A stretch of 64,000 nt of DNA from Candidatus Helarchaeota archaeon. Lineage in GTDB: Archaea > Asgardarchaeota > Lokiarchaeia > Helarchaeales > RDOG01. The translations under genes were made by a program, and so were the position numbers. Below the pieces are notes generated by a model. It was not told where the DNA came from. It ran no database searches and saw nothing but the letters and a program-made list of their open reading frames with translations. Below are positions 1 to 64,000 of this stretch, piece after piece (the stretch's first letter is position 1; each line of letters begins with the position of its first letter). The stretch spans positions 68,699 to 132,698 of the forward strand of contig JALGVI010000003.1 in assembly GCA_029838215.1 (NCBI GenBank). The letters run 5' to 3'.

Positions 1-7
1 TTTATTT

Positions 8-307
8 TTAACTTAGTCGTAATATATCTTGAGAATCACCCGGGTCAATCACGGCTAAAGTAGAAACAAGATGATACCTGCCACAGATTTCGCCCAAATC
101 ACGACTTGACCCTTTATACGTATGTAATTTTATTTCTGCGATTTTGCAATAATGTTGCAGTTCTTTGGAAAGACCTTCCGGGCAGTTTGCTGCCTTTATG
201 ATCAATTTTGCTTTTTTCTGCCTGATTGCTTGCATTGAATTCTTATTTCCCAAGAAAATCTTGCCTGTTTTCAATGCAATTTTTATGGCTTTGTCCTCGT
301 CAATCAT
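8..307 (-). CDS. rpl30e: 50S ribosomal protein L30e
   Basis: ALKTGKIFLG...IIKAANCP...YKGSSRDLGEICGR...VIDPGDS matches the L30e/L7Ae family; lies downstream of rpoA2 as in the conserved archaeal operon. Confidence 0.95.
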   Translation of the reverse strand: MIDEDKAIKIALKTGKIFLGNKNSMQAIRQKKAKLIIKAANCPEGLSKELQHYCKIAEIKLHTYKGSSRDLGEICGRYHLVSTLAVIDPGDSQDILRLS

Positions 308-450
308 GAAGACTCGTATCCTTTAATATTTTGGGTTACACATACAACTTAGTTCTTTTAAAGATTTGTTTTAATCAATTTTTTTATTCATTTTCTTTAT
401 GATTTTGAGTAATAAAGGATTGAACTTTATCATTATTTAAATAATTGTCA

Positions 451-4552
<4,102 letters not shown>

Positions 4553-4767
4553 TTTTTCTTCTCAACCGTTTAAAAATTCATTAATCAAATTAGAATTGCA
4601 GAGAACCCCTATCACGATTGGATTCTGGTGTTATGTGGAAAGGATTTTTCAGTGATGGGATGCGCGATCAACTCTTTAATTGATTAAAACTTTGAAAAAT
4701 TCACTAAGAAGGGAATTAAGACTCACTAAAAATTATGGTTGCTCTTTAAATTTCCATTGCGAAAATC

Positions 4768-4782
4768 TTTATAAATTTTTCG
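4768..4782 (-). promoter_or_regulatory. Putative BRE/TATA promoter for rpoA1, implying a leader of about 190 nt
   Basis: Minus strand reads CGAAAAA TTTATAAA (purine-rich BRE then TATA) in the 250-bp gap between thermosome and rpoA1. Confidence 0.4.
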
Positions 4783-4801
4783 ATAAGTTTCGGATGTTTT
4801 A

Positions 4802-6460
4802 TCAAATTGTCGGTTTTGGTTGCCTATCTGGTGGAAGTCCCGGCATTGGTGCTCCAGCATGCGCTTCTGGAGACATTAATTTTGCGGCAACAACATCATC
4901 AATTCGAAGAATCATTGAAGCCGCTTCAACCGCAGATCTAAGCTCTTGAATTTTTACCCAAAGTGGTTCAATAACCCCTATCTCGAACATGTTTGCAATT
5001 TTCCCGTCATATAGATTAAGGGCAAGCCATTTACTTTCTGGATTTTCATGAGCTGCTCGCAATAATACCAAATTATCGATGGGATCGAATCCTGAATTAG
5101 TTATTAACGTTCGAGTAATGGCTTCGAGTGCATCACAATAAATTTCGATGGCTAGTTGCTCTTTCCCTCCGACCGTTTGAGCAAAACGGCGTATGTTCTT
5201 TGCCAATTCAACTTCTACGGAGCCACCACCTCCTAAAACTTTATTCTTTTGTAAAACATCAGCAATTACTGAGAAACCATCGTGTAGAGCTCTTTCTGCT
5301 TCATCAAGTAGATTATCCACTCCACCACGAAGAAGAACTGCCACGGACTTTGGATTTTTGCAACCCTCGATAAAAATAAACTTTTTGTTACTAACTAATC
5401 TTTCTTCTACTAACTCAGCCTCGCCCAAGTCATCTTCAACCAAATCATTTATATCCGTTATAATCTTGCCTTGGGTGGCCATCTTGAGTTTTATCATTTC
5501 TTTCTTCTTAATCCTGCTGATTGCCATGATACCCTCTTGGAGCATGAATTCTTGGGCTATGTCATTAATTCCTTTTTGGCAAAAAACGATAGTTGCTCCT
5601 GTTTTTTTAATCTTGTCAACCATTCGTGCAAGGATTTCCTCTTCTTCATCATGCAATGCTTTGATTTGTTTTATGTCCGTTATTCTTATTTGGGCATCAA
5701 TTTTTGTTTTTTCAATTTCCAGCGGACAATCAATTAATGCAATTTTTGCATTCACGATTTTTCTTGGCATTTCTGGATGAGCGATATTTTCTGCAATTAT
5801 TGCTCCCTTTATGAGTTTAGTATCTGTCAGACTTCCTCCCTGACGTTTTTGGATCTGGATCCTTTCAACGTTCACTTGGATTTCAGTCCCGCGTGTTTCC
5901 TTAATGGACATAACGGCTTCCACGCAGATTTTTGCGAACCTATCCTTGACCGTTGAAACCGCTTTACTATTCAAGGAAGTCAAAGCTATTTTATGTAATA
6001 TGTCCGTGTCTTTTTCAGGATCGATAGAAATGGAAATATCTTCAAGAATTTCTTCTGATTTTGAAAGAGCTTTTTTAAATCCTTTAACAATATGTGTTGG
6101 ATGAACTTTCAAGTCAAGAAGGATTTCTGAACGCTTAAGCAGTTCTCCCGTCATGATCACGGCAGATGTAGTGCCATCCCCTACTTCATCATCCAAGGCT
6201 CTTGCTACTTCTACAATCATCTTCCCTGCTGGATGTTCTATTTCGAGTTCCTCAAGGATCGTGGCTCCATCATTTGTGATGACGATGCCTCCAAGTCGAT
6301 CTACGAGCATTTTATCCATGCCGCGCGGTCCAAGCGTGCTTTTAACCGCTTCACTAATGACTCTGGCTGCTTTTATGTTTATTTTTTGGGCGTCTTGTCC
6401 TTCTACTCTTTTGCTACCTTCTTTTAATATCACTACAGGCTTGCCTGTTAATTGTGTCAT
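4802..6460 (-). CDS. ths: Thermosome (group II chaperonin) subunit
   Basis: [29 protein letters not shown] loop, [16 protein letters not shown]. Confidence 0.97.
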
Positions 6461-6470
6461 GCTTTTTTAC

Positions 6471-6836
6471 CTAAAAAATTGCAATGTCTACTTCATCATT
6501 TAGTTTAAATTCATTAAGATTTGTTGGCAAGATTATCTTTAGTGGAATACCACCGATTAGAATGATTAACGTGCTCTGATCTTCTTGTTTTTCAACTGAT
6601 TCTACTGTTCCATGACCAAAAAACTTTGCATTCTCATCGCTCAGTTTTTCACTTTTTCTCGCAATTTTGAAATGAACGTCTTTAGTCGTATCAAAGGCAA
6701 TTAATCGTTCCGGAGTATTTAATTTAATTTCAATTTTTTTCTCTTTTAATGAAAAATATAAAATTTTCATCTCTGCGGCTTTCGGTGTTTCGATTTTATC
6801 GACTTTTACTTTAATATCTAACAAAATTTCCACCAA
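6471..6836 (-). CDS. rpoG: RNA polymerase subunit Rpo8 (RpoG, Rpb8 homologue)
   Basis: 121-aa beta-rich protein; C-terminal [10 protein letters not shown]...[12 protein letters not shown]...[11 protein letters not shown] parallels Rpb8 YVMYGKVY...YVSYGGLLMRL...DSRVYLL; context next to Lsm and tgtA is the known crenarchaeal rpoG neighbourhood. Confidence 0.7.
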
Positions 6837-6851
6837 AAATTGGTTAAAATA

Positions 6852-7328
6852 TTATTTTCTTTTTCGAAATTTTTCCATTTCTTCAATTTCGGCCTCTGCT
6901 CCAGGACCAAATTGCATTTTTTCAACGAATTTATTATAGACATTGCGCACGCTTTCAGCAAGAGGGCCCGAACCTTCTACTCCAAATTCCGTTACTTTAA
7001 TTTTATTTAATACCATGATAGATCTTGCGTCTGGGAAATATTGCACTTGTCCTTTTGGAAATAATTTGGATATCTCCTCGGTCAAGGCCTGCAAGTCAAA
7101 CCCTTTTGCTGTTTCTATAATTTCTAGAATATGTTGTCCATAAATAAAGATTCTTTCAAATTCATTTCCTTCATCATCTTCGGCAGGCCCTAAACAAATG
7201 CTCATTTTTTGACGTTCCATTCCTAAGAGGGTACCGCTATATACTTTATTTGCAGTAATAACTTTAACTTCTGCATCAATTAATCCGGAAATTTCTCTAA
7301 AAAAACGCTGTTCTGAAGTTTGACTCAT
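6852..7328 (-). CDS. Augmented Sm/Lsm protein (SmAP3 type)
   Basis: Sm1 VKVITANKVYSGTLLG and Sm2 IFIYGQHILEI plus C-terminal domain (VLNKIKVTEFGVEGSGPLAE); start set at ATG 7328 behind GAGGT + 6 nt. Confidence 0.85.
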   Translation of the reverse strand: MSQTSEQRFFREISGLIDAEVKVITANKVYSGTLLGMERQKMSICLGPAEDDEGNEFERIFIYGQHILEIIETAKGFDLQALTEEISKLFPKGQVQYFPDARSIMVLNKIKVTEFGVEGSGPLAESVRNVYNKFVEKMQFGPGAEAEIEEMEKFRKRK

Positions 7329-7375
7329 TTTCTTACCTCCAAACAATCATCAGGACGTATTTTTCCTGCTTTTTC

Positions 7376-9007
7376 TCAATTCTTAAATATTCTTTCAATT
7401 TTAATTTTTAAATGTTCGTGATTATCAAGAACAGTTCCGCTGGATTCGTAGTTCTTAACAACCTGTTGGAATAACTGCAATTTTATGTTATATTTGATAA
7501 TATCTGGATCTTGAAAATCTTTTGGATCGTACAAGATTATATGGGAAAATTGATTTCGATAAGAATTCATGAAATTCTCAATGACCTGCAGGCTTCTAGA
7601 AGGTATTTGATTGCATAAATCCAGAGGATATTCATTTTGGATTAATGGGTATGTACCTTGTAAATCCTCTAAAATGATCCCAAAAAGAGGTGAAACATGA
7701 GCGACTTGCACCAAATGTCTTTCTTTTTCTATTATTTCTTCAAGTATTTTATTAACATATCTTTTAAATTTTAAATTCAAATCATTTAATGGGTATTCTG
7801 GGACTAATAGTAATACTGACCGTGCATTTAGCGATAGATTTTGCATTTTCATTTGGTGTCGGCGAATCTCAGGTCGATCTAGAGATCCCGTGTCAGCGTA
7901 AAAAAAAGCCGTGCTTTTTGACGCAAGCTCATAGGGCTCAAGCCGTTCGCCATACTTTTTCAAAATGTACCTGAATGCTTCTAATAATGCAGGGTGAGCA
8001 CTCACCCTAGTCTGAACCAATTCCCAGATTCTACCTGTTCGAATTGCCTGTCTGATACTTTTTAATTCTTGAAAAGTCACGTATAAGTTGTGTTCTGCTA
8101 TCAAGCATTGGCGCTCTTTTAAAGTCATCTTCAACAGTTCTTTTGGCTTATATTTTAGGCAAATGGGGCAGCTACAAGGGAACTCGTGGATTTTTTCCAG
8201 TCGTAAAGTTCCCATGTTTGTCAGGTATCGGTCGTTTTTTGCAAATAATGCATACGCAGAAGAGTCAAATATGTCTGCTCCACAGGCAATGGCTAGAGAG
8301 AAAAACATGGGATGACCAATTGAGAAAGCATGAAGCGGTCGTGATTGAATCATGCTAAGGCGTGCCACGATTATTTGTTCTGCGACCTGCTTGTAATTGT
8401 ACGACATCAATGATGGTGCTAAAGTACCCAGCGGATGGTAATCAAATTCGAGTTCTGACATGAGTCTTGCAGATTTTTCTACCAAGTCAAGAAATTGTCC
8501 TCCTTGAATCGGTCCTGCCCATAAAATGCCCGAATCTTTTTGTCTCAAGTTTAATGCTTCGATACCGCGCCCATGTGTCGTCTCCACGCCCTTTTCTGCT
8601 TCTTCATGCGAATCGGTATCGGTAAAAATGTCCAGAATTGTCCCAATATCGGGTTTTAAGAGATCTTGGAATTCAACTATCTCTTGATTGGAAACTTCCA
8701 ATTCTTCTCGATACATCCAACTTTGATATGCACCGGAATCAGTCATTATGATACCATCATAGGAAATAAGGGAATGTACTCCCTTGGTTGCCTGTTCTCT
8801 CAGCTCTGGAGTATTGTAAATGATGTATGCATTAGTAATCAACCCATTCATCCCAATCTTTTTCATCTCATTCGGAGTAATTAGAGGAATATTTGGGTTA
8901 TAAACTGGCAATAGATTGGGCGTTTCGATAATGCCGTGTGCTGTTTTTAACTTCCCTATTCGTGCAAGTCCATCTTTTTCGATAATCTCGAACATGTTAA
9001 ACTCCAA
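7376..9007 (-). CDS. tgtA: Archaeosine tRNA-guanine transglycosylase (no PUA domain evident)
   Basis: DGLARIGKL, IETPNLLPV, MTDSGAYQ, Zn motif CSCPIC...HNL, ADIFDSSAYALFA. Confidence 0.95.
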   Translation of the reverse strand: MEFNMFEIIEKDGLARIGKLKTAHGIIETPNLLPVYNPNIPLITPNEMKKIGMNGLITNAYIIYNTPELREQATKGVHSLISYDGIIMTDSGAYQSWMYREELEVSNQEIVEFQDLLKPDIGTILDIFTDTDSHEEAEKGVETTHGRGIEALNLRQKDSGILWAGPIQGGQFLDLVEKSARLMSELEFDYHPLGTLAPSLMSYNYKQVAEQIIVARLSMIQSRPLHAFSIGHPMFFSLAIACGADIFDSSAYALFAKNDRYLTNMGTLRLEKIHEFPCSCPICLKYKPKELLKMTLKERQCLIAEHNLYVTFQELKSIRQAIRTGRIWELVQTRVSAHPALLEAFRYILKKYGERLEPYELASKSTAFFYADTGSLDRPEIRRHQMKMQNLSLNARSVLLLVPEYPLNDLNLKFKRYVNKILEEIIEKERHLVQVAHVSPLFGIILEDLQGTYPLIQNEYPLDLCNQIPSRSLQVIENFMNSYRNQFSHIILYDPKDFQDPDIIKYNIKLQLFQQVVKNYESSGTVLDNHEHLKIKIERIFKN

Positions 9008-9010
9008 GTC

Positions 9011-10201
9011 TCATTCTATGAATTCAAGGCGAGATAGATCATCGGGCAGTGCTCGACCGACTTTTCCACAGTGAAATATCTTTCCATCTTTTTCATATGC
9101 CACTATGTCTGCAGTAAAATCAAAGACACCCTTGAATAACGCACTACCAATTCCAATTGAATCGAAAGGCACGTCTGCCTCTATGAATCTTTCTATTTTT
9201 TTTGCAGTGAAACCGCCTGAAACCACGATCTTGACCTTATCTCTCGTGAATCCCTGTTCATCTAACACCTCCCGAACATTATTGACGAGCACGGGATTCA
9301 CCCCTGTTAGCTTTTCGTGGCTCCATTGCTTCTTATTGATGATGGAATAATCTACTAAAGTTCCCGAAGTATCTAATCTAACTCCCCACAAAGATAATCC
9401 TTCTTTTTCGAATGCAAGGGCAACCTTAAGAGCCGTTTCGGCACAATTATTTTCAAAATCGACCAGGGATATGCAATTCACTTCGGGATGGGTTCTTGCG
9501 AACCATAATGTTGCCTCGACTGTTGCATCATCCCAGCACCCTTCTATTTCTCCCGGTTTAAAAAAAGCAATGAGTGCATGAGGAATTGTTCCAAGTGGTT
9601 TTCCACCCCACCACTCCTGCTGAGCGGGTGTACTTCCTCCTAATGCTCCCACGAGATTTCCCGCAAGACCGTCAAGATATTGCGTGCTGTAGAGGTCAAA
9701 CCTTGCAGGGAAAAACAATACAGGGATGTTTTTTTTGGAGGCTGCTTCAATGACGGTCCTAGTATTCGTGGCAACCTTGGTACCTCTAGCAATAATCCCT
9801 AAATAAACTGTCTCGAGCTCGATAAAATTCGAAAGGCTCCCTTTTATCGTCAGGACCGTTTCGCCAGGCGAAATAATGTCTCCATCATAAAGTGCTTTTA
9901 TTTCAACAGGTCCTCTTGCACATGCTTGAATTATCCTGATTGCATAATCAATTCCACATAACACTGCTTCTCCGCTTTCGTGTCGAGAAAATACGTTCAT
10001 TATCAAGGTAGGATCGTAATCGGGGGTTTTCTTTTGAAATTTTTCGATGACCTGGCGAGATCTTGTGAAATAGACATCTGTAAAGAAACCATTTCTCAAT
10101 AATGCCAGTTCTTCCTTACGAATATTAAATACACGAGCAGGCAATCTACCACTTGGACTTCGATTCTTGTTTAACGTCTTGCTTGCCAAAATTACCACCA
10201 A
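9011..10201 (-). CDS. pncB: Nicotinate phosphoribosyltransferase
   Basis: FTDVYFTRS, GTIPHALIA (phospho-His), LVDFENN, GVRLDTS, IVVSGGF, IGIGS. Confidence 0.85.
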   Translation of the reverse strand: MVVILASKTLNKNRSPSGRLPARVFNIRKEELALLRNGFFTDVYFTRSRQVIEKFQKKTPDYDPTLIMNVFSRHESGEAVLCGIDYAIRIIQACARGPVEIKALYDGDIISPGETVLTIKGSLSNFIELETVYLGIIARGTKVATNTRTVIEAASKKNIPVLFFPARFDLYSTQYLDGLAGNLVGALGGSTPAQQEWWGGKPLGTIPHALIAFFKPGEIEGCWDDATVEATLWFARTHPEVNCISLVDFENNCAETALKVALAFEKEGLSLWGVRLDTSGTLVDYSIINKKQWSHEKLTGVNPVLVNNVREVLDEQGFTRDKVKIVVSGGFTAKKIERFIEADVPFDSIGIGSALFKGVFDFTADIVAYEKDGKIFHCGKVGRALPDDLSRLEFIE

Positions 10202-10360
10202 GAATTCTCATGTAATGCAAGAAAAAATTGGATTTCATCCATTTAAAATATAAGAACTCGTTTTTTTTTATAAATATGAGTAGTCAAGACTAACGATTTC
10301 ACGTTAATCGATCATCTTTTTGGATAAAATCAATTCATTATAAATGAAAATTCTAGGATT

Positions 10361-10969
10361 TTGATAAGCATGAAAAGAATAAGAATGCAAGAACTAATGA
10401 AGACGTTAATTGACCTTGCTGTAACTAAAGGAGCACACTCAGACTTAACAAAACCTATTAAAATGGATCAAATTGTAGTTCCAAACCAGTGGGTGAGATG
10501 GAAATGCCAATTCGCTTGTGACATGTACGGGAAAAGGCTCTGTTGCCCCCCATACACAACAACGATTGAAGAAACACGTCAGCTTCTACAAGACTATGAG
10601 GACGGGCTTCTAATTGGTTTTATCGGTAATTTGGCTCGTGAAAGTTATAATAAACATCAAAAGAAAATGCATGAAACTCTTCTTAGACTCGAGCAAGAGG
10701 CTTTCAAGGCCAATTACGTGAAGGCATTTGTTCTTTCGACAGGCATTTGCTTGGTCTGCAAGGATTGTGTTTTAAAAGATTTGCCAGCTGAAACACCACC
10801 AAGAGTTGCAAAAGCGTTTTGCCGCCATAAAAACAAGATGCGCCCATCCATGGAAGCAGTAGGTATTGATGTCTTTGGTACGGTTCACAATCTTGGCATC
10901 GATCTCGATGTAATCTCCGAAAACAATACTGAAAATGTCCGAAATTTTGGTCTTTTACTAATAGAATGA
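10361..10969 (+). CDS. DUF2284 family predicted metal-binding protein
   Basis: VRWKCQFAC..YGKRLCCPP, GICLVCKDC, CRH...MRPSMEAVGIDVFGT. Confidence 0.8.
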   Translation: MISMKRIRMQELMKTLIDLAVTKGAHSDLTKPIKMDQIVVPNQWVRWKCQFACDMYGKRLCCPPYTTTIEETRQLLQDYEDGLLIGFIGNLARESYNKHQKKMHETLLRLEQEAFKANYVKAFVLSTGICLVCKDCVLKDLPAETPPRVAKAFCRHKNKMRPSMEAVGIDVFGTVHNLGIDLDVISENNTENVRNFGLLLIE

Positions 10970-11005
10970 TCCGTTGATGATGCAGTAACAAAAAAACGGG
11001 TGACT

Positions 11006-11022
11006 AAACGTGATCCACGTTT
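11006..11022. promoter_or_regulatory. Short inverted repeat, possible operator
   Basis: AAACGTG-ATC-CACGTTT, about 27 bp upstream of a TTTAAA box preceding the 11094 gene; could be chance. Confidence 0.2.
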
Positions 11023-11093
11023 CTATTTAGATGCCTAATCGAACACATGATTTAAACATCTTGATTTCCATCATTAAAAGCAGGTGAACATTT

Positions 11094-11654
11094 TTGGAAC
11101 AACTTGAAAAACTCGGAGAATGGCCATCTGTAAAATTGATTAAAGCATTGGTCTTGCTTTCACTCGCCCTTATTTTTATCATTTATCCAATAATGGGTCT
11201 ATTTTTCACATTATCAGGATTTAGCACTAGCAATATCATTTCAAGTCAATTGTCTTTCAGTGGTTCCATATTAAAGGCAATGTACATCCCTGTTGTCTTG
11301 AGCGGTGGTCTTTTTTTCTATCAACTCTCTCAAACTATCGATTACATCTTCATGTTTTCTTATGGCTTGCTCATCTTTAATTTGGCATTAGTAATTTCGC
11401 GTGCTTTTGAAGAATCTTCTTTCTGGAGAAAATCCGGATATGTCATTGCTCTATTCGGAATTATTGCTCCAAGTCTTGATGCAATCGAAAATGCCTTTAT
11501 CCTTTTGACATTAACGAACCCTCTTGGTTTTCCCGATTGGTGGGCTGTTGCACATTCATGCTTTGCACTACCTAAATGGCTATTTATAATGGTTGCATTA
11601 CTGTGGGCGATCATAGCGGCAATTATTCTACTGGTCAAAAAGATTCGCTCTTAA
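11094..11654 (+). CDS. Hypothetical integral membrane protein (4-5 TM)
   Basis: Several hydrophobic stretches; LDAIEN motif; CAGGT SD-like element upstream. Confidence 0.7.
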   Translation: MEQLEKLGEWPSVKLIKALVLLSLALIFIIYPIMGLFFTLSGFSTSNIISSQLSFSGSILKAMYIPVVLSGGLFFYQLSQTIDYIFMFSYGLLIFNLALVISRAFEESSFWRKSGYVIALFGIIAPSLDAIENAFILLTLTNPLGFPDWWAVAHSCFALPKWLFIMVALLWAIIAAIILLVKKIRS

Positions 11655-11774
11655 AATCTTCTTTCTTTTTGCTCAAAACTCATCCGCATGAATTTTTGAC
11701 GTGTTTAAAAAAACTACAATAGATAAGAAAAGAGAAAAAATAGGTTAGTATTCTAACTTGTAGAGGACTTTAAC

Positions 11775-13505
11775 TCATTGCTGTAGAATTTCTGTCGCCA
11801 TTTTCTGTATTTCATTATTATCGTGCTTGGTGAGCTCTGTAAGTTGAGGCTTTAACGTTTTTACTATATCGGGCTTGTTTTTCGCTAAGGATTTAATGGT
11901 TTTTAATGAAGATTTCACGACTTTATTCTTTTTATCTATTAACCCATTCTTGAAATGGATGGAAAATTGCTCGAGGTTCTTGTTTTTAATGATTTTGCCT
12001 AGAAACTTCTGTGTTTCGGCACGTACTCCTGTCTTTTCGTGGCTGAGCATCTGCTGTAATGCTGTTTCAAATTCTTCATCCTTGAATAATTCCACCGGTA
12101 AATCGTCAATACCTGAGTTTAACAAGGAGATGATGTCCTTGGTTTCAAGCGACAACGGAGTGAAAGCATCGACACCATTTAATTGCGCCAATAACAGGTT
12201 GAATATGAGTTCGTTCTCGTTAAAATTGACTGTCGACAAGGGCTCTATTTCCAGTGCTTGGAGGAAAACATCATAAAACCTATTTAAATTCCCGCATTCA
12301 TCAATTGTTCGAATATCGTTGTATTTTTCTTTTAAATCATCAAGAAGTTCACATGCACAGGGACCTAATAATAAGATTGGCTCAACCAGATTTTCTAATT
12401 GTTCTTCTTCAAATCCTTTTCCGAAAATGGCTGTCAAGCCATTTCGTTTTGCCAGGTCGCCAGAATCCTGCCAAATCAATTCTAAAGAAACCAGGGATAG
12501 ACCCACGCAACCGCATCGACAATGAGCCAGGACGTTTTTTCCATATTTATTGATGCCAATTAACTCAACATAATTCGGAGGCAAGCACTTTTCTGGAAGA
12601 GAACGAGATCTAAAGTCATAAGGAACGGATTGAATCAATCCATCAACATCTCCTTCGTAAATGATTTCAATTTGTGCTTCATCACCGATGCCCAATCCAC
12701 GTTCGTGGGCTATTCGAGTTGTTCCGACTTCTAAACTCTCATATCCCATTAGTTTTGCACTGATGGCATCAACGGCGACAGTGTCCGAACCCCCAAATAC
12801 AATGTTATAATCATAAATGTATGGATCGTCCGGATCTCGCAAGTATTTCTCACTTGCACAGGGACCGCGTGCCATGGCATGTTTAGCATCCACGATGCAG
12901 AAATCAGGTCGAACCTTCTCGAATATATCGACCAATCGTTCTTCGTGATACCAATCATGCCTGATGGCCTTGGAAGAGTCAAACAAATATCCTAACGAAA
13001 GTTTTATTCCAATCGTTATCTTCGTTGCCCAATGCGCTTTAAATTTTGGAACGTGAATCAAAATATTCTTTTTTCTCTTATCTTTATTGATTATTTCATC
13101 AACCACGATTTCTGCAAAATCCACTTCATATTGCTCTTTACCGATTTTTACTTTTTTGAACGGCTGTTCATCCATGAAAACGCAATTACAACCACGTTCT
13201 TTAATGACTTTAGTAAGTCCTGTAAAATACATCGTGATCCTCGTGATCAAGCCAGAAGTGCAATTTTCGATGACATGGATTCTATCAGGTTCGAGACCTG
13301 CTTCGATGTATAAATCAAGTAATGCTGCTAAGAATTCCGGTTCCGTATAGCAATATGGCGTGAGGTGAACTGCATTGATTTTTATGAAAAGTTTTCCATC
13401 ATTATCTGTCGGAAAAAAGTTTTTAATCCCACCAAATGCTTCGAATACACCAGAAATTGCTTCCTTGTAGTTTTTATCCAACTTCTTGATGGCGACCTTA
13501 CTCAT
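11775..13505 (-). CDS. DUF362 family Fe-S-type protein with C-terminal helical-repeat domain
   Basis: LFIKIN, IIHVPKFKAH..TKITIGIK, PDFCIVDA, GSDTVAVDA are DUF362 hallmarks; Cys cluster HCRCGC; last ~110 aa HEAT-like; start moved to ATG 13505 after GAGGA. Confidence 0.75.
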   Translation of the reverse strand: MSKVAIKKLDKNYKEAISGVFEAFGGIKNFFPTDNDGKLFIKINAVHLTPYCYTEPEFLAALLDLYIEAGLEPDRIHVIENCTSGLITRITMYFTGLTKVIKERGCNCVFMDEQPFKKVKIGKEQYEVDFAEIVVDEIINKDKRKKNILIHVPKFKAHWATKITIGIKLSLGYLFDSSKAIRHDWYHEERLVDIFEKVRPDFCIVDAKHAMARGPCASEKYLRDPDDPYIYDYNIVFGGSDTVAVDAISAKLMGYESLEVGTTRIAHERGLGIGDEAQIEIIYEGDVDGLIQSVPYDFRSRSLPEKCLPPNYVELIGINKYGKNVLAHCRCGCVGLSLVSLELIWQDSGDLAKRNGLTAIFGKGFEEEQLENLVEPILLLGPCACELLDDLKEKYNDIRTIDECGNLNRFYDVFLQALEIEPLSTVNFNENELIFNLLLAQLNGVDAFTPLSLETKDIISLLNSGIDDLPVELFKDEEFETALQQMLSHEKTGVRAETQKFLGKIIKNKNLEQFSIHFKNGLIDKKNKVVKSSLKTIKSLAKNKPDIVKTLKPQLTELTKHDNNEIQKMATEILQQ

Positions 13506-13643
13506 TATAATTTCCTCGACCCAAATATCCATTAAATTTATTCCTGAGTGATAATCGTTCGAATGAAGGCATTTGAAAACGAAATCTAATCTATCAGGAT
13601 TACCATATTAGTATTGGAAACATCGTATTTATTGATGATTGCA

Positions 13644-14183
13644 ATGTCGAAACGGCGACAGGAAACAAGAATTAGCAAGTTCATGAGCTATCTGCTTCGT
13701 CACGATCCGCAGCATCTGAAGATGGATCAGGAAGGATTCGTGGACACGGATGAGTTCCTGAAGTTATTACAAGCGCGTTTTAACTGGTTCACGAAATCGG
13801 ATTTAATTTCATTAGTTAATGAAAACGAGCGATATGAAATCTCGGATAATCGAATTAGGGCCGTTTATGGTCATTCAATTGATGTTTCTCCTAAACTCGA
13901 GACAGTACAAGTTAATATCTTGTTTCACGGAACATCTCAAGAGTCCGCGGAAAGAATTCTCAGGGATGGACTGAAGTCAATGAACCGAAATAAAGTCCAT
14001 CTTTCGAGAACCGTCAGCCGTGCGAAAGTCGTTGGACGACGGAAGGCGCGCCATCCCGTCATTCTAATAATTGATGCCAAATCAGCTTCTGATGATGGTA
14101 TTGTATTTGAAAAAGCAACGGATGACGTTCTAGTTTGTAACGAAATTCCTCCAAAATACATCCGAGTTTTGGACGATGAATGA
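13644..14183 (+). CDS. kptA: RNA 2'-phosphotransferase (Tpt1/KptA)
   Basis: SKFMSYLLRH, IRAVYGHS, LFHGT, GLKSMNRNKVHLS. Confidence 0.93.
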   Translation: MSKRRQETRISKFMSYLLRHDPQHLKMDQEGFVDTDEFLKLLQARFNWFTKSDLISLVNENERYEISDNRIRAVYGHSIDVSPKLETVQVNILFHGTSQESAERILRDGLKSMNRNKVHLSRTVSRAKVVGRRKARHPVILIIDAKSASDDGIVFEKATDDVLVCNEIPPKYIRVLDDE

Positions 14184-14190
14184 TGAACGG

Positions 14191-16575
14191 CTAGAGTTGG
14201 TGTTCTAGCCGTTTTATGATATCACGTTGAATGGAAGACCCGAGATCAACGAAAAGAGCATTATATCCTCCCACTTTCACGATGAGATCTGGATAGTTCT
14301 CAGGGTGTTTTTGTGCATCTTTCAGCGTGTCGGTTGAAACAACATTGGGTTGAACTTGCATTCCTCCCAATTCGAAATAAGTCTTTAATAGGGCATGGAA
14401 TTTCTCGACTTTTTCATTAGATTGAACGGATAACGGATGAAAACGAACGTTTAATGCGATTCCATTTATTGCGAGATCGTAGTCGAGTTTTGCTACGGAC
14501 TTCAGGATGGCGGTAACGCCTTTTTTGCCGACTCTGTTTACTGGCGACAAGCTATTTGAAATTGGTTCTGCTCTTTTTCTTCCATCAGGTGTTGCATTCA
14601 AGAGAAGTCCCATTAACACGTGAATCCCCATTGAATATGCCCCTGGATTAAATCGCCCGCCTCGGAAAGTCTCATGCTTTACAACTTCCGTGCAGAATAA
14701 CCCCCAAATCTGTCTTGCAAATTCATCTATCTCTTCTTGGTCGTTTCCCCACTTTTCATACTTGTTAATCAATTGTTGTCGCAGCTCTCGACGTCCTTTA
14801 AAATTGGAATTCAAGACCTCAACGAGCTCCGAAATCGTGATTAATTGATCGTCATAAACGAATTTCTTGATGTTATAAAGGGAATCCACCAACGTGGCGA
14901 AACCATATGCAGTAATTGAAGAAAAGTTGTATTTTGCTCCACCTCGCGTGATATCTTTTCCTTGTTCCATGCAATTATCTATTGTCGCCGAGATAAAAGG
15001 TTGTTCGTAATGTATACTTGCTTCCTCGTCCCAAATGTTTGCTATCTTCACTGATTGCTCGATATTGAATCTCAATTGTTGTTTAAATGCATCGAGGAAA
15101 TCATCAAATGTCCGAAATGTAGCAGGATCTCCCGTTTGGAGTCCGTTGAGCCTATTCGAGAATTGACTATATCCATTATTCAGCACTAATTCCAGAACAC
15201 CCGGTAGGTTGATAAACATGGCTCCCGTACAGGCAATTGTATTTGCTTGAGATGTGGGTTCAACACAGCCAATAATCACGTAATTGCGAGCATCTTCGAG
15301 TGAGTACCCGCTTTTCTGCAATGCTCGGATGATAACGTCGTCATTATAAAATGCGATTCCTGAGGTTTCTTGAAAAACCCTTATTGCTTCAAAGAAAAAT
15401 TCTCTGGGAGTATTTGGATGAATCCGCACCGATAAATCGCTGGTGGCAACTCTTAGTTTTCTTTGTGCTTCCAAGAAAAGATATGATAATTCATTTGTAC
15501 CATCCGTCCCATCTTTTTTTAGTCCCCCAATTGTAATGGTCTGCGTGTTTAATCCCAAGGCATTAGAAGCCATTGAATACTCGTCTTGTAGCATCGTAGA
15601 ATTCCAAGTTAATTTAAGATTTAATTCTTCAATGAGTTCCAGCGCAAATTCCTGCGTGAGCTTATTTTCCTGCCTGTCTTTTTCGTAATAGTGCCATAGG
15701 ATTTGATCCAAACGCCCTAATGCCAAGACGCTGCGGTAACAAATGATGTTTACTATGTTCTGCGTGAACCATATTGATTGAATTGCTTCATGAAAAGTGC
15801 CTGCAGGATTTTCAGGAACACGATTCAGGGTTTCCGCAATTAATTTTAATCGATTTTTCTCAGCTGGATCGGCAGCATTTGTAGCCAATTCATCAGCAAG
15901 TTGGGCATGGCGCCTTGCAAATCGGATTCCTGCCTCGTAATATATCTTCACGGCTTCATAAAAATTGAATTTCTTTTCGAATTCAGGATCGTTTCGATCG
16001 AGTTTATCTTGACAGGTAGTCGCTTCCTGAATTATCCCCTTGTAACCTAAATTCAAGACTTTTTCATATCCAAAGCAAATATGTCCTTCATTTGTGCCTG
16101 TCATGATGGCGACATTGGGCGTGTATGCTTCTCGCCGCGACGGGTTCTCGATAAGGTTTTCACGTGCCATTCTTCCAAATATCCGCGTGTCATACAGCGA
16201 TTTATCTCTCCAATAAGGAAGATATTGCTGTAATTCCTCAAATTCAGCCTGATCAATTTGAAACGGCTGGACTTTTCTCGAACGAATATGGTCGACGTGT
16301 TTCTGTTTTGTGAAATCTCGAAATGAATAAAGGTCTAGAGCAATTTTTTCACCTAAATTCTTACTCGTTTCCGCTCCGACCAGTATTTCATCATCTCTTA
16401 TAAAAATCGTTTGTTTTTCAAGAGTATTTTGGAGTGCTCTGGCCCTCTTGATGATGATTGGTTCTTGCTCATGCTGTTTGTATGCTTCTGTATAGAACTT
16501 AGCCCGCTCGATGCAGACTTCATAAGGACTCGTCAGAAGCTGTTCTTTAAGTCTTGCAATTCTCGGTTCAAGCAT
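14191..16575 (-). CDS. Glycyl radical enzyme (PFL-like, eliminase-type GCVE class)
   Basis: Cys loop IIGCVEP; C-terminal Gly loop YPDLIVKVGGYNALF; ALGRLDQ, GIAFYND; about 794 aa from ATG 16575. Confidence 0.92.
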   Translation of the reverse strand: MLEPRIARLKEQLLTSPYEVCIERAKFYTEAYKQHEQEPIIIKRARALQNTLEKQTIFIRDDEILVGAETSKNLGEKIALDLYSFRDFTKQKHVDHIRSRKVQPFQIDQAEFEELQQYLPYWRDKSLYDTRIFGRMARENLIENPSRREAYTPNVAIMTGTNEGHICFGYEKVLNLGYKGIIQEATTCQDKLDRNDPEFEKKFNFYEAVKIYYEAGIRFARRHAQLADELATNAADPAEKNRLKLIAETLNRVPENPAGTFHEAIQSIWFTQNIVNIICYRSVLALGRLDQILWHYYEKDRQENKLTQEFALELIEELNLKLTWNSTMLQDEYSMASNALGLNTQTITIGGLKKDGTDGTNELSYLFLEAQRKLRVATSDLSVRIHPNTPREFFFEAIRVFQETSGIAFYNDDVIIRALQKSGYSLEDARNYVIIGCVEPTSQANTIACTGAMFINLPGVLELVLNNGYSQFSNRLNGLQTGDPATFRTFDDFLDAFKQQLRFNIEQSVKIANIWDEEASIHYEQPFISATIDNCMEQGKDITRGGAKYNFSSITAYGFATLVDSLYNIKKFVYDDQLITISELVEVLNSNFKGRRELRQQLINKYEKWGNDQEEIDEFARQIWGLFCTEVVKHETFRGGRFNPGAYSMGIHVLMGLLLNATPDGRKRAEPISNSLSPVNRVGKKGVTAILKSVAKLDYDLAINGIALNVRFHPLSVQSNEKVEKFHALLKTYFELGGMQVQPNVVSTDTLKDAQKHPENYPDLIVKVGGYNALFVDLGSSIQRDIIKRLEHQL

Positions 16576-16765
16576 AATTTCAGTCCAACCTATAAATGAA
16601 ATGATACGTGACAAATGATTCTTTATCGTGCAAAAAGTTTTCAGATGAATTGATTGAATTTCCTCTATTTCAACAATTTGTTGAATTTTTTGTTAAATTT
16701 GTAAATAAAAGCTTAATTGGTGTTGTTTTTTCTGTTGAAAATAACAAATTTGATAGGAATTGCTC

Positions 16766-16798
16766 CTTGGTTACAAGAACTCAAACTTGGTAACAAGA
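16766..16798. repeat. Tandem near-palindromic 13-bp direct repeat (20-bp period), candidate operator
   Basis: CTTGGTTACAAGA at 16766 and CTTGGTAACAAGA at 16786 in the divergent intergenic region upstream of the GRE gene. Confidence 0.4.
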
Positions 16799-16892
16799 GT
16801 TTTTTCCTTTCTATTTAAGTCGTGCTAAAGATATTTAAGTAGGCACGGAATTATAATATCTTACTAAAATTCGCGTAAAGAAGTGGTCTAGA

Positions 16893-17069
16893 ATGAGTGA
16901 AGAAGAGAATCCCCCATCTCCCGAAGAATTAAAGGCAATGATGGAAAAAGCTGCCAAAGTTGCAGAAGAAAAACGCGCTGCACAGGAAGCAAAGGTTGGC
17001 TCTTTAGACTTATCTGATAAAGAAGCCCTAGAAAAGCATTTAGCAGATAAGGCAAGTAAACAAGGCTAA
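16893..17069 (+). CDS. Small charged helical protein (58 aa, below ORF-track cutoff)
   Basis: ATG...TAA read manually: MSEEENPPSPEELKAMMEKAAKVAEEKRAAQEAKVGSLDLSDKEALEKHLADKASKQG; followed by a T-rich tract. Confidence 0.6.
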   Translation: MSEEENPPSPEELKAMMEKAAKVAEEKRAAQEAKVGSLDLSDKEALEKHLADKASKQG

Positions 17070-17276
17070 ACTTCTCCTTTCATTTTTTCTTATCAAACAA
17101 AACCGAATCCATCTCATTCCTAATTTTTTTCAATTCTCTGATTTTTGATATTTTAAAATCCAAAATTAATGATTTTAAGACGTCCCGGATCCGTAATAAG
17201 TATTTTAAGTCACGAATGACATATCCGTGAATAAACTAATTTACTAATCTTTGCAAAATACTTAAGAGGTTAAATA

Positions 17277-19289
17277 ATGGCGAAGTCTCCCTTCAAAAAA
17301 ATGTTTGACATCAAAGCAAACTATTACCCGAAAGATCGACTTTCGATCGTTTATGGAAAAAAACACCTGACATGGAAAGAAGAACAGGCTAGAATCAATA
17401 AGCTTGCATACATGCTCAAGAAAAAATATAAAGTGATAAAAGGCGATAAGGTCGCAGTTTTAATGCATAATCGACCTGAATTCGTTGAAGCGAATCTCGC
17501 TCTTCAGACTTTAGGCGCGATTCCCGTTCCTGTCAACTATCGTTATGTTGCATCCGAATTGGAATTCTTATTGAATAATTGCGATGCAATTGGGATCATC
17601 TTTGAAGAAAGTGCTACTGATATTGTAATGGGTGCTAAACCTTCATCTCCAAACGTCCGTTTTTACATCTGTGTTGGTGAAACAATACCTGAAGGAATGG
17701 ATAAATATGATGGCGTTTTGGCGGCAGGTAAAAACAAGGACATTAAAGTAAACGTGGATCCTGATGACGTTGCCGTAATTATTTATACAGGCGGCACGAC
17801 AGGTCGTCCAAAAGGTGTAATGCTCACTTATGAGAATATGCTCGTTAATCAAGAAGCCACGATCAAGCTTTTGGTGACTTTCTTGCCTTCGGTTGATGAC
17901 ATTGATTATCCAAAATACGCAAGAAGCAAGGGTGAAGCAAAATTAATGAACGTTTTGAATCTTTTAATCGGGCAAATGTATCAAAATCTTTTTAAAGGTC
18001 CAGAAGATCGGAAAATATTAGTTTTCGACATTGGAACTAAGACAGGTGTGGACATTCCACCGATGACCATTCGGCAAGTTGAAGAAAAAGTAAAGATTTT
18101 CAACGGAAAACCTGAAAAATATGACGTCCTATTTCGTGGTTCAATTTTCGATCAAATGCGGGATTTTATCAACCTTCTTCCAAAATCGTATAGCAAGAAG
18201 GGCAAACTAAGTCTTCTTCCCACGTTGATCTGGAAATTCCTTTTAGGCGGAGTCAAGTTAGAAGGGTCTTTTGGAGACCGAATGGCAATGATTAATTCGC
18301 TAATGGCAAAACCTGACGATGATAGCCTCCAAAGAATGTTATTGACTCCTCCGATGTTCCATCTGGCTGCGTATGCATTGTGGACTTTCAACTGGCTGAT
18401 CTCCGGTGCTCTAATTGTCATTCCTGAAAGTGAAAGTTTCGTTCCCCAAGAGATAATTGAACTCTCAAATAGAGAGAATATAACATGGACATTTTTCGTG
18501 CCAACACAATGGAAGCGAATAATCAAATATCTTGAGAAAGAACACCCTGATTTCAAGTTGGATTCTCTAAAAGTTGCATTCTCGGGTGCCGCCTTACTTA
18601 GGGCTAAAGTGAAGAAACAAATTCTTAAATACTTCCCTGAAGTTCTAATAATTGATGTCTTTGGTCAAACGGAAATGGCTCCCGCTGCATCCGTGAAAAT
18701 TGATGGTGATGAATCATCTCTTAGAGATCGATCCGTGGGGCAAGTCGTTCCCAACATCGAAATAAAAATTGTCGATGAAAACGGAAATGAAGTACCTGAA
18801 GGCGTTACTGGGGAGATTTATTATCGTGGACCAAACGTGATGAAAGGGTATTACGGTGATGCGGAAAAAACTGCTGCAACAATCGATGAAGACGGCTGGT
18901 TGCATTCAGGTGATTTAGGTTATTTTAAGAATGGCGAGTTGTACACTGTCGATAGAAAGAAAGAATGCATAAATACCGGTGGAGAAAAAGTCTTTCCACT
19001 TGAAGTAGAGGAAATCATTGTTGAGCATCCTGGCGTGAAAGAAGTTTGCGTTATCGGCGTGCCTGATGAGGATTGGGGCTCAACTGTTCGGGCGATCGTG
19101 ATTCCTGAAGAAGGTGCCAAACCAACAGCACAAGAAATCATGGATTTCTGTAAGGGTAAAATGGCGGGTTATAAAAAGCCAAGATCCGTGGTCTTCGTCA
19201 AGGAGTTCCCATTAAACCCTGTTGGAAAAGTTCTTAGGCAAAAAATACGCGAATTATATGGAAAACCGGACCAACCACAAGAAGCTTGA
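17277..19289 (+). CDS. Long-chain acyl-CoA synthetase (AMP-forming) with internal SCP2-like insertion
   Basis: YTGGTTGRPKG, FGQTE, GWLHSGDLG, DRKKECINTGGEKV, GYKKPR, NPVGKV; about 164 aa between TYENM and RMLLTPPMFH. Confidence 0.92.
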   Translation: MAKSPFKKMFDIKANYYPKDRLSIVYGKKHLTWKEEQARINKLAYMLKKKYKVIKGDKVAVLMHNRPEFVEANLALQTLGAIPVPVNYRYVASELEFLLNNCDAIGIIFEESATDIVMGAKPSSPNVRFYICVGETIPEGMDKYDGVLAAGKNKDIKVNVDPDDVAVIIYTGGTTGRPKGVMLTYENMLVNQEATIKLLVTFLPSVDDIDYPKYARSKGEAKLMNVLNLLIGQMYQNLFKGPEDRKILVFDIGTKTGVDIPPMTIRQVEEKVKIFNGKPEKYDVLFRGSIFDQMRDFINLLPKSYSKKGKLSLLPTLIWKFLLGGVKLEGSFGDRMAMINSLMAKPDDDSLQRMLLTPPMFHLAAYALWTFNWLISGALIVIPESESFVPQEIIELSNRENITWTFFVPTQWKRIIKYLEKEHPDFKLDSLKVAFSGAALLRAKVKKQILKYFPEVLIIDVFGQTEMAPAASVKIDGDESSLRDRSVGQVVPNIEIKIVDENGNEVPEGVTGEIYYRGPNVMKGYYGDAEKTAATIDEDGWLHSGDLGYFKNGELYTVDRKKECINTGGEKVFPLEVEEIIVEHPGVKEVCVIGVPDEDWGSTVRAIVIPEEGAKPTAQEIMDFCKGKMAGYKKPRSVVFVKEFPLNPVGKVLRQKIRELYGKPDQPQEA

Positions 19290-19392
19290 ACCAATTTTAA
19301 CTTCTCTTTTTATTTTATTTGCTTTTTTTTATTTTTTTTCTATTTTGAAGCATCAATATATTTTTGAGGATCTTCTCCGAAAGAAAGAATTG

Positions 19393-19908
19393 ATGGTATT
19401 GCCTGAAAAAGCTCTCGAATTTGCACGACAAAAACATGCCGGACAAAGAAGAAAAGTGAGCAACGCCGAGTATGTCGTCCATCCAATAAACGTAGCAAAA
19501 ATTCTTGAGAAATATGGCTGTCAAGAACCATTCCTAAGTGCTGCACTTCTACATGATACGATCGAAGATACTTCGACAACCTATGACGAAATTTTGGTTC
19601 AATTTGGACGCGATATTGCTGACTTGGTTCGAGAACTCACGAACGATAAGAGAGAAATAAAAAAAATTGGCAAGACGCAATATCTACTAGAAAAATTAAA
19701 AAACATGAGTTCCAAAGCACTCACGATAAAATTAGCCGATCGATTGGATAATATTCGTGATTTACATTTGGCATCTAAAGAGTTTCGGGAGCGATATTAT
19801 ACTGAAACAAAAGAAATTCTCCAGAATTTGCGTGGCAGCCTGACATCTCTACAACAAGAACTCCGAAAACAAATACTTGAAACTCTGGATGATCTGAACA
19901 TGTCTTGA
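19393..19908 (+). CDS. Stand-alone RelA/SpoT-type HD hydrolase (Mesh1-like)
   Basis: KHAGQRRK..EYVVHP, ALLHDTIEDT, IKLADRLDNIRD; true start likely ATG 19393. Confidence 0.85.
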   Translation: MVLPEKALEFARQKHAGQRRKVSNAEYVVHPINVAKILEKYGCQEPFLSAALLHDTIEDTSTTYDEILVQFGRDIADLVRELTNDKREIKKIGKTQYLLEKLKNMSSKALTIKLADRLDNIRDLHLASKEFRERYYTETKEILQNLRGSLTSLQQELRKQILETLDDLNMS

Positions 19909-19936
19909 AAGCTCCATGTTTTTAATATTAGAATGA

Positions 19937-20992
19937 ATGACCGAGCGTGAAAACGTGCCAACGAGCATTCTCAAGTTAGAAGGACAAACTGTCTACTTTA
20001 AATCAAGTGAAGCCATGGATGAACTCGATTCAGAAACTGTCCAATTAATAGTTACTTCTCCACCTTACTGGAACGTCAGGGACTATGGAGGAGAACAATT
20101 GGGATTTGGACAATCCTATCAAGAATATGTCAAGTCATTGAATCGAGTCTGGAATGAATGCATCCGAGTTTTGAAACCAAATGGGAAAATCGCTGTAAAT
20201 TTCCAACCGTTACCAATCAATTCAAAAAACAGCGGCTTTAATCGTCGCGTTATTAAAAATATCATGCATGACGTGGAAAAATTCATGCAAGAAAGCGGGC
20301 TTTATTTAAGTTCCATGTTTTTCTGGGATAAATCTGAGTATATTAATACCGTCAGCTGGGGAAGTTACCCTAAACCCACGAATATTTACTCAAACACGAG
20401 TTTTGAAGAAATCTTTATTTGGGTAAAACCCGGGAACACGAGAAAGATACCGAAGGAGATTCTTGATCGTAACCTCTTGTCAAAGGAAGAATGGCGGCAT
20501 TGGGCAGTTCGCTGCATTTGGGACGATATTAGTCCTGTTATTAAAATAAATTCAAAAGGTGAAAATCGATTCGGTCATTCTGCCCCTTTTCCTGAAGATA
20601 TTCCTTATCGCGTAATAAAAATGCATACAGTTGAAGGAGAACTTGTCCTTGATCCTTTTCTAGGGTCAGGAACTACTTTAAAAATGTGTAGAATTCTTAA
20701 TAGAAAAGGGATTGGATACGAAATCAATTCGAAATTTCGCAGCTTGATTGAGAATCGAATTCAAGAAGACTGGACGCCACCTTCAATTGAACCTCAATAC
20801 AAGACCATTGGTACAACGACTTTTGGAAAAATATTAACTGACGTGATTGAAGAAACGCTGGCTTACTTGGAAGATGAAAAATTGATAGAAAAAACACCTG
20901 AAACCCTGACACCTTTAAAAAGCAGGATTCTTAAAAAACTTGAGAAAAAATACCCGAGACTTCTCTCAAAAGCATTTTTAAAGAAGGTTTGA
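19937..20992 (+). CDS. Orphan beta-class DNA methyltransferase (SPPY, likely N4-cytosine)
   Basis: Motif IV VTSPPY precedes motif I VLDPFLGSGTT; HSAPFP; IGYEIN; no adjacent endonuclease. Confidence 0.9.
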   Translation: MTERENVPTSILKLEGQTVYFKSSEAMDELDSETVQLIVTSPPYWNVRDYGGEQLGFGQSYQEYVKSLNRVWNECIRVLKPNGKIAVNFQPLPINSKNSGFNRRVIKNIMHDVEKFMQESGLYLSSMFFWDKSEYINTVSWGSYPKPTNIYSNTSFEEIFIWVKPGNTRKIPKEILDRNLLSKEEWRHWAVRCIWDDISPVIKINSKGENRFGHSAPFPEDIPYRVIKMHTVEGELVLDPFLGSGTTLKMCRILNRKGIGYEINSKFRSLIENRIQEDWTPPSIEPQYKTIGTTTFGKILTDVIEETLAYLEDEKLIEKTPETLTPLKSRILKKLEKKYPRLLSKAFLKKV

Positions 20993-21056
20993 GAGATATA
21001 TCAATAATTAAGATATTTTTGTAGAAAAAAATTTCATTTTTAACTGAGGTGAAGAA

Positions 21057-21869
21057 ATGCCGCACGTAAAATTAAAGAATGGTTATAAAGTCCATTATAT
21101 TGAAAATGGAACTGGAATGCCGGTTGTTTTCATACATGGTTTTTTAGGATCATCTTGGCTTTTTGAAGCTCAAATTGAGCATTTTTCGAAAAATTATCGT
21201 GCCATTGCAATCGATCATCTTGGTCATGGAAAGTCGGATAAGCCTGAAGAAGAACAATATAAACTCTCGGATCTTGCTAAATATCTTGACGAAGTTCTTC
21301 AACAAATCGTTGGCGATGAGAAGATCGTGCTTGCAGGACATAGTATGGGAGGAATGATCTCGCTAATATATGCAACGACACCTGATTTTGCAAGAAGATT
21401 ACGGGGATTAATTTTAATGTCAACGGCTCCAAAACTTCAAAATCCCGGTCTCATCAAATATATTGAAGATATTGATGCTGGAAATTTGAAAATCGTAGAA
21501 CGAGATTCCGTATCCACGATCTTGGTGGATTTGTGCTTTCATCGTTCATATAAGCGAGCTCATAAAGATCTTGTCAAGGAGTTCATAGATCTCACATTGG
21601 AAAACAAAGAATTCGTCGGAGTTCGGACGATGCACTCTATCGTTCTGGATTATAATGTGGAAGATAAATTAAAGACGATCTCCGTTCCAACATTAATCTT
21701 GACAGGTGATAAGGACATCTTCATACTTCCGAAAGAGTCTGAATTAATGAATGAACTCATCCCTAATTCGAAATTAGTTAAATTCTCACCAAAAATAGGT
21801 CACATGATCCAATTTGAGGCACGAGAAGAATATCATAAAGCTGTCGATGAATTCTTACAACAAATTTAA
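21057..21869 (+). CDS. Alpha/beta hydrolase
   Basis: HGF oxyanion motif, DHLGHGKS, GHSMGG nucleophile elbow, GDKD, GHM. Confidence 0.92.
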   Translation: MPHVKLKNGYKVHYIENGTGMPVVFIHGFLGSSWLFEAQIEHFSKNYRAIAIDHLGHGKSDKPEEEQYKLSDLAKYLDEVLQQIVGDEKIVLAGHSMGGMISLIYATTPDFARRLRGLILMSTAPKLQNPGLIKYIEDIDAGNLKIVERDSVSTILVDLCFHRSYKRAHKDLVKEFIDLTLENKEFVGVRTMHSIVLDYNVEDKLKTISVPTLILTGDKDIFILPKESELMNELIPNSKLVKFSPKIGHMIQFEAREEYHKAVDEFLQQI

Positions 21870-21893
21870 CTAAACCTTTCTCATTTTTTTCTT

Positions 21894-24467
21894 TTACTTT
21901 GACAGACGTAATTTTCTCTTTGCTTTTTGATGGCGTTTTTCAATGAGTTCTCGCGTTGCTCGAAAAACATGCTTTTGTTCTTTTTCATTCAATTTGAGAA
22001 TGTCAAAAATTATTTCATCAAATGGATTTGACCGAGCACTTGAAGTTCTTGTCATGGTGTCTTGCAAGGGTAAGTCTTGGTAAGTCTTAACGAGCATTGT
22101 TTCAAGATGAATTTCTTGAAAAAATTCTTTTCTAATGACGGGTATTTGGCGATAGTCCGTGGGATCGATCTTTAGGAGTCCGCCACCGAGATTTCTCTTT
22201 CCAAATAGCTCCATGAAAAGCCACCCTACAATCGAATTAAAAAAAATCCATAATGGATGGCTGTACTCTTTATCTTTCAGCCGAATTTCCGTGAAACTAT
22301 TGCTTGTGATTGCTTTAGCATCATTTATTGTGCAAAAATGTTTTGTTCCGACTCCACACGGTAAAATTAAGTCTGCAGGAATCCTTACCGGTATTTTCCA
22401 CCATTCTTTTTTCCGGGAAAGTGTTTTTGTTTGATTAATTCCTGTTCGTTCAGCCCATCTAATATATCCTAATGCTTTCGTGCCTTGAAGTTCTTCTCGG
22501 GACTTTGGGCAGTAGAAGAAATATCTTGGTACTTGCTCCGATAATAGGACTAAACTTCTGACATCTCGTGTTGTTTTTAATCCCAATTTCAAAAACTCTG
22601 CTTCAAGAGAATATTTCCGTGCAGTTTCTTGTAATGGATAAAAGAATTCATTGGCACCTGTTGATTTTCCTTCATTCACTTCAAGGTTTTGAATTGCTCC
22701 TAATTGAATGAAAATCTCGGCATTTTTTTCGATAATGATATGAAAGATATTCGGAGCGTGAAAAAAATAAGTTCCCCATTTTAAACCAAAATATTGCGTA
22801 TCTGTCCCAGTTTCACCCCTTATTTTGCACGCTTTTTTAAACAAGTCGCCTTGTTCTACTTGAATTTCTTTCCACTCTGGCTTAGCGGCTGTGTCAATGT
22901 GTGTGTTGAATTTCCTAATTGACTTTTTTGAAATAACGTCTTTAAAACTAGATCTCAGATGAATGAAACGGACGGAGTTACTAAAAAGAACTTCACTTCC
23001 CTTAGGTGCCTGCAAAAACGTAATTATTGTATTTATTTCTGCATCAAAGGTCTTTTTTGTGGGATTTATGATGGTAAGTATTTTAATATGGGTGAGAAGA
23101 AATTCTTGAAATTTCCTTCCGTATTCCGTATCTAGCCATGAATTCGTCGTGATAAAGCAAAGAATGCCTCTTGGTTTTAAACGAGCCAAAAAATGATAAA
23201 AAAAATACATGCAATAGTCTGAACGTCCACTTACTTGAACATTTTCATTCCAGAGTGAATTGAGTTTCTGAATAATGCCTTTCTTGTATTGTTTGATCTC
23301 TCGATTACTGGGATTGGTGATGTTTGAAGGCACGATTTTTTCCTTTTCCACGTAAGGAGGATTTCCAATAATAATATCAAATTTAGTACCATTCCAATTC
23401 AGATCATCGATAAGTGCATCTCCTTCAAGCAAATTGAATGACATTTCTGTTAAAGAAATATCACCAAGGTCAATATTTGATTCTTGAGAAATTGACATTA
23501 AAAACAATCTCAACTTGGTGAGCATCAGGGACCATGTCTGAATTTCGATTCCATGAATTGATTCTTGAATTATTTGCCTAATGATTTTTGAAGGATTGAT
23601 CTTTTTTCCCATTAAATCATGAAGCTTCTCCTGAATTTCTTTCAGGATCATGATCATTCCGGTTAGAAATGAGCCTGATCCGCACGCAGGATCGAGAATT
23701 CGTAATTTCCCTAGCATCTCAATGATTTTAGTAAGGACTTCTTTGGATGCTTCACGTATTTCAAAATCGAAGACGATTTGCAAGACCTGTTCATTCGAGA
23801 GTTCACTTGAAGTGGACAACCAATAGTATAATGCTTGACGGCACATGAAATCAATTTCTGCAGGAGGCGTGAAAAAAACACCCGTCCGTAATCGATTTTC
23901 TTCCCATAAGGTATTTTCATGAATGTATCCCAAAATGTCGGGACATATACTACTGGATGTCTCACTTAACGGTTCTTCTTTCAAAGTGAATTCAAATGTT
24001 AATCCTAATTCCTTGATAATCTCCGAAAATAAATTATCTGGTAAGTGTATCGAGAATATTTCTATTGGTATTGCATTTAAAACTTCATTCAATTGGGGAA
24101 CTCTATCGAGAACGGTATCAAACCATTCTTTATAACTCAAAAATTCACGAAATTCAAATTCATCCAATTTTTTTTTCAACAAGACTGAAGCAAGGACATC
24201 TTTGAAAAATGCATTTCTGCTTCCAAATTGATGTCTATATTGATTGAATATCTCATGTAGAGTGATTTTTTTCAATTCTGGTGAATATATTTGCAGTTTT
24301 TCCATGAAAAAGATTATTATGATAAAGTCAATGGTTTTCTGAGCAAGTTCATAAATTTCCGTGTTTGAGTGTTCTTCTTTTTTTATGGGTAATTGGATGA
24401 TTTTTCGGAGGATTCGCTTGTATTTTTGAAGAAATTTCCCATATAGCTCAAATTTGCGCTGACTCAC
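21894..24467 (-). CDS. Gamma-class N6-adenine DNA methyltransferase with TRD (Eco57I/Type IIG-like, no nuclease domain seen)
   Basis: GVFFTP, LDPACGSGSF, IIGNPPY, ITTNSWLD..YG, WLFMELFGK..LGGG. Confidence 0.88.
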   Translation of the reverse strand: MSQRKFELYGKFLQKYKRILRKIIQLPIKKEEHSNTEIYELAQKTIDFIIIIFFMEKLQIYSPELKKITLHEIFNQYRHQFGSRNAFFKDVLASVLLKKKLDEFEFREFLSYKEWFDTVLDRVPQLNEVLNAIPIEIFSIHLPDNLFSEIIKELGLTFEFTLKEEPLSETSSSICPDILGYIHENTLWEENRLRTGVFFTPPAEIDFMCRQALYYWLSTSSELSNEQVLQIVFDFEIREASKEVLTKIIEMLGKLRILDPACGSGSFLTGMIMILKEIQEKLHDLMGKKINPSKIIRQIIQESIHGIEIQTWSLMLTKLRLFLMSISQESNIDLGDISLTEMSFNLLEGDALIDDLNWNGTKFDIIIGNPPYVEKEKIVPSNITNPSNREIKQYKKGIIQKLNSLWNENVQVSGRSDYCMYFFYHFLARLKPRGILCFITTNSWLDTEYGRKFQEFLLTHIKILTIINPTKKTFDAEINTIITFLQAPKGSEVLFSNSVRFIHLRSSFKDVISKKSIRKFNTHIDTAAKPEWKEIQVEQGDLFKKACKIRGETGTDTQYFGLKWGTYFFHAPNIFHIIIEKNAEIFIQLGAIQNLEVNEGKSTGANEFFYPLQETARKYSLEAEFLKLGLKTTRDVRSLVLLSEQVPRYFFYCPKSREELQGTKALGYIRWAERTGINQTKTLSRKKEWWKIPVRIPADLILPCGVGTKHFCTINDAKAITSNSFTEIRLKDKEYSHPLWIFFNSIVGWLFMELFGKRNLGGGLLKIDPTDYRQIPVIRKEFFQEIHLETMLVKTYQDLPLQDTMTRTSSARSNPFDEIIFDILKLNEKEQKHVFRATRELIEKRHQKAKRKLRLSK

Positions 24468-24540
24468 TCTTCTTTTGGCTCCTTTAACGAAGTCCCTTTA
24501 AATTAAGCTTGAAATCATGAGTTTTTATTGCTTCGCAACT

Positions 24541-25788
24541 TTACTCAAATAAGAAAACCCTGACTTTTTCCCCTTTTGGAACGATTGAAACTAGTTCAGG
24601 GATTTCTATATAACCATCAGCTTTTGCAAGTGTTGTAATTGATTCAGATCCTGTAGGAATTGGATATATTTTAAACATGCCCGCTTCCTCTTTCACGGAT
24701 ACCATTTTAAATTCAAGCCTGCCCTGTTCTGAATAGATACGCTTTGCAGTCTCGCCTTCAAGCGTTCGTTTTGTTTCTTTTGGTAAACGTGCTGCCTTAT
24801 TGATTAATGGAGTAATGAATTGATTAAAAATTGTTAGACAACTAGTCGGATACCCTGGGAGAATAATAATGATCTTTACATTTTCTTCCACGTTGACGGC
24901 ACAAATAAGTGTCGGTTTTCCTGGTTTGATTTGAATCCCGTGAATTAAGAAGATGATATCATCTAATTGTTTAACAATAGCGGGAAGATAGTCTCCAATA
25001 CCTTTCGACGTGCCCCCTGAGAAAATAATAAAATCTGATTCTTTCAGTTCTCGTTTGAGAACCGTTTTTAATGAGTTTGGATCGTCTTTCAAGATTCCCT
25101 TAAAAATTGGTTGTCCACCAGCTCGTATTATGGCATGGTACAATGTAGTTGAATTAATGTCGTATATTTTCCCTGGTAATAATGGCTCTCCAGGGGTTAG
25201 AACCTCGTCTCCGGTGCTATATATGACTATTTTTGGTTTATTATAAACCTTTACTTGAGTCATTCCAACCGCACTTAAGACTCCCAAATCTCGAACGGTG
25301 AGAATTTTTCTTTTTGAAAGGATTTTTTCACCTTTTTTCACGTCAGTCCCTATCTTGATGACGTATTGCCCTGGGGAAACCGCTTGAAATATCTTAACTT
25401 TATTTTCTAATTCTTCAACATTTTCAATCATGACTACTGCGTCTGCACCTTCGGGCAAGGGGGCACCTGTTGCGATTTTTACACATTGAGACTCTTGAAC
25501 TGTTCCCTCGAAAGTCGCCCCTGCAGGAACTTCTCCAATTTTATTCAAGGTCACAGGAGTAGTTTCTGTGGCTTCAAATGTATCCCGTGCAACAACAGCA
25601 TATCCATCCATGCGAGATTTGATAAAATGAGGAACATTAATAGGAGCGAAAATATTGTCTGCCAGGACTCGGTTTTGAGCATCATTCAAATCAACAAGCT
25701 CTGTTTCGCGTGCAAGCCAAACAAGTCCGCTTAAGATATTTTCTACTTCTGTCTTAGTAATTGCCTGATAGAACCTTTCGTTTCCCAC
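24541..25788 (-). CDS. moeA: Molybdopterin molybdotransferase MoeA (copy 1)
   Basis: SRMDGYAV, IATGAPLPEGADAVVMIE, STGDE, FSGGTSKG, IKPGKP, LPGYP. Confidence 0.95.
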   Translation of the reverse strand: MGNERFYQAITKTEVENILSGLVWLARETELVDLNDAQNRVLADNIFAPINVPHFIKSRMDGYAVVARDTFEATETTPVTLNKIGEVPAGATFEGTVQESQCVKIATGAPLPEGADAVVMIENVEELENKVKIFQAVSPGQYVIKIGTDVKKGEKILSKRKILTVRDLGVLSAVGMTQVKVYNKPKIVIYSTGDEVLTPGEPLLPGKIYDINSTTLYHAIIRAGGQPIFKGILKDDPNSLKTVLKRELKESDFIIFSGGTSKGIGDYLPAIVKQLDDIIFLIHGIQIKPGKPTLICAVNVEENVKIIIILPGYPTSCLTIFNQFITPLINKAARLPKETKRTLEGETAKRIYSEQGRLEFKMVSVKEEAGMFKIYPIPTGSESITTLAKADGYIEIPELVSIVPKGEKVRVFLFE

Positions 25789-25797
25789 AATATCACC

Positions 25798-27042
25798 TCA
25801 AAATTTCACGGATAATGGAAGGTACAAGGATATCTCAACTTCAGTGTCCTTTTCGAACCCTTCCACATTCTCTGGGATTTCAAGAACACCATCGGCTCTT
25901 GTTGTTGAGCTAATAATACCTGCTGCTTTAATTCGCACGCTTGTCGCTTCTAATATATTTCCACTCTTATCTATCCTCACCCGAACGAAATCACGTCTTC
26001 CCAATTTTGATGGTATGGCTGTTCGAAGTCTTGCTTTTACTTTCGGTCGTGGATCTGTTACTGATGCTCCTTGCATTTTTCGTATTGTCGGTCCCGTAAA
26101 CACTTCAAAAGCAATCATCGTAGATACTGGAAATCCCGGCAAGCAAAATATCAAATTGTCTTGGACTTTTCCCACTGCAATTGGGCTTCCAGGGCGCATC
26201 GAAACGCCGTGAAATAATATTTCTCCTTCTTCTTGAAGGATTAATGGTAAGTAATCCCTTTCACCAACTGAAGTTCCTCCCGAAAAAACAACGATATCTG
26301 CATCGAGGGCCGAATGAAGTGCATTTTTTAAAATATCTTTATCATCCTGAATGATGCCCCTCTTTATTGGCACTCCGCCGTATAATTCTGTATAAGACTT
26401 AATTAAACATGAATTAGTTTCAATGATTTGCCCGATTTTAGGCGTTTTTCCTGGTTCAATTAATTCACTTCCCGTGGATATTATTGCAACTCGGGGTTGT
26501 TTATAGACTGGGATTTCAATGATCCCACTAGAAATAAGGATTGTAAGATCTTGCGGTCTAAGCGCGTGCCCTTTTTTTAAAAGAAGATCTCCTTTTTTTA
26601 CATCTTCGCCTAATTTCATGACGTGTTTACCCGGAACTGTGGGAAAATGAATTTCCAATTGTCCATTTTCTTCTTCTGCCTCTTCAATCTTGATGACTGC
26701 GTTTGCTCCCTTGGGAATGGGTGATCCCGTGGCTACCTGAATCGCCGTGCCCGAGTGAACTTCTTTTTGTGAGGTTTCATAAATTTGAATTTGATCAATG
26801 ATTTGCATTCTTGCAGGGTTAGTTTGACTACACCCAAATGTGTCTTCGGCTCGAACGGCATATCCGTCCATTGCCGACCGTTCAAAATGAGGAATGTTTA
26901 CCCGTGAATGAATGTCTTTTGCCACAACTCTTCTTAATGCAGAATCTACGTTGATAATTTCCTCTGGCATTAACTTGAAATGTGTTTCTAAGATTCTCCA
27001 TGCATCCTGAATGGATACTAATTGTCTAAATCCATCTTTCAT
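25798..27042 (-). CDS. moeA: Molybdopterin molybdotransferase MoeA (copy 2)
   Basis: SAMDGYAV, VATGSPIPKGANAV, STGSE, SGGTSVGERD, MRPGSP, LPGFP. Confidence 0.95.
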   Translation of the reverse strand: MKDGFRQLVSIQDAWRILETHFKLMPEEIINVDSALRRVVAKDIHSRVNIPHFERSAMDGYAVRAEDTFGCSQTNPARMQIIDQIQIYETSQKEVHSGTAIQVATGSPIPKGANAVIKIEEAEEENGQLEIHFPTVPGKHVMKLGEDVKKGDLLLKKGHALRPQDLTILISSGIIEIPVYKQPRVAIISTGSELIEPGKTPKIGQIIETNSCLIKSYTELYGGVPIKRGIIQDDKDILKNALHSALDADIVVFSGGTSVGERDYLPLILQEEGEILFHGVSMRPGSPIAVGKVQDNLIFCLPGFPVSTMIAFEVFTGPTIRKMQGASVTDPRPKVKARLRTAIPSKLGRRDFVRVRIDKSGNILEATSVRIKAAGIISSTTRADGVLEIPENVEGFEKDTEVEISLYLPLSVKF

Positions 27043-27201
27043 TCGTTTAAAGCTCCATCCAAGTCAAATCATTTACATGTATTTAGTCTTTTAACAAGTT
27101 AATTCTCAAATATTTCTATGGTCTGATGCCTTAAAAATGAGATAGCGACTAAAAAAAAAGGAAATTTAGACTTTTTAAGACAGTTATCCACACGAGCGAA
27201 T

Positions 27202-28404
27202 TTAAAGATCATCCAATTTATTCTTCAGTTCTTCAATTACGCCAAGTATCTTTTCATCAGGACGGTTTTCTTCATAACTGTTTTTAATGAATTTTTCAAA
27301 GAAATCCAACTCTTCCAATAGGTTGGGTTTGACGTGTAGTCCCTTGATTTTAAATTCCTTGGAAATACGTTTAGTTTTATCAACCACGCTTAAGAATGAC
27401 CAAGACGGTAAATTCTTTAATATTATTTTTTCAAGTGCCTTGTTGACAAGTCTGGTGTTATGCAAGATTAATTGTCTTTTAGGAAGGGAAGAATCTCTCA
27501 CTAATTCGATTTCATCACCCACGTGTACCGTCCAACGGGATTTTTTCCTATTAACTTTTACCCAAATCGGTAATATGGGGGAACCAAACTTTAATGCCTT
27601 GGCTGCCACTGCTGGAACCGTTCGGCAGTACTCGGAAAAAAACTTAACATATGGAAATATTTTATATCCTGAGTCTGCTAACCAAATTAAAATTCCATTA
27701 TTCTCAAGGACTTTATTAATACTCTTTCCCACTGAAGGATCTTGTTCCACGGCATCTATTACATCAATGGCTGCCTTCATGTCATTAATAATTGCAGGAA
27801 CAGTTTTGACATCAATTAATTGAGTTACTTTGTATCCGCTGTAACCAAGAAATGACGTGCAAACCATGTGATGCCCGTGATGTGCTGCAAGCAGTATGAC
27901 TCCTTTTCCTTTACGTTTTGCCTCATCAATTTTTTCCAATCCAAAGCCCTTCACATATTTCGGAACATCTGATGGATATCGTCGAAATGAGCAAAATACA
28001 AGCAAATCTTCAAACCAAAGCCGTCCCATGAATTCGAAGTGCTTGAGGGCGATATATTCCTTGATTTTTTCACGCGTTTGGTGATCATAACGCTGGAGTC
28101 TATCTTTAAGAACAAACTCGACATTGTCCATTGTTTGTGTTTTAAATTTTTTGTCCAAACCCGAAATGAATCTGCAAAACTTCGAAAATAGATACACCCA
28201 AATGAATGGTAATTTTCTCGTGAATTTGAACCAGTTTTTTCGATTCATGAGCTTGACGAAACCGATATTGAATGGATGTGCGTAAGGGTTTACAAAGGAA
28301 TCTTGAGTTCCTGCTGAGTTAAATTCAATTTTTTCAACTTGTACTCGCCCAAAAAGATTAATGTGGAGTATTTTTTCTAATAAAGATTTCTTTTCTTTAT
28401 TCAT
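27202..28404 (-). CDS. Lysophospholipid/lipid-A-type acyltransferase (LpxL/HtrB-like), atypical active site
   Basis: GLEKIDEAKRKGKGVILLAAHHGH, LIWLADSG, VKFF, KFGSPILP, N..LEKII match the family layout; the usual HxGNWE reads HHGHHM. Confidence 0.7.
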   Translation of the reverse strand: MNKEKKSLLEKILHINLFGRVQVEKIEFNSAGTQDSFVNPYAHPFNIGFVKLMNRKNWFKFTRKLPFIWVYLFSKFCRFISGLDKKFKTQTMDNVEFVLKDRLQRYDHQTREKIKEYIALKHFEFMGRLWFEDLLVFCSFRRYPSDVPKYVKGFGLEKIDEAKRKGKGVILLAAHHGHHMVCTSFLGYSGYKVTQLIDVKTVPAIINDMKAAIDVIDAVEQDPSVGKSINKVLENNGILIWLADSGYKIFPYVKFFSEYCRTVPAVAAKALKFGSPILPIWVKVNRKKSRWTVHVGDEIELVRDSSLPKRQLILHNTRLVNKALEKIILKNLPSWSFLSVVDKTKRISKEFKIKGLHVKPNLLEELDFFEKFIKNSYEENRPDEKILGVIEELKNKLDDL

Positions 28405-28539
28405 ATCTGCCCGTTCCGATTTCGATTAAGTTATTCTTATGGCTTTTATTTTTAAACAAACTTAATAAAAATATGGATGATTTTTAAAATATAAATTTGC
28501 AATAGAATTTTTATTTCAGACGAATTTGCGTGGTCTGAC

Positions 28540-31380
28540 GTGACGAGGCTAAAGAAAAAGCACGGAAACTTTCAACGACAAGTTGAAAAAACATTTTTGA
28601 ATTCGATGAAAGAGCTAAATGAGTTTATCATTTATGAATTATTGAAGCAACCACAAATTACCGATTTAATTACTGGGGTTGTAGGATCTTCGAGTTCAAG
28701 TAGTTGGAATAAAAGTCGATTTTTTTTACAAGAATTGTTATTTTATCATGCAGACATTATATTGATTAGGGCTTTTTTCGAATATATTCTGAAGAATGGA
28801 AGTAATGAAAGAAAAGTTTTTCACGTTTCATTAATAAAACCGACAAATCTCGAAGAAGATGCGGCATTTTCGAAAATCCAACAATCTTTTAGCGATTTTG
28901 AACATGCCAAAATTAAAGAATTGCTCCTAAGAAAAATGGAAGTCCAATTTTCTTCCTATAAAGAATTTATCAAGCCGACTTTTCTATCACTTTATTTGGA
29001 GAATTCTTTAAAGTATAAAAGATTACTCACGTGGAATGATAGCTTGAGCGTGGTTGTTAAATTTGTTTACGTGAAGTCATTGAAGAAGGGAAAAGGTGTT
29101 TACTATACATCTCCTGAAATTTGTGAAAAAATGATTTATTTATCATTAAAGCCCTTATGTGAAACAAAGATCTTAAATCCATTGCGAGAATTGATTTCTA
29201 AACAATCAAAGCTTGATTCTCAAGAAATAAAATCCCGCCTTTCTTCGATAATGAATCATTTATTACAACTAAAAATACTCGATCCATCAATGGGAACGGG
29301 CAACTTTCTGATTGCCGCTTTTAACTTCTTGGGCGGCTTGCACGAGGTTATCGTGAATGAATTGAAAAAGATTGACGTGGAAATAGTCAATGAGGTTCTT
29401 CGCTCCGAAAAAGCAAACTTTCTTATGGATGGAACACCTAATAACTTTTCTCTGTGGCAAGAACATATTTTAACTCATGTCCTGCACGGGCTTGATATTG
29501 ATCCTAAGGCGACCTTGATTGCAAAAATGCTCCTTTTCCTTGAATTTGTCAATTCTTTTAAAGCTTCAGATGATCTTTTTTGGAAGTTGGACCTGAATTT
29601 TTTGACAAGAAATGCTTTGGTTTCCCCCATTAATTTTCATGATGAAGATGCAGGACGGCATTTTAGATCATGCCAGAAACAAATGGTGAGCATTTTGAAT
29701 ATCAGAGAAAAACTCCGGCAGATTACCGATGTTTCAGAAATTCTATCATTAACTGAAAAAAAGAAACTCATTGAAACCCAACTTCGTGATGGATTCATCC
29801 AAGAAATGTTAACAAGTGAAATATTAAGACAAGACGATCTACAAAAGTTCATGCCGGTAATATGGCAACTTGATTTTCCTGAAATCTTCTTTTTGAAGGA
29901 TGGCACGTTGAAGCATGCTTCACGGCAAGGTTTTGATCTCGTGATTGGAAATCCACCCTGGGAAAAATGGAAGGGGCAAAAACACGAGTGGGGTGAGTTG
30001 TTTGCAAGCACGAGCCTCTATAAAACAGGAAATACCGCTGAGGTTGTTTCGGAGCTTTTAAAAAAGGATGAACTTCGTCAAGATTTTGAAGATTATAAAG
30101 GTCATTACAGGAGAGTTGCTCGATTCCTAAAAGCACGTTTTAGTTTGACAAGTCGTGGCGATCAAAACCTTTACAAGATATTTCTCGAACTTTTTTTGAT
30201 ATTAACTAAGAAAGATGGCATTTTTTCCATTATATGTCCAGCAGATGTTCTTTCAAATAAAGGTACTGATATTCTCCGATCCCATTTATTGAAGAATGTG
30301 AATATTTCATCACTCCTTGAAATCATTTCCGGCAAAGAATTTTTCCCGCAGATCCACGATAATATTTCCGTCATGATCCTGACGGTTCGCAAGGGAAATC
30401 CCACGAAATTTATTTATACTCGCACGAAAATCTCAACGAAAGATGGTCTCTTAGATGTTGATGATGACTTGGTTCGGAAGAAATTGAAGCAAAATATCAA
30501 GATGGGTAAGAATCCACCCCACATTTCCTATTTCTCTGCTTCTATTATTGAGAACCACACCCCAAAGACTAATTCCATTCCACTTTTTGATTCTTCACGC
30601 TCTGTTTCTGTCACCCGTAAGATGTTCCGTTATCCAAAACTTGGAGACAAAGAATGGGGCTGTAAAACCTCGTCTGGATTTCACATGACAAAAGCACGAA
30701 GAAATCGTTGGATTATTCGGCAGAAAACTCGCATCCCCGTTATCAAGGGTGAAAACTTGGTTCGATTTGGACATAATAATAAAATAAAATGGTGGGTGCA
30801 AGAAGAAAAGGAAAAAAATCTTACATTCTGGGGTCAAGATTATATCGGATGGAAAAACGTCACAGGAAACGACTCGCGAAGAAGAATGCGCGTCGTGCTT
30901 TTCAAGGCCAATACCGTAGCAGTCGGCAATTGCATCAATGTTATTTATAATTTTCCATTAGGATCTGGTAAATATCTCTGTGCAATGATGAACTCCCTGC
31001 CTTTTGAGTTCCGGCTCAGGCAAATCTGCTTGGGAAATAACATAAACAATTACATAATGGAAGAAATGCCTGTTCCCCTGCATGATCCTTCTAATCTAAT
31101 CCACCGTGCAATTGAATCATGGTACGATGATTTTCATCCAATGAGCATGGATTGGGCAAGACTTCACGGAAATACAAGGTCTTCAATTAAAAAATCCAAT
31201 TTAGAGCTAAGATACATCCAATATTCTTCCCAACTTGATGCTCTAAGTGCGATGGCTTATGATTTAGATCAGGAAGATCTCAACACCGTGTTAGCTGCTC
31301 ACGATAAGCTTTGGAATGATTATAAAAAACTCGTTATACAAAATTTCAAAGATTTTAAAGCAAAATTCTCAAAGGAATGA
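28540..31380 (+). CDS. Gamma-class N6-adenine DNA methyltransferase with TRD (Type IIG-like, no nuclease domain seen)
   Basis: GVYYTSP, LDPSMGTGNF, LHGLDID, WQLDFPEIF, GFDLVIGNPPW, MNSLPFEF, LDALSAMAYDL. Confidence 0.88.
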   Translation: MTRLKKKHGNFQRQVEKTFLNSMKELNEFIIYELLKQPQITDLITGVVGSSSSSSWNKSRFFLQELLFYHADIILIRAFFEYILKNGSNERKVFHVSLIKPTNLEEDAAFSKIQQSFSDFEHAKIKELLLRKMEVQFSSYKEFIKPTFLSLYLENSLKYKRLLTWNDSLSVVVKFVYVKSLKKGKGVYYTSPEICEKMIYLSLKPLCETKILNPLRELISKQSKLDSQEIKSRLSSIMNHLLQLKILDPSMGTGNFLIAAFNFLGGLHEVIVNELKKIDVEIVNEVLRSEKANFLMDGTPNNFSLWQEHILTHVLHGLDIDPKATLIAKMLLFLEFVNSFKASDDLFWKLDLNFLTRNALVSPINFHDEDAGRHFRSCQKQMVSILNIREKLRQITDVSEILSLTEKKKLIETQLRDGFIQEMLTSEILRQDDLQKFMPVIWQLDFPEIFFLKDGTLKHASRQGFDLVIGNPPWEKWKGQKHEWGELFASTSLYKTGNTAEVVSELLKKDELRQDFEDYKGHYRRVARFLKARFSLTSRGDQNLYKIFLELFLILTKKDGIFSIICPADVLSNKGTDILRSHLLKNVNISSLLEIISGKEFFPQIHDNISVMILTVRKGNPTKFIYTRTKISTKDGLLDVDDDLVRKKLKQNIKMGKNPPHISYFSASIIENHTPKTNSIPLFDSSRSVSVTRKMFRYPKLGDKEWGCKTSSGFHMTKARRNRWIIRQKTRIPVIKGENLVRFGHNNKIKWWVQEEKEKNLTFWGQDYIGWKNVTGNDSRRRMRVVLFKANTVAVGNCINVIYNFPLGSGKYLCAMMNSLPFEFRLRQICLGNNINNYIMEEMPVPLHDPSNLIHRAIESWYDDFHPMSMDWARLHGNTRSSIKKSNLELRYIQYSSQLDALSAMAYDLDQEDLNTVLAAHDKLWNDYKKLVIQNFKDFKAKFSKE

Positions 31381-31439
31381 ATCAGCAGAAGAAGATAACA
31401 AATCTTTTTTAAAAAGAATTGGAAGCATTTTAGATTTTC

Positions 31440-32060
31440 TCATCGTGTTTTTGCACCCGCAAATGGATATATTTTCTGGAACTCTTTAAATATTTCATTA
31501 AAAGGGAATTCTGCTGAAGTCCCCCTGTCTAAAACATATTCAATGTGTTTTTCACCATTTTTTGTTTTGGATGGTAGTATGGCATCGTGTATTCCGTCAA
31601 ATTCAACAGGAATGTGCCCAAATTTCTCACAAAGACCAAGATCAAATGCGGGAGTTGCCTTGACCCATTTTCCTTTCAAGAAAAGATCAGCATATCCGTG
31701 ATAGACAAAGAGATTTGTTCCCATGTGTTTCATCAATTTCTCCGTGGCTTGATAATTTCTAATATCGGCAAAATGAAATCGAGCAGGAATCTCAACGGCT
31801 CTGGCTAATGCAATCAGGACACATGCTTTTTGAACACACCAACCGATTCTCGCCTTGATCCTGCTTGATGCCTTATATCGAGATTTTCCTACAAATAGGC
31901 TATTGTAAGGATCATAACGTACCTCATCACGTGTCCAATAAAAAACTGTTTTTGCTTTCTCAATGGGATCTTTGATGTCCTTTGTAAGTTTTTCAGCCAC
32001 TTCAAGAACGATTGGGGAATCCGAATCCACAAAATAGGTTGGCTCTAAATATTCTTTCAT
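31440..32060 (-). CDS. Transglutaminase-like cysteine protease domain protein
   Basis: VFYWTRDEVRYD, GWCVQKA (Cys), IPARF, YHGY (His), GKWVKATP. Confidence 0.85.
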   Translation of the reverse strand: MKEYLEPTYFVDSDSPIVLEVAEKLTKDIKDPIEKAKTVFYWTRDEVRYDPYNSLFVGKSRYKASSRIKARIGWCVQKACVLIALARAVEIPARFHFADIRNYQATEKLMKHMGTNLFVYHGYADLFLKGKWVKATPAFDLGLCEKFGHIPVEFDGIHDAILPSKTKNGEKHIEYVLDRGTSAEFPFNEIFKEFQKIYPFAGAKTR

Positions 32061-32191
32061 TTGAAATTCCTTATGGTAAATTCCTACAATATATTTGTGA
32101 ATCTTTTTATCAATGCTTGAGTTATAAAAGATTAGTTAAAATTTATATTTAATTATTACAAAAAACGGAAAGTCTTCAAAAAGGAAGGAAG

Positions 32192-32611
32192 ATTGAGAAT
32201 ATTTCTAGATTAAATCGGTACAGAGAGAAAATGAATTTCATCATTGAAAAGATGGAGACCATACCAGTAAACAACTATACTATTTTGGAAAAAGAAGGCA
32301 TTTTTTATAGAGAAATTGTTTCAATTGAAGCCGCGATGGATTTAATCGCAATGATGTTGAAGGACATGGGTAAAACTGTTTCGGATGATTATTCCAACAT
32401 ACAAAATCTGATGGATTTGAAAATTATCTCTAAAGAACTTGCTAATGAATTAAGAAAATGTAATGGACTTAGAAACGTGTTGGTCCATCGATATAACTCT
32501 ATTGATGATGATCTTGCAATAAATTCGATTAGTGAAATAAAAACAATCTTATCTGACCTGATCAAAATCGTTGAGGATTTCTTGAATGAATTTGGAAAAA
32601 ATACGCAATGA
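32192..32611 (+). CDS. hepT: HEPN-domain toxin (DUF86/HepT-like); probable ATT start
   Basis: RX4HXY motif GLRNVLVHRY; open frame ENISRLNRYREK continues upstream of ATG 32231 to ATT 32192 placed 6 nt after AAGGA. Confidence 0.85.
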   Translation: MENISRLNRYREKMNFIIEKMETIPVNNYTILEKEGIFYREIVSIEAAMDLIAMMLKDMGKTVSDDYSNIQNLMDLKIISKELANELRKCNGLRNVLVHRYNSIDDDLAINSISEIKTILSDLIKIVEDFLNEFGKNTQ

Positions 32612-32996
32612 TTTAAAATTTCTGGCGAAGAAAGAAGTAGTTCTTTATGGTTCACGTGTTGATGAAAATCATCATGAGAGATCGGATATTGATATTGCGG
32701 TGATTACCAGAAATTCCAATAAAGATGAAAATCTAAAATATTTTTGGGATATTCTGGGAAAGGCACCTGCAATTTATGATATCAGAATATTTGAACTGCT
32801 TCCTTTAAAAATAAAGATCGAGATTGCAGACCAGTTCATTGTCATTTTTGGCGATAAGAGCGAAATATCTGAATATTTTTATTTTTATAGGAAATTATGG
32901 AAGGACTCAAAATGGCGAATCGAATCGAATCAATTTCGAGATTCGCGTGAAAAGATCTTTTTAATAAGAAAACATTTAGGCAAGAAGAATTGGTAA
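32586..32996 (+). CDS. mntA: Minimal nucleotidyltransferase antitoxin (MntA-like)
   Basis: LYGS-x10-DID (YGSRVDENHHERSDID); overlaps the HEPN gene. Confidence 0.88.
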   Translation: MNLEKIRNDLKFLAKKEVVLYGSRVDENHHERSDIDIAVITRNSNKDENLKYFWDILGKAPAIYDIRIFELLPLKIKIEIADQFIVIFGDKSEISEYFYFYRKLWKDSKWRIESNQFRDSREKIFLIRKHLGKKNW

Positions 32997-33051
32997 AATT
33001 TCTCTAATAAAAAAAGAAGTTTTTTAATGATTTCATTGCTCTATTTAAAAG

Positions 33052-33858
33052 TCATGGCAAGATGATCGTGTCAACGAAGAGTTCATACTCTTCATCCTCA
33101 TTTAAATCATGGACTCTAACTTTTTCTACGGAATTTGTTCCAATAATTTCTAATAATTCTGTTTCGAGTAACACCTTCACGTCAGAACGTTTCAATTTCT
33201 TTTTTAGTTCATCCGAACCAAAGATATATTTTAAAGCTGTCATCCAGATCACGCGCCCGGTAATTTTGGTCAAGTCAATTGCCAATTGGATGGTCTTTTC
33301 GCCATTTTCAACTATGAGCACTCGTTTATCTCGAAATTTCTCCAAGTCCTCATACTCTTTATAGACTCCTTTTTCAAGAAATTCATCGAGTCCGATGATT
33401 TCCTTTGGTTCTGTAACCACGACGCCCTTGCACGTGCCTTCGACTTGTGGTATTTCTTCTATGCCAGCACCGCCCCGGATACCGGATCTCCAATTCTTGA
33501 TGGCTTTATGGAGTGCATCCGCAGCAAGGTTTGAACAATGCATTTTTATTGGAGGCAGACCATCTAACTCTTCCGCCACGTTATTTCTCGTGATTTTCAT
33601 TGCCTCATCAAGGGTTTTTCCCTTTGCCATCTCAGTAATCATGCTACTAGTTGCCACGGCTGACCCGCAACCAAAGGTCTTGAATTTTATGTCGACAATG
33701 CGGTCATCTTGCACGCGAATGTAGATATCCATTAAATCGCCGCAAACGGGATTTCCAACGCGTCCAACGGCAACGTCGTCTCCTTCTAAAGTCCCTACAT
33801 TACGGGGATTTCGAAAATGTTCTAAAACTTTTGCTGAATATTGTGTCGATTTCATCAC
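33052..33858 (-). CDS. iscU: IscU/NifU Fe-S scaffold fused to a degenerate thioredoxin-reductase NAD(P)H-binding-like domain
   Basis: YSAKVLEHFRNPRNVG, GNPVCGD, FGCGSA, KMHCSNLA; C-terminal KGVY..FRDKRVLIV..VKVLLETELLEIIG..VEKVRV..ELFVDTII. Confidence 0.9.
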   Translation of the reverse strand: MMKSTQYSAKVLEHFRNPRNVGTLEGDDVAVGRVGNPVCGDLMDIYIRVQDDRIVDIKFKTFGCGSAVATSSMITEMAKGKTLDEAMKITRNNVAEELDGLPPIKMHCSNLAADALHKAIKNWRSGIRGGAGIEEIPQVEGTCKGVVVTEPKEIIGLDEFLEKGVYKEYEDLEKFRDKRVLIVENGEKTIQLAIDLTKITGRVIWMTALKYIFGSDELKKKLKRSDVKVLLETELLEIIGTNSVEKVRVHDLNEDEEYELFVDTIILP

Positions 33859-35030
33859 ATATCCTCCTCTGATGTTAATGGGGATAATTTACGCAGCCTT
33901 TCAACAACACCAGGAAGCACTTCAATGAGATAATCGATGTGTTCCTTTTTAGTATATTGACCCATCGTCACTTCAAGAGAACCGTGTGCCTCTTCGTGCA
34001 ACAGTCCGAGTGAAATCAACGTGTGTGATGGTTCAAGTGTTTTGGATGAGCATGCTGATCCTGTTGCGATTGAAATGCCTTCATCTTTTAATGATAAAAG
34101 AAGTGATTCTCCCTCGATATAATCAAATCTAAAATGAGCATTATTGGGCAATCTCTTTGTTGGATGGCCGTTTAGGTGTGATTTCGGAATGATTTCTAAA
34201 ATATTTTTTATGAGATAATCTCTTAATTCCGTTAATCTTTTTGCTTCTGCCGTCATGCTAATTTGAGCCAATTCCGTGGCTTTAGCCATGCCAACAATTC
34301 CTGCTACATCTTCTGTCCCTGATCTAAGACCTCTTTCTTGTCCTCCACCAATAATTATTGGATTGACCGTAACTCCCTTCCGAATGTAAAGTGCTCCAAC
34401 ACCTCGGGGACCATAGATATCATTTGATGATAGTGTTAACAAGTCGATTTTTAGTTGTTGAACGTCAATGGGAATTAGACCTTCTGCCGCAACGGCATCT
34501 GAATGGACTACAATGCCGTGTTCTCTTGCCATTTTCGTGATTTCTTCGATAGGTTGAATCGTGCCAATCTCATTATTTGCAAGTTGAACCGAAATTAATA
34601 TGGTATCTTCCCGAATTTTTTCTTTTAACTTGTCCAATTTAATGATACCATTAAAATCAACTGGAATTTTGGAGATTTCAAATCCGTTTTTCTGCAAGTA
34701 TTTTGCTATATTATGAATCGAGATGTGTTCAACTTCAGACACGATGACATGCTTTCCTTTCCGTTTATTTCTCATTGCATGTCCAATAATCGCCAAGTTA
34801 TTCGATTCCGTGGCTCCTGACGTAAAGATGATTTCTCTGGGTTCTGCCGCATTAATGAAATTAGCGACTTTTTTTCTACTGTCTTCTAATGCCTGAGTTG
34901 CAATGTCACCGTCATAGTGCAAGGATGAAGCATTAGCAAATTTTTTCAAAAAAAATGGTTTCATCGCCTCAAAAACTGCGGGATCTACTGGCTTTGAGGC
35001 TTGGTAATCCAAATATATGGTCTTCGTTAT
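33855..35030 (-). CDS. iscS: Cysteine desulfurase IscS/NifS; probable ATA start
   Basis: TIYLDYQAS, FTSGATESNNLA, EH, VHSDAV, RSGTE, ATGSACSS (catalytic Cys); the usual SSHK PLP-lysine position reads LSSNDIYGPRG, as in some archaeal variants. Confidence 0.93.
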   Translation of the reverse strand: MTKTIYLDYQASKPVDPAVFEAMKPFFLKKFANASSLHYDGDIATQALEDSRKKVANFINAAEPREIIFTSGATESNNLAIIGHAMRNKRKGKHVIVSEVEHISIHNIAKYLQKNGFEISKIPVDFNGIIKLDKLKEKIREDTILISVQLANNEIGTIQPIEEITKMAREHGIVVHSDAVAAEGLIPIDVQQLKIDLLTLSSNDIYGPRGVGALYIRKGVTVNPIIIGGGQERGLRSGTEDVAGIVGMAKATELAQISMTAEAKRLTELRDYLIKNILEIIPKSHLNGHPTKRLPNNAHFRFDYIEGESLLLSLKDEGISIATGSACSSKTLEPSHTLISLGLLHEEAHGSLEVTMGQYTKKEHIDYLIEVLPGVVERLRKLSPLTSEEDM

Positions 35031-35045
35031 TCATTTACCTCCTTT

Positions 35046-35408
35046 TTAGAACCACATCGTGCCGCCTGCATCTAAGACTAAATCGTTCAAAGTCGCAGCA
35101 CCAACTACTTTCACTCCGGGGATCAGGTCGACTTTTTCCCAGCCGAGCATCTGCTTAGATGCTTCACACACCAGAATTTCAATCCCCATTCCCTGTGCCT
35201 TCTCAATCATTTCCTTTATACTCGGGAATGACCCGAGTTTTATCTTCTCTGCTTCCCCAGTTTTAAGAATTTTTAAAGATGTCCCAAGATAATAAATCGT
35301 GGGCTTTAAATCCATTGCCTTTGCAGTTTGTGCCAACACGAGTGGTGGATATTGTTTTTCGGGGTTATCTGTTGTTATCACGTATAATAAAACTTTTTCA
35401 TCTTTCAT
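35046..35408 (-). CDS. DsrE/DsrF-like sulfur relay protein
   Basis: PLVLAQTAKAMD, IYYLG, ILVCEAS, GAATLNDL, C-terminal WF. Confidence 0.85.
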   Translation of the reverse strand: MKDEKVLLYVITTDNPEKQYPPLVLAQTAKAMDLKPTIYYLGTSLKILKTGEAEKIKLGSFPSIKEMIEKAQGMGIEILVCEASKQMLGWEKVDLIPGVKVVGAATLNDLVLDAGGTMWF

Positions 35409-35422
35409 TATTCAAAATCCTC

Positions 35423-35680
35423 CTATTTGGTTCTTCTGATTAAAAACCGAAGAATTCCTTCATCATTCTCGAAAAGTAACAATTCGTGTCCAGTTCGTTT
35501 TGCAAATCGTTTAAGATCCTCTTCTGCCGCTGGATCATCTGCAATAATTTCTAATACCTCACCTACCTTGATGGAGTCGATCGCTTCACGTGTTTCAAAA
35601 AGTGGAACTGGACAGTACAATCCGATAGTATCTATACTCTTATCTGGCTTGATATCTTTTCCCTCGGACGTTTCAAACAT
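35423..35680 (-). CDS. tusA: Sulfur carrier TusA/SirA
   Basis: IDTIGLYCPVPLFETR, GEVLEIIADDPAAEEDL..F..RTGH. Confidence 0.93.
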   Translation of the reverse strand: MFETSEGKDIKPDKSIDTIGLYCPVPLFETREAIDSIKVGEVLEIIADDPAAEEDLKRFAKRTGHELLLFENDEGILRFLIRRTK

Positions 35681-35921
35681 CTCCTATTGACGGGAATTAT
35701 TCTTTTAATAACAGCGTTATAGACTAATAAATTAAGAAGTTAGCGATATAAAAGAGTCACTATAAATTAGTAATATAACTATCAGGTAATGAACTTTTTG
35801 CACGTGCAAGATTCATTAAAAATCATGAGAAAATATGATAAATTATGCGTGTTTTCGCAAGTGAAGGAAAATCACGGGCTTTTCTGTCCTGTAATGACGT
35901 AATTATTCGAGGTTTCTTAAA

Positions 35922-38366
35922 ATTTGGCAGGAAGATCAATTTTATAAAGACTTTATCAAGGTAAAGGAAAAAATCAAGGCATTTTTAAATGTCCATCTTG
36001 AATCTAAAGAAAAACTAGCTCATGCTATTATTGAAAGAATAATATTTTATTATTTTCTTAGCGATATATATCCAAAATACGTGCCAAATCTTTTATCCAT
36101 TATCAAGAACAATGATTTTCCCACTAGTTTTTTTGAGGATTATTTAAAGCCCATTTTAATTTCCTTTCAAGAAAACAAATTTATTAAATATGTCGATTTT
36201 CAATTTCCTGTGGGCGTGCTACAAGTAATTTTTGGCTCGAGTTCTTCGGCATTACGTTCAACTTCACTACCCGATGAAATATGGCATGATTCCAACAATA
36301 CTGGCATTCTGGATCTCCTAAACGCTTACAAGTGGGCAAGCAATTATCAAGCAGAGAATGGTTCATCATTACTTCCAGATATTTTTAACACCATTTATTT
36401 AAGATCAATACAAGCACCGAAAAAGTCTGGTTCCTTTTATACTCCCGTTGAAATTGTTGAACGGATTTCACGAACTGCGATTAGGAATTTCATTCTTTTT
36501 CAATTAAATCAGCAACTAAATCAGAGTTATAACGACATGAAAGATGTCACGCGTGATTTGAAGACTCCGGAGCAAAAAAAAATCCTGAAAAAAATTCTAT
36601 CTTCTATCAAGATCATCGATCCTGCCATGGGGTCTGGTTTATTTATAATTTCTACTCTCAAGATACTGCTTGAGATGAGAATGAATTGTATCACTCTCGA
36701 TGAGCCACGTGACAAGCAATTTTACACGAAAAATAAACCCCCTTATTCGGCCTTGATGATCAAGCAAATAATAACATCAAACCTGTACGGTGTAGACCTT
36801 CAAGTGGAAGCCATTCGTCAATGTAAACTTCAAATATGGCTTTTTTATTTAGTAGGACTCCGTTCATTATCCAAGAATGAATTAGAACTTTTAAATTCTG
36901 ATCTAAGGCTGGAGTTCAATTTAAACGAAGGAAATAGTCTAATTGGACGACTAAACACAAATGAAGACAGGCAAATTTTTACCAAACTTGAAGAAACGAA
37001 AAAAATAAAGCCATTTCATTGGTGGAAGGCATTTCCCGGAGTCATGGCGTCTGGGGGATTTGATGTAGTCCTTGGAAACCCTCCTTACGGAGATCGAGTT
37101 CTTAGCCCATGGGAAAAATTAATCATTGAACGTTTATATCCAAAAAAAACGAGTAAAATTAAAGATCAAAAAGGATCGAAAAATGCTGCTTCTGTATTCA
37201 TCGAACGTATCCACTCATTGTTGAAACTGAATGGTGTATTCGGTCTTATCGTCCCGAATAGCATTGCTCGTTCTCGTGAGTTTTCAAAAACTCGAGACTT
37301 GTTGTTAGAAGATTTTCGACTTTTGGAAATTGGTGATGAAGGTGCACCCTTCAAAGGAGTCACGCTTGAAATGATCACCATTTTCGGAATCAAGTTAACT
37401 CAGAATCAAGATTATGAAATAAAGATAATAAATCATCGAAATCAACACGAGAAAAATGAAAATCGCGTGAAAAAAAGCGTCTTTAAAAAATATGATCGTT
37501 TCATGTTATATTGGGATGAAACATGGGAGCGTATTATTGACCGTGCTGAATTCAACATGATTGTTGGTAAAAGAGGGATGGTACCGCGAGACAAGATACA
37601 AAAACAACACGATTCCAAATTTAGAATTCCAGTTCTGTTCTCTGGCAAATCCATAAAGAAATACATGCTCGTTTCCAGCTTTTTTGAATGGGGATCAGAT
37701 GCGATTTTAGACTCAGCTGTAATCAGGAAAGCCATGGAATCCCCCATGCTTTTAGCAACGCGATTAGATAATTACATTCGAGCCACGTATAAACCCGCGG
37801 GATTTGTCCCGGGAGATAATGTCATTAAACTTACTTTGAACGAACCTAAATATTCACTAAAAGAAATATTATTAATTCTTAATTCGAAGCTTTTTGGATA
37901 TATCGTTCCTAAATATTTATTTAATCGATCACAGAAGACATCTTGGCTTCAATCAATAGTTCATTTAATTCCTCTTAAGAAAACTCCGCATCCGCCCGTA
38001 TTCGAATTCTTTTCTAATCTACTCATTCATTTAAATCAATATTATTACGATTCATTTCTATTAGAGAGCACCCGTAATGAAGAGATCGAAGACCTGATCA
38101 AATATTTCGAAGAAATGATTGCAGATACACTCGTATTTGAATTATATTTTTTACCACCTCAGAAAAATCTGCTTTGTCAATATTTAAATCAGTTAGAAAA
38201 ACCATTGAATTTTAATTTCAAAGAGATCTTGAGTTTTCAAAAACGTTTAAGACAAGATTCACGTCTTCATTCCTTAATTTCACGCATCCGAGAACTTGAA
38301 GTAGTTACCCTGATAGAAAATAATCCAAACGTTCAAGAAATAGAAAAGAAAAAAAGAGCATTTTAA
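35922..38366 (+). CDS. Gamma-class N6-adenine DNA methyltransferase with TRD (no nuclease domain seen); probable ATT start
   Basis: GSFYTP, IDPAMGSGLF, LYGVDL, FHWWKAFP, GFDVVLGNPPY; the frame is open from 35898 and the 53 codons upstream of GTG 36081 align to the N-terminus of the 24467 paralogue. Confidence 0.85.
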   Translation: MWQEDQFYKDFIKVKEKIKAFLNVHLESKEKLAHAIIERIIFYYFLSDIYPKYVPNLLSIIKNNDFPTSFFEDYLKPILISFQENKFIKYVDFQFPVGVLQVIFGSSSSALRSTSLPDEIWHDSNNTGILDLLNAYKWASNYQAENGSSLLPDIFNTIYLRSIQAPKKSGSFYTPVEIVERISRTAIRNFILFQLNQQLNQSYNDMKDVTRDLKTPEQKKILKKILSSIKIIDPAMGSGLFIISTLKILLEMRMNCITLDEPRDKQFYTKNKPPYSALMIKQIITSNLYGVDLQVEAIRQCKLQIWLFYLVGLRSLSKNELELLNSDLRLEFNLNEGNSLIGRLNTNEDRQIFTKLEETKKIKPFHWWKAFPGVMASGGFDVVLGNPPYGDRVLSPWEKLIIERLYPKKTSKIKDQKGSKNAASVFIERIHSLLKLNGVFGLIVPNSIARSREFSKTRDLLLEDFRLLEIGDEGAPFKGVTLEMITIFGIKLTQNQDYEIKIINHRNQHEKNENRVKKSVFKKYDRFMLYWDETWERIIDRAEFNMIVGKRGMVPRDKIQKQHDSKFRIPVLFSGKSIKKYMLVSSFFEWGSDAILDSAVIRKAMESPMLLATRLDNYIRATYKPAGFVPGDNVIKLTLNEPKYSLKEILLILNSKLFGYIVPKYLFNRSQKTSWLQSIVHLIPLKKTPHPPVFEFFSNLLIHLNQYYYDSFLLESTRNEEIEDLIKYFEEMIADTLVFELYFLPPQKNLLCQYLNQLEKPLNFNFKEILSFQKRLRQDSRLHSLISRIRELEVVTLIENNPNVQEIEKKKRAF

Positions 38367-38381
38367 CAAATGTTTAATTAA

Positions 38382-39074
38382 ATGCTTAGGCGACTTGGAA
38401 TGGACCTTAAAGATGAATTTATCAAGCGACTCATTGAATGGTTTGAAAAGAATAAAAGAGAGTTTAGCTGGAGAAAACCTGGATTAATTCCATTCCACTC
38501 TCTAATTGCCGAATTAATGCTACAGAAGACGGGTGCCAATCAAGTTGAAAAAATCTTTCCCGATTTCATAAAGAAATATCCGACTCCATCAAAAATCGTT
38601 GAAACCGACCTAGAGAAATTGGAACGAGAACTCGAGCCTCTCGGCTTGCAGAATCGACGCGCTCGAGATCTGAAAAAACTTTCCGAAACTATATTGGAAC
38701 TTAACGGCGAAGTTCCTTCGACTTTTGAAGGATTGATAGCATTGCCTGGCATCGGTGAATACATGGCTAATGCGATTCTTTGTTTTGCATTCAATCAAGA
38801 TGTTCCCATTGTCGATGCCAATGTCGCTAGAATAATGAAACGCGTTTTCTCGTTAAAGGTTAAAGATGCTCCAACTCGTGATAAGCGTTTATGGGAATAC
38901 GTGTCTTTTCTTATTGTTCCCGGACAGGCTAAAAAGATCAATTACGCATTGCTGGATTTTGGTGCTTTGGTTTGTATTGCTCGGAAGCCGAAATGTCAAG
39001 GTTGTTGCATGCTAAAAATCTGCCATCACGGAAAGAAACATGTCAATAAACTAATAGATGCCAAAAAAGAATAA
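38382..39074 (+). CDS. HhH-GPD DNA glycosylase with Fe-S cluster, MIG/TDG-like (MutY relative)
   Basis: REFSWR, AELMLQKT, LGLQNRRA, LPGIGEY, VDANV, DFGALVC..RKPKC..C..C. Confidence 0.85.
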   Translation: MLRRLGMDLKDEFIKRLIEWFEKNKREFSWRKPGLIPFHSLIAELMLQKTGANQVEKIFPDFIKKYPTPSKIVETDLEKLERELEPLGLQNRRARDLKKLSETILELNGEVPSTFEGLIALPGIGEYMANAILCFAFNQDVPIVDANVARIMKRVFSLKVKDAPTRDKRLWEYVSFLIVPGQAKKINYALLDFGALVCIARKPKCQGCCMLKICHHGKKHVNKLIDAKKE

Positions 39075-39121
39075 ACTTTCAAACCTGCACCGCTGGGGCT
39101 TTTAAAAAAAGAGAAATGGAT

Positions 39122-42121
39122 TTAGAAAAACCATCCCTTGCGACGAGCCCACCATTTAAAGAGTTCTATTCCCGCAATGCTCTGGAATGCTAAAACTAGC
39201 ACTACCAACCAGTCAATTGGATTTAGAAACATCCAGTACAGGTCAAGAAATCCATCTGTTAAACTCGCCAATAAGGAAATGAGAGATTGTCCCGAGACAA
39301 TTGATCCTCCCGTCATGCTCCAGTTCCCGAGAGTATTTAGTCCACCGAAAATCGTCAATCCAATTTGTCCATAGAGCACGATTCCAATAATTACCATTAG
39401 CCAGACGTTGAATTCCTCACGAATGCTTTTGAATAACGAACTGTTTGGACGACGTATGCTCCAGATCATGGCGCATTCTGATATGAAGATGACGTTCATG
39501 CACATTGTCCTGGCTTTTTGAAGATGTAATGGTGGTGGCCAAGATTTTGTTAGCAATACGGGGTCCAGCGAAGTTAGATATGGATTCAAGTTAATAAAAG
39601 GATCGGGTTGCAAGATGCTGAAAGGCAAGAGGAAAGCCAGTAGATAACCCAAAGCCATAAATGCCACGCTCACGCATAGTAGAACGAAGGTGTTCCGATT
39701 GAAAAGTTCTTCATTATTTCGCGGGGGTTCTTTCATGATATCCTTGGGAAAAGAGTCAAATGCTAGAATTAATGGTGGCAAGCTATGGACCGCTAAAACC
39801 AAGAATGTATGTTGAACGAAGGTATAACTGACGACACCTGGAATGAATGCAAGCGTGAAAAAGACAGCTCCTTCAACAAGATCGATGCAAATGAAGAAGA
39901 AGATGATCATTCTGATTCTGGAATAAATACCCCTTCCAACACGGATCCCTTTTTCTATTGAAGCAAAGTTATCATCAGAAATTACCATATCTGCCGATTC
40001 TTTTGCAACATCTGTTCCCATTATTCCCATTGCAATGCCTGTATCGGAATTCTTCAGGGCAAGTGCATCGTTAATACCATCTCCTGTCATTGCAACGATC
40101 CGATCTGCTTCATTTTGATATCGCTTGACGATGACCTCCTTATCAGAAGGTAAAACGCGAGAAAAAACAGCTGTTTTTAAGAAATCTTCCGTGGATAATG
40201 AATGAATGTCCTTTCCTTCAACAACTAACTCACCCGGTTCATAAATATTCATTTGTTGAGCAATAGCTTTTGCAGTGCTGGGATGATCTCCCGTGATCAT
40301 CACTACGGTGATCCCTGCAGATTCACAGGATTGGACTGCCTCTCTTACACCTTCTCGAGGAGGATCAAGGATCATTACAAATCCAAGAAAGACGATATCT
40401 TCTTCAACATCTTCGCGTTTCCATTTATGTTGTTTCTTTTTCTTCTTGGCTTTGGCTGGTTTTACAGGCTTTGACTCCTGCAATGGTTTGTCGAGATCCC
40501 GCACGCCAATTGCCAAGGTTCTATAACCTTGTTCTGCATGGTTTAAAATCTGTGTTTTTATCTCATTCTTCATTTCTTCAGTCAATGGCACGATCTTGTT
40601 TGACAATACTATTGATGACGAAAGATCTAAAATGATTTCGGTCGCACCCTTAATATAGGCGGTGATATTTCCTTTGGGGTCTTTATAAATCGTTGTCATT
40701 CGTTTTAAGTCCGAGTTGAAGGAGAATTCCTGCAAGATTTCGTATTCATATTTTGTTCCAATTGGATCCAGTCCTGCTTTTTCAGCCAAGACTATGAGTG
40801 CTGCTTCTGTCGGATCTCCAACTGCATTTCTAACTATCTTGGATGATTGATGTTGGAGTTTAACGAGAACGCGCTCTTCGGTTATTGAGGCATTATTGTT
40901 TAAAATTCCTGAAATTAACATCAAGTGGAGATAAGGGTAACTTTTCAATTCAATGACCGATCCATTTTCAAGAATTTGACCATTTATATCATATCCTGCT
41001 CCCGTTACATTGAAAATGCGATTATTGAACCATATTTTTTGAACTGTCATTTGATTTTGCGTGATCGTTCCTGTCTTGTCAGAGCAGACCACGGAAACCC
41101 TACCCATTGCTTCAACAGCGGAAATATTTCTTATGATCACGCCTGATTTTGCGAGGTTAAATACTCCTGTTACAAGAATCACGGTTGTCAATAATGGTAA
41201 ATTAATTGGAACCGTATTCATGGCAATTGCGATGGAATCTACGAATTGTGCTCGAATGCCAAAGATTCCTATCATTAAAGGAGTCAAAGGATTGAAAACG
41301 ACATACCAATAGACCTTGTACCAAAAAATGGTGATTAAGAGCATGATTACAATAATTGCTAAAAATCTAGCAAAATTATTCATTTTTCGAGTTAAGGGGA
41401 TATCAGGAGTTCCTGTTTCAGCCAGGCTTTTTGAAATTTTACCTATTTCTGAGAAAATACCTGTTGCGGTGACGACTATTTTTGCCCGTCCTGTAGTAAC
41501 GTAAGTTCCCATGAAGACCATGTTACTTTGTTTTTGAATGGGTACTTTACTTCCCACGATTACTCCCGGTCCTTTTTCAACAGGAACTGATTCACCTGTT
41601 AAAGGTGCTTCATTCACCGTCAAATTAAAACTTTCAATAATTCGTCCGTCAGCCGGGATCTTATCTCCGGGCGATAATAACACGATCTCACCAGGAACGA
41701 GATTCTTCATGTCAATTTCGTGAGTCTTGCCTTTCCGTAATATTATGGCTTTTGCAATGGCTATTTTTTGAAGTGATTCAAGAGTTTTATGAGCCCTATA
41801 TTGTTGGACTATTGCGGTTATGCTGTTTGCACCAATAACAATGAATGTAATCAAGGCGTTCCCACGTTCTCCCAGTGTCAATAGAATTATTGCACTTGCA
41901 ATTAGAATGATTATGAAAATATTAAAAATGGGTGCCAGATAGATCTTTACTATCGATTTCCCTGCTTTTGGAATTTCATTGAAGCCGATCCATTCCAATC
42001 GGGCATCTCTTTCCTTTATTTTTAATCCTTGATTTGGATCTGTCTCTAATTCTTTAAAAATATCTTCTAATTTTCGTGAATAATAATCTCTTCTTTGTGA
42101 ATATTGGGGAGCACGTGCCAT
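39122..42121 (-). CDS. P2-type cation-transporting ATPase with atypical membrane sites
   Basis: PGDKIPADGR, LTGES, CSDKTGT, GDPTE, KGA, DPPR, MITGDH, MTGDGINDALAL; M4 reads PINLP instead of PEGLP. Confidence 0.95.
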   Translation of the reverse strand: MARAPQYSQRRDYYSRKLEDIFKELETDPNQGLKIKERDARLEWIGFNEIPKAGKSIVKIYLAPIFNIFIIILIASAIILLTLGERGNALITFIVIGANSITAIVQQYRAHKTLESLQKIAIAKAIILRKGKTHEIDMKNLVPGEIVLLSPGDKIPADGRIIESFNLTVNEAPLTGESVPVEKGPGVIVGSKVPIQKQSNMVFMGTYVTTGRAKIVVTATGIFSEIGKISKSLAETGTPDIPLTRKMNNFARFLAIIVIMLLITIFWYKVYWYVVFNPLTPLMIGIFGIRAQFVDSIAIAMNTVPINLPLLTTVILVTGVFNLAKSGVIIRNISAVEAMGRVSVVCSDKTGTITQNQMTVQKIWFNNRIFNVTGAGYDINGQILENGSVIELKSYPYLHLMLISGILNNNASITEERVLVKLQHQSSKIVRNAVGDPTEAALIVLAEKAGLDPIGTKYEYEILQEFSFNSDLKRMTTIYKDPKGNITAYIKGATEIILDLSSSIVLSNKIVPLTEEMKNEIKTQILNHAEQGYRTLAIGVRDLDKPLQESKPVKPAKAKKKKKQHKWKREDVEEDIVFLGFVMILDPPREGVREAVQSCESAGITVVMITGDHPSTAKAIAQQMNIYEPGELVVEGKDIHSLSTEDFLKTAVFSRVLPSDKEVIVKRYQNEADRIVAMTGDGINDALALKNSDTGIAMGIMGTDVAKESADMVISDDNFASIEKGIRVGRGIYSRIRMIIFFFICIDLVEGAVFFTLAFIPGVVSYTFVQHTFLVLAVHSLPPLILAFDSFPKDIMKEPPRNNEELFNRNTFVLLCVSVAFMALGYLLAFLLPFSILQPDPFINLNPYLTSLDPVLLTKSWPPPLHLQKARTMCMNVIFISECAMIWSIRRPNSSLFKSIREEFNVWLMVIIGIVLYGQIGLTIFGGLNTLGNWSMTGGSIVSGQSLISLLASLTDGFLDLYWMFLNPIDWLVVLVLAFQSIAGIELFKWWARRKGWFF

Positions 42122-42261
42122 GAGACCGACAACCTGTAATTTTTTTTTACGTTTTGAATTGAATAGAAAAGCGAGTTTGTAGATATTGAAGACTTGATCA
42201 AATTTATTTGTTTAGATGCTCATTTTGAAAAGTCTATTGGAATGATTTTTTGTATTTTGGT

Positions 42262-43080
42262 TTAGGAAGAAAAAGATCTTGACCTGTAATGGTATTCAGA
42301 GAATTTTTTCTGATTAAAAAAATGATAATTGAATTGCTTGTTTAGGAATCGACTTAATTTTTCAAGACAATAAGAATCAACCACGAATTTGAACGGATAT
42401 TCAATCTCGGAGAGAATCAACGTGCCACGATCTTTAAGCGGGGCTGGTCCAATTCGTTTTTCCTTAACCAATTCTCCTGTTAATAAGGACAAAATGTCTT
42501 CAAAATGAAGTTGTTCTTTTCCCACCAATAACAAGCAATTTACAATTCGACGAACCATTTGGTATAAAAACGAAGGTGCTTTAAGGCGGAACGTCAAGAA
42601 ATCATCCTTTAATTCAACATTAATATACGTAATGGTTCTGTTGGTCATCGTTCCTTCTACATATTTACAAAAATTTCGAAAATCGTGCGTGCCAACAAAA
42701 AGTCTGGAGGCTGCTTTCATGTCATCGACGTCCTCACCATCATGCCTACAAATATATTCATACGATCGTGACATGGCGTGGAATCTTGGAGAAAAATCTG
42801 TGGCGACGGGTGTACTTGCCCACATGATTATATCATCAGGGAGTTTCATGTTGATTTTTGGTAGAATTAATCGTTCTTCCGTGTCAAATGCGATAACTTG
42901 TTGTAGTGCATCGACTCCTTTGTCCGTTCGGGACGCATAAAGAAATGGTTCGTCTTTTTCTAGGTAGCCTGCAGCATGTAAAGCATCGCGTATTCGTTTT
43001 TCGATGGTATCTAGGTCATTTTGAAGCTGAAATCCATGATAGTTGTTCCCTAGGTAGAAAACTCGAATCGCATGTCGCAT
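42262..43080 (-). CDS. truA: tRNA pseudouridine(38-40) synthase
   Basis: YLGNNYHGFQ, ASRTDKGVDA, FSPRFHA..RSYEY, FVGTHDFRNF, SFLYQMVRRIV. Confidence 0.95.
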   Translation of the reverse strand: MRHAIRVFYLGNNYHGFQLQNDLDTIEKRIRDALHAAGYLEKDEPFLYASRTDKGVDALQQVIAFDTEERLILPKINMKLPDDIIMWASTPVATDFSPRFHAMSRSYEYICRHDGEDVDDMKAASRLFVGTHDFRNFCKYVEGTMTNRTITYINVELKDDFLTFRLKAPSFLYQMVRRIVNCLLLVGKEQLHFEDILSLLTGELVKEKRIGPAPLKDRGTLILSEIEYPFKFVVDSYCLEKLSRFLNKQFNYHFFNQKKFSEYHYRSRSFSS

Positions 43081-43084
43081 GAAT

Positions 43085-44368
43085 TCACGTCCGGAGTCCA
43101 ATCAAGTGACTTTTTCTAATTTCACTTATTCTAACATTAATTTTCTTGCCTGAGAGATCGCTATCTTCATGTATTATGACTGATTTATAAGCAAAGTTTC
43201 TTCCAAGCCATGAGTCATCCTTACCTGCCTCCGTGACTAAAATAGAACCTTCCCAATTGATCCATGCTTTGTTTCTTTCCATTGTTATCTTGTCAACTAA
43301 CGTTGTACATGCTCTTGAACGTTTTTTAATTTCTATTGAGTTAATTTGATTGGGCATGTCTTTGGCTTTTGTCCTTGGACGCCCACCAAACTTTGAAATA
43401 TTCACGATATCGGGCTTAATAGCTTCTAGCACTCTTAGTGTATCTTCAAATTGTTTTTCAGTTTCATTTGGGAAGCCCACGATCACGTCAGTTGCGATGG
43501 TCATTAAGGGAAATCTAGAACGGAATTGTTTAATGATTCCAATAAATTCGCGAGGTGTATAATTTCGATTCATTTGGGAGAGTATATCATCGTTTCCTGA
43601 TTGTAATGGAAGATGTAAAAACTTGTATATTTTTTCTGATTCATAAGACTTGATAAGGTCTGGCAATATTTTCATGCAACTATTTGGATTCATCATTCCA
43701 ACTCGAATGTAAAAATCATCATTTATAGAAGTGATTTCGTTTAATAAATTTGGAAGGCGATTTTTTTCATGTTGATATGATGCGGTATCTTGCGCCGTCA
43801 GCCATATTTCCTTGCATCCACTTTGGACTCCTTGTCGTGCTTCATCAAGAATTTCCTCTGGTGGATAATTGAAAAGATGTCCTTTTGCTATCCGGACACA
43901 GCAATAAGTACAAGATCCCTGACAGCCTTCGCTTATTGGAATGATGCAGATGAATGGATTGGAACGAATTTTTGCCTGACCCAACTTGCTTCTTTTTTTA
44001 CTGTGAATCTGAATTATTTTTTCTCCTTCTAGGGTTCGTTCTACTGCGTCTGAGATTTGTAATAAAGCGTGAGTTCCCATAAGGCTAGCATTTGGAGCCA
44101 ATTCTTCAAGTCTTCCCGGTATGACTTCCGGAATACATCCCGCTATGATGATTTTTTTTTCAGGATGTGTTTTAACAAGACTGGTTAGTAGACTTAAAAT
44201 TTTATTTTCAGTTGGACTTTTTACCATGCAAGTATTCAAAACGATTAGGCCAGCATCTTCTAGTCTATTCGTAAATGAATGCCCATTTTTTTTTAAAATA
44301 CCACGAATGATCTCAGATTCGTGCTGATTCATGGTACAACCATATGTTTTAATAAAAATTCGAGCCAA
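43085..44368 (-). CDS. mtaB: tRNA t6A37 methylthiotransferase (archaeal e-MtaB/CDKAL1 type)
   Basis: KTYGCTMN, NTCMVK, IAGC, GCQGSCTYC radical-SAM motif, HLPLQSG, TDVIVGFP, TRAM C-terminus; TTG 44368 start. Confidence 0.92.
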   Translation of the reverse strand: MARIFIKTYGCTMNQHESEIIRGILKKNGHSFTNRLEDAGLIVLNTCMVKSPTENKILSLLTSLVKTHPEKKIIIAGCIPEVIPGRLEELAPNASLMGTHALLQISDAVERTLEGEKIIQIHSKKRSKLGQAKIRSNPFICIIPISEGCQGSCTYCCVRIAKGHLFNYPPEEILDEARQGVQSGCKEIWLTAQDTASYQHEKNRLPNLLNEITSINDDFYIRVGMMNPNSCMKILPDLIKSYESEKIYKFLHLPLQSGNDDILSQMNRNYTPREFIGIIKQFRSRFPLMTIATDVIVGFPNETEKQFEDTLRVLEAIKPDIVNISKFGGRPRTKAKDMPNQINSIEIKKRSRACTTLVDKITMERNKAWINWEGSILVTEAGKDDSWLGRNFAYKSVIIHEDSDLSGKKINVRISEIRKSHLIGLRT

Positions 44369-44369
44369 G

Positions 44370-44660
44370 CTAACCCCCTCCCACAGGGGGAATGATGACA
44401 AACTCATCTGCTTCTGTCAGTAATGTAGAGAGACCGTTTAAATCCTTGATATTAACCTTATTAATGAGAAAATTCAAAATGGGATTTAATTCACGTTTTG
44501 GTTTTGGATAAAGATAGTCTTGCAGCTTTTCACCATGTATTTCGGCTATTTTTTTGAGAAGATCCTCTACCGTTGCATCCTCAGGAAGATTAATGAATTC
44601 TTCTCTTTTTTTTACAACATCGGCAATATATGCAAAATATTTCAGAAGAACTCGAGGCAA
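44370..44660 (-). CDS. moaD: MoaD/ThiS/SAMP ubiquitin-like sulfur carrier
   Basis: Beta-grasp size, FLIN..NI, C-terminal IIPPVGGG. Confidence 0.9.
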   Translation of the reverse strand: MPRVLLKYFAYIADVVKKREEFINLPEDATVEDLLKKIAEIHGEKLQDYLYPKPKRELNPILNFLINKVNIKDLNGLSTLLTEADEFVIIPPVGGG

Positions 44661-44700
44661 GGCACCTACTCCGTATAGTTAGAAAAAAAATATATCTGAA

Positions 44701-45375
44701 TTAAAGTCCCATGACTTTTATTAGATCGTCTACGCCTTCACCCGTCTTTGCACTAACAAACAAGACATCTAGGTCTGGGTTTATGGCTTTACAATCTTTT
44801 ATTAATTGTTCTTGTGCTTCTTTTGGCATGTCAACGGCTTCTGCTATGTCCAGCTTGTTGATAACGACCAAATCGGCACCCCACGTGTCTTTTGATTGCG
44901 TGAAAATCAGTGGGTGTTTCTTCACGATGTATGGTCCATTGGCAATGCTGAACACTACAATTCTTTTTTCTGCTCCTAAAGGGAAATCTGCAGGACAAAT
45001 CATGTTGCCAACTTGTTCGATCAAACAAACGTCAACATCAGGGATGTCTTCTAACGCGGGCCGCATTGTATAAGCATCTAAGTGGCATTCACGCCCCGTG
45101 TTTATTTGAATGGCTTTTACACCGTGTCGTTGTATGCGATCAGCATCAATAGATGTTGCCAGATCTCCATTGATCACTATCATCTTATATTTGTCTTTTA
45201 ATTTTTGAACGAGTTTTTCAATGAGACTGGTCTTCCCCGAACCGATATTTCCCAAGATTTCGAAAACGCGCATCTTTCTATCTTTAAAGAATTTCGAGTT
45301 TTCTTCCGCCAGTTTTACGTTTGCACGTATGAGGTCTTCTTCCGAGCTCTCAAATTTAATCCATTCTTCGGGCAT
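44701..45375 (-). CDS. hypB: Hydrogenase nickel-incorporation GTPase
   Basis: GNIGSGKT, INGD, TGRECHLDA, EQVGNMICPADF, NKLD, SAKTG. Confidence 0.93.
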   Translation of the reverse strand: MPEEWIKFESSEEDLIRANVKLAEENSKFFKDRKMRVFEILGNIGSGKTSLIEKLVQKLKDKYKMIVINGDLATSIDADRIQRHGVKAIQINTGRECHLDAYTMRPALEDIPDVDVCLIEQVGNMICPADFPLGAEKRIVVFSIANGPYIVKKHPLIFTQSKDTWGADLVVINKLDIAEAVDMPKEAQEQLIKDCKAINPDLDVLFVSAKTGEGVDDLIKVMGL

Positions 45376-45498
45376 TTTAAATCACACGTATTTTTCAGTA
45401 TCACGCAAGGTAAATAAAATATTATTCACCTATTCTTCTTTATCATGAAATGGAAATAATCCTTATTTACTTTTCCAAAACATCGTGCACTCATCATT

Positions 45499-46137
45499 TC
45501 AATCAAATGGAAGCGGTTCTTCTTCTTTCAATGTCGAAATATCTGATTCCACGCGAAGATCCCCGTCTTCTAGCTTCCGTTGAAATTTAAATCCCAGCTT
45601 ATCAATTGTCTTTAAAATTTTATAGTTGTCCGAGAGGACCGTCGCATAAATCTTTTTGATTCCTTTCTCTTTTGCAATGGAAATCAGGTATTTGATGAGG
45701 ATTGAACCGATTCCTCTTCGTTGATAATCATCTCTTATGACAATCGACATTTCGGCGGCGTCTTCATCATGTTCGTCCACGATGTAACGTCCAATTCCTA
45801 TTAACTTCTTCTGAGGATTCTCAACAACTAAGGCAAAATTCTTTTGATAATCGATGCGAGTGAATTTTCTAACGCGGCTTTTCGGAACATTTTTCTTCGT
45901 CTGAAAAAACCGGAAATAAATGGTCTCTTGAGACAACGAATAGTAAAGCTCTAAAACCGCATCATCATCTTTTGGACTTATTGGTCTAATTGTTAATTTT
46001 TCATCATTCCGCGTTAGAAATCTCGTATATTTCTCGATATTGGGATCATTTCTTGCAATTAAGAACATCAAGTCGAGAACATCATAAATGAAATTCTTGT
46101 AATAGACGTTTTTATCGTTACCATTCATTAAAATCAC
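45499..46137 (-). CDS. GNAT acetyltransferase, Pat-like
   Basis: IRPISPKD, LSQETIYFRFF, FTRIDY, IGIGRY, YQRRGIGS, VLSDN. Confidence 0.88.
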   Translation of the reverse strand: MILMNGNDKNVYYKNFIYDVLDLMFLIARNDPNIEKYTRFLTRNDEKLTIRPISPKDDDAVLELYYSLSQETIYFRFFQTKKNVPKSRVRKFTRIDYQKNFALVVENPQKKLIGIGRYIVDEHDEDAAEMSIVIRDDYQRRGIGSILIKYLISIAKEKGIKKIYATVLSDNYKILKTIDKLGFKFQRKLEDGDLRVESDISTLKEEEPLPFD

Positions 46138-46647
46138 TCATATTTCACAAATCATGAATCGTTGACGTTCTCTAAATCCCGATTTTTTATATGCACGAAA
46201 TCCGCTGGAATTCTCAACATCTATAAGTAGAGTGCACGTTTTAATGTTCCTGAGTTTCAATTTTGTCACCAGGAATTCGAACATTCGTTGGAAGATCCCT
46301 TGTCCTCGGAATTTCTTCGTGACGACCACTTCGACCAATAATGCTTCTTTTTCTTCATTGAAGATTGGTGGTCTTGTCAGTATCTCACAATGAATCATGC
46401 CAATGATAATTCCCGCTTCTTCTGCAATGATAAAAATATGGGAATCGCGCTCCAAGTACATTTCAAAATATTCCGATACTAAAATCTTGGAAAGACGTTC
46501 TGGTTTCATGTCGTAGAAGTATGGATCATATCTGAGGTGCGAGCTTTGAAGTTCCCACCATAATGAAACGAGATCTGATAAATTTTCCTTTGTTGCAAGT
46601 CGAATTCTCACGCGATTCCCCTCAATTTGCTTTTGCTTTTCATTCAT
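46138..46647 (-). CDS. GNAT acetyltransferase
   Basis: IRLATKED-like start, VVVTKKFRGQGI, N..GFRAYKKSGF. Confidence 0.85.
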   Translation of the reverse strand: MNEKQKQIEGNRVRIRLATKENLSDLVSLWWELQSSHLRYDPYFYDMKPERLSKILVSEYFEMYLERDSHIFIIAEEAGIIIGMIHCEILTRPPIFNEEKEALLVEVVVTKKFRGQGIFQRMFEFLVTKLKLRNIKTCTLLIDVENSSGFRAYKKSGFRERQRFMICEI

Positions 46648-47141
46648 GAAATGGACTTTATAACTTTAATTGCAAAAATTCGAGCGTTTTCCAAATCTTC
46701 GTCGTCAGGATGCGTGTCCGACGTTTTTGCGGCTTCTACTCGATCCGGAAAGATCTTTGCAAGTTCTGGAATCATTTCATGCTTTCCTTGACAGGTGAAA
46801 AGTTGATTGAATAATTTTAGGTTTTTTTTCTTGCATATCTTACGAGCTTGCTTGAAAGCACCTTCATAGTGCTCTGGGATGGGAACTCCGTGAGTCGTAA
46901 AGACTGCAATTGTCGCTTCAAGACCATTTGGGAGATCTTCAAGAAATTTTTTGCATGTTTTTTGTAATTTCATGAACCAAACTGGTGAGCCGAGAAAAAT
47001 CACGTCAAGATTCTCGATACTTGGAGAATTCTGCTCTGAAAGATCGACGAGTTGTTTTTCTCCTTCAATAGTTTCGTGGATGGCTTGAGCGATTTTTTTA
47101 GTATTTCCAGTTTTCGAAAAATAAACGACTAAAGCTCTCAA
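46644..47141 (-). CDS. Flavodoxin family protein
   Basis: YFSKTGNTKKIA, FLGSPV, VFTTHG, HPDDEDLENA. Confidence 0.9.
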   Translation of the reverse strand: MRALVVYFSKTGNTKKIAQAIHETIEGEKQLVDLSEQNSPSIENLDVIFLGSPVWFMKLQKTCKKFLEDLPNGLEATIAVFTTHGVPIPEHYEGAFKQARKICKKKNLKLFNQLFTCQGKHEMIPELAKIFPDRVEAAKTSDTHPDDEDLENARIFAIKVIKSIS

Positions 47142-47153
47142 ATTGATTTCGCC

Positions 47154-47768
47154 TCATTTTTTTATATTATTATTAAATTTTTTAAGTTGGAGAGCCATTG
47201 TCACGTCGCCTCTCGTTCTTTCAATGATGCTTCGTGCCACGTCACACTTTTTTCGAAGCCCTGGAATCATTGCCTTTGGATAGTCTAGACTCGATAGAGT
47301 CTGAAATATTTCATCCATTAAAAGCAGGTATTTTTCAATCTCAGAGAAGTCATCGTGACGGATGGAGTCTAAGATGTAACGACGTAACTCTCCAACCACA
47401 TCTGCCAATCCTAATAAAACGGACAAATCCTCCACCTGTAAATCTTCAATATTCTTTCTCAAGATGGGTTCGTCCTTAATGAATTTATATACGAAAAAGG
47501 ATTCCATGAATTCTTGTTGACAACTGGTGACGTATCCTTTATAATAAACTTCGGGGTAGTCTTCTTTATACAGTCGGCGGATTTCTTCGACAATTAGTTG
47601 GTTTTCTCTTAACTTTTCTTTTGCTGACTCAAATTTACGTCTATGGATGTATTTTATTGTTTCACTTGACAAGCGAATTGATTTTCGAGAAAGGATCAAG
47701 ACTTTCTCTCGAGCCGTGTCGGAAGCATCCAATCTCGTTCTTATTCCTTGTATTAAGTCTTCTATCAT
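47154..47768 (-). CDS. Translin/TRAX family protein
   Basis: REKVLILSRKSIRLS, QQEFMES, LLGLADVVGELRR, LRKKCDVARSIIE. Confidence 0.9.
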   Translation of the reverse strand: MIEDLIQGIRTRLDASDTAREKVLILSRKSIRLSSETIKYIHRRKFESAKEKLRENQLIVEEIRRLYKEDYPEVYYKGYVTSCQQEFMESFFVYKFIKDEPILRKNIEDLQVEDLSVLLGLADVVGELRRYILDSIRHDDFSEIEKYLLLMDEIFQTLSSLDYPKAMIPGLRKKCDVARSIIERTRGDVTMALQLKKFNNNIKK

Positions 47769-47836
47769 GTATTCACTTCAGCTTTTATGTATTTTGAAAA
47801 ATAGATTTCCGAAGCATTAAAGCTTTTCGGACGAGT

Positions 47837-48805
47837 TCATGAAAATTTTTCAACGTTCTTGCTTTTTGAAAGGAGAACCACGCGACTTTGAATTGATTCG
47901 TCAACGATTTCGTATCCTGAATGCACGGCTATTTCTTTAGCGAATTCGCGAATTTTTTCGTGTGAAGGCATATTTTCAAGGGTGAGTTGTCGTCCTTTTT
48001 TCCGAGAAAAACCTAAAAACATGTAGGCTTTTGCTTCTACAAATGTTGGGTTAGCTCTATCTATCAATCTTGCAAATCCTTCTGGATTTTTAAGATTTAG
48101 TCCATCGACTAATGTAAGACGTAAAACCGTCCGACTCTTTAACGAATTAAACGATTCTAAAGTTTGATTAAAACGCTCCCATCCATCAGAAATTAACGGT
48201 CGACAGGTCGATTTATACGATTCTTTATCTGGTGCGATTAATGAAACGTATAATTGATCTGGTTCTTCGATCTTGGCAAGTACATCCGGTAACGTTCCGT
48301 TTGAAACAAGAAAAGTAATCAAGTCACGTCGCTTGCATTCCAAGATCAAGTCGCTGATGCGGGGATAGAGTAAAGGTTCCCCAGAGAGTGAAATTGCAAC
48401 TGAAAATGGATCGTTTGCCTCTTCCCACTTCTTCCAAGAAACGCTTTCGTGTGATGTTGGCTTATATCCTGATAAAATTCTTCTCCATTCATGAACGCAG
48501 CCATCTAAAATCGTCTTCGGGTCATCAAGTGGGACTTCTATTTTCGTTTGTTTCCAGTAAAAATCAATGTCCTGTGGTTGGATGCGCCAACAGAACCGGC
48601 AAGAATGGGTGCACCAGATTAAACTGGGAGAAATTTGCATGCATCGGTGACTTTTAACGCCATAAAACTTTTCTTTATAACAAGTTCTGCCTTCTACTAG
48701 ACTAAGATGCGTCCACCTGCATTTTTTAATGCCTGAATGATGTCCGACAATGTGGTATTTTTGTTTTTTTAGGAGTGCCTTGATTTCCTTTGGAAGCTCT
48801 TCCAT
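47837..48805 (-). CDS. taw1: 4-demethylwyosine synthase (TYW1/Taw1)
   Basis: HSGIKKCRWT, CYKEKFYG..SHRCMQ, WCTHSCRFCWR, AISLSGEP, VSNG, EAKAYM. Confidence 0.95.
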   Translation of the reverse strand: MEELPKEIKALLKKQKYHIVGHHSGIKKCRWTHLSLVEGRTCYKEKFYGVKSHRCMQISPSLIWCTHSCRFCWRIQPQDIDFYWKQTKIEVPLDDPKTILDGCVHEWRRILSGYKPTSHESVSWKKWEEANDPFSVAISLSGEPLLYPRISDLILECKRRDLITFLVSNGTLPDVLAKIEEPDQLYVSLIAPDKESYKSTCRPLISDGWERFNQTLESFNSLKSRTVLRLTLVDGLNLKNPEGFARLIDRANPTFVEAKAYMFLGFSRKKGRQLTLENMPSHEKIREFAKEIAVHSGYEIVDESIQSRVVLLSKSKNVEKFS

Positions 48806-48822
48806 TAATTTATTCCTTCTTT

Positions 48823-49614
48823 TCACTTGCATTCGAATGAAATTCTTTCAGAAAGACGTTCTTTTCGTAGTTTCCTCGGATATTTTAAATCAATTTCCTT
48901 AATTAAGATGTCTTCCTGATTTTTCTTGCCGACCCTGATATCTAGCTTCGCAGGTGAACTATGACCTTTTTTAAAACCAACGATCATGCTCTCTCCTGAA
49001 AGGGGGCTTCCAAACGGCGTTGCACCAATGGTATTCACGCTACAAATTGGCATCCGGTTTTCCAATGCACGTGCTTTAATGTAGATGTGCCAGTTTTCTA
49101 CACCTGATTCCGAAACCATGACCGGATTGAAGATTATGTCAACACCATGTTGAGCAAAAGCTCTTCCGACTTCAGGAAAGGCGTTTAGATCAAAGCAAAT
49201 TGCAACTCCGATTTGCCCAAAATCCGTTTTTATCATCCTAAAAATCTGGCCTCGCTTGTATCGTTCACGTTCCATTAGATATAGATGAATCTTGCGTTGT
49301 TTTGCAATACACTCACCACTTCGATTAAAAACACACGATGTAACGTAATCCCCTTCCGATGTTTTTTCAGCTACAGCTCCTCCTATAATATAGACGCCAT
49401 GCTCCCTTGCTAGAGACGAGAGAAAATCAGAGCAAGTAGAAAAATCAATGGCATGAGCATTTTTTGGGTCGTATTGTGCCCACTTTTCTCCCAAACAAAT
49501 GATATCCACTTCTTCTTTCGCCACGTTCTGTATCATTGCTTTGATTTTAGGAAATAAGGTGGCTTTCGGTTCGATTCTTGTCTGCAATGCACAAACTTTT
49601 ACCAATAAATACAC
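48823..49614 (-). CDS. Carbon-nitrogen hydrolase (nitrilase/amidase) family
   Basis: Catalytic triad E (LGEK), K (RKIHL), C (AICFD). Confidence 0.88.
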   Translation of the reverse strand: MYLLVKVCALQTRIEPKATLFPKIKAMIQNVAKEEVDIICLGEKWAQYDPKNAHAIDFSTCSDFLSSLAREHGVYIIGGAVAEKTSEGDYVTSCVFNRSGECIAKQRKIHLYLMERERYKRGQIFRMIKTDFGQIGVAICFDLNAFPEVGRAFAQHGVDIIFNPVMVSESGVENWHIYIKARALENRMPICSVNTIGATPFGSPLSGESMIVGFKKGHSSPAKLDIRVGKKNQEDILIKEIDLKYPRKLRKERLSERISFECK

Positions 49615-49815
49615 ATCACGAAATTTTGATTTTTTAACTTTTAATTACAATAATCAAGCATTATGAATAATTCATGATTTTAACCATTGTCGCAAACAAA
49701 AAATTTTTGGATAGATTCTGGAAATTGAGTTATTTCTTGAAATATGACGATTAATTGATGATTAAAATTAAAAAAAAATGGGGATTGTTGCTCAACTAGA
49801 ATCGTTTCTCTATAT

Positions 49816-50136
49816 TTAATAACTTGGAGACCAAGAATACGAACTATTGCTCTCATACGACCGCTTGATTGCACCATAGATCATAAAAACGAAGCCAATT
49901 ATCGTGACTATTATTCCAAATATGAATGGAAAATTGATGAAACCATTGATGTTGTACGTGAAGATGAGCCCGATTTGAGCAATATAACTGAGTGTTGTGA
50001 TGTCTACTATGGCTGCCGAGATCAATTCAAGGAACGGAAATAAATACTTATAGGCATTTCCGGGGATGCCCAAAAATATGAAGATCCAGCCAAAAATTGC
50101 CAAGGCCATTCCTGCTATGACTTTTCCAATGCCCAT
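49816..50136 (-). CDS. Small membrane protein (2-3 TM) with Ser/Tyr-rich tail
   Basis: Hydrophobic segments; AAGGT + 6 nt + ATG; tail SYESNSSYSWSPSY. Confidence 0.7.
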   Translation of the reverse strand: MGIGKVIAGMALAIFGWIFIFLGIPGNAYKYLFPFLELISAAIVDITTLSYIAQIGLIFTYNINGFINFPFIFGIIVTIIGFVFMIYGAIKRSYESNSSYSWSPSY

Positions 50137-50146
50137 ATTCTCACCT

Positions 50147-51382
50147 TCATTTTTTCCTCCTGACAGCGGCTATTATGATGCAAATGAGTCCGATTACAAT
50201 AGATAATGAGATTCCGCCGATTAAAATGAAAATGGATGTATCAGAAGTTGCGGCTACTCCAAAGATTTGAACCAAACCATTTCCAAAATAGTAATCATAG
50301 CCGGGCGTGCCAAGATCTCTCGCTCTATCTATTAAAGTCTGATTTATTTCATCTGGTGCAATTCCATCCGCAAGAAGTAGAGCCATGATGCCCGCAACTA
50401 ATGGGCAAGCCATTGACGTTCCGCTCTTATAATCGTATTTTCCGTCCGTTACCGTGGAAAGAATTTCGTACGGTGATGATCCGCCAGGAGCCACGAAATC
50501 AATCGTATCGCCATTTTGGGAATGATCATCTTCATCCGTGTATTGGGAGTAATATGCCAAATCATTTAGAATCGTGGATGACCCTATTGCGAAAACATTT
50601 GGAAGGCGGGCTGGATAAAGAATTGGACTGCGAAATGCTTGCGTGGCATTATTTCCTGCAGCAGAAACGACAAGGATTCCGAACGAGACGGCTGTATCTA
50701 TTGCATTTTCTACGGCTGCGCTATGACTCTCTGAACCCAAGCTTATTGAGATGATATCAACACCTAATGAATTATTTGTAGGATTCAAGTTTTCCGTGAT
50801 GTAGTTAATTGCGTCTGCCATGTCATTCGGATCGCCAATCGGATTTTCTTTATTGACGCCAATATCGTTCATGACCTTGAATGCATAAAATTTTGCATCG
50901 GGTGCCACGCCACGCACGCCAATCCCATTATCATCTGCACAGATAATGCCTGCACAATGCGTTCCGTGCCCGTTTAAGTCTTCTGCATACGAAACATTGC
51001 TCCACAGTCCTGTTCCTATACCTAAAAAGTTCCGTGTTCCCAGTAAATTCTCAACAAGATCTGGGTGATCTGAATCAACACCCGTGTCCAAAACTGCAAC
51101 TACAACAGGATCTGATGCATTAGTTTTATTAACTCCAGTCATGCCTATGGCATATGCAAGATCCGCTTGCACGGTAAATAGATTCCATTGGTTATAGTAA
51201 TACGTGTCTGGAACGGCTGAACCTGCACTTGCTCTCAAGTATTGTGCGTAGGATGACGTTGATACACCAACCTGCACGTTAATCGAAACGACTCGTGGGG
51301 GTATTATTATCATCGAAGAACAGAATAGTAAAATAATCAAAGAGATCAATAATACCATTCGTTTCTTTGCAATTTTTTTCAT
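50147..51382 (-). CDS. Membrane-anchored subtilisin-family (S8) serine protease
   Basis: VLDTGVD, NGHGTHCAG, AAGN, SGTSMACP; N-terminal signal/TM and C-terminal TM followed by RRKK; start moved to ATG 51382. Confidence 0.92.
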   Translation of the reverse strand: MKKIAKKRMVLLISLIILLFCSSMIIIPPRVVSINVQVGVSTSSYAQYLRASAGSAVPDTYYYNQWNLFTVQADLAYAIGMTGVNKTNASDPVVVAVLDTGVDSDHPDLVENLLGTRNFLGIGTGLWSNVSYAEDLNGHGTHCAGIICADDNGIGVRGVAPDAKFYAFKVMNDIGVNKENPIGDPNDMADAINYITENLNPTNNSLGVDIISISLGSESHSAAVENAIDTAVSFGILVVSAAGNNATQAFRSPILYPARLPNVFAIGSSTILNDLAYYSQYTDEDDHSQNGDTIDFVAPGGSSPYEILSTVTDGKYDYKSGTSMACPLVAGIMALLLADGIAPDEINQTLIDRARDLGTPGYDYYFGNGLVQIFGVAATSDTSIFILIGGISLSIVIGLICIIIAAVRRKK

Positions 51383-51653
51383 TTTTAAAGTCCCACCAAC
51401 GATGCTATCATGTATGTCGTGATACTTATTTTTATATGTAAATTTATTTGAAGAGAATCTGTTATTACTTAAGAAAAAATTCATGTTTTATAAATTCTAA
51501 CTTGAGAGAGATGAGAGAAAAACCGGTCCACTTTCATCTTTCAAAATATAAATTTAAAAAGAAGAGGATCTTTTATATCAAGTGATGATTTTAAACTCGC
51601 CCTAAATTGGCGAAGATTCGATTAATTCGATAAATAATAGATGAGGTAATACC

Positions 51654-52721
51654 TTGGCTGCGGAATTCGACGAAATGATCAAAGAATTGGAAAACATATT
51701 CGAGCAATTATTGACACGGGATAACACACCTGATCAAGAAGTTACCCTTAAAATGAAGATCTTGAAGCTGTTATCATCAATTAAGGCCTATGCTGAGGTC
51801 AAAAGTAGCCTGTCTTCACAAGGTCTTATCCAACAATTGGATGTGTTACAATCACGACTTTTAGAATGGGATCCATTTGGACCTTGGTTTAAAGAGGTAA
51901 AAGAATTAGTATCTTCCGTTCAAGATGTTATTACAACTGCTAAAAAGGTCAAGTTCGAAGAGACGATGCCTGTGGAACGACAGGGCGGAATATCAAATAT
52001 TGCTTTTAATGATTTTAAGATGAAAATTGAGAATGAGATAGCGCGACTTCGTAAGGACATGAATGAGATTAAAAGTGTTTTAAAGTCCGCTATTAAAGGT
52101 GAGATCAGACCAATAGCTAAACCAAAGGAAAAACCCGTGGCTGTTGTTATTCCAAAAGTAAAACCTGTTTCTCAACCTACTACTGAAATCCCTCCTCCCG
52201 TAAATATTCCCATTGAAAAACCTCAACCAAAGCCTGTTGAGCTCCCGCAACCCGTTCCCATTACAGAACCACCTGAACCCGAACCGGAGCCGGAGCCCCA
52301 GGATTTTTCGAACCAGTTCCAATCTTCAAGAATAACTGAAAAGGCAAAACCCGATACATTATTTGGAATTTTCAGCCCGAATACAGGTCCATCGCCACGT
52401 CCTCCCATAAGTGCATCCGCTCCTGCAACTCCACAACCAAAACCAGTCCCGCTACCAAGTACAAAACCGCAGGCAACGGCGATTCCTGCGGACAATGCTT
52501 CTATTTCTGAAGAAACCGATTCTGAAAAACTTTATCAGGAACTCGTTTCGCTTGAAGGTCGTCGATTTGCTCTTGAAATGGGAATTCGGGACATCAAGCA
52601 AAAATTTGAATCAGGACAGGGTATGTCCGAAGATGAATACAAGAGAAATCTTGAAGAAAAATTAGCTGAATTAAAACAAATCTCTGATACGATCGATTTA
52701 ATCCGAGAAAAATTAGATTAA
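51654..52721 (+). CDS. Hypothetical protein: helical N-domain, coiled coil, proline-rich linker, SHOCT-like C-terminus
   Basis: GAGGT + 6 nt + TTG; Pro-rich central ~130 aa; C-terminal IKQKFESGQGMSEDEYKRNL. Confidence 0.8.
   Translation: MAAEFDEMIKELENIFEQLLTRDNTPDQEVTLKMKILKLLSSIKAYAEVKSSLSSQGLIQQLDVLQSRLLEWDPFGPWFKEVKELVSSVQDVITTAKKVKFEETMPVERQGGISNIAFNDFKMKIENEIARLRKDMNEIKSVLKSAIKGEIRPIAKPKEKPVAVVIPKVKPVSQPTTEIPPPVNIPIEKPQPKPVELPQPVPITEPPEPEPEPEPQDFSNQFQSSRITEKAKPDTLFGIFSPNTGPSPRPPISASAPATPQPKPVPLPSTKPQATAIPADNASISEETDSEKLYQELVSLEGRRFALEMGIRDIKQKFESGQGMSEDEYKRNLEEKLAELKQISDTIDLIREKLD
52266..52298 (+). repeat. Short tandem GA(A/G)CCN hexamer repeat encoding (EP)n
   Basis: gaacca cct gaaccc gaaccg gagccg gagccc inside the Pro-rich ORF. 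Confidence 0.7.
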
Positions 52722-52725
52722 TTCT

Positions 52726-53274
52726 TCATTCTAATGAAAAGGATCTCGTTCCACGTAGTTTCACTAATTCATTCTTCATTTTTTTAAAGATTTCATCTTT
52801 AAATTCGACATTCCAGAAATCATCCAATTTAGCTGGCATGTTTTTTGTTTCATGAATTAATGCTTGTATTAGCATCTCAATTTTGTCCAACTGTTTTACA
52901 AGCCGTGCCCAAGTGCTACTTTTTTCCTCAAGGGTGAGCCACTCTGCGAGAACATCTGCTTTGATTAATTCATTCAGCTGGATCATTGCATTTTTTTCTT
53001 TTTCAAATTTAAGTGCTTGTGAAACTCCTGACTTTGGTGAAATATCTCCAATAATCGATTCTGCAATGTCGTGGACCAAGGCGCCCGCAATCGCCTTTTC
53101 TTGGGTTTCTTCACGTGAATCCGTCATACAATAACAAAGCAGGGCGACTCCAAATACATGATCTGCTACGCTCTCAATTCGATTGAATTGTATTTCGTGA
53201 TCAAGCCATCCCTGACGTTTGATTTTTTTCAATTCAATGGTTTTTTGAAAAAATTCTCTTGTTAAATTTCTCAT
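52726..53274 (-). CDS. HD-domain 5'-deoxynucleotidase (YfbR/HDDC2-like)
   Basis: LKKIKRQGW, ESVADH, ALVHDIAESIIGDI, KQLDKIEM. Confidence 0.9.
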   Translation of the reverse strand: MRNLTREFFQKTIELKKIKRQGWLDHEIQFNRIESVADHVFGVALLCYCMTDSREETQEKAIAGALVHDIAESIIGDISPKSGVSQALKFEKEKNAMIQLNELIKADVLAEWLTLEEKSSTWARLVKQLDKIEMLIQALIHETKNMPAKLDDFWNVEFKDEIFKKMKNELVKLRGTRSFSLE

Positions 53275-53292
53275 TTTTCATCGTTTTCTTAT

Positions 53293-54186
53293 TCAGCTTT
53301 CTTTATAGGCATCAAAAAAATCGATTCTTAGGTTTTCTTTGACGTCTTTCATGATCCATGCCGTGGAAAATGCCGTTTTAGCTCTTTCAATTGGACCAAA
53401 AAGTAGGAAATCGCTAAATATTTGGGCTGCTGCAATCAAGCTTGCTTCTCGGACTTCTCGCGTGGTTTTTTCTTTTTGAAATCGTGATAAATAATAGGCA
53501 ATATTTCCAGGTCCGCATCCAACCGGATAACCTAGTGTCGATTTTATTAGGATGTTTGCTTCGATTGCATCTGCAAGTGAAACAAAATCTGTTAGAACGT
53601 TATCAACCAAGAGCTGCTTTATTCCAAGTTCGTGCGCAATCGGAATGAGACCCTTTTTTCCTTTTTTAAGCCCCTGCGTGATTAAAAGATATCTTCGTGC
53701 GGCATCACAGGACTGCGTTGCCGAATCCCACGAAAAAATGATGGCAGTCTTGACTTTAGTCTCCCGTATCACCTCAAGTTCATCAGGAGGGTTCAACCAT
53801 ATGGAGTCATAAATCACGCGATCCATGAGTTTCTGTTCATGACAGTATTTTAAACCACGGATCCGGGCATCGAGAAAACCATCTATGATGATTGGACCAT
53901 TATAATGTTCTACAATGAATTCAATAAAACGCACCATTGCATCAGGATGTTCTGCAACAATGTCAAGCATTCCAGGTATGTTATATTCATCAGAATATGA
54001 AATGAAATTATTTAGTTGTGTTTCTGCTCGCTTCTTATCGAATAATCCTTTTTCGGAATCTCTTATCACGTCATGACCGCTATAAAAAATCGATCCAACC
54101 AGAACAACAGGATTTTTTCCCTGAGGACCCCCTATTTTGACTCCTGCAATTTCATATTCGTGTAATTGAACCATGAACATCGCCAA
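53293..54186 (-). CDS. mtrH: Stand-alone MtrH-family methyltransferase
   Basis: EIAGVKIGGPQG..PVVLVGSIFY..H, GLFDKKRAE, VIYDSI, LVDN, GYPVGCG, DFLLFGPIE; no other mtr genes nearby. Confidence 0.88.
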   Translation of the reverse strand: MAMFMVQLHEYEIAGVKIGGPQGKNPVVLVGSIFYSGHDVIRDSEKGLFDKKRAETQLNNFISYSDEYNIPGMLDIVAEHPDAMVRFIEFIVEHYNGPIIIDGFLDARIRGLKYCHEQKLMDRVIYDSIWLNPPDELEVIRETKVKTAIIFSWDSATQSCDAARRYLLITQGLKKGKKGLIPIAHELGIKQLLVDNVLTDFVSLADAIEANILIKSTLGYPVGCGPGNIAYYLSRFQKEKTTREVREASLIAAAQIFSDFLLFGPIERAKTAFSTAWIMKDVKENLRIDFFDAYKES

Positions 54187-54211
54187 GATTAATGGAATTT
54201 AATTGATTTGA

Positions 54212-55009
54212 TTAAATGGGTAAATTATAAATTTTTTTAGCATTTTTCGTCGTCGCATCGGCTACCTCTTTTTTTGAGGTATTTTTTAATTCCGCGATTT
54301 TTTCTGCACTTATAGCCACGTATGCCGGCTCATTTCTTTTATATCCTTTTGGTGCCAGAAAAGGAGCATCGGTTTCTAGAACCATTTGAGAAAGAGGTGT
54401 TATGCTAGCCGTATTTTGATGAACACGACGATTTGTAACAGATGTGGGAACCGAAATCCACCACCCTAAATTAACTACCTTGCGAGTCTGTGTCTTGTTT
54501 CCACTATAACAGTGCATTAGTACTCTTGATGGAGTATCTATATTTTCACTCAAGATCCGAATGGCTTCGTCATTAGCATTTTCATCTTGCTGATTGCGAC
54601 TATTGCGCACGTGGATTACCAAAGTTTTATCAAGTTCAATTGCAAGTTTTATGAATTGAATGAATGCTTTTTTTTGCTCTTCTCTTTTCTTCAATTCCGG
54701 AACCCAGTAATAATCTAATCCCACCTCACCGATTGCAACGATTTCTTTCTCATGTTCTTTGATCAATTTTATTGTTTTGGATACCGTTTTTGATGACACT
54801 TGAGGCGGATGCAATCCTAATGAGAAAAAAACATAACCCTGAAACTTTCTAACGATATTTAACGTATCCTGAATTTCTGGTCCGATTGAAGACGTGATCA
54901 CGGCAACCAGTCCATTTTTTTTGGCACGATCGATTACCTCTGGTAAATCGTTTTGAAAAGATTTCCAATTTAAATGACAATGGCTGTCGATCAATTGAAT
55001 TTCTGCCAA
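54212..55009 (-). CDS. tatD: TatD family metal-dependent DNase
   Basis: IDSHCHL, LGLHP, IGEVGLDY, VIHVR, MHCYSG, LETDAPFL, NEP. Confidence 0.96.
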   Translation of the reverse strand: MAEIQLIDSHCHLNWKSFQNDLPEVIDRAKKNGLVAVITSSIGPEIQDTLNIVRKFQGYVFFSLGLHPPQVSSKTVSKTIKLIKEHEKEIVAIGEVGLDYYWVPELKKREEQKKAFIQFIKLAIELDKTLVIHVRNSRNQQDENANDEAIRILSENIDTPSRVLMHCYSGNKTQTRKVVNLGWWISVPTSVTNRRVHQNTASITPLSQMVLETDAPFLAPKGYKRNEPAYVAISAEKIAELKNTSKKEVADATTKNAKKIYNLPI

Positions 55010-55087
55010 TTTCGGTTCATCCTAGATCTGCTTTCGTAAACAGATCATAAATAAAAAATTCAATTAAATATTAAATGGTTTTAGCTG

Positions 55088-55867
55088 GTGAAAATTGTAA
55101 TGACGCTCATTATTTTTACGGGAATACCATCTGTTGGCAAGACGAGTATTGCAAAAGAGTTGATTTCGTTAGCTCGGGAAAGAGAAATCAGCATTACTCG
55201 TGTAGATTCCGATGAATTACGTGAACAATTTTACAGGGAGGGATTTAACCCTGAACTTGAAGCTAAAATTAAAGAAAAAACATTGGAAAGTGTCAAACAA
55301 CTTCTACAAAAAGATTGCCACGTGATTAGCGATGATTTAAACTATTACAGGTCAATGCGTCATGATTTGATCACGCTCGCTACAAAACAGGGGACAAACT
55401 ATTTCATCATTCACGTAACGGCACCACTCGAACGAGCACTTGAATGGAATGAGAAACGTGGTCTTCCGATCCCTCAAGACGTGATAAGAAAAGTCCACGA
55501 AAGATTTGATCGATTTGAAAAATATCGTTGGGACACTCCCTTGCTCGTGATTGAATCGGATAAAATGACGACATCTGAAGCCGCAATATTCTTGCTTCAA
55601 GTTTTATATCAACGTTTTTTTGAAAAACCGCCGCCAAAGAAGGAACCGTCTCTCCACCTTCCCAATGTTGTTGAGCAATTAGACCTTTTCTTGAGAAGTC
55701 AAATATCTTCCTTTCTTTCAACTCATCCTGATAAAAAACTTGCTAAAACAGTTAATAAACTGAGAAAGATGGTTTTAAAGAAAACCAAAAAAGAAAAACT
55801 GACTATCGATGAAGGAAAACTAGAATTTCAACGACTATTAGAACAGTTTGGCATTCAAATGGATTAA
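55088..55867 (+). CDS. pstK: O-phosphoseryl-tRNA(Sec) kinase (PSTK; Kti12-related)
   Basis: TGIPSVGKT, DSDELR, DDLNYYRSMRHDL, NEKRGLPIP, KYRWDTP parallel archaeal PSTK motifs. Confidence 0.8.
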   Translation: MKIVMTLIIFTGIPSVGKTSIAKELISLAREREISITRVDSDELREQFYREGFNPELEAKIKEKTLESVKQLLQKDCHVISDDLNYYRSMRHDLITLATKQGTNYFIIHVTAPLERALEWNEKRGLPIPQDVIRKVHERFDRFEKYRWDTPLLVIESDKMTTSEAAIFLLQVLYQRFFEKPPPKKEPSLHLPNVVEQLDLFLRSQISSFLSTHPDKKLAKTVNKLRKMVLKKTKKEKLTIDEGKLEFQRLLEQFGIQMD

Positions 55868-55878
55868 GACTTCTTTTT

Positions 55879-56805
55879 TCAAGGATGCTCGGATATCCAC
55901 TTCCGAAGCTTCTCCCATAAACCAAGATCCAACGCGTATGAGTCAGTCATTAGTGTGTGGTATCCATGCTCGATTAAATATAATGTCTTGTCCTCAGATG
56001 GACATTTATCAAAGAATTCTTGCACTCCTTCTGGCGAGACGGCATTATCTTCCGTGCCTTGGAAGATTAAAATTGGACACGAAAGCTCGTGAACGGCTTC
56101 TTTAAATGCCTTTTTTATGTATTTATTTAATCTTAGCACGTATCGGGGTGAAAATTTATCAAGATGGAGCGGATCCGTTGCATCATATTGAATGTGGTTC
56201 TCATTTCGAATGCCCACGTGCTCCCGACCCCTTGCAGAAATGATTCGTGCCCCCGGGCTGAATGGATATACCAATAAGGACATCATGCCAAGCAACATGT
56301 CTTTTGCTGAAAATTTTACGTTCATTTTTATTGCAGGGCTGAAAAGGATGATGCATTCCGCATCATTTGGATATTGGACTTGATAATTAACGGCTGCACA
56401 GCCGCCCATGCTCTCTCCAAGTAATATTATGGGTTTATTTGCATGTTTGGATTTAACAAGCTCAATAATCTCGTGGGTATCATCAAGAATCAGTTTAAAA
56501 TCCTTCAAGTCGCCTCTCCTCCCTTCCGATAAACCATGACCGCGGTAGTCTGGTGCAATGACGAGAACTTTTAGGTCCACGACGTGATCTGCAAGTATCA
56601 CGAAGAATTCCGAATGGCCTCCCATTCCATGTAGGACGATAAGAATTTTTTCTGCTTCTTCTTCCGAGCCCCAAATGCGACATGCTAATTTGAGACCTTC
56701 TTTATTCTCGATATATTTGATTTTCCCTTCACCTGCGATGGGATTTCCACGCAGTTTTTGAAGGAGCGGATTTATTGGTCTTTGTTCTTCAAGCATGAAA
56801 TTCAC
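55879..56805 (-). CDS. Alpha/beta hydrolase, lysophospholipase/monoacylglycerol lipase type
   Basis: LHGMGGH, DYRGHGLSEG.RG, GESMGG, GTED, GYH. Confidence 0.9.
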   Translation of the reverse strand: MNFMLEEQRPINPLLQKLRGNPIAGEGKIKYIENKEGLKLACRIWGSEEEAEKILIVLHGMGGHSEFFVILADHVVDLKVLVIAPDYRGHGLSEGRRGDLKDFKLILDDTHEIIELVKSKHANKPIILLGESMGGCAAVNYQVQYPNDAECIILFSPAIKMNVKFSAKDMLLGMMSLLVYPFSPGARIISARGREHVGIRNENHIQYDATDPLHLDKFSPRYVLRLNKYIKKAFKEAVHELSCPILIFQGTEDNAVSPEGVQEFFDKCPSEDKTLYLIEHGYHTLMTDSYALDLGLWEKLRKWISEHP

Positions 56806-57836
56806 CTGTTCAGGATCTTCATGTATTCTTCACCAATTCCAGAACCGATCACGACGCGATCATGTTTGATACCTGTTTTCACGTGAAAAACGCGTTCAAG
56901 CATTCCAAAAACTTCTATTTGATCTCCGATTTCTCCTAAGCCACGAAATTCCCCAATCATTGATATCACTTCCGTGGGAATGTCTTTGGAATCGATATAT
57001 GACGCCTCGTTGCAGGGTTCCCACCCTGAAATCTCATAAGTAGCAGGTCGAAAAACCGATTCACTATTTGCTAGGATCGTGGCGTGGAATTTGACTTGCT
57101 TGAGCGGCTCATATTGAAATAAATCATAATTATTTTGTATTTCTTTCAAGGTTCGGGTTGCATTAAAGACAAATTTCGTTCCATCATGCACGCATTTATT
57201 TAACCGATATTCATCGGTCGGTATCTCAAAAAGATAATCGATGACGTTTCGTTTTACCATTTCTGCTATTGCTTTTTTTACTCGAAGGAAATTATCTGCC
57301 CCATAAATAGATATGTCAATATCGCTATCTTCACCGTGCATTCCTGTTAGAATCGACCCATGAATTCCGAAATTCTCTAATGAAACACCTGATTCGTGAG
57401 ATATAAGTTTAATTAATTCCAATGCTTTCTTTTCTAATTCATCTGCTTTTTCTTTTTGAAGTAACTGCTGTAAGCCGTCTTCTGGTGAAAATACTCTTTT
57501 GATTTTTGAAAAAGGAACGCTAAAGACTTTTTTCCTTAATTGTTGACTCTCAAAAACATATTCTGGAAAATCGAGTTCGAATGCTTGCATTATTTTGTTG
57601 AAATTCTCTTCTGAATATAGTTTCTTAGGACGAATATAAGCGCGTTCGTTTCGTTTCCACACGTGTGGGATGAAATCTATCGGAAAATGTTCTCTTAGTT
57701 CCACGGGAATGTATTTCAGATAGCTGATTGCCATGTTTTGCGGGTGATCATATCCAAATGCATAAAAAATGAAGCCATCCGAGGACAGGATGATGTCGCC
57801 GTCTCTAACAATGAAATTTTTTAAATCAGCATTCAT
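56802..57836 (-). CDS. Archaeal predicted nucleotidyltransferase (Pol-beta superfamily, COG1665-like), paralogue 1
   Basis: FGIHGSILTG..DSDID; N-terminal GFIFYAFGYDHP; C-terminal GD.IEV.G.LERV. Confidence 0.75.
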   Translation of the reverse strand: MNADLKNFIVRDGDIILSSDGFIFYAFGYDHPQNMAISYLKYIPVELREHFPIDFIPHVWKRNERAYIRPKKLYSEENFNKIMQAFELDFPEYVFESQQLRKKVFSVPFSKIKRVFSPEDGLQQLLQKEKADELEKKALELIKLISHESGVSLENFGIHGSILTGMHGEDSDIDISIYGADNFLRVKKAIAEMVKRNVIDYLFEIPTDEYRLNKCVHDGTKFVFNATRTLKEIQNNYDLFQYEPLKQVKFHATILANSESVFRPATYEISGWEPCNEASYIDSKDIPTEVISMIGEFRGLGEIGDQIEVFGMLERVFHVKTGIKHDRVVIGSGIGEEYMKILNR

Positions 57837-57861
57837 TAGTTTCTCTTAGGTATGCATCAAA

Positions 57862-57884
57862 TTAAATCTTCTTAAAAGATTTAA
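57862..57884. promoter_or_regulatory. 9-bp inverted repeat over the promoter region of NTase paralogue 1
   Basis: TTAAATCTT-CTTAA-AAGATTTAA, flanked by TGCAT/ATGCA; AT-rich so chance is not excluded. Confidence 0.25.
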
Positions 57885-58118
57885 CATGCAAGATTTCCGT
57901 GCGATTTGCTCGCTCCATTAAAGAAGGCATTTTTGATAATGATTAATCAAGACTCATACCAAAAGAAGCCATCACGTATTTTAAAAGACGAATTTCTTTT
58001 ACGTGGAGCCCTCAGTAATTTATTTAAGATGTTAATTGAATCAATAGATCTATTCGTGGAGTCTAAAGTCTGTTTTGGAAAATGCTAAACTTGAACTACT
58101 TTACTAGTTGGAAAACTC

Positions 58119-59228
58119 ATGATATTCAAGGACCGAGATTTTCTCATAACAAAAGAAGGTTTGATCTTTCGAGTATATGGTTACACGCATCCGCCAGATG
58201 CCGCTGTATGTGACGTAGAATATGCACCCGAAACAATCTATCAAACATCTGACCCTCGTGCCATTCGCTTTCTTTATAGAGGTCATTCGGATGACACCAA
58301 GCAGCATTCCCGGTATTACAAGTTTTATTTTGATGGTGGGCTAAAATTCGTCCAAAAGCGATATCCCGAATATCAGGTTAATTTTAGACCATTAAACGTT
58401 AAATTAGTCGGATTGAAAGAAACGCAAATCACGGAATTTCGATCACCTCAAGAAAAACTGCGATCGATCTTGGCAAATGATGAGAAGGATCCGTTAATAC
58501 AGACCACTCAAGACATAATCGACATCATTACTGATCATTCTACTCTAAAGCCGAACGATTTTGGATGCTTTGGTTCGATATTGCACGATTTTTACCACGT
58601 CAAATACAGCGATATTGACCTGACGTGTCATGGAAAAAAAGAACTCCGGGAATTAAGAGAAACCTTGAATGATTTTTACGTGCAGGATGAGCATCCCATT
58701 AAAAATGAGTTCGATTTTTGGACAAAAGATATTGAGGAAAGCAAGCATTGGCACTTTGTGAATTATCCCATAAAGGATTATCCTCTCTATGAGCGTAGAA
58801 AAGCCATATATGCCGTGACAAATTCTCCATTGCTGAACCGCCGCATAAAAATCGAATTTGAACCCATTAAAAAGGAATCTGAATTTAAAAACGAATATGA
58901 GAATCTCCAGAACATTGAACACGTTGGCTGGATCGAAGTCGTTGCCGAAATAACTGATGACGATGATGCGTTTTACCTTCAATCGCTCTACTCAATCAAG
59001 ATCTTAAAAATTGAAAGGGGACCACGAGTCGAAATTGATCGAGTTTGTAACTTCTTGGAAGAATATAGGGGAATCGTTCAGAGGGGAGAAACGGTCGTGA
59101 TCAAAGGTAATCTAGAAAAGGTGACTACCGTGTCTGGTATATTTTATCAGATCACGTTATCATATGGTCATCGCAATTATGAAAAACAGGTTTTGAAGTT
59201 AAAAAGCCCTACAAATCTCGCTGATTAA
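58119..59228 (+). CDS. Archaeal predicted nucleotidyltransferase (COG1665-like), paralogue 2
   Basis: FGCFGSILHD..YSDID; N-terminal GLIFRVYGYTHP; C-terminal GE.VVIKGNLEKV. Confidence 0.75.
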   Translation: MIFKDRDFLITKEGLIFRVYGYTHPPDAAVCDVEYAPETIYQTSDPRAIRFLYRGHSDDTKQHSRYYKFYFDGGLKFVQKRYPEYQVNFRPLNVKLVGLKETQITEFRSPQEKLRSILANDEKDPLIQTTQDIIDIITDHSTLKPNDFGCFGSILHDFYHVKYSDIDLTCHGKKELRELRETLNDFYVQDEHPIKNEFDFWTKDIEESKHWHFVNYPIKDYPLYERRKAIYAVTNSPLLNRRIKIEFEPIKKESEFKNEYENLQNIEHVGWIEVVAEITDDDDAFYLQSLYSIKILKIERGPRVEIDRVCNFLEEYRGIVQRGETVVIKGNLEKVTTVSGIFYQITLSYGHRNYEKQVLKLKSPTNLAD

Positions 59229-59437
59229 TGGAAAAAATAGAAAAATGATACCAACACGCTCTAATATTCACCAAACTATTGAAAACTCCCATTATTTCTG
59301 ATTCAAAACTCGAAATTAATTTCATTCATCAATAGAAATCATTCAAAATAGTTGTATTTTATTGCATTGATTATTAGACGAGTCTTTGAAATTGATGTTG
59401 TATTCATTTTATGATTGGCATTAAATCATGTTGTCAT

Positions 59438-59548
59438 AAAAAAAAAATGAGTAGCATGCATCTTGAAAAGTCGTTTGAAACATCACCTTTTTTTGTCGAA
59501 TCTCAAGGGCGTGAGGATTGTGTCGGAAGCAAAGGTGTTTACACCAAA
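59438..59548 (-). ncRNA. Candidate structured small RNA divergent from the histone gene
   Basis: Minus-strand TATATAAAA at 59579-59571, nested stems at 59484-59545, T10 tract at 59447-59438; no family recognised. Confidence 0.25.
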
Positions 59549-59673
59549 GGAGCTTACGAGAAACCAAAGCTTTTATATAGTACCAAAATAAAAAATTAAT
59601 ATACCCAAACAATTCAAACACTTAAAACAAAAAAATTAACAAAACCTAGAAAAGAAAAATTGAGGGATGAATT

Positions 59674-59895
59674 ATGGCAAAAGCCCCCAAAGTAATAACA
59701 AAAACTGCCCTTCGCAGGCTAATGAAAACTGAAGGCGATGCTTCAATCGTAAGTGCTGACGCTATTACGGCTCTAATTGATTATTTACAGGATCTCGCAG
59801 TTGATATCACTAAAAAATCACTAGCCATCTGTAAACACGCAAAGAGGAAAACCATTAGTAAAGAAGATGTAAAATTAGCCATTGCCGCATTATAA
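59674..59895 (+). CDS. Archaeal histone (HMf-like), short N-terminus
   Basis: Histone fold ITKTALRRLMK...VSADAI...KHAKRKTISKEDVKLA. Confidence 0.95.
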   Translation: MAKAPKVITKTALRRLMKTEGDASIVSADAITALIDYLQDLAVDITKKSLAICKHAKRKTISKEDVKLAIAAL

Positions 59896-59907
59896 TATCA
59901 AAACAAA

Positions 59908-59926
59908 CCTTCTTTTTTTTTCTCTT
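59908..59926 (+). terminator. Oligo-T terminator of histone gene 1
   Basis: CCTTCTTTTTTTTTCTCTT 13 nt after the stop. Confidence 0.6.
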
Positions 59927-60050
59927 CATTGCTTTTTAAAGTTCTTTTTTGCGTTTAGTCAACCAATTCTTGATTTCAACATGAAATTCTGTTCAAAATA
60001 AAAAACTACAAAGAATAAAAGAAATCTCGCCTATAGTCCGTGTTAATGAC

Positions 60051-60064
60051 AAATAAAAAAAAAA
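60051..60064 (-). terminator. Oligo-T terminator of histone gene 2
   Basis: A10 run on the plus strand (T10 on minus) 9 nt after the stop. Confidence 0.6.
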
Positions 60065-60072
60065 GGATTAGG

Positions 60073-60357
60073 TTATTTAACGGCCATCTTAATATCTGAC
60101 TTCGTGACTGTCTTGCGTTTAGAATTAAGTGTTAATTCCAACGCCTTTTTCGTTATATCAATGGCTCTATTTTGTAGATGATCCTGTAAAACGATGACTG
60201 CTTCTGAACTAACAATGTCTGCATCCGCTTCTTCTTTCATGAGGCGCCGCAGTGCAGTACGGGTAATGACTTGTGAGCCACCCTCCTTTTTAGGTGCCGC
60301 TTTTGGTGCAGCCTTCGGTTTTGGTTTTGATTTCGTTTTTTTAGCTTTCGGAGACAA
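60073..60357 (-). CDS. Archaeal histone with Lys-rich N-terminal tail
   Basis: 29-aa tail MSPKAKKTKSKPKPKAAPKAAPKKEGGSQ then fold VITRTALRRLMK...VSSEAV...NSKRKTVTKSDIKMAVK; TTG start. Confidence 0.95.
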   Translation of the reverse strand: MSPKAKKTKSKPKPKAAPKAAPKKEGGSQVITRTALRRLMKEEADADIVSSEAVIVLQDHLQNRAIDITKKALELTLNSKRKTVTKSDIKMAVK

Positions 60358-60651
60358 TATTCATCCCTCATTAAATTTGTTCTGATCAATCTCTTATCGG
60401 CATTATGAAAAGCGTCAGAACGCTAAGCTCCACTTACAAAAATTTCCCATCTTGGGAAACGTAATCGTTCCGAATAAAAGATAATCAACATTTTTTTAAG
60501 GTTTGAAGTGTGTACGAATAAGCTCTTTTTAATACTAGTATTTAAAACAATCGATCTTTTCCTCTTCAACCAATTAAAATCAGCTCGACAAAATTTCATA
60601 CCAATAATGATTTATCGTTAGATCATAATGAACCGAAAAAATCACAATGTT

Positions 60652-60879
60652 TCATCTTTTTCGGGATCTGGAATATTCAATATTTGAATGGATAGAATCA
60701 TCTTGAATCGCGTTTTTGGTAATTCGAAAGCTTGGAAAAGTGAAGATTTTCTGGATCTTGGGATTTTTTTCATCATCAAGAACTTGTAATTTTTTGAACA
60801 AAATGAAGATATTTATTAACGTTGATGAACATTCAAGCCAATTCGGGCAGAAATTACATGATGCTTTGATTAGATTTTT
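60652..60879 (-). pseudogene. Possible decayed gene fragment
   Basis: 76-codon open frame without a start codon inside a 700-bp gap broken by stops in all frames; no recognisable family. Confidence 0.2.
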
Positions 60880-61084
60880 CTAGGAAATGAAATCGATTCA
60901 TTGCATTTCCTGCTTATCTATTGATACCACATTTGAGTACATAAAATCCGTAAAGATCATTAATTTAGCCATGTTAAATGTTCTGCTTCTTCTTTTAATG
61001 ATACATCCTTAGATACGGTCTCTTTCTAATTCTCCCAGTTTTTGCATTAAAAAATAAAAAGGAAAAAAACCAAATGATTAATCG

Positions 61085-61348
61085 GTGGCGGCTTTGAAAA
61101 ACGAGATCCATGGAATTGCTTTACCTCAATTCAAATATTATGAACCCAAAAATTACCATCCAAATTGGGATGAAATTCGTGAAGAATCTCACGCACTTGC
61201 TAAAAAAATTGCCGCCAACATGATGCCATTTACTTTTCGCCTCAAAATTACAAGTAGAAAGCGTCGATTTTTCGCCATCATCAAATTACTCAAGAATCTA
61301 TTTATAAATAAGCACAGGGCGGCAAAGGGTTACGGAACAGCTTCGTAA
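61085..61348 (+). CDS. Hypothetical protein or gene fragment
   Basis: 87-codon ORF with GTG start; NYHPNWDEIREE is protein-like, but the C-terminus looks non-coding. Confidence 0.3.
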   Translation: MAALKNEIHGIALPQFKYYEPKNYHPNWDEIREESHALAKKIAANMMPFTFRLKITSRKRRFFAIIKLLKNLFINKHRAAKGYGTAS

Positions 61349-61385
61349 AACTTGGACAATCCTGCACGTTTAATTTTTTTTTAGC

Positions 61386-61825
61386 GAGCATTCCCGTGAT
61401 GACACGCGGTTCAATGAACTTTATCGCCGATCTTCTTCATCATGAGTTCGTGGTTGAGGATCGGTCGTGCGGCGGAGGAGCTCGGAGTTTGCCCGAAGAC
61501 TTTAAGAAGATGGGAACGCGCGGGCAAGATACGATGCGTCCGCACGGTGGGCGGGCACCGCAGGTTCAGCGTCTTGGAAGTGTCACGGGTTCGTGCTGGG
61601 CGGAAGCAGGTGCAGTCCATCAGGGCGGCGTTGTACTGCCGCGTGTCATCGCACCAGCAGAAGAAGCAGGGAGACCTCGACAGGCAGGTGGAAGCGGTAG
61701 TGGAGCATTGCAAGAAAAAGGGATACGACATCGTGGGCAAGCATCGCGATGTGGGGGGTGGTTTGAACGCGAAGAGAAGGGGACTGAGAAGGCTTTGCGA
61801 AAGAATCGAGAAGGGCGAAATCATC
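61386..61825 (+). mobile_element. Truncated IS607-family element remnant
   Basis: Abrupt GC jump (63% in two counted 60-mers versus about 35% flanks); encodes the tnpA N-terminus only; no tnpB; boundaries approximate. Confidence 0.85.
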
Positions 61826-61864
61826 AAATACTGCAAAAGAAATTTAATCGAAATTCAATTTTGA
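61442..61864 (+). pseudogene. tnpA: IS607 TnpA serine recombinase, 3'-truncated
   Basis: MerR-like HTH (AAEELGVCPKTLRRWERAGKI..RTVGGHRRF), catalytic YCRVSS, DLDRQ, DVGGGLNAKRRGL; breaks after KGEI where the family continues with ..VV...DRL.RFG. Confidence 0.9.
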
Positions 61865-61928
61865 GAAAAGTCTTGCAGTATTTTCATTCAAATTTTTTGA
61901 TGACAATTTAATTTGGGATGTTTATGTC

Positions 61929-63416
61929 ATGCGATGGATAAAAGATACCGATTTGGTACATTGGGCAGATTATCGTGATTGCCAAAGTTGCTTACCACTT
62001 GTCATTCGCCGATTGATTCGTGCAACCAGCACGGATATTAAAGACATTCGTTTTCCTTCAGGTGAAAGTATTTCATTACGTGGATGGGATGGAATTCTTG
62101 AATCAAATTCTGAAACTGAAAGAATTCCATTGGGAATGTCGGTTTGGGAAATTTCTGCACAAAAAGATCCTAAAAAAAAGGCAAATGAAGATTATGATAA
62201 AAGAACCGGGAACCCCTTAGGTTTTGAACCATCCAAATCAACATTTATTTTCGTAACACCCCGCAAATTTTCTTCTAAGTGTAATTGGATTGAAGAAAAA
62301 AAAGACCAAGGCCTGTGGAAGGATGTGAAGTTTTATGACGCAGTTGATTTAGAAGAATGGTTAGAACAGGCTCCCGCTGTTGGAGCTTGGTTGGCAAAAA
62401 AGTTACATCTCTATCCCGGGAAAGTTACATCAGCTGAGGAATTCTGGATGGAATGGTCTTCCGTAACTGAACCCAATATTACACCAAGATTGGTAATAGG
62501 GGGACGTGAGACACAAAAAGAAGAAGTAATTACGTGGTTAAAATCAGAACCATCAATTATGGTAACTCAGGCTTATAGTAGGGAAGAAACAATCGCTTTT
62601 CTTATTGCTTCCGTTAAAGACATATCGGATGAAGAACAGGCTCATTTTTTTTCGCGTGTTTTGATAATAGATGATATTGAATCATTCAAAGAAATATTTG
62701 AAGCTTTAGATGAAGGAAATGATGTTGATATCGATACGTTATCTCGGCTAGAGTTGTGTTATTTTTCCGTGTTGACAAGTCCTGCTTCAAGACGACCACC
62801 AAAAGCGATAAACGTAACTCTAGCGAATGATCCTAAATTCTTCAGGGATATGATTGATTATATCTACTTTTCCGAAGACAATGGTGATGAAGCGGATGAT
62901 AACGAATCGGAACGTGAATTCGTTAATGAGCGAGCATATCATACAAGAATTTTACTTGACAACTGGTCTTATTTACCTGGTACTAACTCTGATGGCGATA
63001 TTGATTTTGACAAACTTCTCACGTGGGTGAGAAAAACTCGAAACCTTTGTCAAGAATTAAATAAACTAAAACATTGTGATTATCATATCAGGTATTTATT
63101 TAGTAAAACAATTCGAATATCGGAAGAAGAATGGCCCCCCAAATCCGTGTGTGCAATAATTGACGAGATTAAAAGTATTGACTTAGAAAGGGGTTTTATA
63201 ATCGGTTTTTTGAATGGTAGAGGTCCCACGATTAAATCTCCATTTGAAGGAGGAACTAAAGAACAAGATCTTTCGGAAAAATTAAATAACCGTGCCAATG
63301 ATATTTCTGTTCGTTGGCCCAGAACATCAGCATTATTACGAAAGATAGCAAAATCCTTTGAAGATCAAGCCCGGGAAGAGGATAGTGAAGCTGAATTCCG
63401 AAGATTTGAACATTAA
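61929..63416 (+). CDS. Putative defence protein: restriction-endonuclease-like N-domain plus C-terminal helical domain, apparently internally deleted
   Basis: LPLVIRRLI..FPSGE..GWDG..SVWEIS..KKANEDYDKR..FIFVTPR..YDAVDLEEWLEQAP.V..W and C-terminal GFIIG.LNGRG..GG..E..WPRTSALL..IA..F...A..ED resemble the two ends of a family I recall as about 1200-1300 aa. Confidence 0.6.
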   Translation: MRWIKDTDLVHWADYRDCQSCLPLVIRRLIRATSTDIKDIRFPSGESISLRGWDGILESNSETERIPLGMSVWEISAQKDPKKKANEDYDKRTGNPLGFEPSKSTFIFVTPRKFSSKCNWIEEKKDQGLWKDVKFYDAVDLEEWLEQAPAVGAWLAKKLHLYPGKVTSAEEFWMEWSSVTEPNITPRLVIGGRETQKEEVITWLKSEPSIMVTQAYSREETIAFLIASVKDISDEEQAHFFSRVLIIDDIESFKEIFEALDEGNDVDIDTLSRLELCYFSVLTSPASRRPPKAINVTLANDPKFFRDMIDYIYFSEDNGDEADDNESEREFVNERAYHTRILLDNWSYLPGTNSDGDIDFDKLLTWVRKTRNLCQELNKLKHCDYHIRYLFSKTIRISEEEWPPKSVCAIIDEIKSIDLERGFIIGFLNGRGPTIKSPFEGGTKEQDLSEKLNNRANDISVRWPRTSALLRKIAKSFEDQAREEDSEAEFRRFEH

Positions 63417-63592
63417 GTGCTTCACGATATTTAAATAAGGAAAAAATGGAATCAACACAAATAGTAATTGATATTTCATTTCTAAAGGAGAAAAAAAATC
63501 GTAAATTAAGAAGCTTTCGTTTCTTTTTCGAATCGAATTGTCTGATTCCCGAGGTAAAACGACATGCCTCATCCTCCATTTTAAATTGATTT

Positions 63593-63856
63593 TTAAACAT
63601 GCCGAATTTCTTGAAGAAATTTTTCTGAGCAAGAGATCGTGATTATAAAGATGCATTCAATTTCAGCCTGAATGAGAACATGACACTTCATTCGTTTAAA
63701 AATAAAGGGAACTGCTGTTTTTCCTGTAAAAGAATCGAATTTCTGGTCAAAATTTTTAATCAACGCTTCGATGGCATTTCGAGAGATTGTTTTCCCTTTT
63801 CGATATCCAAGTAATTTTAATGTGGCATTTTTGGTGAAAATGATTTTTCTGGACAT
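63593..63856 (-). CDS. Small DUF4258/RelE-superfamily-like protein
   Basis: IIFTKNA...ISRNAIEALIKN...HVLIQAE..IFIITIS fits the beta-alpha-alpha-beta3 pattern; AGGTGG SD upstream of ATG 63856. Confidence 0.45.
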   Translation of the reverse strand: MSRKIIFTKNATLKLLGYRKGKTISRNAIEALIKNFDQKFDSFTGKTAVPFIFKRMKCHVLIQAEIECIFIITISCSEKFLQEIRHV

Positions 63857-63864
63857 GAGAACAA

Positions 63865-63882
63865 CCACCTAACGTTAGGTGG
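63865..63882. promoter_or_regulatory. Perfect 18-bp palindrome overlapping the SD of the 63856 gene
   Basis: CCACCTAACGTTAGGTGG equals its own reverse complement. Confidence 0.45.
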
Positions 63883-64000
63883 CGGCAATATATAATTCTT
63901 TCCATTACATAACATTAGTTGGAATATATTAAAAGATTTTACCGCGATTAAATATGTATATATATGATAAATCATAAAAGATAACATGATATTATGACCA

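Follow-up and report, generated by a model that had tools for sequence, protein, structure and literature searches.

Two histone genes face each other in a 64,000-nucleotide stretch of a Helarchaeales genome (hereafter the window), one encoding little more than the histone fold (H1) and the other a fold preceded by a lysine-rich N-terminal tail (H2), and the question is what the tailed protein adds to the chromatin of this lineage. Tailed histones of Asgard archaea bear on the origin of eukaryotic chromatin, and the experiments so far come from the Loki and Hod lineages. Lys-rich N-terminal tails were described in Heimdall, Huber and Bathy histones, and less stable hypernucleosomes were proposed for tailed histones in the same study (Henneman et al., 2018; PMC6136690). 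Loki and Hod species carry 6–11 histone genes of tailed and untailed families, and their tails show enriched and site-specific Lys methylation with little tail acetylation (Cho et al., 2026; 10.64898/2026.07.02.735847). The remark in an earlier note on this DNA that archaeal tails are rare has been overtaken in the case of Asgard archaea (Cho et al., 2026). Tailed Asgard histones, tail methylation, the link between a tail and H49N, and capstones were all published in 2018, 2020 and 2026, so that the central ideas of that note are already in print for sister lineages.

Against this background, the most fitting description of H2 is that of a Helarchaeales representative of an established kind, the Asgard tailed nucleosomal histones; for now the locus extends that kind by one incremental data point and does not reveal a new type of system. 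H1 and H2 belong to a set of seven or more histone paralogues in this Helarchaeales archaeon, and we consider it likely that H2 is the N-terminally tailed nucleosomal variant of the lineage, which would retune histone multimers.

The Locus and Its Expression Signals

The source is a metagenome-assembled genome of the Helarchaeales (Asgard), for which the nearest database proteins are annotated as Helarchaeales or Helarchaeota; the assembly comprises 3.6 Mb and is 94% complete with 6% contamination. The two genes are convergent and 177 bp apart, and the features of the locus are as follows.

59662–59672, + strand: Shine-Dalgarno-type leader GAGGGATGAAT of H1, read from the sequence
59674–59895, + strand: H1 gene, open reading frame with ATG start, 73-residue untailed histone
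59896–60072: AT-rich spacer of 177 bp between H1 and H2, with no open reading frame of note
59910–59921, + strand: oligo-T tract of H1 (T9 at 59913–59921), 18 nt past the stop codon, an archaeal-type terminator signal
60055–60065, − strand: oligo-T tract of H2, about T11, beginning 8 nt past the stop codon and reading as an A run on the + strand
60073–60357, − strand: H2 gene, open reading frame with TTG start, 94-residue tailed histone
60359–60369, − strand: Shine-Dalgarno-type leader GAGGGATGAAT of H2, read from the sequence

The arrangement agrees with the earlier description of a convergent pair with strong oligo-T terminators, T9 and about T11 following the respective stop codons. The leader was likewise found at both genes, with 7 nt between GAGGG and the start codon in each case (ATG in H1, TTG in H2), but it is not specific to the pair and represents a generic ribosome-binding site of histone genes: of the seven histone genes in the source genome, six have (G/A)AGGGATG(A/T)A with equal spacing, and in six other genomes of the order a GAGGG variant stands ahead of nearly all histone genes. 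T7–T12 tracts are similarly present downstream of almost all histone genes in the order, hence leader and terminators are ordinary expression signals and do not mark a special relation between H1 and H2. An Rfam search over positions 59000–61400 with E-values up to 0.1 returned no family. A scan for sigma-70 promoters and hairpin terminators, a type of scan that is uninformative for an archaeon, gave one hairpin with a T-run upstream of H2.

Two Histone Folds With Shared Departures From HMfB

Both genes encode true histone paralogues, as had been proposed. H1 and H2 match PF00808 (archaeal histone/CBF-NFY) with 43 bits (E 5.7e-11) and 44.9 bits (E 1.4e-11), respectively, the curated gathering cut-off being 21.4 bits; both also match PF00125 above its curated cut-off, and a search of PDB sequences recovers the solved archaeal histones HPhA, HMfB and HMfA for each of them. 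Weaker PDB matches include eukaryotic H4, NF-YC and viral histone doublets, with the full-length H1 query aligning to H4 chains across residues 8–70 at E-values of 0.004–0.07. The helix-1 motif ITK.A.RRL has what we take to be an H4-like look; a 24-residue helix-1 query against the PDB, seeking this motif, gave no match. In an AlphaFold2 model built on an alignment, the helices of H2 lie at residues 33–44, 51–78 and 86–93, and the fold occupies residues 30–94, its C-terminal end being the equivalent of residue 65 (HMfB numbering, used hereafter for individual fold residues). Residue equivalences were taken from HMMER alignments to HMfB and HPhA and from a MAFFT alignment of 82 relatives, and are listed below.

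Residue 16 (Gly in HMfB): H1 Gly followed by an inserted residue; H2 Ala plus insertion
L1 loop relative to HMfB: one extra residue in H1; one extra residue in H2
Residue 19 (Arg in HMfB): H1 Ile; H2 Ile
Residue 46: H1 Ile; H2 Leu
Residue 48: H1 Lys; H2 Leu
Residue 49: H1 His; H2 Asn
Residue 51 (Gly in HMfB): H1 Lys; H2 Lys
Residues 52/54/59: H1 R/T/D; H2 R/T/D
Residue 62: H1 Leu; H2 Met

These alignments reproduce the residue assignments of the earlier note, namely I46/H49/D59/L62 in H1, N49 and M62 in H2, and Ile19, Lys51 and a one-residue L1 insertion in both. The proteins share their fold with HMfB and HPhA (PDB 1A7W, 5T5K, 1KU5) and retain R10, R52, K53, T54 and D59, which are fold-stabilizing and DNA-binding residues; the R52–D59 salt-bridge pair and the R-K-T motif of L2 correspond to R58, K59, T60 and D65 in H1 and to R81, K82, T83 and D88 in H2. 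In contrast to HMfB and HPhA, both carry R19 to Ile, G51 to Lys and the extra L1 residue, and H2 differs further by its tail, A16, L48, N49, M62 and the end at the residue-65 equivalent. The minor-groove Arg19 is absent from both H1 and H2, and Ile19 is shared throughout the order's ITKTALRRLMK and FAWSP families; residue 19 is variable among multi-histone archaea (Stevens et al., 2020; PMC7776873). Given Ile19 and the longer L1 in both proteins, the geometry of DNA wrapping could differ from that of HMfB.

A Translated Tail That Is Predicted to Be Disordered

The tail raises two questions, whether it is translated and whether it is more than a generic polycation; its coding region and start codon are as follows.

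60271–60357, − strand: tail-coding region, 29 Lys/Ala/Pro-rich residues, supported by the open reading frame, pLDDT and the conserved frame
60355–60357, − strand: TTG start codon of H2, the sole usable start

Residues 1–29 contain 10 Lys (at positions 4, 6, 7, 9, 11, 13, 15, 19, 23, and 24), five Ala, five Pro, one Glu and no Arg, and carry MSPK and KAAPKAAPK; the earlier count of ten Lys in a 29-residue tail is thus borne out in the translation. Residues 4–27 have a pLDDT below 50 (AlphaFold2). Upstream, TGA stops the frame two codons ahead of the TTG; an ATA one codon upstream was considered as a start and rejected, as the TTG is spaced like the ATG of H1 and that of the orthologues.

A start codon other than ATG might hint that the tail is an annotation artefact, left untranslated because the true start lies downstream, a possibility that the earlier note had also allowed for. 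However, the only downstream start in this frame is Met40, which lies inside helix 1, while the Shine-Dalgarno motif stands 7 nt before the TTG, exactly the spacing of H1. The orthologues L054 (an NCBI Helarchaeales MAG) and L055 (a Logan assembly) both start with ATG, equally far from GAGGGATGA, and in four orthologues indels have not closed the tail frame, so that a downstream start is hardly credible. On the evidence of the start codon, the Shine-Dalgarno spacing, the ATG of the orthologues, the open frame and the AlphaFold2 model, we conclude that the tail is real and translated, and it is predicted to be disordered.

Two motifs within the tail need qualification. The duplicated KAAPKAAPK is a repeat in the protein but not in the DNA, where 8 of 12 positions are identical between the two 12-nt units and no tandem repeat in the tail-coding region was called by TRF; a recent duplication of KAAPK at the DNA level is therefore unsupported. 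The N-terminal SPK, which had been likened to SPKK-type kinase targets, is present but reads S-P-K-A and departs from the S/T-P-K/R-K/R pattern of SPKK. Residue 2 is Ala in two of four orthologues (P0002 and P0004), and none of the tail Ser or Thr residues is conserved among the four; taken together with the SPKA sequence, the replacement of Ser2 in half of the orthologues makes a conserved kinase site unlikely. Proteomics detected no phosphorylation on any archaeal histone (Cho et al., 2026).

A plainer reading is that the tail reflects a habit of this lineage of adding K/A/P-rich segments to proteins associated with nucleic acids, which would provide only non-specific DNA affinity, for example by offsetting the lost Arg19, and would have no regulatory role and no role in post-translational modification. 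In the source genome, 10 of about 3,515 open reading frames of at least 120 residues have K/A/P-rich 25-residue stretches comparable to the H2 tail, hence the tail may be a generic polycation and not a regulatory platform, and it evolves fast and with indels while its composition is maintained. Against this, K4, K6, and K7 are invariant across the four close orthologues, and the tails of relatives bear enriched, site-specific methylation (Cho et al., 2026). We regard a purely generic polycation as possible, though rather less probable than a tail that takes part in the behavior of a tailed nucleosomal variant.

The enzymes encoded in the genome give weak evidence. Loki GNAT and SIR2 enzymes are active on tail peptides, and no SET homologues were found (Cho et al., 2026); the source genome likewise has no SET domain, as in cultured Asgards, and encodes three SIR2 homologues and several HDAC-family genes, a set in keeping with the picture drawn by the preprint. 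SIR2 and HDAC control families were found in 9–10 of 14 genomes, and being so widespread their presence here says little.

The Dimer–Dimer Interface

The three criteria for hypernucleosome formation include the dimer–dimer residues L46/H49/D59/L62 and a small residue, G16, in the stacking loop, and residue 48 is the position of the stacking salt bridge in HMfB (Henneman et al., 2018). H1, with I/H/D/L, agrees with the dimer–dimer set, whereas H2 has L/N/D/M, and under the rule of that study its H49N is scored +/−. The interface of the tailed paralogue is indeed altered, as had been noted, with N49 conserved in orthologues of two genera and M62 in those of one. The close orthologues P0002–P0004 are 91–94% identical to H2 in the fold, have tails of 25–30 residues, and all keep LTLNSKRKT (L48, N49) and DIKMA (M62). 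A divergent tailed form, about 52% identical, occurs in a second genus of the family (G006) and in the database representatives P0018 and P0019; it has a 32–33-residue K/A/P/E tail and N49 but L62. N49 is found in all tailed Helarchaeales orthologues (P0002–P0004, P0016, P0018, and P0019). Other families of the order have only an extension of ~10 residues (MSKKSKEEVK...) on a related paralogue, with His or Asn at residue 49. A contig scan with the tailed alignment recovered only Helarchaeota-type loci and a few distant ones, and no new tailed copies.

On a capping interpretation of these substitutions, N49, M62, L48 and A16 would jointly abolish the contact made in the four-helix bundle or in stacking, so that dimers containing H2 would cap hypernucleosomes, fix their length and present the tail, in a division of labor reminiscent of H2A/H2B. 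Residue 49 is the diagnostic position of capstones (Stevens et al., 2020), H49N was judged likely to weaken the contact in the tailed HA of Heimdall LC_3 (Henneman et al., 2018), N49 recurs throughout the tailed Helarchaeales orthologues, and position 48, the stacking salt-bridge residue of HMfB, is Leu in H2 as opposed to Lys in H1. Yet capstones are defined by an acidic or hydrophobic residue 49 (Stevens et al., 2020), a marker that Asn does not match; Asn49 can still hydrogen-bond the retained D59, and Leu to Met at residue 62 is conservative. In addition, predictions and molecular dynamics in the preprint treat the tailed HLoB.2 as nucleosome-like or hypernucleosome-forming (Cho et al., 2026), even though HLoB-type histones also lack H49 and L62. 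In a sample of 82 related histones, H49 is missing from 21 of 26 tailed but only from 9 of 56 untailed sequences, an association that rests on only two well-supported independent contrasts and so cannot be called significant. The capstones of Methanobacteriales (Msp_0383; PMC7776873) resemble H2 in having a substituted residue 49 that is conserved by descent in a multi-histone genome, but their residue 49 is acidic or hydrophobic and they are untailed and lowly expressed, whereas H2 combines Asn49 with a tail. A capping function of H2 is accordingly unlikely. As residues 48, 49, 62, and 16 differ from H1 and are conserved in the H2 clade, some retuning of the dimer–dimer or stacking contacts is likely.

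H1 and H2 Within a Multi-Histone Genome

The proposal of a specialized two-histone system does not survive inspection of the genome, which carries seven PF00808 histone genes in three or four subfamilies and is thus a multi-histone system. Besides H2, these are the following, all identified by PF00808 matches.

H1 in the window and a close, near-identical H1-type untailed paralogue elsewhere in the genome (contig C152)
"FFAWSPLR" family, three members (contigs C153, C165, and C123)
HMfB-like histone with R19, H49, D59, and L62 unchanged and with Lys replacing Gly16 (contig C134)

That H1 and H2 might still be kept adjacent as an obligate pair, in the manner of H3–H4 or H2A–H2B, is suggested by the recurrence of the arrangement in one close relative, L055, where a tailed gene 91% identical to H2 converges on an H1 orthologue with 76% identity that shares the unusual AICKHAKRK segment, across a spacer of 156 bp. 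The other side is flanked by a divergent radical-SAM gene. The survey of relatives beyond L055 is less favorable, as the tailed orthologue of G006 has no histone neighbor and the other histone genes there lie more than 200 kb away. Convergent genes, moreover, have separate promoters, so that co-regulation is not implied, and a near-identical H1-type paralogue is encoded on C152. Archaeal histones generally form both homo- and heterodimers, which also speaks against an obligate partnership. We therefore consider a dedicated H1–H2 heterodimer improbable, even more so than a capping role, and retain the reading of H2 as a tailed variant among several paralogues.

Origin of the Tail

A genome search at the level of the class recovered Lokiarchaeales histones whose tailed sequences follow the pattern MAKK...YIAKAPIRRLMK...DKRKRVTAAD.... 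The C-terminus of one of these, L058, nearly matches the HLoB.1 antibody peptide RKRVTAADVIAAE of the preprint (10.64898/2026.07.02.735847), which identifies the Lokiarchaeales tailed clade as HLoB. H2 is 40–48% identical to HLoB-type sequences, compared with 56–67% to untailed Helarchaeales histones, and in a maximum-likelihood tree (70 columns, LG+C20) the Helarchaeales tailed clade (85/92) is nested inside the Helarchaeales ITKTALRRLMK group (86/76), while HLoB-type sequences form a separate clade (98/95). The tree disfavors H2 as an orthologue of the Loki HLoB, and with H2 placed outside the HLoB clade the properties of HLoB can be carried over to it by analogy only. A tail derived from an untailed MAKAPK-type histone, as suggested earlier, suits the same topology. 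Enforcing one clade for every tailed histone costs 8.5 lnL and is not rejected (AU p 0.066), nor is a clade that joins the tailed histones to the short-extension "ADIVS" histones (AU p 0.061), so that a separate origin of the Helarchaeales and Loki HLoB tails is suggested by the tree, though not decisively.

HLoB (Ca. Lokiarchaeum ossiferum B35) and HMpB (Hodarchaeales) resemble H2 in a disordered K/A/P-rich N-terminal tail of 15–30 residues on a nucleosomal-type fold, in an aliphatic residue for Arg19, Lys51 and the lack of His49, and in the occurrence of the tailed form beside several untailed paralogues in one genome. In HLoB-type histones residue 49 is K/N/D/A/G and residue 62 is N/K/S/T/A in the MAFFT alignment; H2 differs from them by its one-residue longer L1, T54 (R54 in HLoB-type histones) and M62. 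The HA of Heimdallarchaeota LC_3 shares with H2 a Lys-rich N-terminal tail and H49N, but belongs to another Asgard class, and its tail is modelled as exiting via three Arg residues (R17–R19 in the numbering of HA), whereas the H2 tail is free of Arg.

The locus thus adds a Helarchaeales tailed variant that appears to be nearer to the untailed histones of its own order than to HLoB, and that likewise pairs a Lys/Ala/Pro tail with a residue other than His at position 49. If the origin of the tail were truly independent, this recurrence would suggest a functional link between tails and altered dimer–dimer contacts. The full scenario, in which an untailed ITKTALRRLMK-type histone gained the Helarchaeales tail separately from the Loki HLoB tail, through expansion of its MAKAPK N-terminus, and His49 was lost with tail gain in each origin (Heimdall HA, Loki HLoB, and H2), seems doubtful. 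Were it true, the repeated gain of tails with loss of His49 would represent a convergent step towards heterotypic particles of defined size, like the eukaryotic nucleosome, and the conserved convergent H1/H2 pair could be heterotypic partners.

A Tailed Variant That Would Retune Multimers

As a tailed nucleosomal variant with the normal three-helix fold, H2 would form handshake dimers, either homotypic or shared with untailed paralogues, H1 among them, and these dimers may then be incorporated into histone multimers that would wrap DNA. From such particles the disordered 29-residue tail could project as a polycation that provides additional DNA contacts and charge neutralization, and by analogy with Loki HLoB and Hod HMpB its lysines are likely to be methylated or acetylated. 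L48, N49, M62, and A16, at the dimer–dimer and stacking surfaces, most likely retune the extension of the polymer without abolishing it, and would probably weaken it. H2 thus probably co-assembles with untailed paralogues and modulates the stability of the multimers; if extension through H2 is weaker, the dosage of H2 relative to its untailed paralogues would modulate multimer length and compaction.

Start Codons in the Tailed Histone Subfamily

Non-ATG start codons recur in the tailed or extended histone subfamily, as the tailed histone H2 (TTG, 60355-60357) shares both its start codon and the spacing to the GAGGG-type ribosome-binding site with the tailed orthologue of G006, a second genus of the same family (locus L011), while a short-extension paralogue in genome G004 (L016) starts with GTG. 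The closest H2 orthologues start with ATG.

The Flank Upstream of H2

The region beyond the H2 start contains the following features:

60442-60460, minus strand (the strand of H2): 8-bp hairpin GTTTCCCA...TGGGAAAT, followed by TTTTTG, ~85 nt ahead of the start codon of H2
61118-61330, plus strand: radical-SAM gene remnant
61396-63416, plus strand: GC-richer segment encoding a 140-aa recombinase-type protein and then a 495-aa ORF
61929-63416, plus strand: the 495-aa ORF, adjoining the IS607-type recombinase

The hairpin could serve as a terminator for a unit lying further upstream, or it could form within the 5' leader of H2. Of the 419 residues of the radical-SAM protein, only 9-79 are left here; in L055, a Logan-assembly contig of a close relative, the gene sits upstream of the tailed histone in divergent orientation. 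The segment following the remnant has a GC content of 46-48%, compared to ~32%, and its 140-aa protein combines a MerR-HTH with a resolvase-N domain, as in serine recombinases of the IS607 type. The window ends where the contig ends, and the whole resembles an insertion by an IS element, which would also have broken the assembly. The 495-aa ORF had no Pfam match at E 0.001, and since TnpB is the usual occupant of the slot next to the recombinase in IS607 elements, it may be a divergent TnpB-like gene or other cargo.

Other Histones of the Assembly

Three 71-aa paralogues of a separate 'MAKKR(F/Y)FAWSPLR' histone family, which was found in every genome searched of the order, are encoded in the window's own assembly (G000) on contigs C153, C165, and C123 (L005-L007); they have Lys rather than Thr at position 54 (HMfB numbering) and retain H49, D59, and L62. 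The sole HMfB-like histone of G000, on contig C134 (L001, 1480-1707), keeps R19, H49, D59, and L62; its Gly16 stacking position is occupied by Lys, and its ribosome-binding site (GAGGAG...) is unlike that of the other six histone genes. As contamination of the assembly is 6%, it is not certain that this histone belongs to G000.

P0020 and P0021, which are among the nearest database representatives of the H2 fold, are relatives of the H2 family in which the histone fold is fused or repeated: one, of 181 aa, carries a 115-residue N-terminal domain ahead of the fold, and the other, of 374 aa, contains four histone-fold stretches.

Polycationic Stretches Across the Genome

K/A/P-rich stretches (25 residues with at least 8 Lys) occur in 10 of ~3,515 ORFs of at least 120 aa across the whole of G000, and therefore polycationic appendages are not limited to histones in this genome. 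The stretches are N-terminal, C-terminal or internal, with examples on C82 (minus strand, 28652), C122 (minus strand, 36760), and C90 (plus strand, 6836).
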